A stretch of 63,588 nt of DNA, counting the filler, from Bigelowiella natans CCMP2755 (taxonomy: Eukaryota > Protista > Cercozoa): assembly GCA_000320545.1 (NCBI GenBank). It is 6 parts of 6 records of this genome, joined end to end, with 100 filler letters (N's around TTAATTAATTAA, not from the genome) between each part and the next. Parts side by side here need not be neighbours in the genome. Positions count along the whole stretch, not along the records: positions 1 to 31,859 come from ADNK01002061.1; 5 more parts are not named here. One strand, 5' to 3'. A program made the translations under genes and the position numbers. Below, piece after piece: positions 1 to 63,588 of this stretch (position 1 is its first letter; every line of letters begins with the position of its first letter). The notes under the pieces are model-generated. The model saw nothing but the letters and a program-made list of their open reading frames with translations, did not search any database and was not told where the DNA came from.

Positions 1-111
1 GTCATTAAATGATAGGAAGCTCACGCTTATGATCGATAGAGGACGGGGGAGGAGGAGGAGGGAGGGGAGGAGGAAAGGGGGCCTCCAATACAACACAGCG
101 GCCTCAACTAC

Positions 112-233
112 ATGTCCTTTGCTCGGAATTATCCTTACCCCCACCCCCACCCTTCGGCGGCAGCTTTAGGCCGGAGCAACTTCGAGAGTAACGCAGCAGC
201 ACTGCGAGTGGGAGGACACGGCGGGGAAGGACC

Positions 234-264
<31 letters not shown>

Positions 265-695
265 CTATTCCACCGCACAGGGGGGGGGGGCACAGCTGCA
301 GACGAGCAAAAGCAAGATGATAAAGCGGCAAATGCGAATAGCGCCGCCACCCCTCACGTAGTCCACAATCACTATTTCGGGGTAGCACCGCCATCACATG
401 CCACCGGGCGTGAAGGAGGGGAGGGGGGGGGGGGGAGACCAGCTGCGCCTGATCGTAGTGACGGTGCGGGTGCCGTGCACAAAGACGGTTCCGCCAAAGC
501 AAAGAATGAGGTCAATGACGATGTCAAGGAGACCGAGAAACTTGGAAGAGGCCCAAGAAGAGACGTCGATGCCTCGGAGTTGAGGAAGTGGATCGGCGTC
601 TATAACTCCAACGGGTGGGGATAACATTGTGCATGTGTATTCTGTCTCTGCACGCGCCAGATTGTGATGATAATGGCGATGATGATGATGGTGAC

Positions 696-726
<31 letters not shown>

Positions 727-1777
727 GTGGTGGTGATAGCACGTTGGGCGTCGGCGTTACTGTGCGCCGAATTAGAGAATATACCAGGAGCGAGATCTCT
801 TCTCCTTCGAGTCTATCGGAGTTGTTTTGGTTGTGGGGGTATTGCGGGTGTTGTTGCTGCTGCTGTCGTTGTTGATGCTGTAGGCGATGTTGGAGTGTGG
901 TGATAGTAAATGTGCACACACAAGTGTCGGTCTTATCGTTCTCAATTCTACGAAGTCGTAATCACTAAGGCTGCCTGTATTTCGTATCGATCTCTCTTTT
1001 TTGCAGAGAGGAGGGGGGGCAAAGCGGCGAGGGCAAAGGTGATAATATGCAGAGGATAGAGAGGATGAATAATTGTTAGTGTTGATGATGATGATGATGA
1101 TGGTGATGGTGTAAATAAACTACTTCGTCACTGGAAGTAACACCATCGAAATTCCGACTTACTCCTCCAAAAACCCCTTTGCCCCAAGAACCAACGCCGT
1201 GCCATCACCCATTACTCATTGAGAAAGTGAGTTCCTCTGATGATGATTACATGACGATGATAAAGGTGAGCATGCCGGAATGACGCTTCGAGACGCTTAT
1301 GAGAAGCATACGACTGGGGCCATCCCGAGAGGTATTAGCGACTATGCGTTGGCTGGCAGCATTTTCAAACAAGAGAGAAAATCGGTGGTTTTCGTTCTGC
1401 GACGAGGCCACAGGACATGGCACGTCGTTGTTGTGTTAGAGATGAATAACCGCGATTTAGAGGGGTACTGCAAGTATTGGAATGGCCACGAGCGAATGCA
1501 TCGATCCTTTGATCGAGCGAGCTCATCGATGTTTTCACTCAAAAAGCCCATCGATATGCTCGCTCTCGAGCTTTCGAGATTATTATTCCTTTCGATTTTT
1601 TTTCTTTTTCTTTTTCCTTTTTGCTTTCCCCTCTAAATGGTTGCAGTGAGAAGAGGAGTTGGGTGACGTATTCTATGCATCTTCGCTCGATTTTTATATG
1701 GCCTTGTACAAAACTGCCTGGCCGGCTGTTTAAGTGTATTGCATGTTATTTAAGTTATTGTATCACGCTTGAAACTT

Positions 1778-1823
<46 letters not shown>

Positions 1824-1951
1824 CTTTGCATCAGCCGACGAGAAGCATCACCAGGACAACGAGACAACGAATAACAGTCTTAGCGGCACCATAAACACAA
1901 GGATCGGTCAGTCATTGTTTTCAGCCTGAAAAAGAGGATTGAATCAAATAC

Positions 1952-1982
<31 letters not shown>

Positions 1983-2268
1983 TACTATTTTGCGGAAAGG
2001 CCGTGTCAAACCTCTCGCACACAGAGAGCATGTTCTCTTCGTAATTGAGCCCTCTGATAGAAGTAATAGTAGAAGTGGAGGTAGTGGTAGTGGACCTAGC
2101 GGTTGCTGCACAAGCCGTCCACAACAGCACAAGAAACGCGGCGCGGCGATCAAGCTAACTTTCCGATTCGTGTGTGTTGTGTTAGGGCTTCGCTACGCCC
2201 CGGACAAGTTGAAGGAGATCCGAAGTAGCCGCAACAAAGAGCCGAGGCTGCGGTCTATGTTCTTGTAG
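112..2268 (+). CDS. Hypothetical multi-exon protein (poly-Q N-terminal region; probably 5' partial)
   Basis: Coding-like ORF 112-624 and a probable terminal exon 2186-2268 (AG|GLRYAPDKLKEIRSSRNKEPRLRSMFL*), followed by a convergent-type spacer. No family recognised. Confidence 0.35.
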
Positions 2269-3341
2269 TAGCAGCACATGTAGAAGAAGAAGAAGAAGAA
2301 GAAGAAGAAGAAGAAGAAGGCGCATGGTAGTACGTGCGTACGTCGAAATAGAAAGCAACGGCACTGTATGATTTCTGTCATAGTAGCATTGTTTTCTTTG
2401 ATTCGAGGACGCTGTGCTAGTGATACATGTGCACCCGCACGCGCCAATCTAGCAATTACAGCAGCACACTACACACTTATGCACTGCTTGCAAATTTGTC
2501 GCCGTCGCGCGTTGTGGTGTAACCTGCGCGGCGCCGCACTGCTGCGATGCTGTATATGCATGTTGCTTGTCGCGCAAAAGCTACATGAATAAGCCTGGAT
2601 TGCAATGAGTCGTATGATACAATGCGCATACGTAGCTAGGCTGGCAGCGCTATGTGCATCTAGCTAGCAGATGTCTAGATCTAGTAGATGTGCTATGGAT
2701 GGGCAATAATTGAACATGGGTCTCAGGCTATATATGATGCAGGCAATGTTCTAGTGTTGGAACAACACATGCGCGTACCGTTAGACATGTGCAACTTAAT
2801 CATCATCTAGAAAGCGTTGCTATTCTGTGATATGTCATTAGCGCTGTTATGTAGTTAAGCTATTGCTACGACAAGCAATATATGGCACACATGAATGCAT
2901 GTAAGTACATGTGAGTGCTGTTGTTTGGCACACGTGTAGCTATAGGTACATGTGAAGTATGTGATATACACATGTAGTAGACGGAATACACGTATAGGGA
3001 CATTAATGTCCATATATTCTTCATTGTGCATGCTTCATGCAGCGCATGATGGCGTCACATTGCACGATCCGACCAGCCACGTATGTGCAGCAATACAATA
3101 AGCCTGTCAGCACACGTAGCGTCCCGCACGATTATCGCGATCGATCGCGCGGTAGCAGGTCATTGCTATTGACGGTGAAAGTCAAAGTATAGGCAGTGTA
3201 TAACTAGAGAAGCTAAGCTAGCTATATTGCATATTATCTGCTGGTTTGATGATGGTGTGGCAAATTGTGCGCAAATAAAATGAACATGTAGGTTGTTGCT
3301 CGTCTATCATAAGTTTTAATAATAATCAACCATTTATGCTG

Positions 3342-4109
3342 CTAAGGCCTCAGTAGATCCACGGTAAATTGAGAGTCGGAGTCACCTCCATTACTATCGT
3401 TGTCATCACCGCCGCTGACGCTACCATACATGTCCTTTTTCTTAGAATTTGATGGGTACAGAATGCCTTCCGCATGGTAAATCTCGTACGCAGCGTACAT
3501 GAGGGCGGCGAGCATTACAGCGGAGCAAGATATCATCTCAATGCGGAGGTCCTTTCCAACCGTCGACTGTGGGGAGAAGATCGAGTTATAAATACGCGTG
3601 AAAACAATCGATCTCAATTGCCGTCATCATCATCATCATCGTCCATGATTACTCCTGCATGTTTTGTCGGCAAAGAACGTCTGTGGTTGATGATGATGGG
3701 GACGACTCGTGATATTCAACTAATTGGCGAGGGGGCACAAGATGCGAGATCGTCACCGCTTCTAAGCCTCTGCGCGACAAGCCTCCATCTCACGATACGT
3801 GTTACATATGTAAATATACCTTACAGGTCTCCTCACACTCAAGATCCGTCATCTCCCCTGTGCAGAAGTTGTTTTCTCGCCAAGTTTTGGTAGCGTTCCC
3901 ACATCGGGATGCGGCGTATTCCTGATAAACACATCGCCGGCAAGTCAGCAACGTCGCGTATTGCTACTTCTACGACGGCAATATGATATGATATGATATG
4001 ATATGATATATATATATACTGGAGGTTGCTCGCTTGTTTTTAAAAGCATCTTCGTCGCAACACAGATGCATTTAAATAGCAGTTCAAATTCACATGTTAA
4101 TATATTATA

Positions 4110-4147
<38 letters not shown>

Positions 4148-4818
4148 TGTGTATATGTACTATGGGGAGAGAGACGGCATCGTAATATTGACGACTATAA
4201 AGGTCATCGTTGAACGTACATTTTCGAACGAGCCCTCCAGCGTCCCAAGGGTTACGTATAAAAACTCAAATATAGCAATCAACACCAGCCCTGCATCGGA
4301 GCGGCAAAAGACGGGGGGAGGGGGGGGGAGGGTGAAAAGAGAATGTTAGTGCATTCGTGTTTATTCAGGTCATATTATGGGTACTCACATAAAACAAAGG
4401 AAGTAGTAGGAAAACACAGTTTCAATACTCTCCGTCACCATCCTTTAACGGGGACAGCTGCAACGATGCCGAGCGAAGGCGGTGGGCGCATGGACGATGT
4501 TACCCGCAACGAGCAACATGCGGAACGCACATGCTGCTCAAAGTGTAAAAAACCCACTCATTGATATTGCTTACCGATCTTGAAAAGGTAGACCAGAATA
4601 TTTCCAAGCCGCACACCGGGGAATGTCCCCACTACACCCCCGAATGAAGCTGACGAAACGGGGCGAACATCAAACGGAATCATCAGCAATGATAATATCG
4701 AAGTGCAAGTGCAAAGCCATCCCGAGTACGGACGTTCAGGAGGGCATGCTTTCAAGTAAATTGCTACTCTGTAGTACCTACAATCAGCAGACTGCACACC
4801 AGATTTAGAAACCAGTCT

Positions 4819-4884
<66 letters not shown>

Positions 4885-4885
4885 T

Positions 4886-4936
<51 letters not shown>

Positions 4937-4974
4937 TGTGAATATAATTGTCGCCATTATCTGGTGTAATACTG

Positions 4975-5009
<35 letters not shown>

Positions 5010-5452
5010 GGCGAGAGCACCTGAGCAACGAATATGATCAGTGACAAAGAAGCCCATAAAGTTAAAATTCCTATTATTCTTATTGTATCCGCAGCATCCT
5101 TCTGATCCAGACCCCAGTTAGTCTTTCGATTGTACTTCATTTGCGCTACTGTTTCGTCGCTTCCTGCATTCCTCGTACCACCCCTCTTCTTATTATTCTT
5201 GCTTCCACTTCTTAAGAGCATCTGCTTGAGATCCTGATGAGACGATGGAGAGCGGATATCTTGCTTCTTAACACCATCACGGTGATGAAAGGAACCGTAG
5301 GAAGAAGACGTCGTGAGACGACGATTGCTTGTACTATTTCTACTCTCGCTTTTGCGGTGTTGATGACGGTTTTTGCCATTTGTTGGTGTAATGGGGTTTG
5401 AGTGGGTGGCGAAGTTCCTACTCTTCGCTTCGCTCTGCCCTCGGTTACTCAT
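3342..5452 (-). CDS. Hypothetical multi-exon membrane protein
   Basis: First exon MSNRGQSEAK...IRIIGILTLWASLSLIIFVAQ and terminal exon ...SCSAVMLAALMYAAYEIY...DLLRP* both carry hydrophobic segments; SSR-filled introns between. Confidence 0.45.
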
Positions 5453-5927
5453 GGTGGAGAACTTATAAGCGTAATTGCAGCATTGAAGGCTCCATAGGAC
5501 CACGCCCCTCTCCTCCTTATGTGCTCTTTCGGAAAGCTGATCTTGCGACAAGGAAAAACCAACATTTATGAAGAAATCGCAACCAATTCATACCCTGCTT
5601 TTATCTCAGAAATCAGGGCCTTTCCGGACGTGATTTTTGAAATTCAGCGCCAAAATGTTAATAAAACCCCAAACGTACCGGTAACATGTGCCGGAAAATG
5701 CTCGCACAAGGAAAAACTTCTCGCGGAAGTTTCGAAGAACAGAGGACTATTTTTGTGAGATAGTAGGGAAATGACCTGCGTTTATGTTAAGAGACTTAAT
5801 TTCAAAAGCCAAATATTCGAACACAGCCATGGATTTTGCTTCATGAACTCGGAAGAGCGGAGGATGTCCGCGAATGCGCAGTGTGGGTTGTTGTTTGCGA
5901 ATAGAAGAATCAGCGAACACAAGGACT

Positions 5928-6000
5928 GTTCCCATAGTGTAAAGGTTTATCACATTGGACTTTGAATCCGAAGATCGCCGTTCGATTCGGCGTGGGAACT
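5928..6000 (+). tRNA. tRNA-Gln(TTG)
   Basis: Acceptor GTTCCCA/TGGGAAC; anticodon arm TTGGA-CTTTGAA-TCCGA; T arm CGCCG-TTCGATT-CGGCG. Confidence 0.93.
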
Positions 6001-6005
6001 GCTTT

Positions 6006-6075
6006 GGCCTCACCAGCGGAACTGGCGCTGTGGCTTCGAACCACGGTTGGGAGGGTTCAACTCCCTCTGGGGCTT
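6006..6075 (+). tRNA. tRNA-Arg(TCG), atypical D-arm
   Basis: Acceptor GGCCTCA/TGGGGCT; anticodon arm CTGTGG-CTTCGAA-CCACGG; T arm GAGGG-TTCAACT-CCCTC; non-standard D region; ~70 nt. Confidence 0.75.
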
Positions 6076-6085
6076 CTTCATCTTC

Positions 6086-6158
6086 GGCTTTATGGTCCAG
6101 TTGGTACGGATACCCCGCTGTCTACGGGGAGACCTCGGTTCAAATCCGAGTAAAGTCG
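6086..6158 (+). tRNA. tRNA-Asp(GTC)
   Basis: Acceptor GGCTTTA/TAAAGTC, G73; anticodon arm CCCCG-CTGTCTA-CGGGG; T arm CTCGG-TTCAAAT-CCGAG. Confidence 0.88.
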
Positions 6159-6159
6159 T

Positions 6160-6232
6160 GTTCCCATGGTGTAAAGGTTTATCACATTGGACTCTGAATC
6201 CGAAGATCGCCGTTCGATTCGGCGTGGGAACT
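6160..6232 (+). tRNA. tRNA-Gln(CTG)
   Basis: Near-identical to 5928-6000; anticodon loop CTCTGAA. Confidence 0.93.
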
Positions 6233-6237
6233 GCTTT

Positions 6238-6307
6238 GGCCTCACCAGCGGAACTGGCGCTGTGGCTTCTAACCACGGTTGGGAGGGTTCAACTCCCTCT
6301 GGGGCTT
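6238..6307 (+). tRNA. tRNA-Arg(TCT), atypical D-arm
   Basis: Identical to 6006-6075 except anticodon loop CTTCTAA. Confidence 0.75.
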
Positions 6308-6317
6308 TAATATTTCA

Positions 6318-6402
6318 GCAAGCTTTCTCTAGTCTGGTCAATGAGGCGGCTCTTAAGAAGCCGTGCCGAGAGGCTTCGAGGGTTCGAATCCCTCAGCTTG
6401 CA
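6318..6402 (+). tRNA. tRNA-Leu(TAA)
   Basis: Acceptor GCAAGCT/AGCTTGC, A73; anticodon arm CGGCT-CTTAAGA-AGCCG; variable arm GCC-GAGA-GGC; T arm GAGGG-TTCGAAT-CCCTC. Confidence 0.88.
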
Positions 6403-6412
6403 TTTTTGTTTT
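6403..6412 (+). terminator. Pol III oligo-T terminator of the tRNA cluster
   Basis: TTTTTGTTTT directly after tRNA-Leu; no run of four or more T seen within the cluster. Confidence 0.7.
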
Positions 6413-7809
6413 GTTGCCTTCTCTTGTGCCTTTTCTAAGTTCATTTGATACTGGTGTTTTTCTTTTGAAGCACAAACAGAGAACACTCATTTTACAAAAA
6501 TAAGACTCATTTGTGGAAGTCTTTCCAGGTCAAAGACATGTCACAACTACAGAACACAAAGGGTATTCTTTCACCGCATATGGTTGTGATTGGAAACTCA
6601 GCGCACATGTGCTAAAATGATGTTAACATGATAATAGACTAACTTATATGTTCTAAAACACTACTCCACATACGACACAGACGATGGCTTCTAGTTGCAT
6701 ATATGCGGCTCTACGGGTCAAATTGGTCTTGCATGCTACCGAACTATCTGAATGATGACATTATCAGCTCACATCCATCTTTTTGCAACATGCTTTCATT
6801 TTCTCTCGTTAGCATCTTCCGAAGCGAGATTACTGCTCACACTGAAGCAGTGTTCAATGAAAACATCATTGATGAGGGCTCTAAGTATTTACATATAAGC
6901 TACACACATCCCCCATAGCTGAAGAAATTTCAAGAATTGAAGATAAATTTTCGATGAAATTTCGACCTGATCCAGTTGATTTATGTTCAAAGAGCCGTTC
7001 GAGCTGTGGGGTGAAAAAAAAGCTACAGGAATAAATTTTTCTTCTCCCCCATAAATAAGGACTCTGATCAAGATAACAAACAACCTTGTAAGAAAGATAA
7101 AAAGTACGTTCTCAAGGAATTTGAAGCTGCTGTCACATTTTTTTCTTTCGCTTTGACGACTGTGACACTTACGATGATGATGACAGAACGGTCGAGAAAT
7201 TGACGATAAAGCTGCAGCTGTCTGAGAAAAGATTACATCAGGGGAATATCTTCGCTTCCGTTTGAATTTCTAATTCTTCTTTCTTTTGATCCGGTTTGTT
7301 GCCGCTTCTGCTACCATCCGATGGAGCCGAGGTTCCGAAGAAGAAGTCAAGAAATTTGCGGACAAAAAAAGAATTGTCGCTTAATGTGAAGCCGCAGATA
7401 TTTCAAATCTGCGACAACAGCATGTCATTGTCGGACAAATATGTAAAATTAACAGCGACATCTGACCGACATTGTCGCAAGAAAAAAATGAATTCAATAT
7501 ACCTTTCGTTTGCTTCCTTCACTGGTCAGTTCGGCATCTAGATAGAATTTATCGAAAACAAAGTCCTGACTTCCCCTGCGACAATGTGAAATGAGTTGTC
7601 GCAGTGATTATGTCCTCAGTATTTCACGGTACGAAAACTTTTCCGGGAGGAAAAAATCTATGCCATACTCCATCCGCTCGTTGCACACCGCGAACACGAA
7701 TCATGGGTAAGAACATCTGCGAGAACGGGGAAGGGAGGGGGAAAGAAAATGAAATTTGAAATGAAGAGAACGTGTGGTATTTGCACGCTGGCCAAACTGT
7801 CCAAAGGAA

Positions 7810-9695
7810 ATGCGCGAGGTGCCACCACGAAACTTCGAAAAGCGCGATCATCATTTCACCACCGCTCTTTCTCGCAACCCAGTCACGCTCCTTCTCGCCG
7901 CGGCTGCAGCCCACTCGAGTACTCTTCCTCAAATGGCTGCCCATTCTTCTTCGAATGGAGCCGGGATCGCGGCGCGGAGATTTGCAGCCGTTTCTCGTTG
8001 CAGAAGAAATTTCCTATTCGATACGACTTTCCGACAACAGCGGGGTATCGTGGGGGCTTACAGTGTACAAGCCGCAGCGTCTCGCTGGACAGCTGTAAAT
8101 GCTCATCGTACGAGAGCAATCTTCCAGAGTGCAAGATTAAGGGGGGGGGCAGCGGCTAGTACCCGTCCAATATGTAATGGCGCGTTATTACTCGTGGATA
8201 TGAAACCCGCTTGCATAACTTTGCACTTTATTTTTTCATTCAATCGGTATTTCTTGTATCTTGTTGTTTACCCTCAGCTACAGAAGGAAAAGCAACCGAG
8301 AAGCCGCAGAGCATTGAAATCGTCTACTTTCCTGTTCAGGTGGGGGAAATGAGGCGACAGCTCAAGCAGTCTAGAATTATGCTGATTATTTTTTAAATGC
8401 CCCTCCTTCAGGCTCGAGCAGAAAACCTGCAAATGATGCTTGAATACGGAAAGGTGATATAAATGTAAAAAATGGCTCCTTGCAATCGATTTTATCATCT
8501 TTTGTCGTCCGTGGTGTTTCGCCAGAATTGCTGATGCGCTGTTGGCAGTAGAAGCGCTTGATGTGTTTCAACTGTTTCGTGCTCTAATCATGTGTTTGAA
8601 GATTGCGTAGAATTGCGTAGTCGCCTCTGGTCCTTTCGTTCCCATTTTCCCCAACAGTGCAGAATGTGTATGTACGCCAGTAGCAGTGATAATGAACGAC
8701 AATTTAGGTTGACTACACGTATACCTACACGGGAGGCTCCGAGTACAGGGGTACTATAAGATCTCCTTTTAACGAGAGCTTGATATTGCACGTTCCCCCA
8801 CCCGTGATATAGGAAACATAGGATTCCCACCAAAGAAAAATAGAGAGGGGGGGGGGTAGCTATGTGCTGACTCTCTACTTTTCCGTATCTTTCCAAAAAT
8901 GCCCCTCCTCAATGGTACTGCTGATTGTAATCGCAGATGATAGGAAGAATCTAAAGTTTCCGTTCAACTCCTTGCCAGTCGTATTTATCACCACCAAATC
9001 CGTAATAGAGAATAACACCCTTCCCTAACCCTCCCCCCCCCCCTTTCCGGTCCCAAAATTAGCATGCGATGTTCAGGATAGCGTAGAATAGGGGAGGGGC
9101 ACCAAATATGGTTTTCCTACTGTTGTTGGGAGCCAGGAAGCTACTTCGTCATTCATCAATCCATGCATTCATCCTCATCATAAAATAATGCTCTTTGTCT
9201 ACTATACATCTTTCAGGGCGAGAAGGTGACCTTGGCCCAGTCAGGAGCCATTACACGCTATTTTGCAGGATTCTGTGGGCTAATGCCTGAGGACCCCATT
9301 CAAGCAGCGATCTGCGACAGCATCTTTGAGCATGCACAGGTGCGCATTATTATCCTTCGAACCTGGAACAGTGCGGGTGCTGTGCATTCTTGAGTATTAT
9401 GTCGTGAATGCTGGTGGAAGATGTTGGTAGCGATGTATCATCTTTCTTTTATTTCTTCTCGAAACTTTCTGCTGTGTTCTTCCCAGGATATGATGAAAAT
9501 CAACCCGCTGGTCAATGTCTTCAGGTCTTTTCTTTCACCTTTTTCCTTCCTCCCCCCCCCCTCCTCCTCGAAATGCGAAACTTTGGTTTTCCTCCCCCTC
9601 TTCCAAAAACGTGTGTGAATGTGGTAATCAGACCGAATTTTGATTGATTTCTTTCTCTTCAAAACACACGTGTACATACGCCATTGTGGTGGGAA

Positions 9696-9734
<39 letters not shown>

Positions 9735-9736
9735 TA

Positions 9737-9786
<50 letters not shown>

Positions 9787-10116
9787 ATGACTAACGTATA
9801 TTATATTTGTGGTTTTACATGTGTGGAATTCAGAGGGGACAAATTTAAGGAGCTCAAAGAAGAATACTTTGCATCTTGGGATGAGAAGGTTAAGTCGTGT
9901 GCGGAGAGGCAGAACGATGCAATGATTTTTCATTATCACTGATCGAGAGCATCCCCCCCCCCCCTTCTTTCGACATAATTCTCTCTCCCTCCCTCCCTTC
10001 CTCCCTCTCCCCCCCTCCCCTCTAGGTGTCCAAGTTTGTTCCACTTCTGGGAAAGGGCCCCTTCTTTGTCAACCGCACGACTCCATCGTAATCCACAAGC
10101 CAGTGCTTATTTCTAC

Positions 10117-10148
<32 letters not shown>

Positions 10149-10394
10149 ACTGTGATGTTAATCTGATGTTGAAGGGATAAAAAGAAACAGAACGAAAAGG
10201 AGGAATAAGTCGGGAATATGAAGAGATTAGCCTTTTTCACTCTTCTCTCCCACTTGCTCTCGATTTCTCTCCTTTTTCAGATATGCGGACTTTCACGTTT
10301 ACCATCTTCTGGATAGTGCACTAAAAGTCAAGCCCGATGTAATATATCAACAGTTGGAATATGCAAACTCTCACCCCCTTCCCCTCCCATACAT

Positions 10395-10437
<43 letters not shown>

Positions 10438-10846
10438 CATGCACATGGACATGCACACATACAGAAGGGCGGGAGGAGGGTTATGTTTATTCGTTCGATA
10501 AAGTAGGCGCGGCATGCATCTGAAATATCTTCGGATTTTCGTAAAACACTGATATATATTGTGTGTGTGCGCGTGTGCGTGATTGATCCTTGAGCAGTGC
10601 CTGAAGTCAAAGACAGAGCTTCTTCAGTTCATGAAGACCGTTGAGAAGACCCCAGGTTCTTGCATCATATTGTCATTTGCCTGTACCTTGTTATCACGAC
10701 ACGTATCATCTCATTCCTTCGCTGCCATTTTTGCAGGGGTCAGTGAGTATCTGAAAGCTCGGCCAAAAGCGATTGGTGTAGGCGAAAAGCCCATGCTTGA
10801 GCCCGCCCCTAAAGTTGGGGACAAGATCGTTCGCAAGTTTTCCTAA
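7810..10846 (+). CDS. Glutathione S-transferase (sigma-like) with ~120-aa N-terminal leader, multi-exon
   Basis: Spliced exons give SIEIVYFPVQ|ARAENLQMMLEYGK, FPFNSLPV, VTLAQSGAITRYFA, YADFHVYHLLD and EYLKARPK. Exon 1 (7810-8158) joins in phase to the acceptor at ~8277. Confidence 0.85.
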
Positions 10847-11761
10847 CGCAGTTTGCTACAGAATCGTGCTGCACAAGTGCGTGTCTTCGTAGCTCAACGC
10901 CAGCGTCTTCTAGCCTTGATCGTATGTAGTGATGACTAGATGAATCTATAAATCCGTGACATCCTGTATGATACTATTGCGCACATTAGATATTAGCGTT
11001 ATTAACATACATGGCATGCTAGCATATATAGACATGCGCACATAGCTAGCAGATAGTGTCACAATAGCTAATAGCCCGCAGCTAGCCAGCACCTTATTTT
11101 ACCTCGCTCGGCTCTTTAACATATCATGCATCGCATCGATCACACATGTTGCAATATGATATACAACATGGCGCCATATATGTATAGTAGCTAGCGCTGC
11201 TATCCTACTCATGCATTGTGCATGCCTACGCTGTCGATCTAGTTGTGCACGTATACACGCCCGCCAGCATGGCCCGCACAGCACGTCATTCTAGCGTTGG
11301 AACGAAAACAAATAAACGCCCTCGCGTCATCATGCTAGCATGCTTGTTACTCATTTTGCACATTATTGCGTGGTACTAGTCTAGCTAGTAGCTAGTAGGT
11401 GTGCATGTCGGCTCTCTTACATCTAGACATGCCACAACTTGCATTGCGAACACCATGCTAGCATGTCCACGATGCATGTTCTAGCGTTTAGGACATGCTC
11501 TAGATGCTGTAGCTTGCGATGCTAGCTTGGTACATGCCAAAGGTAACGCAACATGAATATGCTTTCACAATGCTAGTAGAATGCTCATATGATGTCATTG
11601 GCGTTACCCCAGCTTGCCAGTGGTATCGCAATGTCTGTTGTCATTATAGTACATCTGATGAAGATCGACGTTCCAATTGCTTCTTGAAGGCCTTTGTAAC
11701 ACGTGGAAAGTGTGGCGGGAAAGTGCGGTGGGCTTCGATCGTACCAAACGCGTCAATACAA

Positions 11762-13542
11762 CTAGGATATTAATCGTCGCTGAGGGGTTTTATCCTTGCC
11801 CAAAGTTTTGGAGTCTGTATTGCAGAAGAGCCATTCCGTGAATTCTTTGTATTCTAATTGCTTGTCCTCGCCAGCAAAACAATAGAAAACTTCTTTTGAG
11901 ATGTCCTGTAGCGACGTAGCATGTGAAATAAGCAATGTTGTTCACATTAGAATACAACACATTAAAATACGTGATGTGTGTCATGGAGTTTATCTTCATT
12001 GCACCTTGCCAACCACGACGCCTAGTCTTTCCAACGTCTCCACCCATTCGGAGTACGAGATCGTTTCATTCTTGTTCTTATCAAAGAATTTGAACTAATG
12101 ATAAGAGAATCACATTGTCGTGTGAGCGTTTATCGCATATACGCAGAAAGGGCTACGGAACACTACCCATTTGTATAGCGTGGTGTTGATGTTTCCGAGG
12201 TGAGTATTGGACTTCTGTCGCACTTTTTCCTTCAGAATGTTCAACATGGTCTTCACCTTGGGATGATCTATAAAGTTAGGGCAAATATCAATCAATATTC
12301 CATCTGTACCGTCAGTCTGAACTTCGATGAAATTGTTTTTGCTCACAGAGATACGACGTTGTTATTGTTATGAGCATGCGGACAGCATCATCAGGAATGT
12401 CACTAATCGATAATAATAAAAATAATGATAATAATAATAATAGTACCTTTTCGGGATATTTTTACCGCTTTTTCTGGGACGCCCCAGACACCGGAGACGA
12501 TTTCACAAAACAAATCATCACTCGCAGGGACCTAATTGGGGGGAAGAGGAAAACTTCGTTTAACCACCTCTCTCACGTCCTGTTCAAATGATCTCCTCAC
12601 CGTTGCGTTCATTCGTGAATAATATTGGAGGAAGTCTTCGATGGTCAGGTAGCCTTTCTTTTCAGCTCCTTCAAACACGATTTTCATGCGGTCTTCTACG
12701 ATCTGAGCAACGCATGAGAAAGTATGGATGACGGCCATTCTTTAAATGGAAGTATATGGCAACATCGATTGTGAAGGGATTGCGCTTACATCTTCCGAGA
12801 GAATTGACGCTTTCACGCTTGGATGGCCAGCAGGATTAAACTGAGCCATCATTTCCTTATATTCAATTTTTTTATTTCCTGAAGTAAAATGAGTTTTCAT
12901 TATCGTCCGTAGCGAAGTTGTTGGGTTGTACAAGAACTCACCGTTTTTATCTATTTTATTGAAGATTTTTTGTAGCAATTCCAGTCTTCGCTTGCTGAAG
13001 TCTCCCTTTCAGTTATTGCAAGAATGCTTCAAATCAATCTGGACCTCAACGCGGGAAAAACATTTCATTACCTGCACAGCCTTCGAAAATGCCGAGATTG
13101 ATAGCTGCGACGTTCCATCAACGTCAAATGTTCGAATGAGGGTGCTCAGTTGCTGACGACACGTCGTACACAGGATTTAACACGGGCTACCATTTGAAAA
13201 GAAATGCTTTGGTTATGTACCACGAGGCTTAAGAAAACTCCAGACTTTGTAAGAGCGTTCATAAGTTCTATTTTAGACATTTTGTCTCCTTTGCCGAAGC
13301 TCTTCATCGTCTCCACCATATCAACAAAAGCTGTGAAGAAGAACAAATATGATGAGGCGTGAAGGGATCGTTCGAAAGAGCAACGAGGCCAAAATGATTT
13401 TCCGCACCATGTTCTCCAACATTGAGGAGCTGTATTTTGATTTCCTAAGTTTTCATAAGAAGAGATTGAGAAGGACACCGAGAGCTAAGGATCACATGCG
13501 AAGCAAAACCTGAAGAATGTCTTCTGGTTCGGTTGCAGCCAT
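11762..13542 (-). CDS. Calcyphosin-like multi-EF-hand protein, multi-exon
   Basis: IFNKIDKNGNKKIEYKEM, FNPAGHPSVK, GYLTIEDFLQYY, FKFFDKNKNETISYSEW; ATG at 13542 (MAATEPEDILQ); stop at 11762. Confidence 0.7.
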
Positions 13543-14261
13543 CGCTTGAAATGCTCTTCACGTCTGTCCGTCAATCTTTCGAGAGAATTAGAATGGCTCG
13601 CCAAAACTTCGTTCAGTCTTATAATGCTTCTGCACAAAACCCAGGATCACTGCGATTCCCTCACTTGCTCGCTCTGAGAACACACACTCCTTGCGAAAGA
13701 TGATAGATTGTACTCGCAGCCCAACCCAGCGGTCGTTTTTGGTGGATGTTTCCGGCTGTTTTCTTTTGTCCTGTCCGAAGGTACCCAGTCTTCGACCAAA
13801 GAAGCGATGGCGTCTGCGGTTTTTCGAAGGAGTTGCATTCCAAAAAAACCGACCGAGGCCAATTACGTCTGGAACAGGGAAAATGTCATTGTCGTTACAT
13901 TTCTTCACCCGGAACAATGGAAAACCACGAGTTGCGTTTCTTAACTCATCCAGCAGCGTTACCATTGCCGTTATTCTGCGGTGAGGTTTCACCGAGAACT
14001 TTGCGTCTCCACGAAATCTCCGGAATATGTTTTGGAGATCGCATGGGTATTATCTTGGTATAAGAGATCATACAGAGATTTCATGGTGCTGATAATACCG
14101 GGGTTTAAATGGGGAATCACGGGGCTGGTGGTGCCTCGAAAGCAAAGCTCGGACCGACAGGGTGCCACCATGTCAAAGAGATGGAATGGATGATGATTAG
14201 TGAACGATAATAATAATTAGGGCGATGACGCTGGCGATTAACCAAAATGATGATGATGATG

Positions 14262-14294
<33 letters not shown>

Positions 14295-14526
14295 CTGGTA
14301 TGATAATTATGAAGGTCGTTGTATGATGATGATGATGATGATGATGATGGAATTTAGATAATGGAGATAGCGTTGATGATGACGGTATGGTGGATGTTAG
14401 TGATGATACATATGATTGTGGAGACGATGACGGTGGTGGTTTAGAAGAAAAATAACGGATGAAACAAAAAGTCATGAAGAAATTCGATTTATATCTTAGG
14501 AGGATCATCCCTATTCCGGCACTACA

Positions 14527-14818
14527 ATGAGGGTCGGGTCCACCGCTCTGATCTTGCTCATAGCGAGCTCCGCTTTGGCCACAAGAGCGGGATTCTTCCA
14601 ACAAAATGGCGCCATGATTGATGCAAGCGCAGATACAAATACGCAAGAGGACTTCCATCCGGAACATATGCTGAAGGATGGGGCGAGCAAGCCTCGAAAT
14701 CTGACGGTTTTCATCCTACCGCATTCCCATGATGACCCGGGATGGGTTAGGACTGCTGATCAGTATTTTCAGGTGCCGAGGAGTTTTCGCATTTCACCTT
14801 GCAAACTTGAATCTAATG

Positions 14819-14853
<35 letters not shown>

Positions 14854-17686
14854 GTCGTACGTGTGCCCCTCTTGCTGCAATACAAAAGTTCTTCGTTCGC
14901 CCGATGTACACAACGGTCGTTGCTTCGCTTGTCAAGAATCCAGCAAGGAAGTTCCAAGTTGTTGAGGTGCCGTGTATGTATATACAACTACTATTACTTC
15001 TTCTTCTACTACTACTACTACAACAACAACAAATACTGCAGCGAACAAAAGAATTTTATCTTAGCAGAAGCTGACAACAGGAGGGGGCGGAGGAGGAGAA
15101 TGTTGGGGATTTGTGCAGAATGATTGTGCCGAATAATGATAATTCTTACACCAACACCGCAGGTTGTTTATTTCCGTAAATGGTACGAGATGGCCACTTC
15201 AGAGCAGCAGCAAAATGCCCACAAACTGGTGAAAACCGGGCAGCTGAACTTTGCGGTAGGGGGGTGGGTCATGCCTGACGAGGCGACCGTTGATTATCCG
15301 GATTTGATCAACACGATGTCCCTTGGCCACGAATGGCTATACGACACGTTCTCCGGTGTGCGGGTGAGACACGGCTTCCAAGTCGACCCGTTTGGCGCTT
15401 CTTCAGCCTTCGCGACTTTCAGCGCCAAACTCGGTTTCGAGACCCACCTTGTCGCGCGGCTGAACTACTACGACAAGGGCTGGATGCAGGATAACAAGGA
15501 GCTCGAGTTCGTTTGGAGACCGTCCCCGTCGCTGTACGCGTCGCCTGACCGAACGGAGATCTTCACGCATATCATGGATCAGTATCAGTACTCGGCGCCT
15601 GGAATCCCAACCGAAGTGCAGCTGGCCGAGCTTTGCGCCCCCCCCCACAACCGGACAGACTGCCCCGGCGGCGGGTTCTACTGGGACGGCGACGACGGCA
15701 ATCCGAACGCGTACTGGGCGGAGAAGTGGGAGGAGCAAGGATACGCGGTCTACCCGACCGTGAACGCCAGCAACGTGGAATTCTACTCCGATTTCCTGGT
15801 GAACAACTCGATTTCGAGGTCCTCCTGGTTCGCCACAGACAACCTCCTCTGGCCGTTCGGGACCGATTTCCAGCACTTCAACTCGACGTCGATGTTCAGC
15901 AGCATGGACAAGATCATCGAGCACGTCAACGCGCGCAACGGGGCGGGGCAGCGCTACGAGGGGGTGACGCTGCAGTACAGCAGCCTCGGCGACTACTTCG
16001 AAGCTGTGAGACGCGCGAAGCCAGAGGGGTGGTCAGTCAGGCATGGGGGCGACTTCTTGCCGTATTCCACACTGAACTGCAATGGGATCTCCTCCGACCC
16101 GCTCCCCAGCCCTTGCAGCGGAAACGCCGGCCCCCAGTTTAACGTCAGCTGGCCGCAAACATGGTCAGGATTCTTCTCCTCCCACGCCCGGCTCAAGATA
16201 CAGGCCAGAAAAGCGTCGAGGGAGCTTCGGAGCGGCAGCCAGCTGCTCTCCATCGCCGCCCTGGCGAAGTTGGAGGCCGATGGCGAGCAGCTCCAGAAGC
16301 CTATCGGCGCGGTAATGGCGTCCTCCGTGCACACGCTTCGGTCTGCCGTGGGGCTCGTCCCTCACCACGACGCCCTCAGCGGCACGATGGGGTCGGGCTG
16401 CGGCAACGACCCGAAGCTGGGCTACAAGAACATCTCGACTTGCGCTGCGCTGCCGATGGGAACGCTGGGAGACGCCGGCGCCGTCGCCAACGACTACGCG
16501 GACCGTATGCTCTCAGGCGCGGCGATGGTTGCCAAGCAGACCGAGGCCGCAGCGGCGTACATCCTGGACCCGGAGTCGAAGAACAAGTCGAAAGAGGAGA
16601 AGCTGTCGCTATCGGTGGACCCCGAGCATTTCTTCGCCGCGCTTAAAGAAGGCCGCGGCGCGTCGGCTGCGGTGCATAACCCCCTCGCCTGGAAGGTCGT
16701 ATCGTGGGTCCGCGTTGACGTGCCGACAAGCATGAAAAGCGCTCGTGTGCAGGACAGTCTCGGGGCTGAAGTTCCCAGCGATATTCTGCCTGGGGGCGCA
16801 TTGGAGTGCATCGGCGATGAGCGAATCAAGGCAATGTGTCGGCTCGCTGCTACTGAGCAAGGGCTTGCACGAGGAGAAACGGCGAAGAATAGCAGGGGCG
16901 ATGATGGTGATGGCGCGAACTCCTTGTACTTCCGAGCAGAAATGCCAGCTCTTGGCGTAGCGATCTTCAATGTTTTGCCGTCGGAGCAGGACACAGCAGC
17001 AGCAGCAGCAGCAGCGTCGGTGGAGCAGCAACCCGATGCAGTGATCGAGTCGCAGTACTTCAGCTTGAAGTTCCTTGGCGGCGTTCTTAGATCGATGAAG
17101 GACCTCTCCACCGGCATCGAGATGCAAATGGAGCAGACGATGGCCGAGTACAAGTCGTTCGCCTCGGTCAAGAACGTCACGTCGCCTTCCGCGGGTGGCG
17201 CTAACTCTTGGACGCTCACGTACACAGGATCGCGCTCGGGTTCCTACCTGCTGCATCCCTCCACGCTTTCGCCTGGAGGCGTAGCTGGGGCGTTCAAAAC
17301 GCCCAAGATGGAAGTGGTGCGTGGCAGTCATGTGACGGAGGTCAGGCAATGGTTTTCAGAGACGCACTCGCAAGTGTACCGCGTTTATACGAGTGAGAGG
17401 GATGAGCTTGCTGGCGGGTTTGTGGAGCTGCAGATGGGCGTTGGGCCTTTGGAGGGAAATCGGGAGCTCGTCGCGCGGTTTGATACGGATGGGGGCATTC
17501 CAACTGATAGGTGCTGTTTTGTGTGTAGCTTAGCGTGATGGTGGCTGTGGTGGTGATGGCGGTGATGGCGGTGATGATCTCTCTAGTTGTGGTTTTTTGG
17601 GGGAGGAGGATGATGATGATGATGGTGATGATGGAAGAGGCGATTTGGTGTATTACTTCCTATTATCCTGTTTCAATATGTTTGTG

Positions 17687-17734
<48 letters not shown>

Positions 17735-18971
17735 CGCGCGCGCTCGCCCATTTTTCGAGAGAGGGGTCAACGATGTACATGATATGATCTGCTTGAAAAA
17801 GTAAGGGGGGTTTTGGGAACAGTCCATCGAAACGCTTTCACAACACTTTCACAACACTTTCCCCAACACTTTCCTCAACATCCTCAGCGGAGCGGGCAGC
17901 GAGTTCCTGACTGATAGCAACGGGTTTCAGCTCCAGCGCCGCGTGTTCAGCCCGACCCGTTTCTTCCCGGACGGCACCTCCCAAGACGTGTCACCTGACG
18001 ACTCCTACACGCTGGCGCTGAACTTCTACCCGGTGGTGAGATCCGCGCACATCCGAGGACATGACCTGCAGCTCTCTGTCCTCACACAGCAGACCGGCGG
18101 CGCAACGTCAACCAGCTCAGGAAACCTGGAGATCATGGTGCATCGGCGCTCACTCCAAGATGACAGCAAGGGGGCATGCCAGGTCTTCAACGATACGACC
18201 GGCTCATACGCTACGATTCCCCTCGACGACTCAGAGGGCAACACCTGCACGCAGTTCGGGTGGGCAGGAACCTGCCGCGCCGACAACTGCCCGTCCTTCG
18301 CGGTGCCGATGAACATCTCAACGCGAGTCGAGCCGCTGATGTGGTTCGTGGCGGGCAAGCGTTCCACGTGCCAGGGCAGGTGGAGGCAGCTCTCGCAGCT
18401 GCTCAACAACAGGCCCTCCCTGCTGTTCTCCGGGAAGGCCCACTTCGACGTCAAGGCGTCCGCGCCGATGCGCCGCGCGGCGCTCCCGCTGGATGTGCAC
18501 CTGCTGACCCTGCAGCCGCGGACGGCAGACGGCATGTCGCAGCTGGTTCTCCGCCTGCAAAACATCCAAGAGATCGCGCCGGCTTCCTCGGCCGCGAACA
18601 ACGCCAGCGGCAGCGCGAACGGGCCGATTTCCATCGACTTCAACAAGGCGGGGCTCTGCGCCTTGCTCGGCAAGCGCGCGCGTGTTTCCGAGCGGGCGCT
18701 AAACAGCCTGCCTCTTGATAAGGATGGTTATGCGAGGAATATGTTCTCTGGCGATGAAACGAAGACGTTGGATTTGGTGGGGAGCCGCGGCGGCGCCGCC
18801 GCGGAGTTCAAGAGCGACGCGACCGGGCGAATTGACGCTCATCGTCAAGCCGCAGAGGGCACACAGCAGGTGACTGGGAGTCGCCGTTTTGACACGGAAG
18901 GCCGAGCTTGTGGCTTCAAGACTGAGATCTGGCCGCAGGACATCAAAACCTTCCTCATCACCTTGGAATAG
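14527..18971 (+). CDS. Alpha-mannosidase, GH38 (lysosomal/vacuolar type), 4 exons
   Basis: Signal peptide; PHSHDDPGW, GGWVMPDEA, QVDPFG (nucleophile), PFGTDF, WSGFFSS, HHDALSGT, TDSNG, LEIMVHRR. Exons ~14527-14772, 14889-14966, 15163-17510, 17888-18971. Confidence 0.93.
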
Positions 18972-19552
18972 ATTGCGGCTGTGGTAGCTACGCAATAATG
19001 CACCACCGTGGGGGGGTGATGGGCAAATGGATTCTTCGTCGGCACAGCGTTTAGGTGTGTGTCCGCATGCACATACGCTATGTTGAAAACGTGGTAATTC
19101 GCATATTTCCTGGTGTCGCTGGTGTTGCTTAAACTGCATCGCATGCATGGTGCGCACACTTGTGATTTATTATTAGTGCGTATAGCGACGCCCGTGTGGG
19201 CTACGCTAGTGCGCATCACACATGAATGTATCATCGTACTACTAGATCAGAGTGGCGGACGTCCTGCACCTTTTATCTGCCTAGCTATTAGGACTTGCAC
19301 AAGCCCAGCTATGCCGCCACTACGATACGCGGCAGTCAAAGTCATGCTATGCTCTAGATGCAAGTGGACTTCATCTAGCTAGGTCTAGCACACCGCTTAC
19401 ATGCTAGCATGCATGTAGCAGTTACGTACTGCACACATACATAATATCGCGCCTGCTATCTAGCTATAGATGGCTGGCACTGAATATATCAGTCTAGCAG
19501 TTCTAAAGTTCCCTGACTCACCGATGAGTACGTATACATTCTCTTAGTACTA

Positions 19553-19614
19553 TAATGTTGCATCTGTTGGTTGCATGAAACACATCGTGGCAGAAACCAA
19601 CAGATGCAACATTA
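19553..19614. repeat. Perfect 20-bp inverted repeat (hairpin or mini-MITE)
   Basis: TAATGTTGCATCTGTTGGTT-22 nt-AACCAACAGATGCAACATTA. Confidence 0.85.
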
Positions 19615-19998
19615 GCGCTGTAGCCGCTGCATTGCACAGCTACATCAGGATGACCATTGAAAAAATTTAATTCTTCATTACATCCGTCTCATATCTATTC
19701 ATAGGTAGCTATAGAGTAGGGCGGTGAGTCCAGGGAGAGCATCATTGCATATGCTACGCTCCACTTTAGTGCTTGATGACCTGGCGCCGCAAGCTAGGCT
19801 AGCTAGGCGGCCTAGATAGAGGCGGCGAAGCATTCCTTCACTCCGCGCATGCATTCTAGACATCGTTGATAAAAATGATCTATTAAGCGATCGGCCTTCG
19901 CTGGCATTACTGTACGATACGTCGTCATTCAAGCTAGCCACGCGCATGCATATTGTCATAATGTGTGCAGCATAGCAATAATCTATTTTCCTATCTAG

Positions 19999-20854
19999 CT
20001 ATGTGGTCTTCTCCAGCTTCGCCCTGAAGGTATACTTGAATACCACTTCGCTGGTCTGCATCAGGGCCTCGTCCATTCTTCTGGACACCGACGTCTTTGA
20101 AGCGTGACACATTTTCATTCTTTTGATTTTGCTCTTTTCGAAAGAACACTGGGCTTTGTTCTCCCCGACGGTGCCCTTCCTATTCTTTGATGTCACGGCC
20201 ATCGCGTTCAGAAGGCTCTTACGAGTGCGTTTGAAGATCTCGGTGATACAGGAGCGCGGGGTTCTGGAGGCTGGGGGGATTTTGAGAGGCCGCTTCTTGT
20301 GGGGGGTAAAATAAGGCGATTTCTGCTGAGAAAAGTACGGGCTCTGGACCGAGTGGGTTGGGGACGGGGAGGCGGACGATTCGATCGGGGGTGATGCTTG
20401 TGACGCAGCAGAAGAAGAAGAAGAAGAAGAAGAAGAAGAAGAAGAAGAGGAAGAGGAAGAGGACGGCGTGAAGAAAGGGACTGCACACGTTGATAGAGCT
20501 AGAGAGCAGGATAGAGACTTCTTAATTCCCCCAGAATTCTTTGATTGTCGCGTTTTGAGGGACTTTCTCGTCCCCCTCCTAGCGCCCCTGCCACAGTGGG
20601 GGGTATTCTTGACGGAACGGGGGGGGCGGAGATGAGGCGCATGGTCTCTAAACTCGGCTAATTCCGCTACGAAAAGTACCATGAAGCCCCATCCGCACCA
20701 TTCTCCAAGCCTGATGACGACAACGACGACGATGGTAGTGATGATGATGACGATGATGGTGATTGAATTGTGAAGGTACCGACCCACATATTCAGCACGT
20801 TCTCTCTGTAAGTCATTTTCTCGCTTAAATATTTAATGATATTATATATGTATT

Positions 20855-20892
<38 letters not shown>

Positions 20893-21065
20893 TTTATAAA
20901 TACATAATATAAATTATTCTTATAGCAGTGTACGACCTCTCTCGAAACGCTCGTGCGGCTTCGTCATACTGTGCTTGAAGGCTTGCGTCTGGGGCCAGAG
21001 ATTTGAGGTAAAACCTACGGATATGGAACGGCACCACACGAATATATTAATTGATATTATGTATA

Positions 21066-21146
<81 letters not shown>

Positions 21147-22047
21147 GTGTGTCTGGGATATTTAGGGTTGTACGGCTTGATCCCTATCACTTCTTTTTTG
21201 TCTGTTCGAAAGCACTTTCGTCCTACACCTCTTCCGAAACGCATATCTCGCACAGGCAGCCATTTCCATTTCGTGTTTACTACCTCATTACTGCAACAAC
21301 TACTACGACTACTACTACATCCTCTACCAGTACTCACAACGTGACAGCAGCGATGCAATGATGACGAAAACACCCCGATAACTCGCAACACTGCTTTTCA
21401 CCTCTTTGCCAGCTGCCAGGCGTGTGTGTCTATCGGGACAACGTCAAACCGGGCGAGGCCATACAACAGCACGCAATCCGCAACCTGTAATGTAGTAGTG
21501 TCGTTGAGAAGAGATCCTGACTTCGTTTTTCAATTGAGGAAGCACTCTCCCATCTCTGAGTCGTAACTGTATGTGCAGCTGCAACGACGAGAAATTCATA
21601 CGCCAACGAGCATCTCAACAGCTCCTGCCAATCCAAAACCCCCCCCCCCCCCCCCCCGGGAGGGGAATCATCTGCGGTGGCACGGTAGGAGAACGTCTCG
21701 AAACGGTTTACTCTCAAGTTCCATATATCGTAATTTCGAGAGTTGAGCTGCCTTTTCAATTCTCCTACACAAAAAACGCTCAAAATTGCCCACCCCCCCC
21801 GCCCTGCACATACCTTATCGCCCACTCCAGGCAGCGCTTTAAGCCTGGCCCTCGCTGTAAGCGTATCGTCTTCCCTGAGCTTTTCCAGATAGCTCATTCC
21901 TCCATTATCAGACACAAATCGGACGAGTTTCACCACGCTCTCGGATCGATAGCCCCACCCGAGTTTTCGCAGCCTCGCAGCTGTTAACAACTGCATTTGC
22001 TCGATGGAGGGAAAGCGATGAAGCTTCACGCCGTCGGGATTGCCTGC

Positions 22048-22093
<46 letters not shown>

Positions 22094-22997
22094 TGATGGG
22101 TGGGGGCAAGATTAAGCGCCAGTCGTCGCGTGATTTCATTGGAGAAACAACGGGAACTACCTATTTCATTCTCAGGGAAATCCCTTTTGAGGCTAGTCAT
22201 CATCTGGCACGTGCGTTTGACTGTGTTCCAACACGATCCAACAAATCCAACGACACATTCGAATATGTTATCGACGCATATCACCTGGAAGATTAAGTAG
22301 CAGCGAGAATGACATAAGCTCGGCCAAAAGAGCGTGAAATGCCTTTCCAATCATTTCGTACCCTGATTCCTGGATATGCCCTCTCTCGAGCTGCAAGCTG
22401 GGGATCTCCCTCCTCCAGCCATTTATTTGCAAAGGCAGAGCGATTGACGTGGAGATTTAAAAACGTCCGCATCGTCTTGTCAGCAGCTTCAAGCCGCGAT
22501 GAGCCTTTTTCAAGGAAGGATATGTGGTGACGACGAGAGAAGACCAAGAATACATGACCGTTTCTGAAAATGTTCGATACCGTCCGCGTTGTCAGCGCTA
22601 TTGCTTGGAACCCACATATGATAGCTAACGTCATCTGCCGTCTCTCGGAGCACGAGTATGGTTTCATCGTTTATCACCCCAGTCCTGAATGGAATAGCGA
22701 TGCTGGTCAAAGAGAAGCGAGGATAGGCGAAGTTCACATCGAATGGTTTGTACCAGTGCCCCGTTCCCAGTCTATGCCATGTGAAAGCTGCGTGGTAGTG
22801 TAGTTGCATTCGATTGATATCTTCTCACGAACGATTAGTTGATATGCTTTTTATGACTTACTTTGTCCACTGGCCAGACTCACATCTAGCCGTAGATCCC
22901 TAGCAGCCACGCCCAAATACCTCACTCCGTGCCTGGGGACACGGATGATTTTTGGGCTCACCGCTTTCCCCGCATTCCCTTCCCTAGATTCGCCCAT
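19999..22997 (-). CDS. OGG1: 8-oxoguanine DNA glycosylase (HhH-GPD family) with Ser-rich C-terminal extension
   Basis: DLRLDVSLASGQ, YPGIRV, LGWGYRS, LKALPGVGDKVADCVLLYG (helix-hairpin-helix), LGEWCGWGFMVLFVAEL. The terminal exon corresponds to ORF 19999-~20710. Confidence 0.85.
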
Positions 22998-23545
22998 CTG
23001 GTAGGGCTAGGGCTAGCCCGCCAGCATTATGCATTGCCGCGAAAAGACGGAGGGTTTTTGGCTATTTGGCTATGGCGCGCGACTAAAATGCTATGGATTT
23101 TAACGGTCTAAATGCTAATTTCTCTCTCCTAACATGGGAAAATAGGACAGAGCCTTTTTTCATTCCGAAATGACAGTTTCTGCAAATAAATGATGGAGAA
23201 ACATCGTAAACTTTAAGGAAGTTTTCCTCTTCTCCGGCTTTGCCGCGAGTTGTCCTCCAAGGCCTTGTCGCTGCCTCCCATTGGGCCACGCTTCCTCCGA
23301 TCAACAACGGAGGGAATTTCTCCTTATGTACACTAACGACAAATTTATGTAATAAATCTCAGTAAAAATCGCCTGTATTTAGGCGATAAAGGAGATGTTA
23401 TCAGCGGGATCAGTCTTACGGTCGTAGTAGTCGCCACTACCTGAAAGTCCGCTACGTCTGTCCGCCCCCCTCCTTCCCAAGGACCGAGAAGCACCGCGCA
23501 AGAAACCTGAAACACAGAAAAGGGAGTTGAATAAGCAAACGCAAA

Positions 23546-24422
23546 ATGAGCAAGAAGAAGGGAAAAGTAGAGGAGAAGGTCCCCTCCACGCGCCATCGAA
23601 TGGCCGGCAACTTGTCCTGATGCCCGGTGTTTGTTTGTGTGCTAGGTGATGTTTGGAAAGCCAAAGAACAACGTCACCATCGGACTCGTCGGCCTGCCGA
23701 ACGTCGGCAAGAGTTCTACATTCAACCTGCTGGGAAAGCTGCAGGTCTCCTTTCTACTTTAACGAACCCCGCTCTCCTCATGTTGCGCCAAGCATCACCC
23801 TTCCCTCACCATAAACATCTCCAATTCAGGTGCCTGCAGAAAACTACCCGTTCTGTACAATCGATCCTTCGGTCACGTCCGTGATTGTACCAGACGAGGT
23901 GATTGATGTTAGGTTGATAGTTTCGCGCTGCTGCACTCAGTGATTTCGCTAATCAACGACGGCGGGCAGAGAACTGCTGAGCGTGGATACGAGAGGCTAA
24001 AAATGATACATGTTCATACACCACAGAGATTTGACCACCTCGTGGAAATGTGGAAGCCTAAGAGCGAAGTCCAAGCTGTGTTGGCAGTCACTGACATTGC
24101 GGGACTCGTCAAGGGGGCAGCTGAGGTACGAGAGAACCAGAAGAGAGAGGGGGGTGGGGGAGGGGAGAATACTAACAAGGAGTAATGATGACATGAAAAT
24201 GAAAATGTGATTGTAGGGTAAGGGTCTCGGAAATGAGTTTCTTTCCAACATCTCGGCTGTGGACGCCATTTTTCACGTCGTGAGGAAGTTCCCAGGAAAG
24301 AAAGTCGAGCACGTTGAGGTAGCAGTAGTGCTAGTAGCCTCAGCTCACTCGACGACACTAAAATACACCGTTTCACCTCGTAGCATCTTCATCGGAATCC
24401 GAGGCCAAAACACAAAAACACA

Positions 24423-24462
<40 letters not shown>

Positions 24463-24661
24463 AATCCTCCTCGTACACTTTTTCAGGGCGACATCGATCC
24501 AACGCGTGACCTCGCTATCATCCGCACCGAACTGCAAAAGAAGGTGAATATATATAGTAGTACCTGATAAAAGAGATCAGTTGGAGTAGAGAAACACAAT
24601 TTTTATTCATCCTACATCGTATCAACGTGGCACTACTCAGGCGTTGGTGGCTTAGCGCGCG

Positions 24662-24708
<47 letters not shown>

Positions 24709-25243
24709 GCGTAGATCACCCCCTCCCCCCCCCCCCCCCTCCCTTGCAACCAGGATACGGAACGTGTCAAAGGAGCCCTCGAAGCTGAGCAGAAGAAGAT
24801 TCGAAGCAGAAAGCCGAACAAGGAGGAGGAAATGAAGGTAACGAGTGTTTTATTGCATGTTTTTTATGCTGTATGATGATGATGATGATGACGATGAGGA
24901 GGAGGATGAACAACGCTAACGATGGCGCCGACGCGGTGGGCCCTCGTTCCATTCATTCACACATCTGATCTACTCCTTAACGCTTTCAGCTTGGCGCTCT
25001 CCAAAAAGTCATCGACTGCTTGGCGGCGGGGCAAGACATCCGATTTGGAGAGTGGCTCTCCAAGGAAGTCGCTTACCTCAACCAATTTAACTTTCTCACA
25101 GGTAGCAGCATTCTTCGATGCGACGATGCGCTGGCCGAACATCTAGTGTTAGCGGTCTGCGCGGCGGCATGGCACGTCCGTTGCGTCTCCTCACGGATGA
25201 TGATGCGACGATAGATTCCCAACGAATCAGACTACATCGAGAG

Positions 25244-25283
<40 letters not shown>

Positions 25284-25301
25284 CAACTACTACCCATATA
25301 T

Positions 25302-25369
<68 letters not shown>

Positions 25370-25506
25370 CTTCAGCGAAACCGGTCGTTTACCTTGTGAA
25401 CATCGGCATGAAAGCCTTCAAGGAAGGCAAGGGCCCCGGAAAGAAAATCACGAAATGGGTAGAGGAGAACACGCCTGGAGAGCCAATCATTGGGTGAGGA
25501 GTGCGT

Positions 25507-25554
<48 letters not shown>

Positions 25555-25911
25555 ACATCCTCCTCCTCTGTTGGGAAAAATTCGTGCTCTGTGCGGATTT
25601 GCGTGGTTATTGAAAATGCGTCATATCACAGATATTCAGCCAAGTATGAGCAAGCCTACGCCAAGCTAGACCCTGAGAAGCAGGCCAAACTTGTGAAGGT
25701 AGTTGCTGTTTTCCTTCTCGGATGTGCTTTTTGAGTAACATGGGAGCGGGAATGCTGACGATGTTTCTTCACCCGTCTCTTCAGAAAGGCGTTGGGAGTG
25801 TTATCCCGCAAATCATCTGGGCAGGATACCGTGCGCTCAATTTGATACACTTCTTCACCACCGGGAAAGACGAGGTTGTACTTGCATGATGCTCTATCGA
25901 GGTGTTGTGTG

Positions 25912-25953
<42 letters not shown>

Positions 25954-26451
25954 CATATGTGTGTGTGTGTGCGTGTGTGTGTGAGTGTGTATAGCGAGGA
26001 GATGTCCGGTGAATGCAGTCTGCGTCTCACACAGGTTCGTGCTTGGAGTATACGTAAGGGAAAGAAAGCTCCCCAGGCTGCCGGAGTGATCCACGGGGAC
26101 TTCGAGAAGCACTTCATCAAAGCAGATTGTTACAATTTCGAGGCTTTAAAGGAGTGCGGGAGCGAAGCAGCGGTAGTTAGTAGATGCAGAAATTGAATGA
26201 AAACGCATGCGCGGTCACGCCGTTTCGCACACATTAATGAGGATTCTGGTACCTCGATTATCAGGTTAAGGCTGCTGGTAAGTTGCGGGGCCAGGGGAAA
26301 GAATATGTCGTCGCTGATGGCGACATTATTCTCTTTCATCACAACGCAGGTACGTAAAGCGAGCAGAGTTTGCTGCGTCTCTTATGATGTGGGCTGGTGC
26401 TAATAATGTCGTTTTGTACTATTCGAAGGTGGGGCAGGAAAGAAGAAGTAA
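23546..26451 (+). CDS. OLA1: Obg-like ATPase OLA1/YchF, multi-exon
   Basis: [86 protein letters not shown]. Confidence 0.95.
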
Positions 26452-27212
26452 TTCGCGAAGGAGCGTAGTGTTGGCATTGTTGCTGTGTAGCGACTTTTAG
26501 GAACAAAGTTATAATGCCGCGGTTGTTATGGAGTTATATTATTATCACTCAATTGCTTTCGATCAGGGATTCTTAATGAGCCATTCGGCCAATTGGGAGA
26601 CTGCCTCTATCTACATGCTGCTGCTGTGTGTGATTGCATGATCAAACGTCATACATGTGGCCCAAGCAAGTAGCACACAATTACGCGTGTATTGCTGTGA
26701 TCATATGGCCTAAAGTCGCGCGTGAGCATCCATGCTACACACAACATGTGCTAGCATGTGTGGCTATAGCTAGGGCTCTATCTAGCTACATATATGCTTA
26801 TTGCCAAATCACCAAACAGCACTAGAGCACTAGAGCAACTAGATTGAAAAATTGCGCGTGTAACGTTATTGTCATCCAGATCTATGTGTTCTACTCTCCT
26901 AGCTAGCTAGCTAGCTCTCCATAGCCAGACATGTGCGTATTGCATGATTTATGTGCTCAGTGCTGCGCTACGCATGCTAGCATGCGCATAGCTGCAGATA
27001 CGGGGCATACACTATCTTGTACATGACTTTTAGTCGCTTTCAGGAACCTCACTAGTTCAATTGCTTGCATTGGCCACACAGAACTAGACGTGTGATTGCT
27101 GACGTTTGGCTCTCACAACCAACATCAAAAGCATTTCATGTTGCACAGATTGCTGTAATGAGAAATGTGGTGAAATTCGGGCGAGAATTCCAAACAGCCA
27201 CAAAACCTTTGT

Positions 27213-27491
27213 TTACTCATAAATCATAGCCGCATTGACATCCGTGTGCGAAATTACGCCTTCAGGGAACCATAGCTTGATCTCCTTTGCAGCTGATTCG
27301 TGGGAGTCACTTCCGTGGCAAATGTTCCTTCCAATATCAATGCATAGGTCGCCTCTGATAGTTCCTGGCGCGCTGTCCGCTGGGTTAGTGGCACCGAGTA
27401 ACTTGCGTCCTCCATATGGAGCGTTGAGTCCCTCCCACACCATAGCAAAGACAGGACCTTTGAAAAAGAATGGCAGGAAATATAAAATATA

Positions 27492-27536
<45 letters not shown>

Positions 27537-27795
27537 TCGTTCGAATATAATGAAGACATCAGGTACCAGAGGTCATGTACTTGATGAGACCAGGGAAAAA
27601 CTTCTTCGACTTGAGATCCTCGTAGTGAGTTTCAAGTTTCTCCTGCGAAGGCTTCTCGAGCTTCGCAGCGACGAGCTTGAACCCCTTCTTTTGGAATCGG
27701 GACATGATTTCAGGGACTAGGCCGCGGGACACGCCATCAGGCTTGACCATGATGAAGGTCTGGTCAGTCTTGGAAGCCTTTTTTCCTTCGGACAT
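27213..27795 (-). CDS. NDK: Nucleoside diphosphate kinase, 2 exons
   Basis: [14 protein letters not shown]|[25 protein letters not shown] (catalytic His). Confidence 0.96.
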
Positions 27796-28285
27796 TGTAC
27801 AGTGCTGGTTGGAGAGTAGATTGCGTCGTTGTCGTTGCTGCGGCGATTTCGGGAAATGCAGCATTTCGGCGGTAAATTCGAAAATAATTAATCGGTCAGT
27901 TGAAAAAAATCATGGGGTTTTCATCTTACGACAGGAAAACCGTTGCTCGAAACGTCCACTCGCGCCTACGGAGGTGTATTTCACCTCGAAAACTGCCGGT
28001 TGACACATGTCGCATATTGATTTTGCAATTCATTTGTGTGCTCAGCCGCCGCTGGGATGAAACGCCCACTGCAAGCGACAAACACCTCGCGTAATTCGGG
28101 TAGAATTTATTGTCGCATCATGTAAATGTTCTATGTTTAGATCAGAATTTCTGAACCGAGCCATCCCTAGAAACTTCGGTAACAACTCGTGGACATTCTT
28201 TATCATCAACTCCACCCGTACAGGGCGTTCCCTACCCTCCCCCCCACACCCAGAGGCCTGTTGCTGTGCAGTAGATCAGCCAGCC

Positions 28286-29880
28286 ATGCCTCACAATCGA
28301 CATCATAGAAACATGGTCTCTGTAGGCTTCGACTTCAATGTAATGAAGAAGGAGTCTGGGTCTATCACTGAAGATAAAACTGAGGCGGGTACTTGTCCCT
28401 CAATGCCCTACATGCTGATTTTCCCTGACCATTTGCCATATACAGCTGCGCCTCAGGACCCGGAACCTCGCATCAGTGATATCGACCCAAAGTTTAGCGA
28501 AAGTACTATGATGTGGAAGAAGAAATCCCTTTTCATGCAGAGAAACTAACCGCGAAACGCTCGTCTTTTTAGTAAAAATAGTTGTTCTCTTGCTGACGGG
28601 CGTTGTACTCAATCCGACCTGGTTTCTCTGCTACCTATTGATGGTTTGATGATATATCAGGTCTCACTCGTGAGGAATCTTTGATTAAAAGTATCCTTTT
28701 AAATGCTGCTAGTGGCGTCTTGAGCTACAGTTCAAGCTGGGACAAGAAGAGCGAGATAAAAAACATTTGGAACAATTCGTTCGCAAAACAAATGAAAAAG
28801 GGCATCAAGGAAGCATGGGATATTTTTGAAGAGGTATATGCCTCAACGGGGTCTTTAGAAGGGAAGGCATTGGGTCCCAGCGATAGATATAGGCTTATGG
28901 ATCGCTTGATGGAAATTATCTCGTCGCGCGTTCGCAGAGGGCGAAAGGCCTTTCAGGAGGGCCTCGAGGCAAAGAAGCTCGTTACTGTTATGACATTTGA
29001 CAATCTCAACGACGTACACCCTCTGCATAAAGCTCTAGGGAGGATTTTCGACTTGTACGATTCGCAACAACAGGGGAGACTACCTGAAAGCAAAATCCGC
29101 GAAATCGCGCAGATTTGTACCAAAATCGGGTACGATTCTCTGTGCAAGATCAACTCAATTGGCGCAGATTTCTTCGCATCTACACAGTGGTTTCCTAGAA
29201 TGCTTTCGGAGATAGGCAAGGATCTAGTCAGGGAAAGGGCGTTCCATAAAATTACGCACAAACTTATAGACGCGGAGCAAAAAGATAAATACATCCAAAT
29301 CCTGAATATGCACTTAAGCGACGAAGACGGTACTACTAAAAACTAATATCAACCGCCAACTTGAGTTGCCATGTAAACAGAGGCTCGTTTGCAGGTGATT
29401 ATGTCTCAGAGCATGAGCTGACTATGCACTCGCTTCAACTGAGCTCTCAAATATCGTTCGCAACGAAGAAAATCGTGAAGAAGAACAAGATACGGAGATT
29501 CTTTTTAGCTTCTTTTACTGGCGGGGAAGACTTGTGCTCAAAGGAAGATTTCGTGGAAAACTTCTCAAGGGCCTGGTCACAGAGTCTAGATGCGCACGCG
29601 AAGGAGCTCGAGATAGTAGAGGAATTCCTGATAAATGACAACGTGGAGTTTTATACGAGGGGCATCCTTAAACTTGAAGAAAAGGTGGGTTAAGAGCAAT
29701 CACCCAAAAGAATTTTCCCGGTCTAGGTATTAACGAGGGATTATGCGATTTCGTATTTAGGTCTTTTTGGCTGGCCACTCTGCGTTCATTGGAAACTCAA
29801 GGAGGAGCCGACACGCGAGGAAATCCTCAACCTCTTATTCATCCTCAAAAGTTAGTGACGAAAATTGTAGTATATCTTAA
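28286..29880 (+). CDS. Hypothetical protein with EF-hand-like segment and C-terminal CaaX-like CSIS
   Basis: Long coding exons 28661-29340 and 29395-29684; IFDLYDSQQQGRLPESKI; inferred last exon 29761-29880 ends DENCSIS*. Confidence 0.55.
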
Positions 29881-30808
29881 TATGCTGATAGGGAATATGT
29901 ACAAATGTGTACCATATTGGACGACAAACCGAACTCGGTGAGTTAATAATAAAGAAATTGAAAGCTATGAAGACTGCCGCGCCAAGTTGCTGCGGAGCAC
30001 AGTAGCTTATCTAGTTATATCTAGGTGTATCGATAGCGTCACTATGCTTTGTGGCACATAAACATCCCACTCAAGCTTACTGTAGACACAGTGTATACTA
30101 TTATTGTGCGTACACGTGGATTCATCATACGGCTAAATTTCATATGTGATATACGTGCACAGCTAGATAGTATACAAGCCACGATGCCATACAGCGCTAG
30201 ACAGCTAATAATAGGCATACATGCAGCCTATCTAGCTATAGCACAGCAACGAGATGTTAGTTCCACGTTATAATGGCCTCGATGCAGCGTGGGCATCATT
30301 CTTATATAGATTCTAGCGCTGCATGCATGTGGCAGACTATAAGCTCGCACTACATAATTACACATACATGATATATAAATGCATGATCGAGCAGCATAGA
30401 CTCCATGGCATATTTGAGCCCTGTATGTTTCAGTGATGGCTGACTTCTGAGTTCGCGACGCGGCTGCAACTAGGCGAATCATAATTCTTCAGGTGATCGA
30501 ACGAACTGCTGCCATACATTTGCATTGGTGGTGCGTTCTCGACGTACATGCATGCAGCGATAAAACACTCTACCAGCTGCGAGTGTCACAGCATACGGCT
30601 TCACTTATTATCATCATACAGGTATACTATCGTAACGTTTTACAAAAGAAAACACAAAAAAACAGGGGGGGGACGAAGTCAGACGTAGCTAGGATTTCAC
30701 TCCCAAGAGAGAAGGGGGGGCTAGGGAGATATAGCTCTCTCGGTGTTTCGCCCTCTAGAACCAACACATAGCTTCTGCTGATGTGGTATATCTTGAGGAA
30801 ATGCATCA

Positions 30809-30938
30809 TTAGTCATCATAGTTCATCGGTGTAGCTGAAGGCAGGCCTGCGATCGCATCTTCTAGAAGCTGCTTGGGATCTGCTGAGGGAGCGGCATCAC
30901 TTCTCTCCTATCATGTGAGTGATGGTGAGAATGTTAAA

Positions 30939-30978
<40 letters not shown>

Positions 30979-31630
30979 GGAACACTTACGTAAAAGCAAA
31001 AAGACTGTTATATTGATTTTGGCAGTCCCAACGACAGTGAAGGTACATGTGGCGTGATCACGGAGCGAAAGCCGTTTCCAAAATCAGTGATAGTCGAGAG
31101 CCGCCGAAACGGTAATAACGGCGGAAAATCGATCACGCAGCGCATTGAATCGACGGGCGGATGAAAAAGCCGCCGCATGCATGCAAGCAAAAACATAACT
31201 CACAAGCATACCTGCTGCACGTTGGATGAGGATCGCAGCTTAGACAAGAACCCGGGACTTCTCTCTATAATATCTGCCCCTGGAAGCACCGCATTGCTGT
31301 ATGGCAGCGGCTCTCCACTCACTGCGCAGGATCGAAAAATTAGCCGTTATATCGGAAAATGGCAGAGGGAAGATGCCGCAAAGGAAATATCATTGTTCGT
31401 GAGAGGACATGGAAAAAATGATAGCATTCGCCGTCGATGCGAGCAGGAAATCAGCGCCGTTATAACGATAACGGCCTCATCAGCAACGCCACGATCGCTC
31501 ACTTAGCTCGGGGCACAAGCAGCAGCAGCCGCAACTACCTAATGACAGAGTGTTGACTTCAATGAGGCCTTGGGGGAGATTGCCTGTTCCCGCCCCGCTC
31601 ACACGGCTGTTTTCGTCGAGCCATAGCTAC
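30809..31630 (-). CDS. 3' part of an unidentified spliced gene, truncated by gap
   Basis: AG/GT-bounded exon-like segments (GEPLPYSNAVLPGADIIERSPG; DPKQLLEDAIAGLPSATPMNYDD*). Confidence 0.35.
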
Positions 31631-31808
31631 GACGAGGAGGAGGCAAATGAAGGTTATAGATGGGGATAAAGCGGGGGGGGCGGAGTTACGTCGTTGGTGA
31701 AACAAACGAATGAATCAAGAAAACGGAGTGGTGTATAGGACGAAGAGGAGGAAAATGAGAAATTGCTACATGACTCCTACATCATGATAACGTTGCTATT
31801 TCTCTCTC

Positions 31809-31855
<47 letters not shown>

Positions 31856-31859
31856 CCCC

Positions 31860-31959
31860 NNNNNNNNNNNNNNNNNNNNNNNNNNNNNNNNNNNNNNNNN
31901 NNNTTAATTAATTAANNNNNNNNNNNNNNNNNNNNNNNNNNNNNNNNNNNNNNNNNNNN
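31860..31959. other. Assembly gap with artificial TTAATTAATTAA linker (also 42780-42879, 47503-47602, 49033-49132, 61567-61666)
   Basis: Identical 100-bp N blocks with a central linker carrying stops in all six frames. Confidence 0.97.
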
Positions 31960-32059
31960 AGGATGATGCTTGTGTGTTCGCGTGCTCTCGCATTCCTCCC
32001 TCTCCCCCCCCCTCTCTCTCTCCCTCCCTCCTTCCTTTGAATTCCCGCTTCTTGTTATT

Positions 32060-34847
32060 CTTCATTCTCTCGCCTGCAAGCACGGTACCCCACTCTTCAC
32101 AGCTGTGGAGTTGTTGGCGGCCACAAACTCTCTGTCCATTATCGACCACACACACACACAAACACACACGTCAATTCACGCTGCGTCAGAAATCAGGGGA
32201 GGATGATGATGATGATGGTGACGACGACGACGACGATGACGACGATAACGACAATGGTGGTGGTGATAAGGAGGGGTGATGATAACGACGTAGCAGTACT
32301 GTTTGGCGGCACAGGACAGACCTATGTGCGTTGTGAATTAAAGCAGAAGTGCTATCCGTCAGAATTCTCCGCGCAGAATGGGCCACAAAGGATGGCGAGG
32401 ACATCGACGCCGATGAGGATGGGGGGGGGGAGGAGGACGTCCTGTTGTACGGTTAGGATAGCGTGGGGTTAATGGCAATCAGCAGCATTTCCACGATGAT
32501 CAACATCGCCATCATCACTATCGTCGTCGCGCGCGTTCGTGAGCATGTTCTTTCCTAGGAACATCTGACGGCGACGATATTCACAGGTTTGATAACGACA
32601 TCGTAGAGACGAGAAATCACTCAACCACCGCCCCAACGTGTTAATATATAACTTTCTTATTTCTCTTTCTCTCTTCCCTGATAACGTACGTGGGGGGGGA
32701 TGGCAGCGACGAGTCGCTTTCTTTGTCGTCGGTGGCTCTTCTTCCTTCGTCAGAATCATCTACGTTCCACAGCTTCTCCCCCCCCCCAACAGCTGTCACA
32801 GCAGAGCTGAGCACTGAGATTTGACTTATGATCTCAGAGAGCGCCTGGAGGATCTCGACCTTGACTCCGGAGTCCCTGTTTCGCAAAGAGGGGCAGTAGG
32901 AGGAAGAGAATGAAAATTATGTTTGGGATTTTCTTCATCGTAATGTTCGTTGTATGGGCTCCGTTGAAGGCACCATGGCGCGCACGCACACACGCACACG
33001 TAAAGAGTACACGCAATACCATCCACAGCGACAGAGAGAGACGACATCGAAACTCACCGTTCTTTCATACGATCGACGAGGGCGGTGAGGACTTTGCTCA
33101 GATACGTGTTCTCCAGCAGGGCAGGGGTGGTTGCTGTCCCTTTCTTCCACTCATTGTCCCCCCCCCCTCCCTGCTCGTCTCCTTCGTCAAGGGTCATAGG
33201 CTGGCGCTTTCCACCCTCTTTGACACCCGACGTCGTCGTCGTCGCCGGGATCGGTTGGAGGAGGGAATTCGGTTTGGAGCGAACGAAAGTCGACAAAGCG
33301 CGTGCCTAGGGGGGGGGGGGGACAGTACAATCAAGTAAAGGACTCGTTTTTTAATGCGAAACGAAAGGCAGCATTGCTGTGGTTCTTGCTGCTGTTTGTT
33401 GATGACATGAAAATTGCTATACTGATAAAGATGGTGGTGACGATGATGATAGTGATGATAGTCATTGCTGCCCTAATGTATATCATCTTGCTCCCGTGTT
33501 CTCATTAGATCGAGGGTGCGAATCTACCACAGCTCTCCTAATCTTCCAGCTGCTGTCGGCCTCATCAGCGGCCCCTTCGGATAGTAGCTCACCAAACTCA
33601 TCGTCGCCGCCCCAGTCCTCTCCTTCCTCCTCCTCTTCCTCCTTGTCCTCTTCCTCCTCCTTTTCCTCGGCGCTATTCTTATCGTTGAGGTTATCGTCGT
33701 CTAAGTAGGTGTAGTTCGGATCGTAATCTAACAGTCTCAGCATCGTCACCACCATGAGAGGAAGATGCGCAGATGCCTGGAGGTAAGGTTGGGGGGAGGG
33801 GGCTGAATGGGTGAGGTTATCCAACAGCGGCGACAGAAAACATGCTAGGGATCGTCACCATCATCGCCATCACCACCAACACCACCATCATCATCACTCC
33901 ACAACTACACGAATCCATTGGAAAAGGTAGAGGAACAAGAGGGGGGGGGGCAAACGAGACACTTCCACCACCCCCACCCACCTGTTTCGGGCACTCTCGT
34001 AGGATGCTAGCGTAGGCCTGTATACAATTTGACCAAAGCTCCGCCCGCGCCTCCTCCTCCTCATTGCCGTCCAACTCTCCCTCCCCATCCCCTTTCCCAT
34101 CCGGTGCCGGGGGGTCTGCACTCCTCCCCCCCCTCTTCGAGTCGTCGTCGCCCGCAAAACTCTGGTTGAGGGCTGGTAAGATGGTGGATAGATAACGAGC
34201 TACACGCACGCCGGACGACTGGCTAAGAAAGCACAACCAAAAAAAGGGGGGGGGGAGGGGTCAGGCCCATAGTTGCGCGTGATGAATAAAGTCAGGATTT
34301 TCTTTCCTTCCTCTTTCCCTTTACAGGAGTACAAAACTGTGACTAGTTAGATGGGCAGGACCATATGAGGCTGATGGTTTGGATGTACGCGACACTGGCG
34401 GAGCTTCTTCGACTCGCACCCGCAGCAACGACCCCGATCTGCTTCGTGATGTGCTCGATGAGCTTCTTGAACGCGTCCTCCTTCAAGTGACGGGCCAGCT
34501 CGCCTGAGGAAATCGAAAGAGCCAGAATGTTCCCTCAATACGTGCAACGTCTCAAATATATCTTCTGCAGAAATGCACGTCGCATTCTTCTCAAGATATG
34601 CTGCTATTACCATCGTTACCTAAGGCGAAGCTTGCTCGCTTTCTGAGGGCGGGTTGTGCAGCACTGAGCAGTCTTTGAAGCGTCTGGACAATTGCATCAT
34701 ATTCACTTACTAGTGCGCTGCCTAAACGCGCGAGCAGCTCCTGAGAAGGTGGAGGGAGGGAGGGAGGGAGGGAGTGAAGGAGAGAGGGAGCAGGGAGGGA
34801 GAGTAGGAAATACCAATAAGCAATGATATGTAGAGGCTTCGTTTCAT

Positions 34848-34899
<52 letters not shown>

Positions 34900-34957
34900 A
34901 CAGACCAAGGGGAAAGAGAGAGAGTGAGTGGGTGGTAGAGAGAGAGAGTGAGTGAGT

Positions 34958-34989
<32 letters not shown>

Positions 34990-35912
34990 ACAAGAAGAGG
35001 AGAAGCAAGCTGCAAAGCTACAGTAGCATCTACTACTACTACTGAACCACTACCTTAAGGATATCAAGACAAATAGAATGCATGGTCCCATCGCCTGTGA
35101 TCGGCTGCTTCAGCCCGAGAAGGAGATGCTTCGACAAGGTGCTTGCGAGTTTGTGGCCGTCCTTGGGCTTCAAGGCAGCGAGAGCTGTACGAAGACTAAT
35201 GCCGTACACATCTCGGTTGGCACTTTGCTTCGCGTCTGCAACGAGGGACCTATTTGGGGTGTTGTTGGCATGATGATGATGATGGTGATGCTGCTCCGTT
35301 TATACAATAAAGCGTACTGGTAGTGTGCCTACTGCGCACATCTTGGTCTAAGACTACTCACCCCAGCTTTCCGATGATGTCGGCGACTTGTGGGGCGTCA
35401 AATTTACGTACGAGAGTCGAGAGGCACCGCACTAAGCAGAGTTAGCGAGGCGATAAATAATGGTGTCAGATTATTCGACGTATGTCAACTATCACAGAGA
35501 TGGGAATTGGAAAGATTCCCCTCGTTTGCTACACCCATTTCTTCTCCTTGCTTAATCGTGTATTCTTAGTGTTGTCGGAACGTGAGCGAGTACCTGCTAC
35601 GGTTTGAACGTCCGTGTTTTTGTCGTCGAGCTGCGTAATTATTGCACGGCGGATGCGACATTGTAGAGTTGACTCAAGCACATCAACCTTCTCAAGCTCA
35701 GCGGTCAGGTCGTGCGTTGCCATATATCGCGTATCGAAGTCATGGTGCGTGGTCTGTCGTAACACAGAGTTTTGCATGATGTGAGGTTGCTTGAGAACTG
35801 CAAGGATTGTGCTCTTTTCGTATACAAGAAAGATTCGTGTCTGAATGATGGGTCAATCACTTACGTCTTTCAGATACTGGTTGATCTTTCGAAGATTTCG
35901 GCCACTCATCAT
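32060..35912 (-). CDS. CAND1: Cullin-associated NEDD8-dissociated protein 1, 5' portion
   Basis: HDFDTRYMATHDL, LDDKNTDVQTVAVRCL, DVYGISLRT, ALRKRASFALG, DYDPNYTY, SSWKIRRA, DSGVKVEILQA. Confidence 0.9.
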
Positions 35913-36344
35913 CTTTGCCTCCGTTCTAGCGACTCGCTTCACCCTATCCGAAAGATATTTGACTTCAACCACTACATACGCGCGCCTCTAGCCCTCTAGG
36001 CTCGCTTTCATGCTCATCATACCATCTACTGCCTCAGGCATTCGGTCTAAGATAACACATACCTCTTCTAAATTGATCTCCTCTGGCCTTCGTGAACAAA
36101 AAGATGGACCAATCCTGAGAGGGGAAGAGGGAAATGCGATTCTTCCTTGTCCTGCAGCAACTGAGGGTAATTATGGAAAAATAAGTATACCAAGAACTTC
36201 GTAACTTTGAATCAATTTTTCACACCGTCATATTTCAAAATGGAACGCCGCCCTATGAAAGTTGCTTGAAAGCGCTTCGAATTTACGAAATGTTCCCATT
36301 TGGATGCAGACGCATTTGACATTAATTTTTTCCAAACATTCATA

Positions 36345-39300
36345 GTTCATTTCTTTCTGATGACACTTGCCAAGAACTGGCATGGCAAGCTGCAAGTGCA
36401 CTCATCGAAGTGGAACGAACTGGCGAAGCTGGGCTTCCACTTTCGATGGTGATGTCATGCTGGCATGCACATTGGTCATGCGGCTCAAAGTGAGGCACCG
36501 CGAGCAAGAATTTCGTGAAACATCAAGGTGCCGTGCACCCGCCGGTGGGGGCGTGCCAGCGTGGGTTGCACACGCACGCTGGCGTGCCAGCACGAGACAC
36601 ACGGATCTTGACCCTGGCGTGTGCTGTGCCATGCGTGGGGGCGGGAATCACCGATCGACACCGCTGACCGCGCTAGCGCGTCACGTTCGCATCCGCTGAT
36701 CCTCTTTGTGCAATGCAATGTGCCACATGGAATCGCATGCGAAGTGGTGATGCGATGCAACAAGCCCATGCGAACGCGATCAGCGCAGATGATGACGATT
36801 GCCGTGAGATGCATCATTGCATTCGCTTCCATGCCAGCATGTGTCATGCTGGCATGAGTGCGCACCCAGAGCTGTCAGGTTGCGCTTGCTAGCAGGCTCA
36901 GTGCATCATGCTTGCCTGGACAGATCGCATCCAACGAACTGTGCACACGAAGAATCAAGTTTGGAAACCACATCTGACCATCACATGTCTGGCATGCCAG
37001 CATGCACATCATCATCACATTCCAGCATTGTCGAGGTTTCAGATGATCCGTCGACGAGGGACATCCCAGCATCGTTGCTAGCGTTGGCTAGTTGGTTTGC
37101 ACGAAGATCCACTCGCAATCGAGGTGTGATGTCATCAATCTGGCGTGGGTCAGTCCAGTCTAGCAGTGTTCCATTGCAGCATGGCATCGCACGCCACGTG
37201 CGCTTGAATTTCATTGCGTGCTGTGCAATTGTCATTGCAATGATGGCCATGCCAGCATGCTGCAATCTAGGTCATCGTCGATCGTGTGTTGCACATGTGC
37301 ATGTGTGGTCACAGCAATGCAATCACATTGATTTGCATCCACATGCACCACGCTGTACCTAAATGGTGCTGCAGGTTGAATCGCTGCCTGCTGCCACACA
37401 TGTGTGTTTGGCATGACCCAGCTTGCAGCTGCTGTGCAAAAAGTGTCATGACTGATGAATGTCTTCGATGCGCATCGTTTGCAAATTTGATGAATGATTG
37501 AATCAGTAATACCGATCATGGTAGACGTTATTCTGATGACCATCATTAGAGCTACCGCAAGTTTTGTCTGCAACAAACTCTGCACAGAACAAAGCTTCTG
37601 TGGCAAGGTAACGTGCAATCATTTTCCTGATGAAATGCATGGGTGTGCTCTTGTTAGGCAAGCACGTTACGTTAAAGTCTGAAAGGGCGAAACGAATGAA
37701 CCTTCTCTTCATTCGCGCCATCTGGTGTCTCTGGCGCTTTTGGTGGTCAGCCTAGGAAGAGATCCACACTTAAATGTTGCAACAGACACAACGCAATGTG
37801 CATACATGTGTGCATGCATGTACACATGTACATGATCCAATTGCTTCATCATCTAATAACGAACATCAATTTTCATCATCGATTTTTGCAAATGGTTATC
37901 GTAGCACAACACAACCTCACATCGATGGTATTTATTTAGGTAAAGATATTCATGATAGTAGTAGTGTTGAATTCGTTAGTCCAACAAGCTGCATTGATTT
38001 CGTTCATAACAATTTAGGGACAGATCATGCAAATCGGATTTTATCAAACAATGATGGTGCATGTGTACATATGTATACACATATGTACATATATATACAC
38101 ACATGTATATGCATATATATGTACATATATACATGTATACACAATGTACATATATCATGCAAACAATGAACGCAACGCAACATGACATGTGCACAACATG
38201 TACAAGGGGAAAGGCATTGTCAGTAGTAGCACCGAGTGGCTGACCTTTCCACAATGGCTGCATTGAGCACAATGGTTGTATTGGCATCCATGGCAAATCT
38301 TTGCAGCTCCAAGTCCAGTTGAAGGCTGCCCAGACTTTGGAAAATGCTGATAAGTAGAAAACTCATGCATTTCCAAGAATTCTCCAACGTGCGAATGAGT
38401 GCCCCACCAGACAACAGCAGTGGTCAGTCTTCTTATGACCTCGCCCCCCACGACCTTTGCAAGATCTAAAATGATATTCCTCAACAACAGTAACTGAACG
38501 AGGCGGAGATAAATGAGACCTTCGTAGGCGTTTGTTGGTGCGAAAGCGACCCCCACGCCTCATCACACCGATTAGAGCAGACTGGGCCGTCCTTCCGACA
38601 GACGTTTCCCGACCTTAAATCAAATGATTTCGTTGTCGCAACACAAAAAAACCCATGGGAAAATATTCTTCGGGCCCGACGGATTCGCAGAAGTGTCCGC
38701 GAACTTGCCGCAGGGTGTGCTCCAAGAATCAAAATGGCGAAGGTTCTTTCTTTCTTTCTTTCGAATCAAGCATCACTCAATTTGGCTGCAACAGCCATCT
38801 GAGTCATCGTGCATGCCAAATCGCTCGGTGCTTTCTCAGCTTTGGAGTCTGTTCATTCACTCATTCGAACAATGACAGAAAACGAATTTCGAAGAAGGGG
38901 TGAAGTTGATTCGGCCATGAACGTGTGGGAATCTCTGTCTACGAGCACAAGTGGCTGTGACGCCACCACTCCTGGGACTGCAATGTTTGCAACGCTGTTG
39001 GCAGAGTGATGGTGGCATTCAATTGAACAGTGGGTGGAAAGTGCAGTGCTCTGGTGCTCCCGACAGCGTCACTGCTTGGACGAGCACTGCTTCTCACGAT
39101 CCAATCACCTGCTCCTTGCCAAGTTGGCACTACTGTTCAGAGTGGCTTGCCCAAAGGACTGGGAGTTCTCCGGGCGAACCTTCACGGGTGCTCGAGCGTC
39201 GGTTCAACAGCACACTGACTTGCAGTTGCTTTTGAGATCGATGGAGAACGATGACATCCATCACACTGCCGTTGCGCTTGCAACAGCAACAAAAGAATCA

Positions 39301-39666
39301 TGAGACTCCACACCAACTGCCATGCACAAGTTTCAGCAAAGCTTGGGATCAATCTAGCAATGCCCATCTAGGTGAAAGTGCAAAGTTGCAACGTCATGGC
39401 ATTTGCTTGATCAACGTGCAAGGCCAGATCGAGTGTCATTGCTGCGAGATTGGAACGAACATTGCCGTCAGCATGACCTTGAGCTTGAGCGTCATGCATC
39501 CAGTGACTTGCCATGATGAGATGAGCATGTTGGTGGCGATCATGCTAGCAGGATGTGATGACTCATGTAGCGATGACTGGACATGCACATGCGCTAGCTC
39601 TGCTGGCCCAACTGCTATCCACATGCAACAAGTGCAGGATTGCACATCCAACGACACACACACACA

Positions 39667-39697
<31 letters not shown>

Positions 39698-39760
39698 CTA
39701 GACATGCTGACATGTGCCATGCATGCATGAAAGTTATCAGCTGGCTAGTGGACATGTAGC
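36345..39760. pseudogene. TpA-depleted, hypermutated domain with decayed gene/spacer sequence
   Basis: 6 TpA in 36345-37355 (all in CTAG) and 4 in 38670-39545 by eye count. His/Cys-rich, Tyr-poor broken reading frames. Confidence 0.6.
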
Positions 39761-39797
39761 AGGTATTTACATTGCTTAGCTATTTGAGGTTCAAAGT

Positions 39798-41254
39798 TCA
39801 TATTCTCTTTGACGATGTGCCGCTAACAGCATCTCCTAAAGACAAATTGTCTCCCTTCTCCTTGATCTTTGTTGTCGCGTTCGACAAATTAACCATATTT
39901 ATTCGTTTGGTATCGGTGCTACTTGAATTTGTAGGCCGCTGCGATGAACCTACCATTGGTGACGCGCTTTTCTGCTTGTCTTCGACCACTTCATGCAGCT
40001 CGCGAGGCTGTGGTTCTTTTCTCTCCATGGCGACCCCATTTTTCTTCCCGTCCCTTTGCGTGCTGCCACTTAAGGCGTCGCTCCTTTTGAAGCCTGTGAG
40101 AGGTGAGGATGTCCGATCAGGGGGGACTCTTAGGATTGATTGACCATGAAAATATTGTTGTTCGATGTAATATTATTTTGTTTACTATTTTTCTGTTACT
40201 CTGTTTCCATAGCACACACACAGACAAACATACGTGGGTACACATTCCCACGATATATGAGCACATTCACGCACACATCCACGCACCTTCGACCTCCTTT
40301 ACTAAACTTTGCCTTCTGGATGGAAGGTTTCTTGACCTCCTGAGCCCGATCATGGTCGGCGGCTCTTTTGATTCGTGGCGAAGTTTATCGTATGACTCTA
40401 CTAGATCCTGGCCAAGTTTTCTTCGGCAGCCGACCCGCGCAGTGATTAAGTGAGGAGATTTGGCCAGAAGCTCCAGCTCGGAATCGATAAGTTTCCTGAG
40501 TTTTAATTTTGCCTTTGCTGCCGCTTCCTCCAACTGAAGGGAGAAGGAGGGGTTAGAAGGCATTCGTTTGTGGATAAGATGTCGCGAGAACGGAGACGAC
40601 GGAAGAGCGAGATGTTCTTATGTGAAACATACATATATATTAATGTTTAAATACTTGTGCATCATCATCATCACTGTCATCATCATCATCGTTGTCGAGC
40701 ATAGTCGCATTCTCCCTCCCCCTACTGACCATTTCCATCCTTTTGTGCAGGAGTCCAAGACAACTCGGCGTGAGAAACAGTTTTGACTAAGATGGATGAG
40801 GACGTATAACAATCGGTAGTCAGGGAGGAGCGCAATGTCGGCAATCATGATGATAATGGTGGTGGTGGTGTTGACGGTGATCAGGAGATGAATATGACGA
40901 ATATAAAAATATATATATTAAATATATATACACGCATATAAACAGCTTTTCATGATTTACCTGGGCCAACGATTTGCTTCGATGACGTGTGGAACCCTTT
41001 GCGGCTGTGGCGATTTTGCCAAGAGTATTGATGGTCTCCAGTGTCATACTAGACAATCCTGTATGAGGCGGGGAGAGGGGGATGTTGTGGATGGTGGTAA
41101 TGATGATAATGATGATAATGATGATAATGATGATAATGATGATAATGATGATAATGATGGTGATAATGATGAATGATATTGTATAGAGTGTCGATAGAGA
41201 ACTAGATCTTACTCCCCTGCCCTCCCCCTCTTATTATTTTACCCTCTCTCTCTT

Positions 41255-41308
<54 letters not shown>

Positions 41309-41543
41309 TCCCTCACACACAAACACCTTCGGTGAGCTCGACGCCGCTCTCGCAGGTGTCCATCGATTTGTTATCGTAATGGCGCTTTGCTTTGATTTCT
41401 ATGTCATCCTCATCCTCATCCTCATCACTATTCTTTCTGAACGACTCTTTGATGTTGGACTGCCGTTGGCGGAACAGGTATTCTGAAGATGCTGCATCGA
41501 TATTCACAACCTGAGAGAAAAGTAGGAGAGGCAAAAGTTAGGA

Positions 41544-41584
<41 letters not shown>

Positions 41585-41762
41585 CCGCTCGCTTGCTCTT
41601 TCCCCCACGCCTCTCTCTAGTTCTCGTGTCTTCTTGTAACGCTGTGTTGAATGACCAAAAGGGATATAGGTACGGCCAGGCACGTGATAGAGATGAAGAG
41701 GATGATGGAACCCAGCAGCCTTCGATACCATATTAAATCAGCCACCAATTGCGTATAAATAA

Positions 41763-41798
<36 letters not shown>

Positions 41799-42400
41799 CA
41801 TAAATAAAAAAATAAATATCATCACATCATCAAAGAAGGTTAAGGGAAGATGTCGTCTTCAGTCAAGTCGCACCTTCCAGCAAGCGATGTTGGGTACATA
41901 TCCCCGTAGCCGACAGTGGTCATCGTGGCGGCCATCCAGTAGAAGGTGTCCGGGATCGATCGGAACGGGCTCCTATAGACGGTAGAAGTACACAATCGCA
42001 AGATGCTCCAAACTAGGGGGGAGGAGTACAGCTAACCTATCGGCAAATCATCAGCGCGGTCTCCTGTGCGCGCGTGCGTATGTGCGCTGTATCTCGCTCG
42101 ATATGCTACTATATTCGTCTGTTCCTAAAGCTTTCGTCATCTCTCCCATATTGCGTTCTTCTCAGTCTCCATGATTATCATCCTCCTCCTCCCCCTCCTC
42201 ATCCTCCTCCCCCTCTTTCTCTCCCCATATTCTCGAAGTGGTGATAGTGGTGGTGGGGTTGCTACTGCTTCGATCACCTTTCCGACTTCCCGTAGAATGT
42301 CGTCCTGGCGTAGAAGCGATCGTCCTCGTTCCACTTCCCCTGCTCGCAGTAGAACATCACGCTGCTGCAGAATACTATCCAACCCAAAAAGAGCACCTGG
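39798..42400 (-). CDS. Voltage-gated (Kv-like) potassium channel, 3' portion
   Basis: [12 protein letters not shown] ... [33 protein letters not shown] (S5/P-loop, GYG filter); 5' end lost at the gap at 42780. Confidence 0.85.
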
Positions 42401-42949
42401 AGATGGAGGAGGAGGAGGAGGAGGAGGGGGGGGGAGGGGGGGGGTATCGATGAAAACGCACGGTACGTCTCGTATGACTGTTGGGGGGGGGCAGCCTCTG
42501 GCACTTGAACCCTAAAACCCGACCTTGGCTAGAGCTGACAATCAACATTTTCGAGTCTTTATGAAACAACTGGGAGGTGAGGGCCTGCCCTCTGCATATC
42601 TCGCCCTTCCACAGGCTCACCTTCGTGCCGGCTGTGAGGTACTGGAACGTTCCACTTCCGATGTCGTTGCCGATGAAAAGAGTGGACCATCCCGTGATGA
42701 ACTCGAGGCATGACACGCCACGGAGCGGAGATGGAGGGGGATGATACTAACCATGGGAGGGGAGGGAGGAGGAGGGGGANNNNNNNNNNNNNNNNNNNNN
42801 NNNNNNNNNNNNNNNNNNNNNNNTTAATTAATTAANNNNNNNNNNNNNNNNNNNNNNNNNNNNNNNNNNNNNNNNNNNNGTACTAGTACCAACTACTACT
42901 ACTACTAATACTACTTCTGCCATCGTTGTTGAGTTGCTACGACTATCAC

Positions 42950-44336
42950 CTACTTGAGACAGTGCAGAGACTTGAGTATCAGCGGTCATTACAAAACAAC
43001 TCGATTTGTGGTCGTAGTGCCAGCTCACGTGTGTGGAAACGATATGTATTTGGGTTATCAATCATCAACGATAATAAATTAAAAGCGATGATCAAAATCC
43101 ACCGGGTTGGTGAGATAGAGCTCATCCACACAACAACAACAAAATCAATAACAACAAAAAAACAGCCGTCTCCGTCATTTCCATAATCATTCCCCCCCCC
43201 CCCCCCCCCCCCCCTCTCTCTCCCCTCTCTACCTTAGAAGAATGCCCCCCATAATCGATACACGAATTTGCTTGCTGTCCTCCTCCTTCTGTAATGCCGC
43301 GATGATGATGATGATGATGATGATGATAGCGACGATAATGATGATGATGATGATGATGATGATGATGGTGAAAATGCTATGTGATGATGACAATATTCGA
43401 TGTTTTGAGAAGCATGCTCATTTGGAACACCAGCAGCCGACCCCCCCCCCCCACCCCTTTACGTCCTCCTCCCTACTACCGTATCGTGCTGGTGCTTCTT
43501 CATGAGGGTGACGACCGCAGGGAAAGTGACACTTCCTGTGGCATATTTTAGACGAAAACGCGTAAGAGAGGGAGTGTGTGTAATATACTGTGTGCTGCAA
43601 GCTGATGCTGATGCTGCTGTTGTTGTTGATATTGTTGTTGTTGTTGTTGTTGTTGTTGTCGGCAGTCACACCAACTTACCGCGTCCCCAATTGGTTTGCG
43701 TGACAAACGAAGGCGGTGATGAGCTACTATCATCATAGTAAGCCCCCTTACCACCCGAAGCTGCAGCAGCAGAAGCAGCAGTAGCGCTATCATCATTCGT
43801 CTCCACATTCTGATGGTAGTAGACATTGCACAAAACACACGCTTGCTGTGTGAATGATCAGAAAAATAGTTGGTATTCATACAAGGGGATACAAGCCCAT
43901 CATCATCATCATCATCATCATCAGCGTTTATCATCTCGGGGGGGAGGGGTGGCATCTAGGATCGTCACTCAAATGCTTATTCTCCTTTTGAATGTACTCT
44001 CCATCTGCCCCACGGCAGGCACGTAAGCAAGATATGCTGACAGTTGGGAGGGCTTCGTCGTTTCGGTATCTCCCATACCTTTTCCTTCTTCTTCTCACCA
44101 GAACGCTGGGATGATGATGATGATGCAGCAGTACCGCTGGCAAGGTCAGCAACCTGATGTAGTGGCGACGACAACGACGACAACGACGAGGACGACGGAA
44201 CATTGATAACGATCCGATAATGATGATGCCGGGTGTGAAAGAAGAATGGGTTTATCAGCGAAAATGCTTGCGAGGACGTCATGATCATTCTCCTTATGCT
44301 CCTCCTCCTTCTCCTCCTCCTCTTCCTCATCACTAC

Positions 44337-44384
<48 letters not shown>

Positions 44385-44580
44385 CATTTACACACATTAT
44401 GGTCGGTCTCGGCTTTCTTCTGGAGCGCCTCCGCGCATTGGATCATCTCCAGGAGCTGTTGCATCATACCGCACGCACGCACACACACACACACACAAGC
44501 ACAAGTCACGCAAGATATCAGAGAACTGTCTGTGGAAAGGACCTGGATCTTCAATGAAGGAAATCAATCATGACAAATAA

Positions 44581-44625
<45 letters not shown>

Positions 44626-45074
44626 AAATTCATCTTGAATTCACTCCACTCGCGAGGAGCATGCACCAACGTCGGTCCTTCATGCACACACACATATATA
44701 CGCTGCTCCTGGCCCTTACTACCCTTGCTCGGTTGGGAAGATCCGTGACGATGAAGGGGGAGGATGATGACGATGCTGGAGGAGAGGAAGAAGACGATGA
44801 TGCTGATGCCTTCATTTCCTTTCCGATTCCTCCTTTTTCTTGAGATGACGACGATTGCAGGACTGCTTTGTTGTCGATGCTGCTGTTGCTGGTAGTGGTC
44901 TCAGTGAAAGATAGCTTAACGAGATACTCAAACGTCTCCCCTGCCTCTCTACGTGTCCGGCTGATCTTCTCCGAGAGCTGCTTCAGTAGCCCGCACACGA
45001 GTCTGCTCGTGTAGGTTGAAGGGGCAGAATCATCGGAATTATGAAGGACAGACGAACGTCATCGTAGTGTCATG

Positions 45075-45116
<42 letters not shown>

Positions 45117-45613
45117 GTTATTACTACATTCTCGCCATCGTTAATATCATCATCATCATCATGATTATGATGCCAGCTGTATACCGTGTTCCCATTCTTG
45201 CCGTCCAGAGGCTGATGTGACCTGATGTGATGATTTTTGTTGTTGTTGTCGTTGTTGTCGTCTTTGTTGCTGTTCCTATGCTGCTGCTCCCCACATTCGA
45301 AGTGCAAAAACGAATTCATCACACAGAGACATTTAGACGATGAAGTCGCGGCTTTTTGCGGGAGGGATAGCGACAGAAACAGCAGCATCAACGGCAGCAG
45401 CACCCCACATGAGTAGCAAGCTCCTACTACCACTTGGCGGATGATCGCTGCTACTTTGGGCGTCGATACTATCTTCACCCCGGACAAACCGCTCGGTTTG
45501 TGAGAGAATTGGAACAATCTGATGTTATGATAACAATGATGATGATGGTGATGATGACGACGGTAATGATGATGCCGATGATCGCCCAACCCTCATCGAT
45601 TTGTACCCCCAGC

Positions 45614-45662
<49 letters not shown>

Positions 45663-46123
45663 CCTCTTTTTCCGCATAGAAACAACTGCCTCGGCAGCAC
45701 CTCTCTGAACGCTCTCACAGCGGCCTCTCGCACCCACGATCCAACATCGCCCCTCCGATCTGCAGAATTAGCAAAACAGCACATCCATCATCGGAAAGGG
45801 CTCAGAAGCGTCCGGAGGCGCGCACGTGATCATCGCCATTTGTGCTGTCGCTGCCGATAACGTGAGAATCGTCATAATCATCATCACCCCTCCCACTGCG
45901 ACCGGAAAAAAAAAAAGAAAAAGCTCAAGCAAAGGACCGCCACCACCTATTTGGTAGTCGTCAAGGGCCTGCACTAACGTGTCAAACACGTGGTGTCCCA
46001 GCAGCCTAAATAGGGCCGGTGATAGAGGAGGAGGAGGAGGAGGAGGAGGAGGAGGAGGAAGGGAAGAGGGAAAGGAGGGGGGGTGGAAGGCATAAATAAA
46101 TCGTGGTGACCATCAGGGCAGTG

Positions 46124-46156
<33 letters not shown>

Positions 46157-47034
46157 AGTATTACCTATGCTTTGCCATCTGCGAGATGGGCTGGCACAGC
46201 TCTTTGCAGACAAGCACCGATGATGATGACGATGATGATGATAACGACGACGATGATGATGATGATGATGAACATGATGACGAGCCAGCATTGCCTGCGA
46301 CCACGTCAATAAAGGCGTGGAAGCCATTCGTGAGGAAGATCAGGGAAAGGAAAGCAGAGGAACTGGGAGAGAGGGAGATGGTTTCAGCAGTTTTGTAAAT
46401 GATTATATCACCTTGTTTCCGCGTCGATATTCGGATGCATACCTTGCAGAGCGACTCGATGGCTTCGATTGGAACAAACAAACAAATTCTTTTGTTGGAA
46501 GAAGATGCGAGTCTTCTCCGCTCACGTCGCAGCGTCATTATCATTATCGTCATTATCATCATCGGCATTGTCGTTGCCATCATATCGCCGCCGCCGTCGT
46601 ATCATCATCATCATCATCGTCACTATCATCATTATCAATCATCATTCACTCACCGGCCTTCCTAGCCTCCGGGCTCGACTCCGCCATCTTGTTGACCCCC
46701 AAACACAAACTGTGCAGCACGTTGTCTGCAGTACCACCACCACCAGCAGCAGCAGCAGGATCATCAGTAGCAGGAACAGGGGGGAGGAGGAAGCACGATG
46801 AACGACGGATATAAAGCAAAACGAAGAGGCAGAAAAGTATACATGCTGATGGTAAAAACGGTGCTACTAGTATTGTAAGTACTACTCCTCCTCAAGGAAG
46901 ATACACCGCTCAATAACCGGCAGCCTACTACCGAGGATAGGAAGAATCGCCTGCTTTGGTAACGCTGCAATGGCCATTGTGTAGCCTGAATACGACAGCA
47001 TGGTGTGGGCGTCTGTCAGACCAACCAGGAGAGC

Positions 47035-47066
<32 letters not shown>

Positions 47067-47440
47067 GTATCTTCTCCCACAGAAATTTCATCATTCACCT
47101 CGGCGTTTGTGCGGCGGGTTGCTGGCCGCAAACTGGCCTTGCGAGATGTGCTTCATGAACCGTGGCGCACATGCTGCCAGGATCTTGGGCGGAGGGGAGC
47201 GTGATTTGGTCTCCTTCTTCACGCCCTCTTTCTCCTCGTAGTAGCTAAAAACGGTGAGGGGGGAGGAGCTCTCAGCGTGTCTTCCTAATTCTCATCGTCT
47301 AACTCGCAAACGCAACTGAGCATTCTCCACCCCCCCCACTACCTACCTACCTACCTACTAAAGAGCGCCTCGAGAGCACTCATCGCCTTGTCCTGCACAT
47401 CCGGGTTGTTGTAGCATAGATTGCCTTCAACCATGTCTGC
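42950..47440 (-). CDS. TBCD: Tubulin-folding cofactor D, internal portion between gaps
   Basis: LDDYQI|DRRGDVGSWVREAA, LLKQLSEKISRTR, GYTMAIAALP, PEARK|AIESL. Confidence 0.82.
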
Positions 47441-48961
47441 CAACAGACGGAAAAGGAGGAGGAGGAGGAGGAGGAGGAGGAGGAGGAGGAGGAGGGAGGA
47501 GANNNNNNNNNNNNNNNNNNNNNNNNNNNNNNNNNNNNNNNNNNNNTTAATTAATTAANNNNNNNNNNNNNNNNNNNNNNNNNNNNNNNNNNNNNNNNNN
47601 NNACATCGTGTATTTAATGTGCCGCAGGATCATGGAGTAACACCAGGGTTTGCCGTTATCTTTGTCGGGAATCGAGTTGATTGACAGCTAAATGATGATG
47701 TTTCCCCCCCCCCCCCCCCCCCCCCTTCCCCCCCTCGCCCGTCTCCCATCATCCTATGTTCTGCCACAGGGACGTGCATGCTGATGGGTCGCCATTCGTC
47801 GTTGCTTTTCGGTACTGAGTCCAGCCTTGTGATTCCTTGTCGAATGACGAATAGTCTACAGCTTACGATAACATCAACTTAACACACACACACAAACACA
47901 CACACACGCGCGCGCGCGCGCCCGCGCTCTTGTGAGGTCTCTATGTATTCACGGGTCGTCTTGGTAACATACACATTTGAAATACACATTATGTCAGGAG
48001 TTCCTCTCTGCCTGTTTATAATCGCAGCATTGGTAAGTAGCACTATCACCACCACCACCAGCAGCAGCAGCAGCAGCAGCTTCGTGACTAGCACGTGGGG
48101 TGAGAGCAACACACGCAATTGATCCATAGAGCAGCGGGCGATATGATTATGATTACATCTCTCTCTTCTCATTGTACGACGCATGCCAATATGGGAGATA
48201 GACCTCGACTCTGCTAAATATCATGAGAGATTTGAATTTCTTTCACGGCATTTCTACCAGCGAGGAAAGGGGGAGGAGGAGAGGGGAGAGACGTTTGCCT
48301 CCTCGGCTGCGCCGCTGCTAAATCTAGATAAATCTGGCCTTTTTTACCGTGAGCATGGGTATCCTTTATTTGTTTAAGTTTGAAATATTCCTTGCCCCCC
48401 CCCCCCCCCCATCCGCAGCTCCTGCTTGGCCATACGCTTCGGTTGGTCCTCTGCCCGAAAACAACACTACCACGACTTAATGGCGGGATCGATGAGCGGA
48501 AAGCGTCGTTGGGCAATCGTAAGCTGCGGACAAAAAACAGAGCATATAACACGGCAAACGACCGATGCAAAATGTTGGAGCTGTGCATGCGTGTTAGTTG
48601 AGCACCGAGGGCACGCGGGTGCGTTGATGCGGCTGCGGCCTCTGCGTTTCAAAACCGACGATGCGACTTTTTCCCCGTGTTTGTTCTTGCAGCGGTCGCG
48701 CCAGTGGTTAACCTCATCCCGACTCGCAGTGAAAGGTGTATTCTCTATCATATCATATCAGCCATTGAAAGATCTTGCAAATCGCGCACCTAGGAGGGGT
48801 CTCCCATCTAATACGACGCCAGTGCGCCCACACCGCAACTGATGAGCATTATTTCTCTATTTTGATCCATCGGCAGCGGCCTCCCCCTCGAGAATCAGCA
48901 GGAAAGGGCTATTGCGCGACTGAAGAATGTATATATGTTCGCGTGTTTGCTCTTTATACTG

Positions 48962-49014
<53 letters not shown>

Positions 49015-49155
49015 AGTGTCGTCGTGGCATCANNNNNNNNNNNNNNNNNNNNNNNNNNNNNNNNNNNNNNNNNNNNTTAATTAATTAANNNNNNNNNNNN
49101 NNNNNNNNNNNNNNNNNNNNNNNNNNNNNNNNGTCACATCGTCATCAATGGCAGG

Positions 49156-50746
49156 TGGAGGGAGGGGGTCGGTCTCATGCCTCCTGGAGGGTCACTAGGC
49201 TCCTTCAAGGTAGGAAACTTACTTTTACATTATAACACAGTTGAGATAGCAGCGCATAGTCTTGCAAAAATGTATATATTAGCTGATGAAGCGAATTGAC
49301 TTATATATCAATCCCTCCTCGTTCTCTCTTCCTCCCCTCCTCCTGTCTCCTTCTCTTTCGCCTAGAATGGATTGATGCAAATGGCAGAGGCAACTGAAAA
49401 GGTAAAAGGGGGGACGATGGGAATAAGAAGGAGCGTAGCAAAATGAGGAGAAGAAGAAGAAGAAGAAGAAGAAGAAGAGGAAGAACCAAATCGTATCACT
49501 ACCTGCGGGGTGTATGCATATCGTCCTTTTGTTTTGTGGCGACTTTGCTGACTACTGTTATTCATCCAAAGGTGCTCAATAAGGACAGCGACAAGCAGCG
49601 TGTGCGTGTAGGCTGGAAGCTGAAGGACGTCAAGAAGCACGACGATAACACGTACGAGCGATCGATGAAAGCCGGGCCATTACAACGAGCTAACGTTCTT
49701 TGCCCCCCCCCCCCCCCTCCCCCTCCCCAACCACCCTCCACCCCTTTGTTCCCCACCAAGGTACACTGCCGTGTTCTCAACGCCAGAGGGAGATCGAGCG
49801 CTTAAAGCCCCGGCGTTGGCTATCACCGCACCTGCTCATCGAGCTCAGCCTTTCCTTGAAAACGTAGCACCTAAAGCAGGGGAGATTTTGTCCAAGATCT
49901 ACTATCCTCCAGTAGCATCCGTCACCCTAGCCTACCCGAGGGAGGCTCTTCGAGACGATGTAAGTCAACGCCGCATGGCCTTGAGCGTCGTGGAGCTTCG
50001 CGGCTTATTGTTTGAGAGGTGTATGTGTTTGGAACGAGGGGGGTGGCGTCGGCGATCTTCATCGGTTTTTGGTTGCGCGATTGTTATTGTTATTATTATC
50101 ACCATCACTGCGGGGAGGAGACGTGTAAATTGATCGGGTTGATGTTCTCCAGGCACCGGGTGTCCAAGAGACCGGCCGACTACAGGTATATATCAGAAGA
50201 CGATGACGATGACGACAAGATGATGATGATGATGATAATGATGATGATGACGATGAAGTGCGAAGAGCTAATGATGCAAGTAGCACTTTTACATTACAGT
50301 CACTGTAGCTCCATTAATCATTCATGTGAGAAGGAGAGTTTTTATCGCATCGCTTGGTTATCTAACCACCACGCCTCCTCTCTCCTCTCTCCCCCCTTTT
50401 CCCTCAGGGTTTTGGCCATCTAATTCCACGCAAAGCCGCCTACAAAGCTGGCGTGAGGACGCTGGTACTACTACTTTGAACACCATGCGTTGGTAGAAAA
50501 GAGCGCAGCGACGAACGAATCATCATCATTATGCTTCCTTCCCTCCTTGCTGCATTGCGACAGGGTACTATTTGGTCGTCATCTTTGTTCCCCACCCGAG
50601 CTCCTGAGGGATATGAAATGCTTCTCTGCTACATTGGCGGATCGGTAATGAAGGATAGAAGGAACGAGGGAGGGGGGGGGGTGGGGATGGCGATTGGAGC
50701 TGGAGAGAGGGTTCATCTACACTCACGGGGACGAGAGATGGCCCTT

Positions 50747-50780
<34 letters not shown>

Positions 50781-51362
50781 CGTGTGTGTGCGTGTATGCT
50801 CGCGCGCGCGCGTTTTTGCTCTTCCAGAATCTTGCTTTGATAATTAGTCCTGTTGTCGTGTGTATGAATGCACCCCAGTCGCACCTGATCTAGCGATGCT
50901 GAGATATACATCCTCGTGTGTTTGCCCCCCCCCTCCTTGACCTCGCTCAGCGCGACGTCGGGATTGGAGATATGGCGGAGGCCGACATCGCCAAGCAGTG
51001 CGACCAGGACATCCGCAAGGTGCTTCTGAAGCCTGGCTGGAGTGGCGACGCAAAGACACTCGGCATTCGCGTATGGCCTCGTGCTATTCCACAGTACGAG
51101 AAGGGCCACCTCGACGTTCTCGAAGAAATCGCCCAGAATACACCCGAGGGGCTGTTCTTGGGAGGAAACTACAAAACGGTACGGGGAGGGAGGGAGAGAG
51201 AGAGAGAGAGAGAGAGAAGGGTGGAGGGGGGGACAACGCATACACCGAGAAAGGAGAAAGCCCGCGCGCCGGGGGGGGGGGGGGGGGGGGGGGTCCATTC
51301 ATCTACAACCTGTTTTGTTTCATCCACAATCCGATCTCTAAAGCCCGACTAATGGAGTCTTT

Positions 51363-51394
<32 letters not shown>

Positions 51395-51574
51395 GGGTGT
51401 TGGTGCCTTCAATTGAAATTCCACCGTACGAAGGGTGTCGCTTTCGGGGACTGCGTAGATTACGGCATCCAGGAAGCGAAAACGATATCTTCATATGTCA
51501 AAGCGCAGCTAGAGAAGGCAGCTGCTACACAGTCTGCAGAGGGACTTAAGGCTTCTGAACCTTTGGCGGCATGA
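49156..51574 (+). CDS. PPOX: Protoporphyrinogen IX oxidase (HemY type), 3' portion
   Basis: [65 protein letters not shown]. Confidence 0.92.
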
Positions 51575-52706
51575 TCTTCGATACGACGCATTAATAAATC
51601 ACATGGCAATACATGCGAAAAACATAGAATATAAATTTTCCAAACATTGTTGAAATAAAGCACTGGATTGAATTAGCTGGCAGGATAGATCGATTGAAAG
51701 AAGCCTGTATAGTGGGCGCCTTTTCATAGCTTTGCCACATGCTTTTAGTGTATATAGCCTTGTGCTACTGTAGCTAAGCTGTCTATCTTGACTAGTAGAC
51801 TTTATGCATCATGCTCACACCACCGCTACGGTTTATATGTGCATGCAGCTGGGCAGATTATCAGCGCTAGCTAGCTATAGCTAGAGATAAGATTGCAGCT
51901 CCGTCTAGCCGTCTATGCTACACAGCTAGACAGGCACATATAGCCTACAGCAAATAACCGCTAGCTAGCGGACAGCATGCTACTGGCAAATTTATTATGT
52001 GCATCAAAATGATGTGTGAAGATGCATGCCAGTCTAGCAGTGCTTCGTACAATTATTAGCTAAGCCTGTTGTCTACATAACGGCCTAATAGGCGGCGACG
52101 ATCGAGCTTAGAATACAGGCCGATCGATGTGGGCGCGTGCTATAGCATGCACACAGCCCTATACTAGCTAGCTAACCTAGCTCTACTAGAACTACCATGC
52201 AAGCGTAGTAGCGTTTTGATGCTGCACCTGTGACACCCAATGTCCATCAACTAAGACTAATATGATTAGCATAGTACGTTAGCAAACACGGCAGAGCTAC
52301 ATCATGCTGTGCATGCTAGCATGCTAATAATAGATTTGATATATACAGACTGCACCAAAAAATGCACATCTGCCAACATCATTGTAGCCTAGATGTGTGC
52401 TGTAGCTGTAGACAGGCGCACGCATGAATTGAGCTAGTCAAGAGCAATGATAACATTGATCGATGTAACATCTCACACTACTGTCTGAGTAGCTTCTTGA
52501 AGTATGAGTGCCGGTGGTGGGGGTCTATATCGATCGGCATTCGCACACAGCTTGGGCAGCATGCTAGCCGGTAATGCGTGAGCAGTAACTTCTGCTTCAT
52601 CGCGAACGTGGACTACGTCGTCGTCAACTGACTGATTGACGGGGTGGGGTGAGGGGGGGAGGGGGGGGGGGAGGGGCAAGAAGGCCCGATGAGTTATTGC
52701 ACGGAG

Positions 52707-52984
52707 CTATGTGGTAGGGGCGGTAGTGGTGTTATTGTCCTTGGCCGTGCTCTGCAAGTAGCGATTGAGCAGATTCGTAGTCGATGGATTGAACCCGTTC
52801 ACGGGAGCGTTCTGCGTGCGAGAGCGTATCAGCTGCTCCCGCACAGTCAATCCGAGGCTCTTGCCTAGCTCGACGCCATACCTGGTGAGATTTGGTGTAT
52901 TAGCATCATCATCATCATCATTATTATTATTATTATTATCATCATCACCACCACACTAGTAGGATGGCGATAATTACCGTCGCG

Positions 52985-53018
<34 letters not shown>

Positions 53019-56000
53019 TGTCAAGCCATGTTTCTGTCTTCTATGATTCCTCCCTACCCCCTCTCTCCTCCCTCCCCCCCCCCCCCTTCCTCTTCTCCCT
53101 CTTCTCCCCTTCCTCCCTATTTCTGTTTCTGTCCGAATTACTGGTCGAAGGAGTTGACGCTCCACATAAAACCCTGCACGGCTATTCTGTGCTCGTAAAG
53201 CGCCAGGAGCTGGCCTATGGTGTGCGCGTCGAGAGGCCTATCGATGAGAATCACCTGGTGATAGTAGTAGCAATAGAGGAGATAGCATCGCCATCAATCG
53301 ACCAATCCAATCAATCAACCAATCAAGCAAGCACGACACACTGGATCTTTTTACCGCATTCATCATCATAATCATCATCATCATCTTAGCAACGCACGCA
53401 CACGCACACACACACACACGCACACACACACACACACACCGTCGAGGGCCGGTCCCCCGGCATCATCTTGTGCGGGACGAGCTCCTCCGCAACCCCAGCC
53501 TCGCGGAGCTGCCGCGCGGTCTGCCCGATGGCGAGGGCGTCCGGCTGCGCGAAGAAATTGGCCATGAGCTCATCGTGGTTGGCGACCGGCTCGCCCTCTA
53601 AATGGAGGGGGTTTTGGCTGTGCGTGAATCCGAGGAAGTCTACGGGGACGACGCGGCCTTGGTGAAGCATCTGGAAGAACGAGTGCTGCGCGTTGGTCCC
53701 CGGCTCGCCGAATTCGATCTCGGCCGACGCGTAGTCGATCACCTCGCCGCCCAGCGTGACCGACTTGCCGTTGCTCTCCATCCCCACCTGCTGCACGTGG
53801 GGGGCGAACTTGGACAGCGCGTGGGAGTAGGGGATGATGGCGCGCGTGGAGAAGCCCTGGAAGTTGGTCTGCCAGATGTTGATGAGCCCCATCATCGCCG
53901 CGAGGTTCGCGGAGAGGGGAGCCTCGATGAAGTGACGGTCCATGGCTCGTGCTCCTGCGAGGAAGTCGCGCACCGTCTCCATCCCGTAGTGTAGCGCAAG
54001 GGGGAGGATTCCTACTGCGGAGCTCACGGAGTAGCGCCCGCCAACCTGCATATGTTGCATTATTGGCCGGTTAGATGCATGCACGCACGACGACGGTGGT
54101 GGCGACGATCAACCGACTATTCCCTTGATTATGAGGCGGCGTTGTCCATTATTTTTCAATTTTGGAGAAAGGGGGGATTGGGGACAAACTATTTGGCGAA
54201 AACTCCACTCTCTGATCTAGCAGAAATTAAGTCTCGCAGAGAGAATAATGACCTCTATATTATTCAGCACCGACCCCTCCCCCCCCCCCCAAATCCTATC
54301 TTAAAGAGAAAACGCTATTCTCTACTCTGGGCAGTAACATACCCAGTCCCAGAAGGTGAAGACGTTGTCGGGGTCCACGCCAAACTCAGAGGCCTTTTCC
54401 ACGTCCGCACTCACTGCGACCATGTGCCGCTTAACGACTGTACGCTCGAATTCTAACTCGGCTGCAGGGCCCCCCTCCTCCCCTCCCTCCTTCGTATTCT
54501 TCTGGCCCTTGACCAACCAGTCCTTAAGCGTCTTCGCATTGAGCATGGTTTCGGCGGTGGTGAAGGTCTTGGAGATGACGACGACGAGCGACTCCTCGGG
54601 GTCCATTCCTTCAACCGTCGTGGCGACGTTCACGGGGTCCACGTTGGAGAGAAATCGCAGCGTCGCGTTCCGCGCCGCCGCGGCTCGCCGCTTGGCCTGC
54701 GGGTCATTGAGCAAGGCCTTATCGACGAAGTTTGTTCCCAGATAAGAGCCGCCAATGCCAACGACGAGGATGTTTCGGAGAGGGCGCCCTGAGGCCCCCG
54801 CCCACGAACCGTCCCGCACCCGCGAGGAGAAGTCTTCGATGCGATCGAGCACCTCGTGGACGAGGGGGACCACATTCACGACTCCGTTTTCGTCGTCGTC
54901 GCCGCGGGAAGACAGGCTGCTTTGCTTCGCATCCCCCGCCTCCTCCATGATGTTGAAGGTGTCGTCTTTGGATGCGCGAAGAGCCATGTGGAGGGCGGCG
55001 CGGTGCTCAGTCGGATTTACCGGAGCGCCCGAGACCATTGCAAAAATCTTCTCCTTTAGCTATTAGATGAATAGTAGTAATGTTTGAATATGGCGATAAT
55101 AGAGAGAGGATTGGCTAAAAAGGTGGTGCGGATAATCAGCGATATAGCGGGAGGGGAGGGGGAAGGGGGGAGGGGACAGATGGCAAGAGAGCCAAGGTTC
55201 ATACAAGAAGTCAGTCAACTCGGGAAGAAATAAGTCAATCGCCCCGAGCATTATCATCATCATAATCCTGAATTAATGATTACGTTCGCCTTCTCTGCCA
55301 AATCTAGGAGAAGCCTCTTCGTCTCCATGGTCATCTTTTGCCGAGAGAAATCAATGATGAACCCGTCATTCTCGAGAGTCAAACCTGTGTCGTATCATCG
55401 TAATTAACGCATCAGCGGACGCCGTAATGGAGTAACGTACAATACATATGTACATAGACACGCGCGTGCGCACACAAACACACCTTCAACTCTCTCCTGA
55501 TCCTGGAGAAGGTCTCGTAGGTGCGGAAATCCGGACTGGATGATGTGAAGGAAAATTTCATCAATGACTATGGAACCGAGTAAGATGATGAACGGTGCGC
55601 TCACAAGCACTACCTCAAAAGTCCAATGGGAAAAGTAGTCATTGTAAAGCAAATTATTAAGTTTTCTTATGTAATTCCGATGTATATCGAAACCGCGCTT
55701 AAAAGGATGAGGAAGCTGACCTTCGCATGGTGTTGAAGTGCTTGCCATTCCGACGTGCTGGATAAAAGGTTGTTTGGGGGAGTAGAGGAACCTGGGGCGG
55801 GGACTTTCCCAATTTCATTCGTCGTCGGAAGGACATCATCAGCTGTTGCTTCTCTCTGTTCAATGTGCAGGTGGGAGGATTTGTCGACAGAGCTGTGTGT
55901 ATGAGCCAGCTGTCTGGGAGAATGATGATCGGGATAAGAGATTTGGTGATGGCCGTGATGATTCGTTGCATCGGGTTCGGGATGGTGGTGATTGTTGGCA

Positions 56001-56410
56001 TGGTGGTGACTATGGTGATGGTGAGGTATATCATTAAGTTTCGCTGAGTAGTGTGATGTGCTCTTCGTCCTGCTGTTACCCCCCTCTTCGGTTTCGGCTG
56101 CTTCTTTATGACCAAACTGCTCTATACTAGCCCAAATCTTCCGGCCTCTACGTGTGATCCTTGAAGGGGAGAATCGAGAGATTCGTCGTGAGTGTATCGA
56201 CCCGACTTGAGCTCTACTATTTCTACTGCAACCGAGGGCCGCACCTGAAGAACCTAGCACTGTATGCACACCTCGTCGACCGTTAGGAAGGTGAAAATGA
56301 TTCCTCAGCGAGACTAGAGTCAGAGAAAGTGCTAGGATGGTAAAGAGCATGCGCACCAGTCGAAACTTGCGCCGCGAAAACGTCGAAAGAGACTTGGCTG
56401 GACTCGGCAT
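52707..56410 (-). CDS. GPI: Glucose-6-phosphate isomerase with long bipartite-like leader
   Basis: [77 protein letters not shown]. Confidence 0.95.
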
Positions 56411-57817
56411 TGCACGAGATTGAACCTAAAGGCTGGCTGCTGCACCAGCTTAATAAGGTGATCTTCAATCCCCACCGCCTCCTTCTGCAAGCGAGCAGTT
56501 CCCCCCTTGATCGGCGTCTCTCGCCGTGTCTACGTCGGTCCCCCCCTTATGACCTGGGACGACAGGAGTTTCTTAAGATTTCTACTAGTGATTTCTTTCC
56601 GCTATAATTTTGAAACTAATGTCGTTTTTACATAGAGACATCATCAAAATGTTGTCGCATGTACTATTTTAAGCTCTCGTGCACTCCATCCGGGCTGTAT
56701 GGTCTGAACTACAAATTCGGGCACGCGACTGCCCTGTCCGATATTCAGCCTTTCGTTGAGCAGCTCGTTTTTTTAGGGAAGAGCAAGATCCTCAACTTTG
56801 CGACTGAGTCAAGGAGAAAATATTGTCGTAGCTACAAAGTGAAACCACACGCTCTCTAACAGCCGATTCAGAGGGAAAGAAAGAGAACACTGATTTCTCT
56901 TTTCATATAAACGCAGAGGATATATACTAGAAACAGCTGCCTATCTGCAATATTGGGACAGGAAAGGGATTGCAGCTAAGAGAAGACGGTGTGGTACCCA
57001 CTGCAACTATGTGCCAATCATTATGATTTGAACTCGAAAACGAAAGACGTCCTTGGTAAACGGAAGGCAATTGGCACACGAATCTTGCCCCCTCCCACGA
57101 GTAAAAACTAGGATTCTTGATGTCGTTAAAAACATGTCCCCACGAAATCCTGTACTTCATAGATCGGGAATTGATGACCTCTGGAACATCGTCACTCATG
57201 AAGTCATTCATTGTGTAGTTGTGTAGCCACCAAAACTTTGCATGCACAAGCTGAGGACCATGGGCTAGTAGGTGTCACAAGGTCGGCATCAACGAGACCA
57301 TGAGACAACATGCACGTAAATGCTTGACTTCAGAACACACATGCTCTGCTCTAGTGCTTGTGTGTGCTGCTCGTTGTTGCTCGGTTGTTTGTTCTGTGCA
57401 CGACGCACATGCACACAGGCAGTCGACAATGTGACTCGATGACAGCCATGCGATTTGCTAGACGCCATCCCAGCAGCACATCTAGAGGCAGATTAGACAT
57501 GGCTCTGAAACACCCATCTCACATGCTGTGGCATGTCTAGTTGTCTAGCTAGCTAGTACGCAAGAAGCAGCTCGAATTCGAGAGTAACGTGCGTGAACAT
57601 TTATTACATGGTGTATGTTGAATCTCTTGTTACCCTGATATAACTTTATGATAATAATCGGACGCCCCAATGTTGAATAGCGACATTCATAGCTCTTACA
57701 ATTGCTGATGTTGCGAACTAGAAAGAAAATCGCACAAAAAATAGCCAACCATCTCTGGCCCACTGTTTTCACACTTGTCTCAGTGAAACTGCTTAGAATT
57801 GCTGCTGCTGCTACATG

Positions 57818-58323
57818 CTATAGAGCAACCTCTTTCATCTCACCTTCCACGTCCTCCTCTCCCCCCTGCCCTACTTTGTTATCATCGATCACATGCGGGC
57901 CGCCATGATCGTCAATGACAGAATCGTCGCGTGCCTTAGACATTTCCTTCATCTCCACCATTCCTGCTGCCATAAGTGCTGCCTGACTGCTCGCTGATTT
58001 TGCACGCTCCTGTGCGTGTATGCAGAGGGGTGGTTAGTAGCTCCTCTATCAGGAAAATGCACCACACTTTGCAATAGCATCCGAACATACCAACAGCCGA
58101 GGCAGGTGAGGAAGGAATGCGAAGAAGGCAACAAGTCAAAGAAGATTTGTGAGAAAGAAATAGCACTTTTTCTCTCCTCATCTCACTATCACTAGTACTG
58201 TTACCCTGCTGATGTCAACGAAATGGAGGGCACGTGTCAGTAGCGCCACAAGGGCCGATCCAGCCGCAAAACTTATAGCTAGTAGCACCTGAGGAAGCCA
58301 GGAAAACGAGGGAGGGAGGGAGG

Positions 58324-58358
<35 letters not shown>

Positions 58359-60175
58359 TCAAGAATTTCAACTAGCAACCATCAGAAATCTTAACCCTTT
58401 TTTTCATCATTATCATCTTTGTCTCCCCAAATATCACATCCTCTCCTTGGCCTTACGATGAGCAGCACGGAAGCCGTGATGAAGTGGTTGTTTTCTATGG
58501 TGAGATCGCCATATCCTATCGTTGTTAACGTTGTCCTGAGAGGCACCAGGGAGGTGGAAAGGGGGAGGAAAGGAACATCACAGATTAAGAGAAGCGAGCA
58601 ATAGACAGGAGCTGCGTATTATGTAGAAATACCGTAGATAACTTGTTCTTGTACATTCACTATGTACGTACAAGCATGCAAGAGAAAGTGGCACATCGCC
58701 ACATACAAACGTCGCTACCATGTGAAGTAGAAAGCGTCAAGATAGTTAAGATTCTGCCCGATCATAAGCAACCCAGCGAAAAATATTGTCAAGCCGAAGG
58801 CAACAAAGAGCAGCCCACCCAACAGGCTCAGCTCCACTCCCACGGCGCTTCTCTTTTCCAGCCCCCACTTGCGCACAGAATTCAATCGATGCATCGCCAT
58901 AAACACCCCCCAGATGACATATCCACCCAGGCTCAAATTAACCTGATCAAATCATCAATCGTCATGACACTTTGACTGAGAGAGCTCTATCCCGCGGGTT
59001 CGACACGGTAGTATTCCATTATCACTATCACTAGAATCGTTATTTTGATAGCTACTACCGTGATCATGAGAGGGATTCCTATGATCGTGAAAAAGATTAG
59101 AAATACCTGATGTAAAGAAGAATTAGAAAACTGACCACAAAATGTGCAGTTAGATACGGTGATGGCTTGCTTACTTTCCCCCCTGATGTTTGAGGGCTCA
59201 TGTCTCCAAAACCAACCGTTGACACCGTTACAAGTGTGAAATAGAGAGATTCCCCATAGGACCATATTTCATCGCTTTCCTCTTCGCTCCACACAGTAAG
59301 GTAGGGCGAGTACTGAATGGAAATTATTTAGAGGCATAGCTCAGCTATGAAGCTCGGAAGACAACTCGTGAGAAGAAAGAAACGTACACACGCTGCATGC
59401 ATGAGAATATTTCTGTCAAAAGATGTTATATCACTGGATGAATTCATTTGTCTCTAAGATATGTTTCTTTTCTGAATAATTTTCTCACTACAAGTTGTCT
59501 TTTGTCTACGCACCTTCTCTTGTGCTGCTTTTGTCATTAGTTCATCAACTATTGCCAGCTGCTCAGACCTTTAGTGTAAAAGGGTCCAATGAATACGATA
59601 GATATTAGTTTCTCCGAGATTAAATCTAACTATCTCTAACCCAAATCATCCCAAAAAAATGCGGTTCAATGAGGAAAGCAGCCCCGTGATACGCAACAGC
59701 CACAATTGGAAATTGGTTCTCAGAAAGTGGTACTCTACTTGTGTGCTATTACGTAAAATTTCCTGCCGTGAAAAGGTCATTTCTGGTTTGTAGGAAACTC
59801 TTCCGAGAGTCCACCGCATAGTCATGTTCGAGTCCGTAAAATATAGCCGCTAATGAGTGATGAGCGAAACAATTGTTTTGGTTCTAGTTATTACTCACGT
59901 ACTTTTATGTCCAATTGTGGACAATAATTCGATAATTTGAATAAAAAACCTACAACTACATAGATTTACCTCCGATGACGAGGTAGACCGTTGTTAATCT
60001 GTGAAATAATGAATACCAATGTTTCAAAATGCTGGACTCGACGAAGGTGCTATCCCCACATTATTTCATGCAAACTGAGTTGCAATTTCCTCAAGAGGGA
60101 GAGTTACATGATAGCGATTCCCAGATTCTTCCCCTCGAGCAGCGGCTTCTCAGCCTGGCTGAGGACCGCCACCAT
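57818..60175 (-). CDS. Two-pore (tandem-pore) potassium channel
   Basis: Two P-loops: SLYFTLVTVSTVGFGDMSP and DAFYFTW|TTLTTIGYGDLT. Putative ATG at 60175 with an EKPLL dileucine-like motif; start uncertain. Confidence 0.8.
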
Positions 60176-60270
60176 CCTATCCGTCGTCTTCTGCTTCCTT
60201 TTCCGTAGCCAGTCTGAGCTTTGTCTGTTTTGATATTAAGACTGAAGAAGAGAGGTGATCTTGCGTAAAA

Positions 60271-61396
60271 AATGGAAAATGTGTGGTAATTGATTCCTGC
60301 GACCTACGATTCTTACTTCTTTTATGCTAGAAAGGAGTTCAATTGACTTTGTCTATGGGACATGCGATACTGGGATCTCTTGGGGCTGTTCTGGGAGAAC
60401 ACACGTGTAAATCTAGAGTGAAAAGGGATCCAATTCGATCCTACGACAATGATTATTATATGTTTAGATTTAGAAACAGTTCTAAATATAGCGTCTCCAT
60501 TCACCTACAATGATGAGGGACGACTTCGATTTCAATTCGTTATTCAAAAATTAGGAGTCTTGTAGTGATTCAGTATCATCTTGTATGATCTTGTATGAAG
60601 TTCATATAAAACACCCTTTGTTTGTTGTATTTTTTTATCATTATTTCAAGTATATTTACCAAACGGCTTCATATGTGTTTGTTCAACTGTCATTGTCATA
60701 CCTTATATCAATACACTTTTGTTCAAACTACGGGGAATTATTGAATTTTAGTAAAAATTATATCTGGTATGACCATGACGCCTGGCAAAAATAGGTCATA
60801 TTCCATGTTTCCCCAGACACATCGTGCAACAATAATGTCTTAATGGATATATTAAGCTTTTGGAAACCAACAACCCGAACACTAGAGTTAGTCATTTACT
60901 CGACCCCTCCCTGCGTCGACTAATCTCTACAACAGGTATCCCTTAACTCAACAGCAGGATGGATGCTATGAAATAATATTCTAGATGTGTGCATAGGGGG
61001 TTGTGATAGTACAGATAGATTTATGGATAGAGGTAAGAGCTTGTTCAAGATAGCGTCTCGAGTTGCTCAAATTTGCGAACTGTGAATAAACCTCCCCCTC
61101 TTACTGTGTCGTTTATTCACATATTTATCCACAGGCTGCTGCTACACTATCTCTTGTCTGCTATCAGCGTTCACTCTATCGACCCCTCCCTGCGTCGACT
61201 AATCTCTACAATAGGTATCCCTTAACTCAACTACGCGCGCGCTATATTTAGAAACAGTTCTAATAGATTAGATTCGGTTGAGAAGGGACTCTATCATCAT
61301 CTCGTAGACAAAGTCAACTGAAGAAGTCCTTTCTAGCATAAAAGAAGCTAGAATTAATTATAGGTCGCAGGAATCAATTACCCCACATTTTCCATT
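60271..61396. mobile_element. Non-coding element with imperfect terminal inverted repeats (MITE-like or inverted promoter duplication)
   Basis: 60271-60355 is an imperfect reverse complement of 61305-61396; further match 60470-60494 vs 61240-61263; internal ~52-bp direct repeat 60901-60952/61179-61232. Confidence 0.65.
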
Positions 61397-61521
61397 ACAC
61401 ATGCGCAGAAACCAAATCGTCCATTGTATCTTCTACAGGAAGTATGCCGTTTGGAGTTTCATTATCGGCAATGAAGGATAAGGCCAAGGAGAAGCTGAAA
61501 AACGTGAGCTTTGAGACTGTT

Positions 61522-61566
<45 letters not shown>

Positions 61567-61699
61567 NNNNNNNNNNNNNNNNNNNNNNNNNNNNNNNNNN
61601 NNNNNNNNNNTTAATTAATTAANNNNNNNNNNNNNNNNNNNNNNNNNNNNNNNNNNNNNNNNNNNNGAAAGCAAGCACTTTGATTGAGCGATGTGCCAA

Positions 61700-62630
61700 T
61701 GAGCGTCTAGCGTTGATATCTACTTCGGCCTGTAAGATTGTTTCGATTAATATATATATCGTGATATATGGATTTGCAGAGATCTGAAGCCGGACAACAT
61801 AATCTATGACCCTACAAAGAAAGGTTGCAAGACAATTTTAAAAGCGCATATGAACGCAACGCCAAAACATGCACTTTCTCTCTCCCTCTCTCTCCCTCTC
61901 TCTCCCTCTCTCTCCCTCTCTCTCTCTCTCCCCCCCCCCTCCCCCCCCCCCCCCCCCACACACACACATACACATGCACACACGCGTCTCTTTTACAAAT
62001 ACATCTCCTTGACCAAATTGCAAACCATAAAATACGCATTATTACCGTTTCCTCTTCGTGTGGGCACATCACGTAGATGAGGCCTCCGGAGGAGTGTATG
62101 TGGTTGACTTCGGCGGGGTATATCTCGAATGTAGCAGCTACAAAATGGCCCTTTTCCTTTTTCGTCCTTCCAAAGAAATCCGATCCTATCTCCAAACACA
62201 CACGCTATTATCAGTATATCACCATAATTACTATTATTATTATTGTTATTATCATCATCACTATTCTCATTCGTTCAATTCGCATATGCGCCATGCTAGC
62301 ATGTTGCTGCGATTGATTTCCGATGTCTTTTGAGTAGTAAGACTTCGTGCTTCTCCTGCTCTCAGGTGCAGAGCGTGGATGCAGGCCGCGATATGGTCAG
62401 GCATTCGAATAAGGGGGGTGGGGGGCAGGATGGGGAGGCTTTCATATTTTCTTTTCTCCTCAAGCGGCGTTGGTAGTCGCGGATTTGCTGTTTTGCCACG
62501 GTTTTTAAGCAGTCCCTTAGTGTTTATCCTGGGCCATTAACTCACGTTGTATCCACTGTTTTTGGTGTAAAGAGCGGCACCACGATGATGGTTGGCACCT
62601 ACGGTTATATGCCTCCAGAGCAGTTCCAAG

Positions 62631-62696
<66 letters not shown>

Positions 62697-63051
62697 CGCT
62701 TTTCCCGACGATGACACTACCCCCTACTACAGCTGCCCACTCTCTTTTGAAGCAAGTCTAATGATGGCGATTTCTCATGGTCTTCTTTCTCTGTGCTGTG
62801 TTAGGCCGTGCATCTGTTAAATCTGATCTCTATGGACTGGGGGCGACGCTCCTTACCCTTGCTACAGGCAGCCAACCACACATACATAGACGCATTCACT
62901 CGCCCACTCGCTCACTCGCACAATTGTCCACAAAAGTTGATGGTAACAACAGAGTAAATGGGGTTAAGACGCCAATGGGCTCGCATACACGTGATGAGTA
63001 AACCATCGGTCTAGAAGCATTATTCTTCGGCGAGATATGAAACCGTCGTTG

Positions 63052-63089
<38 letters not shown>

Positions 63090-63280
63090 ACTCACGTGGA
63101 CTTGCGCAACCATGGTTGTGGTTATTTCGCCGACGGATTTTCTTTCTTGCTCCAGGCCGCAGCCCCGCCTCATTCCCCCAGTCTCGGTTGAAGATCGACT
63201 TTTCACAGGAGGAGGGGGTAATGCCCTTGGACCTTAAGAGGGTGATAAGCGGCTTGTTAGAGCCTGTGGAGGAAGATCGG
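61700..63280 (+). CDS. Ser/Thr protein kinase, Pkn2/cyanobacterial-like, partial
   Basis: RDLKPDNI, VYVVDFGG, VGTYGYMPPEQFQ|GRASVKSDLYGLGATLLTLATG, PASFPQSRLKIDF, LLEPVEEDR. Confidence 0.85.
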
Positions 63281-63588
63281 TAATATATCGACTGTAGATA
63301 ATAGTATGCACGTGCTGCTGCTGATGAAGATGTAATGATGATGATGCTGGTTTGGGTGAGGGGTAGGGGGGGGGGGGGGGGGGGGAAAACTCCTTTGGAA
63401 AAAACTTTCTGGTAGAATAGAAATCCAAACGAAGAAATTTTTTTTTTCCTCCCTTGGGTAACATGTTTTGGAATTTTCCCAAATCCAGAAGGGGCCCCCA
63501 CTTTTCCCTTAACCATTTAAGTATTTTTAAGTTTCCCAATGGGGGGAGAACTTTTGTAAAACCTGGCGGTGGGGCCCCTAAACCCCCC

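What the first reader, a model, noticed from the sequence alone, without database searches (positions are those of the whole stretch)
6006..6075. Non-canonical ~70-nt tRNA-Arg architecture (second copy at 6238-6307)
Seen: best fold by eye is a 7-bp acceptor followed directly by CCAG-CGGAA-CTGG. It has no U8-R9 connector, a 5-nt D loop, no A-box consensus, a 6-bp anticodon stem CTGTGG/CCACGG, a 4-nt variable loop and a normal T arm. Known: 6-bp anticodon stems with shortened connector and D loop typify tRNA-Pyl and mitochondrial tRNA-Ser(UCN); tRNA-Sec also has a 6-bp anticodon stem and its UCA anticodon is one change away. Both copies carry Arg anticodons from different codon boxes (TCG, TCT), which argues for a functional Arg tRNA. 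Inference: a novel structural class, freed from the A-box constraint by co-transcription from the upstream tRNA-Gln.
Basis: partly seen in the sequence, partly recalled or inferred. Interest (0 to 1): 0.8.

Follow-up and report, generated by a model that had tools for sequence, protein, structure and literature searches.

The report
Compact non-canonical arginine tRNA genes
Two 70-base genes in a tight tRNA cluster of the alga Bigelowiella natans belong to a real, conserved arginine-tRNA design that lacks the two usual connector bases and has a six-pair anticodon stem. The same design turns up in more than a hundred phage and bacterial tRNA clusters and seems not to have been described.

Summary
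A 7-bp acceptor stem runs straight into a 4-bp D stem with a 5-nt loop. Two linker bases follow, then a 6-bp anticodon stem, a 4-nt variable loop and a normal T arm. The anticodons are TCG and TCT.

The window is nuclear DNA of Bigelowiella natans. The genome holds at least six such genes at three loci, with anticodons ACG, ACG, CCT, TCG, TCG and TCT. All are arginine, and compensatory changes occur in every stem.

A model built from them finds about 100 further distinct sequences in metagenome, phage and bacterial contigs. In the 78-sequence alignment, 97% of cells pair and 21 of 22 pairs covary. Nearly all carry Arg anticodons, and the D loop GGA is invariant. 193 cluster-C mycobacteriophage genomes carry one, mostly unannotated.

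Weaknesses:
- B. natans also has canonical genes for all five Arg anticodons.
- One copy is decaying.
- No mature or charged RNA was shown.

The design is therefore real and not private to this genome. Its use in B. natans translation is likely (about 0.6) but unproven. The promoter-relief idea is plausible, not shown.

The parts
5928..6000 (+). tRNA-Gln(TTG), canonical, first gene of the cluster
   Evidence: ARAGORN; Rfam tRNA 60.9 bits
6006..6075 (+). X1, compact tRNA-Arg(TCG). Acceptor stem 6006-6012 with 6068-6074. D stem 6013-6016 with 6022-6025, D loop 6017-6021. Linker 6026-6027. Anticodon stem 6028-6033 with 6041-6046, loop 6034-6040, anticodon 6036-6038. Variable loop 6047-6050. T arm 6051-6067. 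Discriminator 6075.
   Evidence: Sequence; fold; model R1 96.5 bits; pair counts. Not called by ARAGORN or by Rfam tRNA at its cut-off.
6086..6158 (+). tRNA-Asp(GTC) of the 'cluster type', with T at position 37
   Evidence: ARAGORN; Rfam 55.7 bits; compared with the singleton Asp
6160..6232 (+). tRNA-Gln(CTG), a duplicate of the first Gln that differs at position 9 and at the first anticodon base
6238..6307 (+). X2, compact tRNA-Arg(TCT), anticodon 6268-6270; otherwise identical to X1
   Evidence: R1 95.2 bits. Unchanged in a related strain or species whose flanks differ by about 3%.
6318..6402 (+). tRNA-Leu(TAA), last gene of the cluster
   Evidence: ARAGORN; Rfam tRNA 47.5 bits
6403..6407 (+). 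T5 run, the first run of four or more T after 5834; a likely RNA polymerase III terminator for the whole six-gene unit
   Evidence: Script; the function is inferred

Best explanation
X1 and X2 are genes for structurally compact arginine tRNAs, reading CGN (anticodon UCG) and AGR (anticodon UCU).

The design:
- The two connector bases 8 and 9 are dropped, so the D stem starts right after the 7-bp acceptor stem.
- The D loop is cut to five bases (Y-G-G-A-W).
- Two linker bases sit between the D stem and the anticodon stem.
- The anticodon stem is lengthened to 6 bp.
- The T arm is normal.

How it is thought to work (inferred):
- The longer anticodon stem and the moved linker keep the L shape, as in tRNA-Pyl and mammalian mitochondrial tRNA-Ser(UCN).
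- The loop GG contacts the T loop.
- The following A, with C35 and G/U36, gives arginine identity.
- In B. natans the genes are read by RNA polymerase III as part of a six-tRNA unit, from tRNA-Gln(TTG) to the T5 run after tRNA-Leu(TAA), and are cut out by RNase P and RNase Z.

What is shown:
- The secondary structure is conserved and covaries.
- The family is restricted to Arg anticodons.
- One family in B. natans has diversified its anticodons inside the genome.
- The same architecture occurs in phage and bacterial tRNA clusters.

What is inferred: transcription, processing, charging and use on the ribosome in B. natans.
For: (1) Family in this genome. There are six genes at three loci: C1676 with two, C3490 with one and C274 with three. 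Their anticodons are TCG, TCT, TCG, ACG, CCT and ACG, all arginine.

(2) Covariation within B. natans. X and Y copies differ at about 30% of positions, yet 97.7% of cells pair and 7 pairs change on both sides. Examples are A-U to G-C in the D stem and a nearly strand-swapped anticodon stem. The 94%-identical copies Y1 and Y3 differ by a compensated pair in the T stem.

(3) Wider class. All 20 viral-contig loci and most metagenome loci found with one D-arm pattern score 45-76 bits with model R1. Together with seven bacterial genome loci, this gives 104 distinct sequences, six of them from B. natans. In the 78-sequence alignment 97.4% of cells pair, 21 of 22 pairs covary, and the D stem is 99.7% paired.

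(4) Anticodons in the wider class. Of the 40 members found only by the model, and so not forced by the pattern, 35 to 37 are Arg.

(5) G13 G14 A15 are invariant in all members. A20 is the main Arg identity base (PMC9976931).

(6) In mycobacteriophage Phox the compact gene supplies the CCG anticodon, while canonical genes supply ACG, CCT and TCT. In some clusters, such as L116, L120 and L104, the Arg genes seen with the model are compact or otherwise non-canonical. If phage tRNAs are used at all, this design is used.

(7) In a tree the six B. natans genes form one group (support 91). The anticodon changes therefore happened here and all stayed within Arg.

(8) A related strain or species keeps the tRNA block, X2 included, unchanged while its flanks differ by about 3% and carry indels.

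(9) There is no run of four or more T inside any of the three clusters, and a T run lies after each: directly after two of them, about 100 nt downstream of the third.
Against: - Canonical genes exist for all five Arg anticodons: ACG twice, and CCG, CCT, TCG and TCT once each. The compact set is therefore not needed on paper.
- The C3490 copy carries a broken anticodon-stem pair and TTT for TTC in the T loop. Y2 and Y3 have one mismatch each. Some copies are decaying.
- No mature, CCA-tailed or charged RNA was seen. The only RNA-seq reads on these sequences come from the decayed C3490 copy, run into its flank, and may be antisense.
- ARAGORN and the Rfam tRNA model miss X1 and X2.
- The own-genome model search scored only 150 of 7242 candidates, so copy numbers are lower bounds.
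- The alignments used for pair counts were fitted to the model's structure.
Confidence: 0.6

Rival explanations
1. The genes are inactive relics. The compact genes were once working tRNAs, acquired from a phage or bacterial source or made by a deletion in a native gene. In B. natans they are now silent or useless passengers of tRNA clusters, and the canonical Arg genes do all the decoding.
For: A full canonical Arg set exists. The C3490 copy is decaying and two others carry one mismatch each. No sense-strand mature RNA was seen. The family nests among phage and metagenome sequences in the tree.
Against: X1, X2 and Y1 have every pair intact despite about 30% divergence between X and Y. Compensated changes separate even the near-identical Y1 and Y3. 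All anticodon changes stayed within Arg. The tRNA block is unchanged in a relative whose flanks have diverged.
Confidence: 0.25
2. The RNAs are working tRNA-like molecules with another job. They might be tRNAs imported into an organelle or the periplastidial compartment and charged by an organellar-type ArgRS. They might instead be processing or regulatory elements inside polycistronic tRNA transcripts.
For: The design is shared with bacterial and phage tRNAs. The nucleomorph lacks several tRNAs, so import is assumed (PMC6461891). The genome holds two sequence types of tRNA-Gln(TTG) and tRNA-Asp(GTC), which hints at two tRNA sets.
Against: There is no direct evidence of import. The mitochondrial genome already encodes trnR(tcg) and trnR(tct) (PMC4757882). 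The family includes ACG and CCT, and the clusters include AGG, AGA and CGT anticodons, which are typical of cytosolic eukaryotic sets. A pure processing signal would not need an Arg-only anticodon or an invariant A20 counterpart.
Confidence: 0.1
3. The fold is misread. These are ordinary tRNAs with C8 C9 connectors, a canonical 4-bp D stem (10-13 with 21-24), a 7-nt D loop and a 4-bp anticodon stem. Otherwise the fold is a chance product of G+C-rich sequence.
For: In X1 and X2 the alternative D stem AGCG/CGCT is perfect. The single-sequence z-scores are weak.
Against: The alternative D stem is 83% paired in the six paralogues and 67% across 78 sequences, against 100% and 99.7% for the abutting D stem. 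Pairs 8-20 and 9-19 change only by double changes, and the sixth anticodon-stem pair covaries.
Confidence: 0.03

Closest known systems
tRNA-Pyl (Methanosarcina, Desulfitobacterium)
   Same: 6-bp anticodon stem, shortened link between acceptor and D stems, 5-nt D loop, short variable loop (3 nt there, 3-4 nt here) (PMC7609411).
   Different: tRNA-Pyl keeps one connector base, lacks G18 G19 and the T-Psi-C motif, and has a CUA anticodon. The class here has no connector base, has two linker bases after the D stem, keeps GG in the D loop and TTCRA in the T loop, and carries Arg anticodons.
Mammalian mitochondrial tRNA-Ser(UCN)
   Same: 6-bp anticodon stem, reduced connector, small D loop, retained G18 G19 and T-Psi-C motifs, L shape kept (PMC7609411).
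   Different: It is mitochondrial, specific for serine, and has one connector base. The class here is nuclear in B. natans or phage-borne, specific for arginine, and has no connector base.
tRNA-Arg(ccg) annotated in Mycobacterium phage Phox (Bixzunavirus, MF919527.1 98054-98169)
   Same: It is a member of the same class. R1 scores 59.2 bits on L284:1501-1570, which lies inside that feature.
   Different: It is a phage gene. It is annotated with odd 116-nt limits, and most of the 193 related genomes have no feature there. Sequence identity between class members and the B. natans genes averages about 59%.
Yeast dicistronic tRNA-Arg - tRNA-Asp genes (from my own knowledge, not checked here)
   Same: A tRNA-Arg and a tRNA-Asp about 10 bp apart are transcribed together by RNA polymerase III. 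X1 lies 10 nt before tRNA-Asp(GTC).
   Different: The yeast tRNAs are canonical and the unit has two genes. Here the unit has six genes, and co-transcription is inferred only.
Allo-tRNAs (8/4 and 9/3 acceptor/T-stem designs) of bacteria and phages
   Same: They are non-canonical cloverleaves found in metagenomes and phage tRNA clusters (PMC5389517).
   Different: Allo-tRNAs change the acceptor and T stems and have long variable arms and Sec-like D arms. The class here keeps the 7/5 design and changes the core.

Membership tests
Canonical tRNA (Rfam RF00005) | Score at or above the 29-bit gathering cut-off | tested here: not met
   No match for X1 or X2 at the cut-off. At E<=10 the best clan match is tRNA-Sec at 24 bits.
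Canonical tRNA (Rfam RF00005) | Two unpaired connector bases (U8, R9) between the acceptor and D stems, and a 5-bp anticodon stem | tested here: not met
   Bases 8-11 pair with 17-20 in 99.7-100% of cells, and the sixth anticodon-stem pair covaries.
Canonical tRNA (Rfam RF00005) | 7-bp acceptor stem, 7-nt anticodon loop with U33, 5-bp T stem and a TTCRA T loop | tested here: met
tRNA-Sec (Rfam RF01852) | Gathering score of 47 bits, UCA anticodon, long variable arm, 6-bp D stem | tested here: not met
   24 bits; anticodons TCG and TCT; 4-nt variable loop; 4-bp D stem.
tRNA-Pyl | CUA anticodon; no G18 G19 and no T-Psi-C motif; one connector base | tested here: not met
   Arg anticodons; GG in the D loop; TTCAA in the T loop; no connector base.
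Compact-core tRNA plan (6-bp anticodon stem, reduced connector, small D loop), as in tRNA-Pyl and mitochondrial tRNA-Ser(UCN) | 6-bp anticodon stem, fewer than two connector bases, D loop of about 5 nt, variable loop of 3-4 nt | tested here: met
Compact tRNA-Arg class (defined here by model R1) | R1 score above 45 bits over the full length | tested here: met
   X1 96.5 bits and X2 95.2 bits, though both were in the seed. Independent phage and metagenome members score 45-76 bits.
Compact tRNA-Arg class (defined here by model R1) | Arg anticodon (NCG or YCT), with invariant G-G-A in the 5-nt D loop | tested here: met
Functional tRNA-Arg | Mature CCA-ended RNA that is charged with arginine | not testable with these tools
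   The one read-laying run showed no sense-strand mature RNA. The RNA-seq library excludes small RNAs.
tRNA pseudogene or tRNA-derived repeat | Broken stems, loss of invariant loop bases, no constraint among copies | tested here: not met
   Not met for X1, X2 and Y1, where all 22 pairs are intact. Met in part for the C3490 copy, which has a G-A mismatch and TTT in the T loop.

The most novel reading that the evidence does not exclude
A widespread, so far undescribed tRNA architecture exists for arginine. It has no 8-9 connector, a 5-nt D loop, a 2-nt linker and a 6-bp anticodon stem. It is carried mainly by phage tRNA clusters. One eukaryote, B. natans, took it up from that pool and now runs a second, working set of Arg tRNAs with it, about half of the Arg tRNA genes found here. 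That would show the design is accepted by a eukaryotic ArgRS, EF1A and ribosome. In phages the altered core might serve to escape tRNA-targeting host defences; that last point is pure speculation.
Probability: 0.3. Interest if true: 0.85.

Novelty: new variant of a known kind. Interest (0 to 1): 0.72.

Why it matters
Nearly all cytosolic tRNAs keep U8, base 9 and a 5-bp anticodon stem. The known exceptions (tRNA-Sec, tRNA-Pyl, mitochondrial tRNAs, allo-tRNAs) each taught something about how synthetases, elongation factors and the ribosome read tRNA shape.

Here a further exception is backed by more than 100 natural sequences with near-perfect covariation. It is tied to one amino acid and is present both in phages of many bacterial hosts and in a eukaryotic nucleus.

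Practical consequences:
- Standard annotation misses these genes. Most of 193 well-studied mycobacteriophage genomes have no feature there, so tRNA counts and codon-supply analyses for phages and for B. natans are incomplete.
- The class offers a natural scaffold for engineered tRNAs.
- It gives a testable case of how ArgRS recognises A20 in a five-base D loop.
- For B. natans it raises the question of why two structurally different Arg tRNA sets coexist.

Tried and rejected
- Alternative canonical-like fold with a 4-bp anticodon stem. Rejected: its D stem is 67-83% paired, against 99.7-100% for the abutting D stem.
- tRNA-Sec relationship. Rejected: 24 bits against a cut-off of 47, and the features do not fit.
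- Nuclear copy of mitochondrial DNA. The mitochondrial genome encodes trnQ(ttg), trnR(tcg), trnR(tct), trnD(gtc) and trnL(taa). However, the Gln genes in the cluster look like eukaryotic cytosolic tRNA-Gln (my own comparison from memory, not a tool result). The family also has ACG and CCT, and the flanks are ordinary nuclear DNA. I could not fetch the mitochondrial genome to compare directly, so this is not fully excluded.
- Viral or foreign island around the cluster. Nearby ORFs have no Pfam hit and G+C stays flat at about 0.41-0.47 across 1-14 kb, apart from 0.54 in the first kilobase.
- Transfer of the whole cluster from a phage. The Gln, Asp and Leu genes match phage-cluster tRNAs only in the T loop.
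- Expression. The few RNA-seq reads all carry the three variants of the C3490 copy, and their strand is ambiguous.
- Relatives. Only near-identical sequence could be found through the runs index.
- Bacterial genome scan. Only 7 of the 53 pattern matches in bacterial genomes are true class members; the rest are chance.
- Literature. Six searches and six papers read found no description of this class. That is absence in this library, not proof of novelty.
The weak hit at C1072:9549-9603 could therefore not be read.

Full report
**Where the window comes from.** An 804-aa ORF at 15124-17538 is 100% identical to JGI model Bigna1/78050, a GH38 alpha-mannosidase. The window is therefore nuclear DNA of the chlorarachniophyte Bigelowiella natans. 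It is contig C1676 of a 91.4-Mb assembly. ORFs are sparse and G+C is about 0.45 around the finding.

**The cluster.** ARAGORN and Rfam find four ordinary tRNA genes on the + strand:
- Gln(TTG) at 5928-6000
- Asp(GTC) at 6086-6158
- Gln(CTG) at 6160-6232
- Leu(TAA) at 6318-6402

Each lies 5 nt after a Gln gene. Neither program calls them. The best Rfam match is tRNA-Sec at 24 bits, against a cut-off of 47.

**The observation.** The sequence reads exactly as described:
- 7-bp acceptor stem, with two G-U pairs
- CCAG / CGGAA / CTGG hairpin directly behind it
- linker CG
- 6-bp anticodon stem
- loop CTTCGAA in X1 and CTTCTAA in X2
- 4-nt variable loop and a normal T arm

The energy-minimal fold agrees on the acceptor stem, the D hairpin and a long anticodon stem; it draws the T stem two bases further 5'. 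Its z-score is only about -2. I found a competing fold with C8 C9 as connector, a perfect canonical D stem AGCG/CGCT and a 4-bp anticodon stem. Comparative data were needed to choose between the two.

**Paralogues.** A third copy lies on contig C3490. It carries a broken anticodon-stem pair and TTT for TTC in the T loop.

While listing tRNAs around other clusters, ARAGORN called two 'tRNA-Arg(acg)' genes with the anticodon at position 31-32 on contig C274. These, and a third gene between them with loop TTCCTGA (CCT), have the same 70-nt plan. A covariance model of the plan (R1) finds these six genes in the genome as strong hits. The next best hits are a partial 36-bit match and the canonical Arg(TCG) gene. 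Only 150 of 7242 candidates were scored, so six is a lower bound.

The X and Y copies differ at about 30% of positions. Even so, 97.7% of cells pair and seven pairs change on both sides. These include A-U to G-C in the abutting D stem and an almost strand-swapped anticodon stem. Y1 and Y3, which are 94% alike, differ by a compensated T-stem pair. The alternative D stem is paired in only 83% of cells. All six anticodons are arginine.

**Canonical Arg genes.** Pattern searches of the genome, checked against the Rfam and ARAGORN calls, find canonical genes for all five Arg anticodons:

| Anticodon | Location |
|---|---|
| ACG | C1193 and C1875 |
| CCG | C3587 |
| CCT | C981 |
| TCG | C1042 |
| TCT | C3379 |

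The compact genes are a second set, about as numerous as the canonical genes found.

**The same design outside this genome.** I scanned three collections with a pattern taken from the D arm and anticodon loop. It hit 117 metagenome stretches, 20 viral contigs and 53 bacterial genome stretches.
- R1 scores 45-76 bits over the full length on all 20 viral loci and on most metagenome loci.
- It scores on only seven of the bacterial genome loci. These include Mycobacterium alsense and assemblies labelled Saccharibacteria, Polyangiaceae, Acidimicrobiaceae, Acetobacteraceae and Gloeobacterales.
- Together with the B. natans genes this gives 104 distinct sequences.

On 78 of them, 97.4% of cells pair and 21 of 22 pairs show double changes. 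The abutting D stem is 99.7% paired, and the sixth anticodon-stem pair covaries. The canonical-like alternative D stem is only 67% paired.

The pattern itself allowed only NCG and NCT anticodons. Among the 40 members found by the model alone, 35 to 37 are Arg, two are CAT and one is GCA. G13 G14 A15 of the D loop are invariant. They correspond to G18 G19 A20, and A20 is the main arginine identity element, with C35 and U/G36 (PMC9976931).

The loci are dense tRNA clusters, with 1118 ARAGORN calls in 191 loci. Some hold several compact Arg genes in a row, for example L217, L116, L120 and L104.

**Known phages.** One viral hit is Mycobacterium phage Tonenili. 193 cluster-C (Bixzunavirus) genomes in GenBank carry the gene at 95-100% identity. 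In most records there is no feature under it. Phage Phox annotates it as tRNA-Arg(ccg), next to canonical Arg(acg), Arg(cct) and Arg(tct). There the compact gene fills the missing isoacceptor. Roseophage DSS3_MAL1 has an annotated tRNA-Arg that is 78% identical to X1 over 55 nt.

**Literature.** Six full-text searches and six papers read gave no description of this class. The papers included the review of non-canonical tRNAs, the allo-tRNA paper, the paper on 4-bp anticodon stems and the paper on mycobacterial tRNA arrays.

**Origin in B. natans.** In a maximum-likelihood tree without the anticodon columns, the six B. natans genes form one group (SH-aLRT 91). That group sits inside a supported clade of metagenomic ACG members. 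This points to one origin, followed by anticodon changes (ACG, TCG, TCT, CCT) within the genome. It also hints at uptake from the phage or bacterial pool. With 67 columns this is weak, and convergence under shared constraints is not excluded.

The other genes of the cluster show no special likeness to phage tRNAs. Nothing around the cluster looks foreign.

**Transcription.** None of the three clusters contains a run of four or more T. A T run lies after each: a T5 right after Leu at 6403, a T6 eight bases after the last element on C3490, and a T5 about 100 nt downstream of the last gene on C274. With spacers of 0-10 nt, this fits single polymerase III units. It remains an inference. X1 also keeps an A-box-like motif one base out of register, so it may have a promoter of its own.

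**Reads.** I made one call on four runs.
- The best 'holder' has flat depth over non-genic flanks and looks like DNA.
- A run of a differently labelled organism joins 5962 to 6195. It therefore has Gln(TTG) - X(TCT) - Leu only. Its flanks differ by about 3% and have indels, while the tRNA block is unchanged.
- In a 2026 RNA-seq run, the reads over 6010-6071 all carry the three variants of the C3490 copy and run into that copy's flank. All have the first mate on the + strand, which in most stranded libraries means RNA of the other strand.
- There is therefore no evidence for mature X RNA, and none against it. Such libraries do not hold tRNAs.

**Verdict.** The fold is real, selected and arginine-specific. 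It is a variant of the compact-core plan known from tRNA-Pyl and mitochondrial tRNA-Ser(UCN), but with no connector base and with retained D-loop and T-loop motifs. It is widespread in phage tRNA clusters, rare in bacterial genomes, and present as a small diversified family in one eukaryotic nucleus.

Use in B. natans translation is the best reading (0.6), because structure and identity have been maintained through substantial divergence. A full canonical set, some decaying copies and the lack of RNA data keep the relic reading alive (0.25).

Noticed in passing
L003:1373-1440 and L003:1581-1648 (G000:C3490, same cluster as the third X copy): Two 68-nt tRNA-like elements (W1, W2) fold with the same compact plan: a 6-bp acceptor stem, an abutting 4-bp D stem, a 2-nt linker, a 6-bp anticodon stem and a 3-nt variable loop. 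Their loops are CTAATAA and CTTATAA, giving the Ile anticodons AAT and TAT. These are the only two copies in the genome, and no program calls them.
   Followed up: partly
L008, L024, L026, L028 (G000:C3482 clusters): Repeated clusters Pro(TGG)-Thr-'Cys(ACA)'-Pro(AGG)-Met hold a high-scoring tRNA that ARAGORN reads as Cys with anticodon ACA. That anticodon is unusual for Cys.
   Followed up: no
window 5928-6000 and 6086-6158, compared with L020:1501-1574 and L031:1501-1572: The genome has two quite different sequence types each for tRNA-Gln(TTG) and tRNA-Asp(GTC), a 'cluster' type and a 'singleton' type. The cluster-type Asp has T at position 37, where a purine is the rule. This hints at two tRNA sets in one nucleus.
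   Followed up: partly
window 5962-6195: A run labelled as another organism has a contig that skips these 232 bases, which is one Gln-X-Asp unit. The six-gene cluster is therefore a three-gene cluster there. Within the duplicated 148 nt of this genome, two of the three differences fall in anticodons (TTG/CTG and TCG/TCT).
   Followed up: partly
L284:1501-1570 (Mycobacterium phage Phox), and 192 further Bixzunavirus records: The compact tRNA-Arg(CCG) gene has no annotated feature in most of the 25 records listed out of 193. In a few the feature listed under it is tRNA-Gly.
   Followed up: partly
L190:2622-2690, L193:2123-2191, L249:2066-2134, L104:6677-6820: The same compact plan appears with CAT and GCA anticodons. 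ARAGORN also reports short-5'-half Ala, Trp, Thr, Met and Gln tRNAs in the phage-type clusters. The plan may not be limited to arginine.
   Followed up: no
L003:1441-1500 and L030 between Y2 and Y3: Decayed 3' halves of tRNA-Asp lie directly before compact Arg genes. Intact Asp genes lie next to X1 and Y1. The Arg-Asp neighbourhood recalls the yeast Arg-Asp dicistron.
   Followed up: no
window 15124-18971: Exons of a GH38 alpha-mannosidase gene (JGI Bigna1/78050). The closest relatives, at 47-60% identity, come only from run assemblies. This looks like an ordinary nuclear gene.
   Followed up: partly
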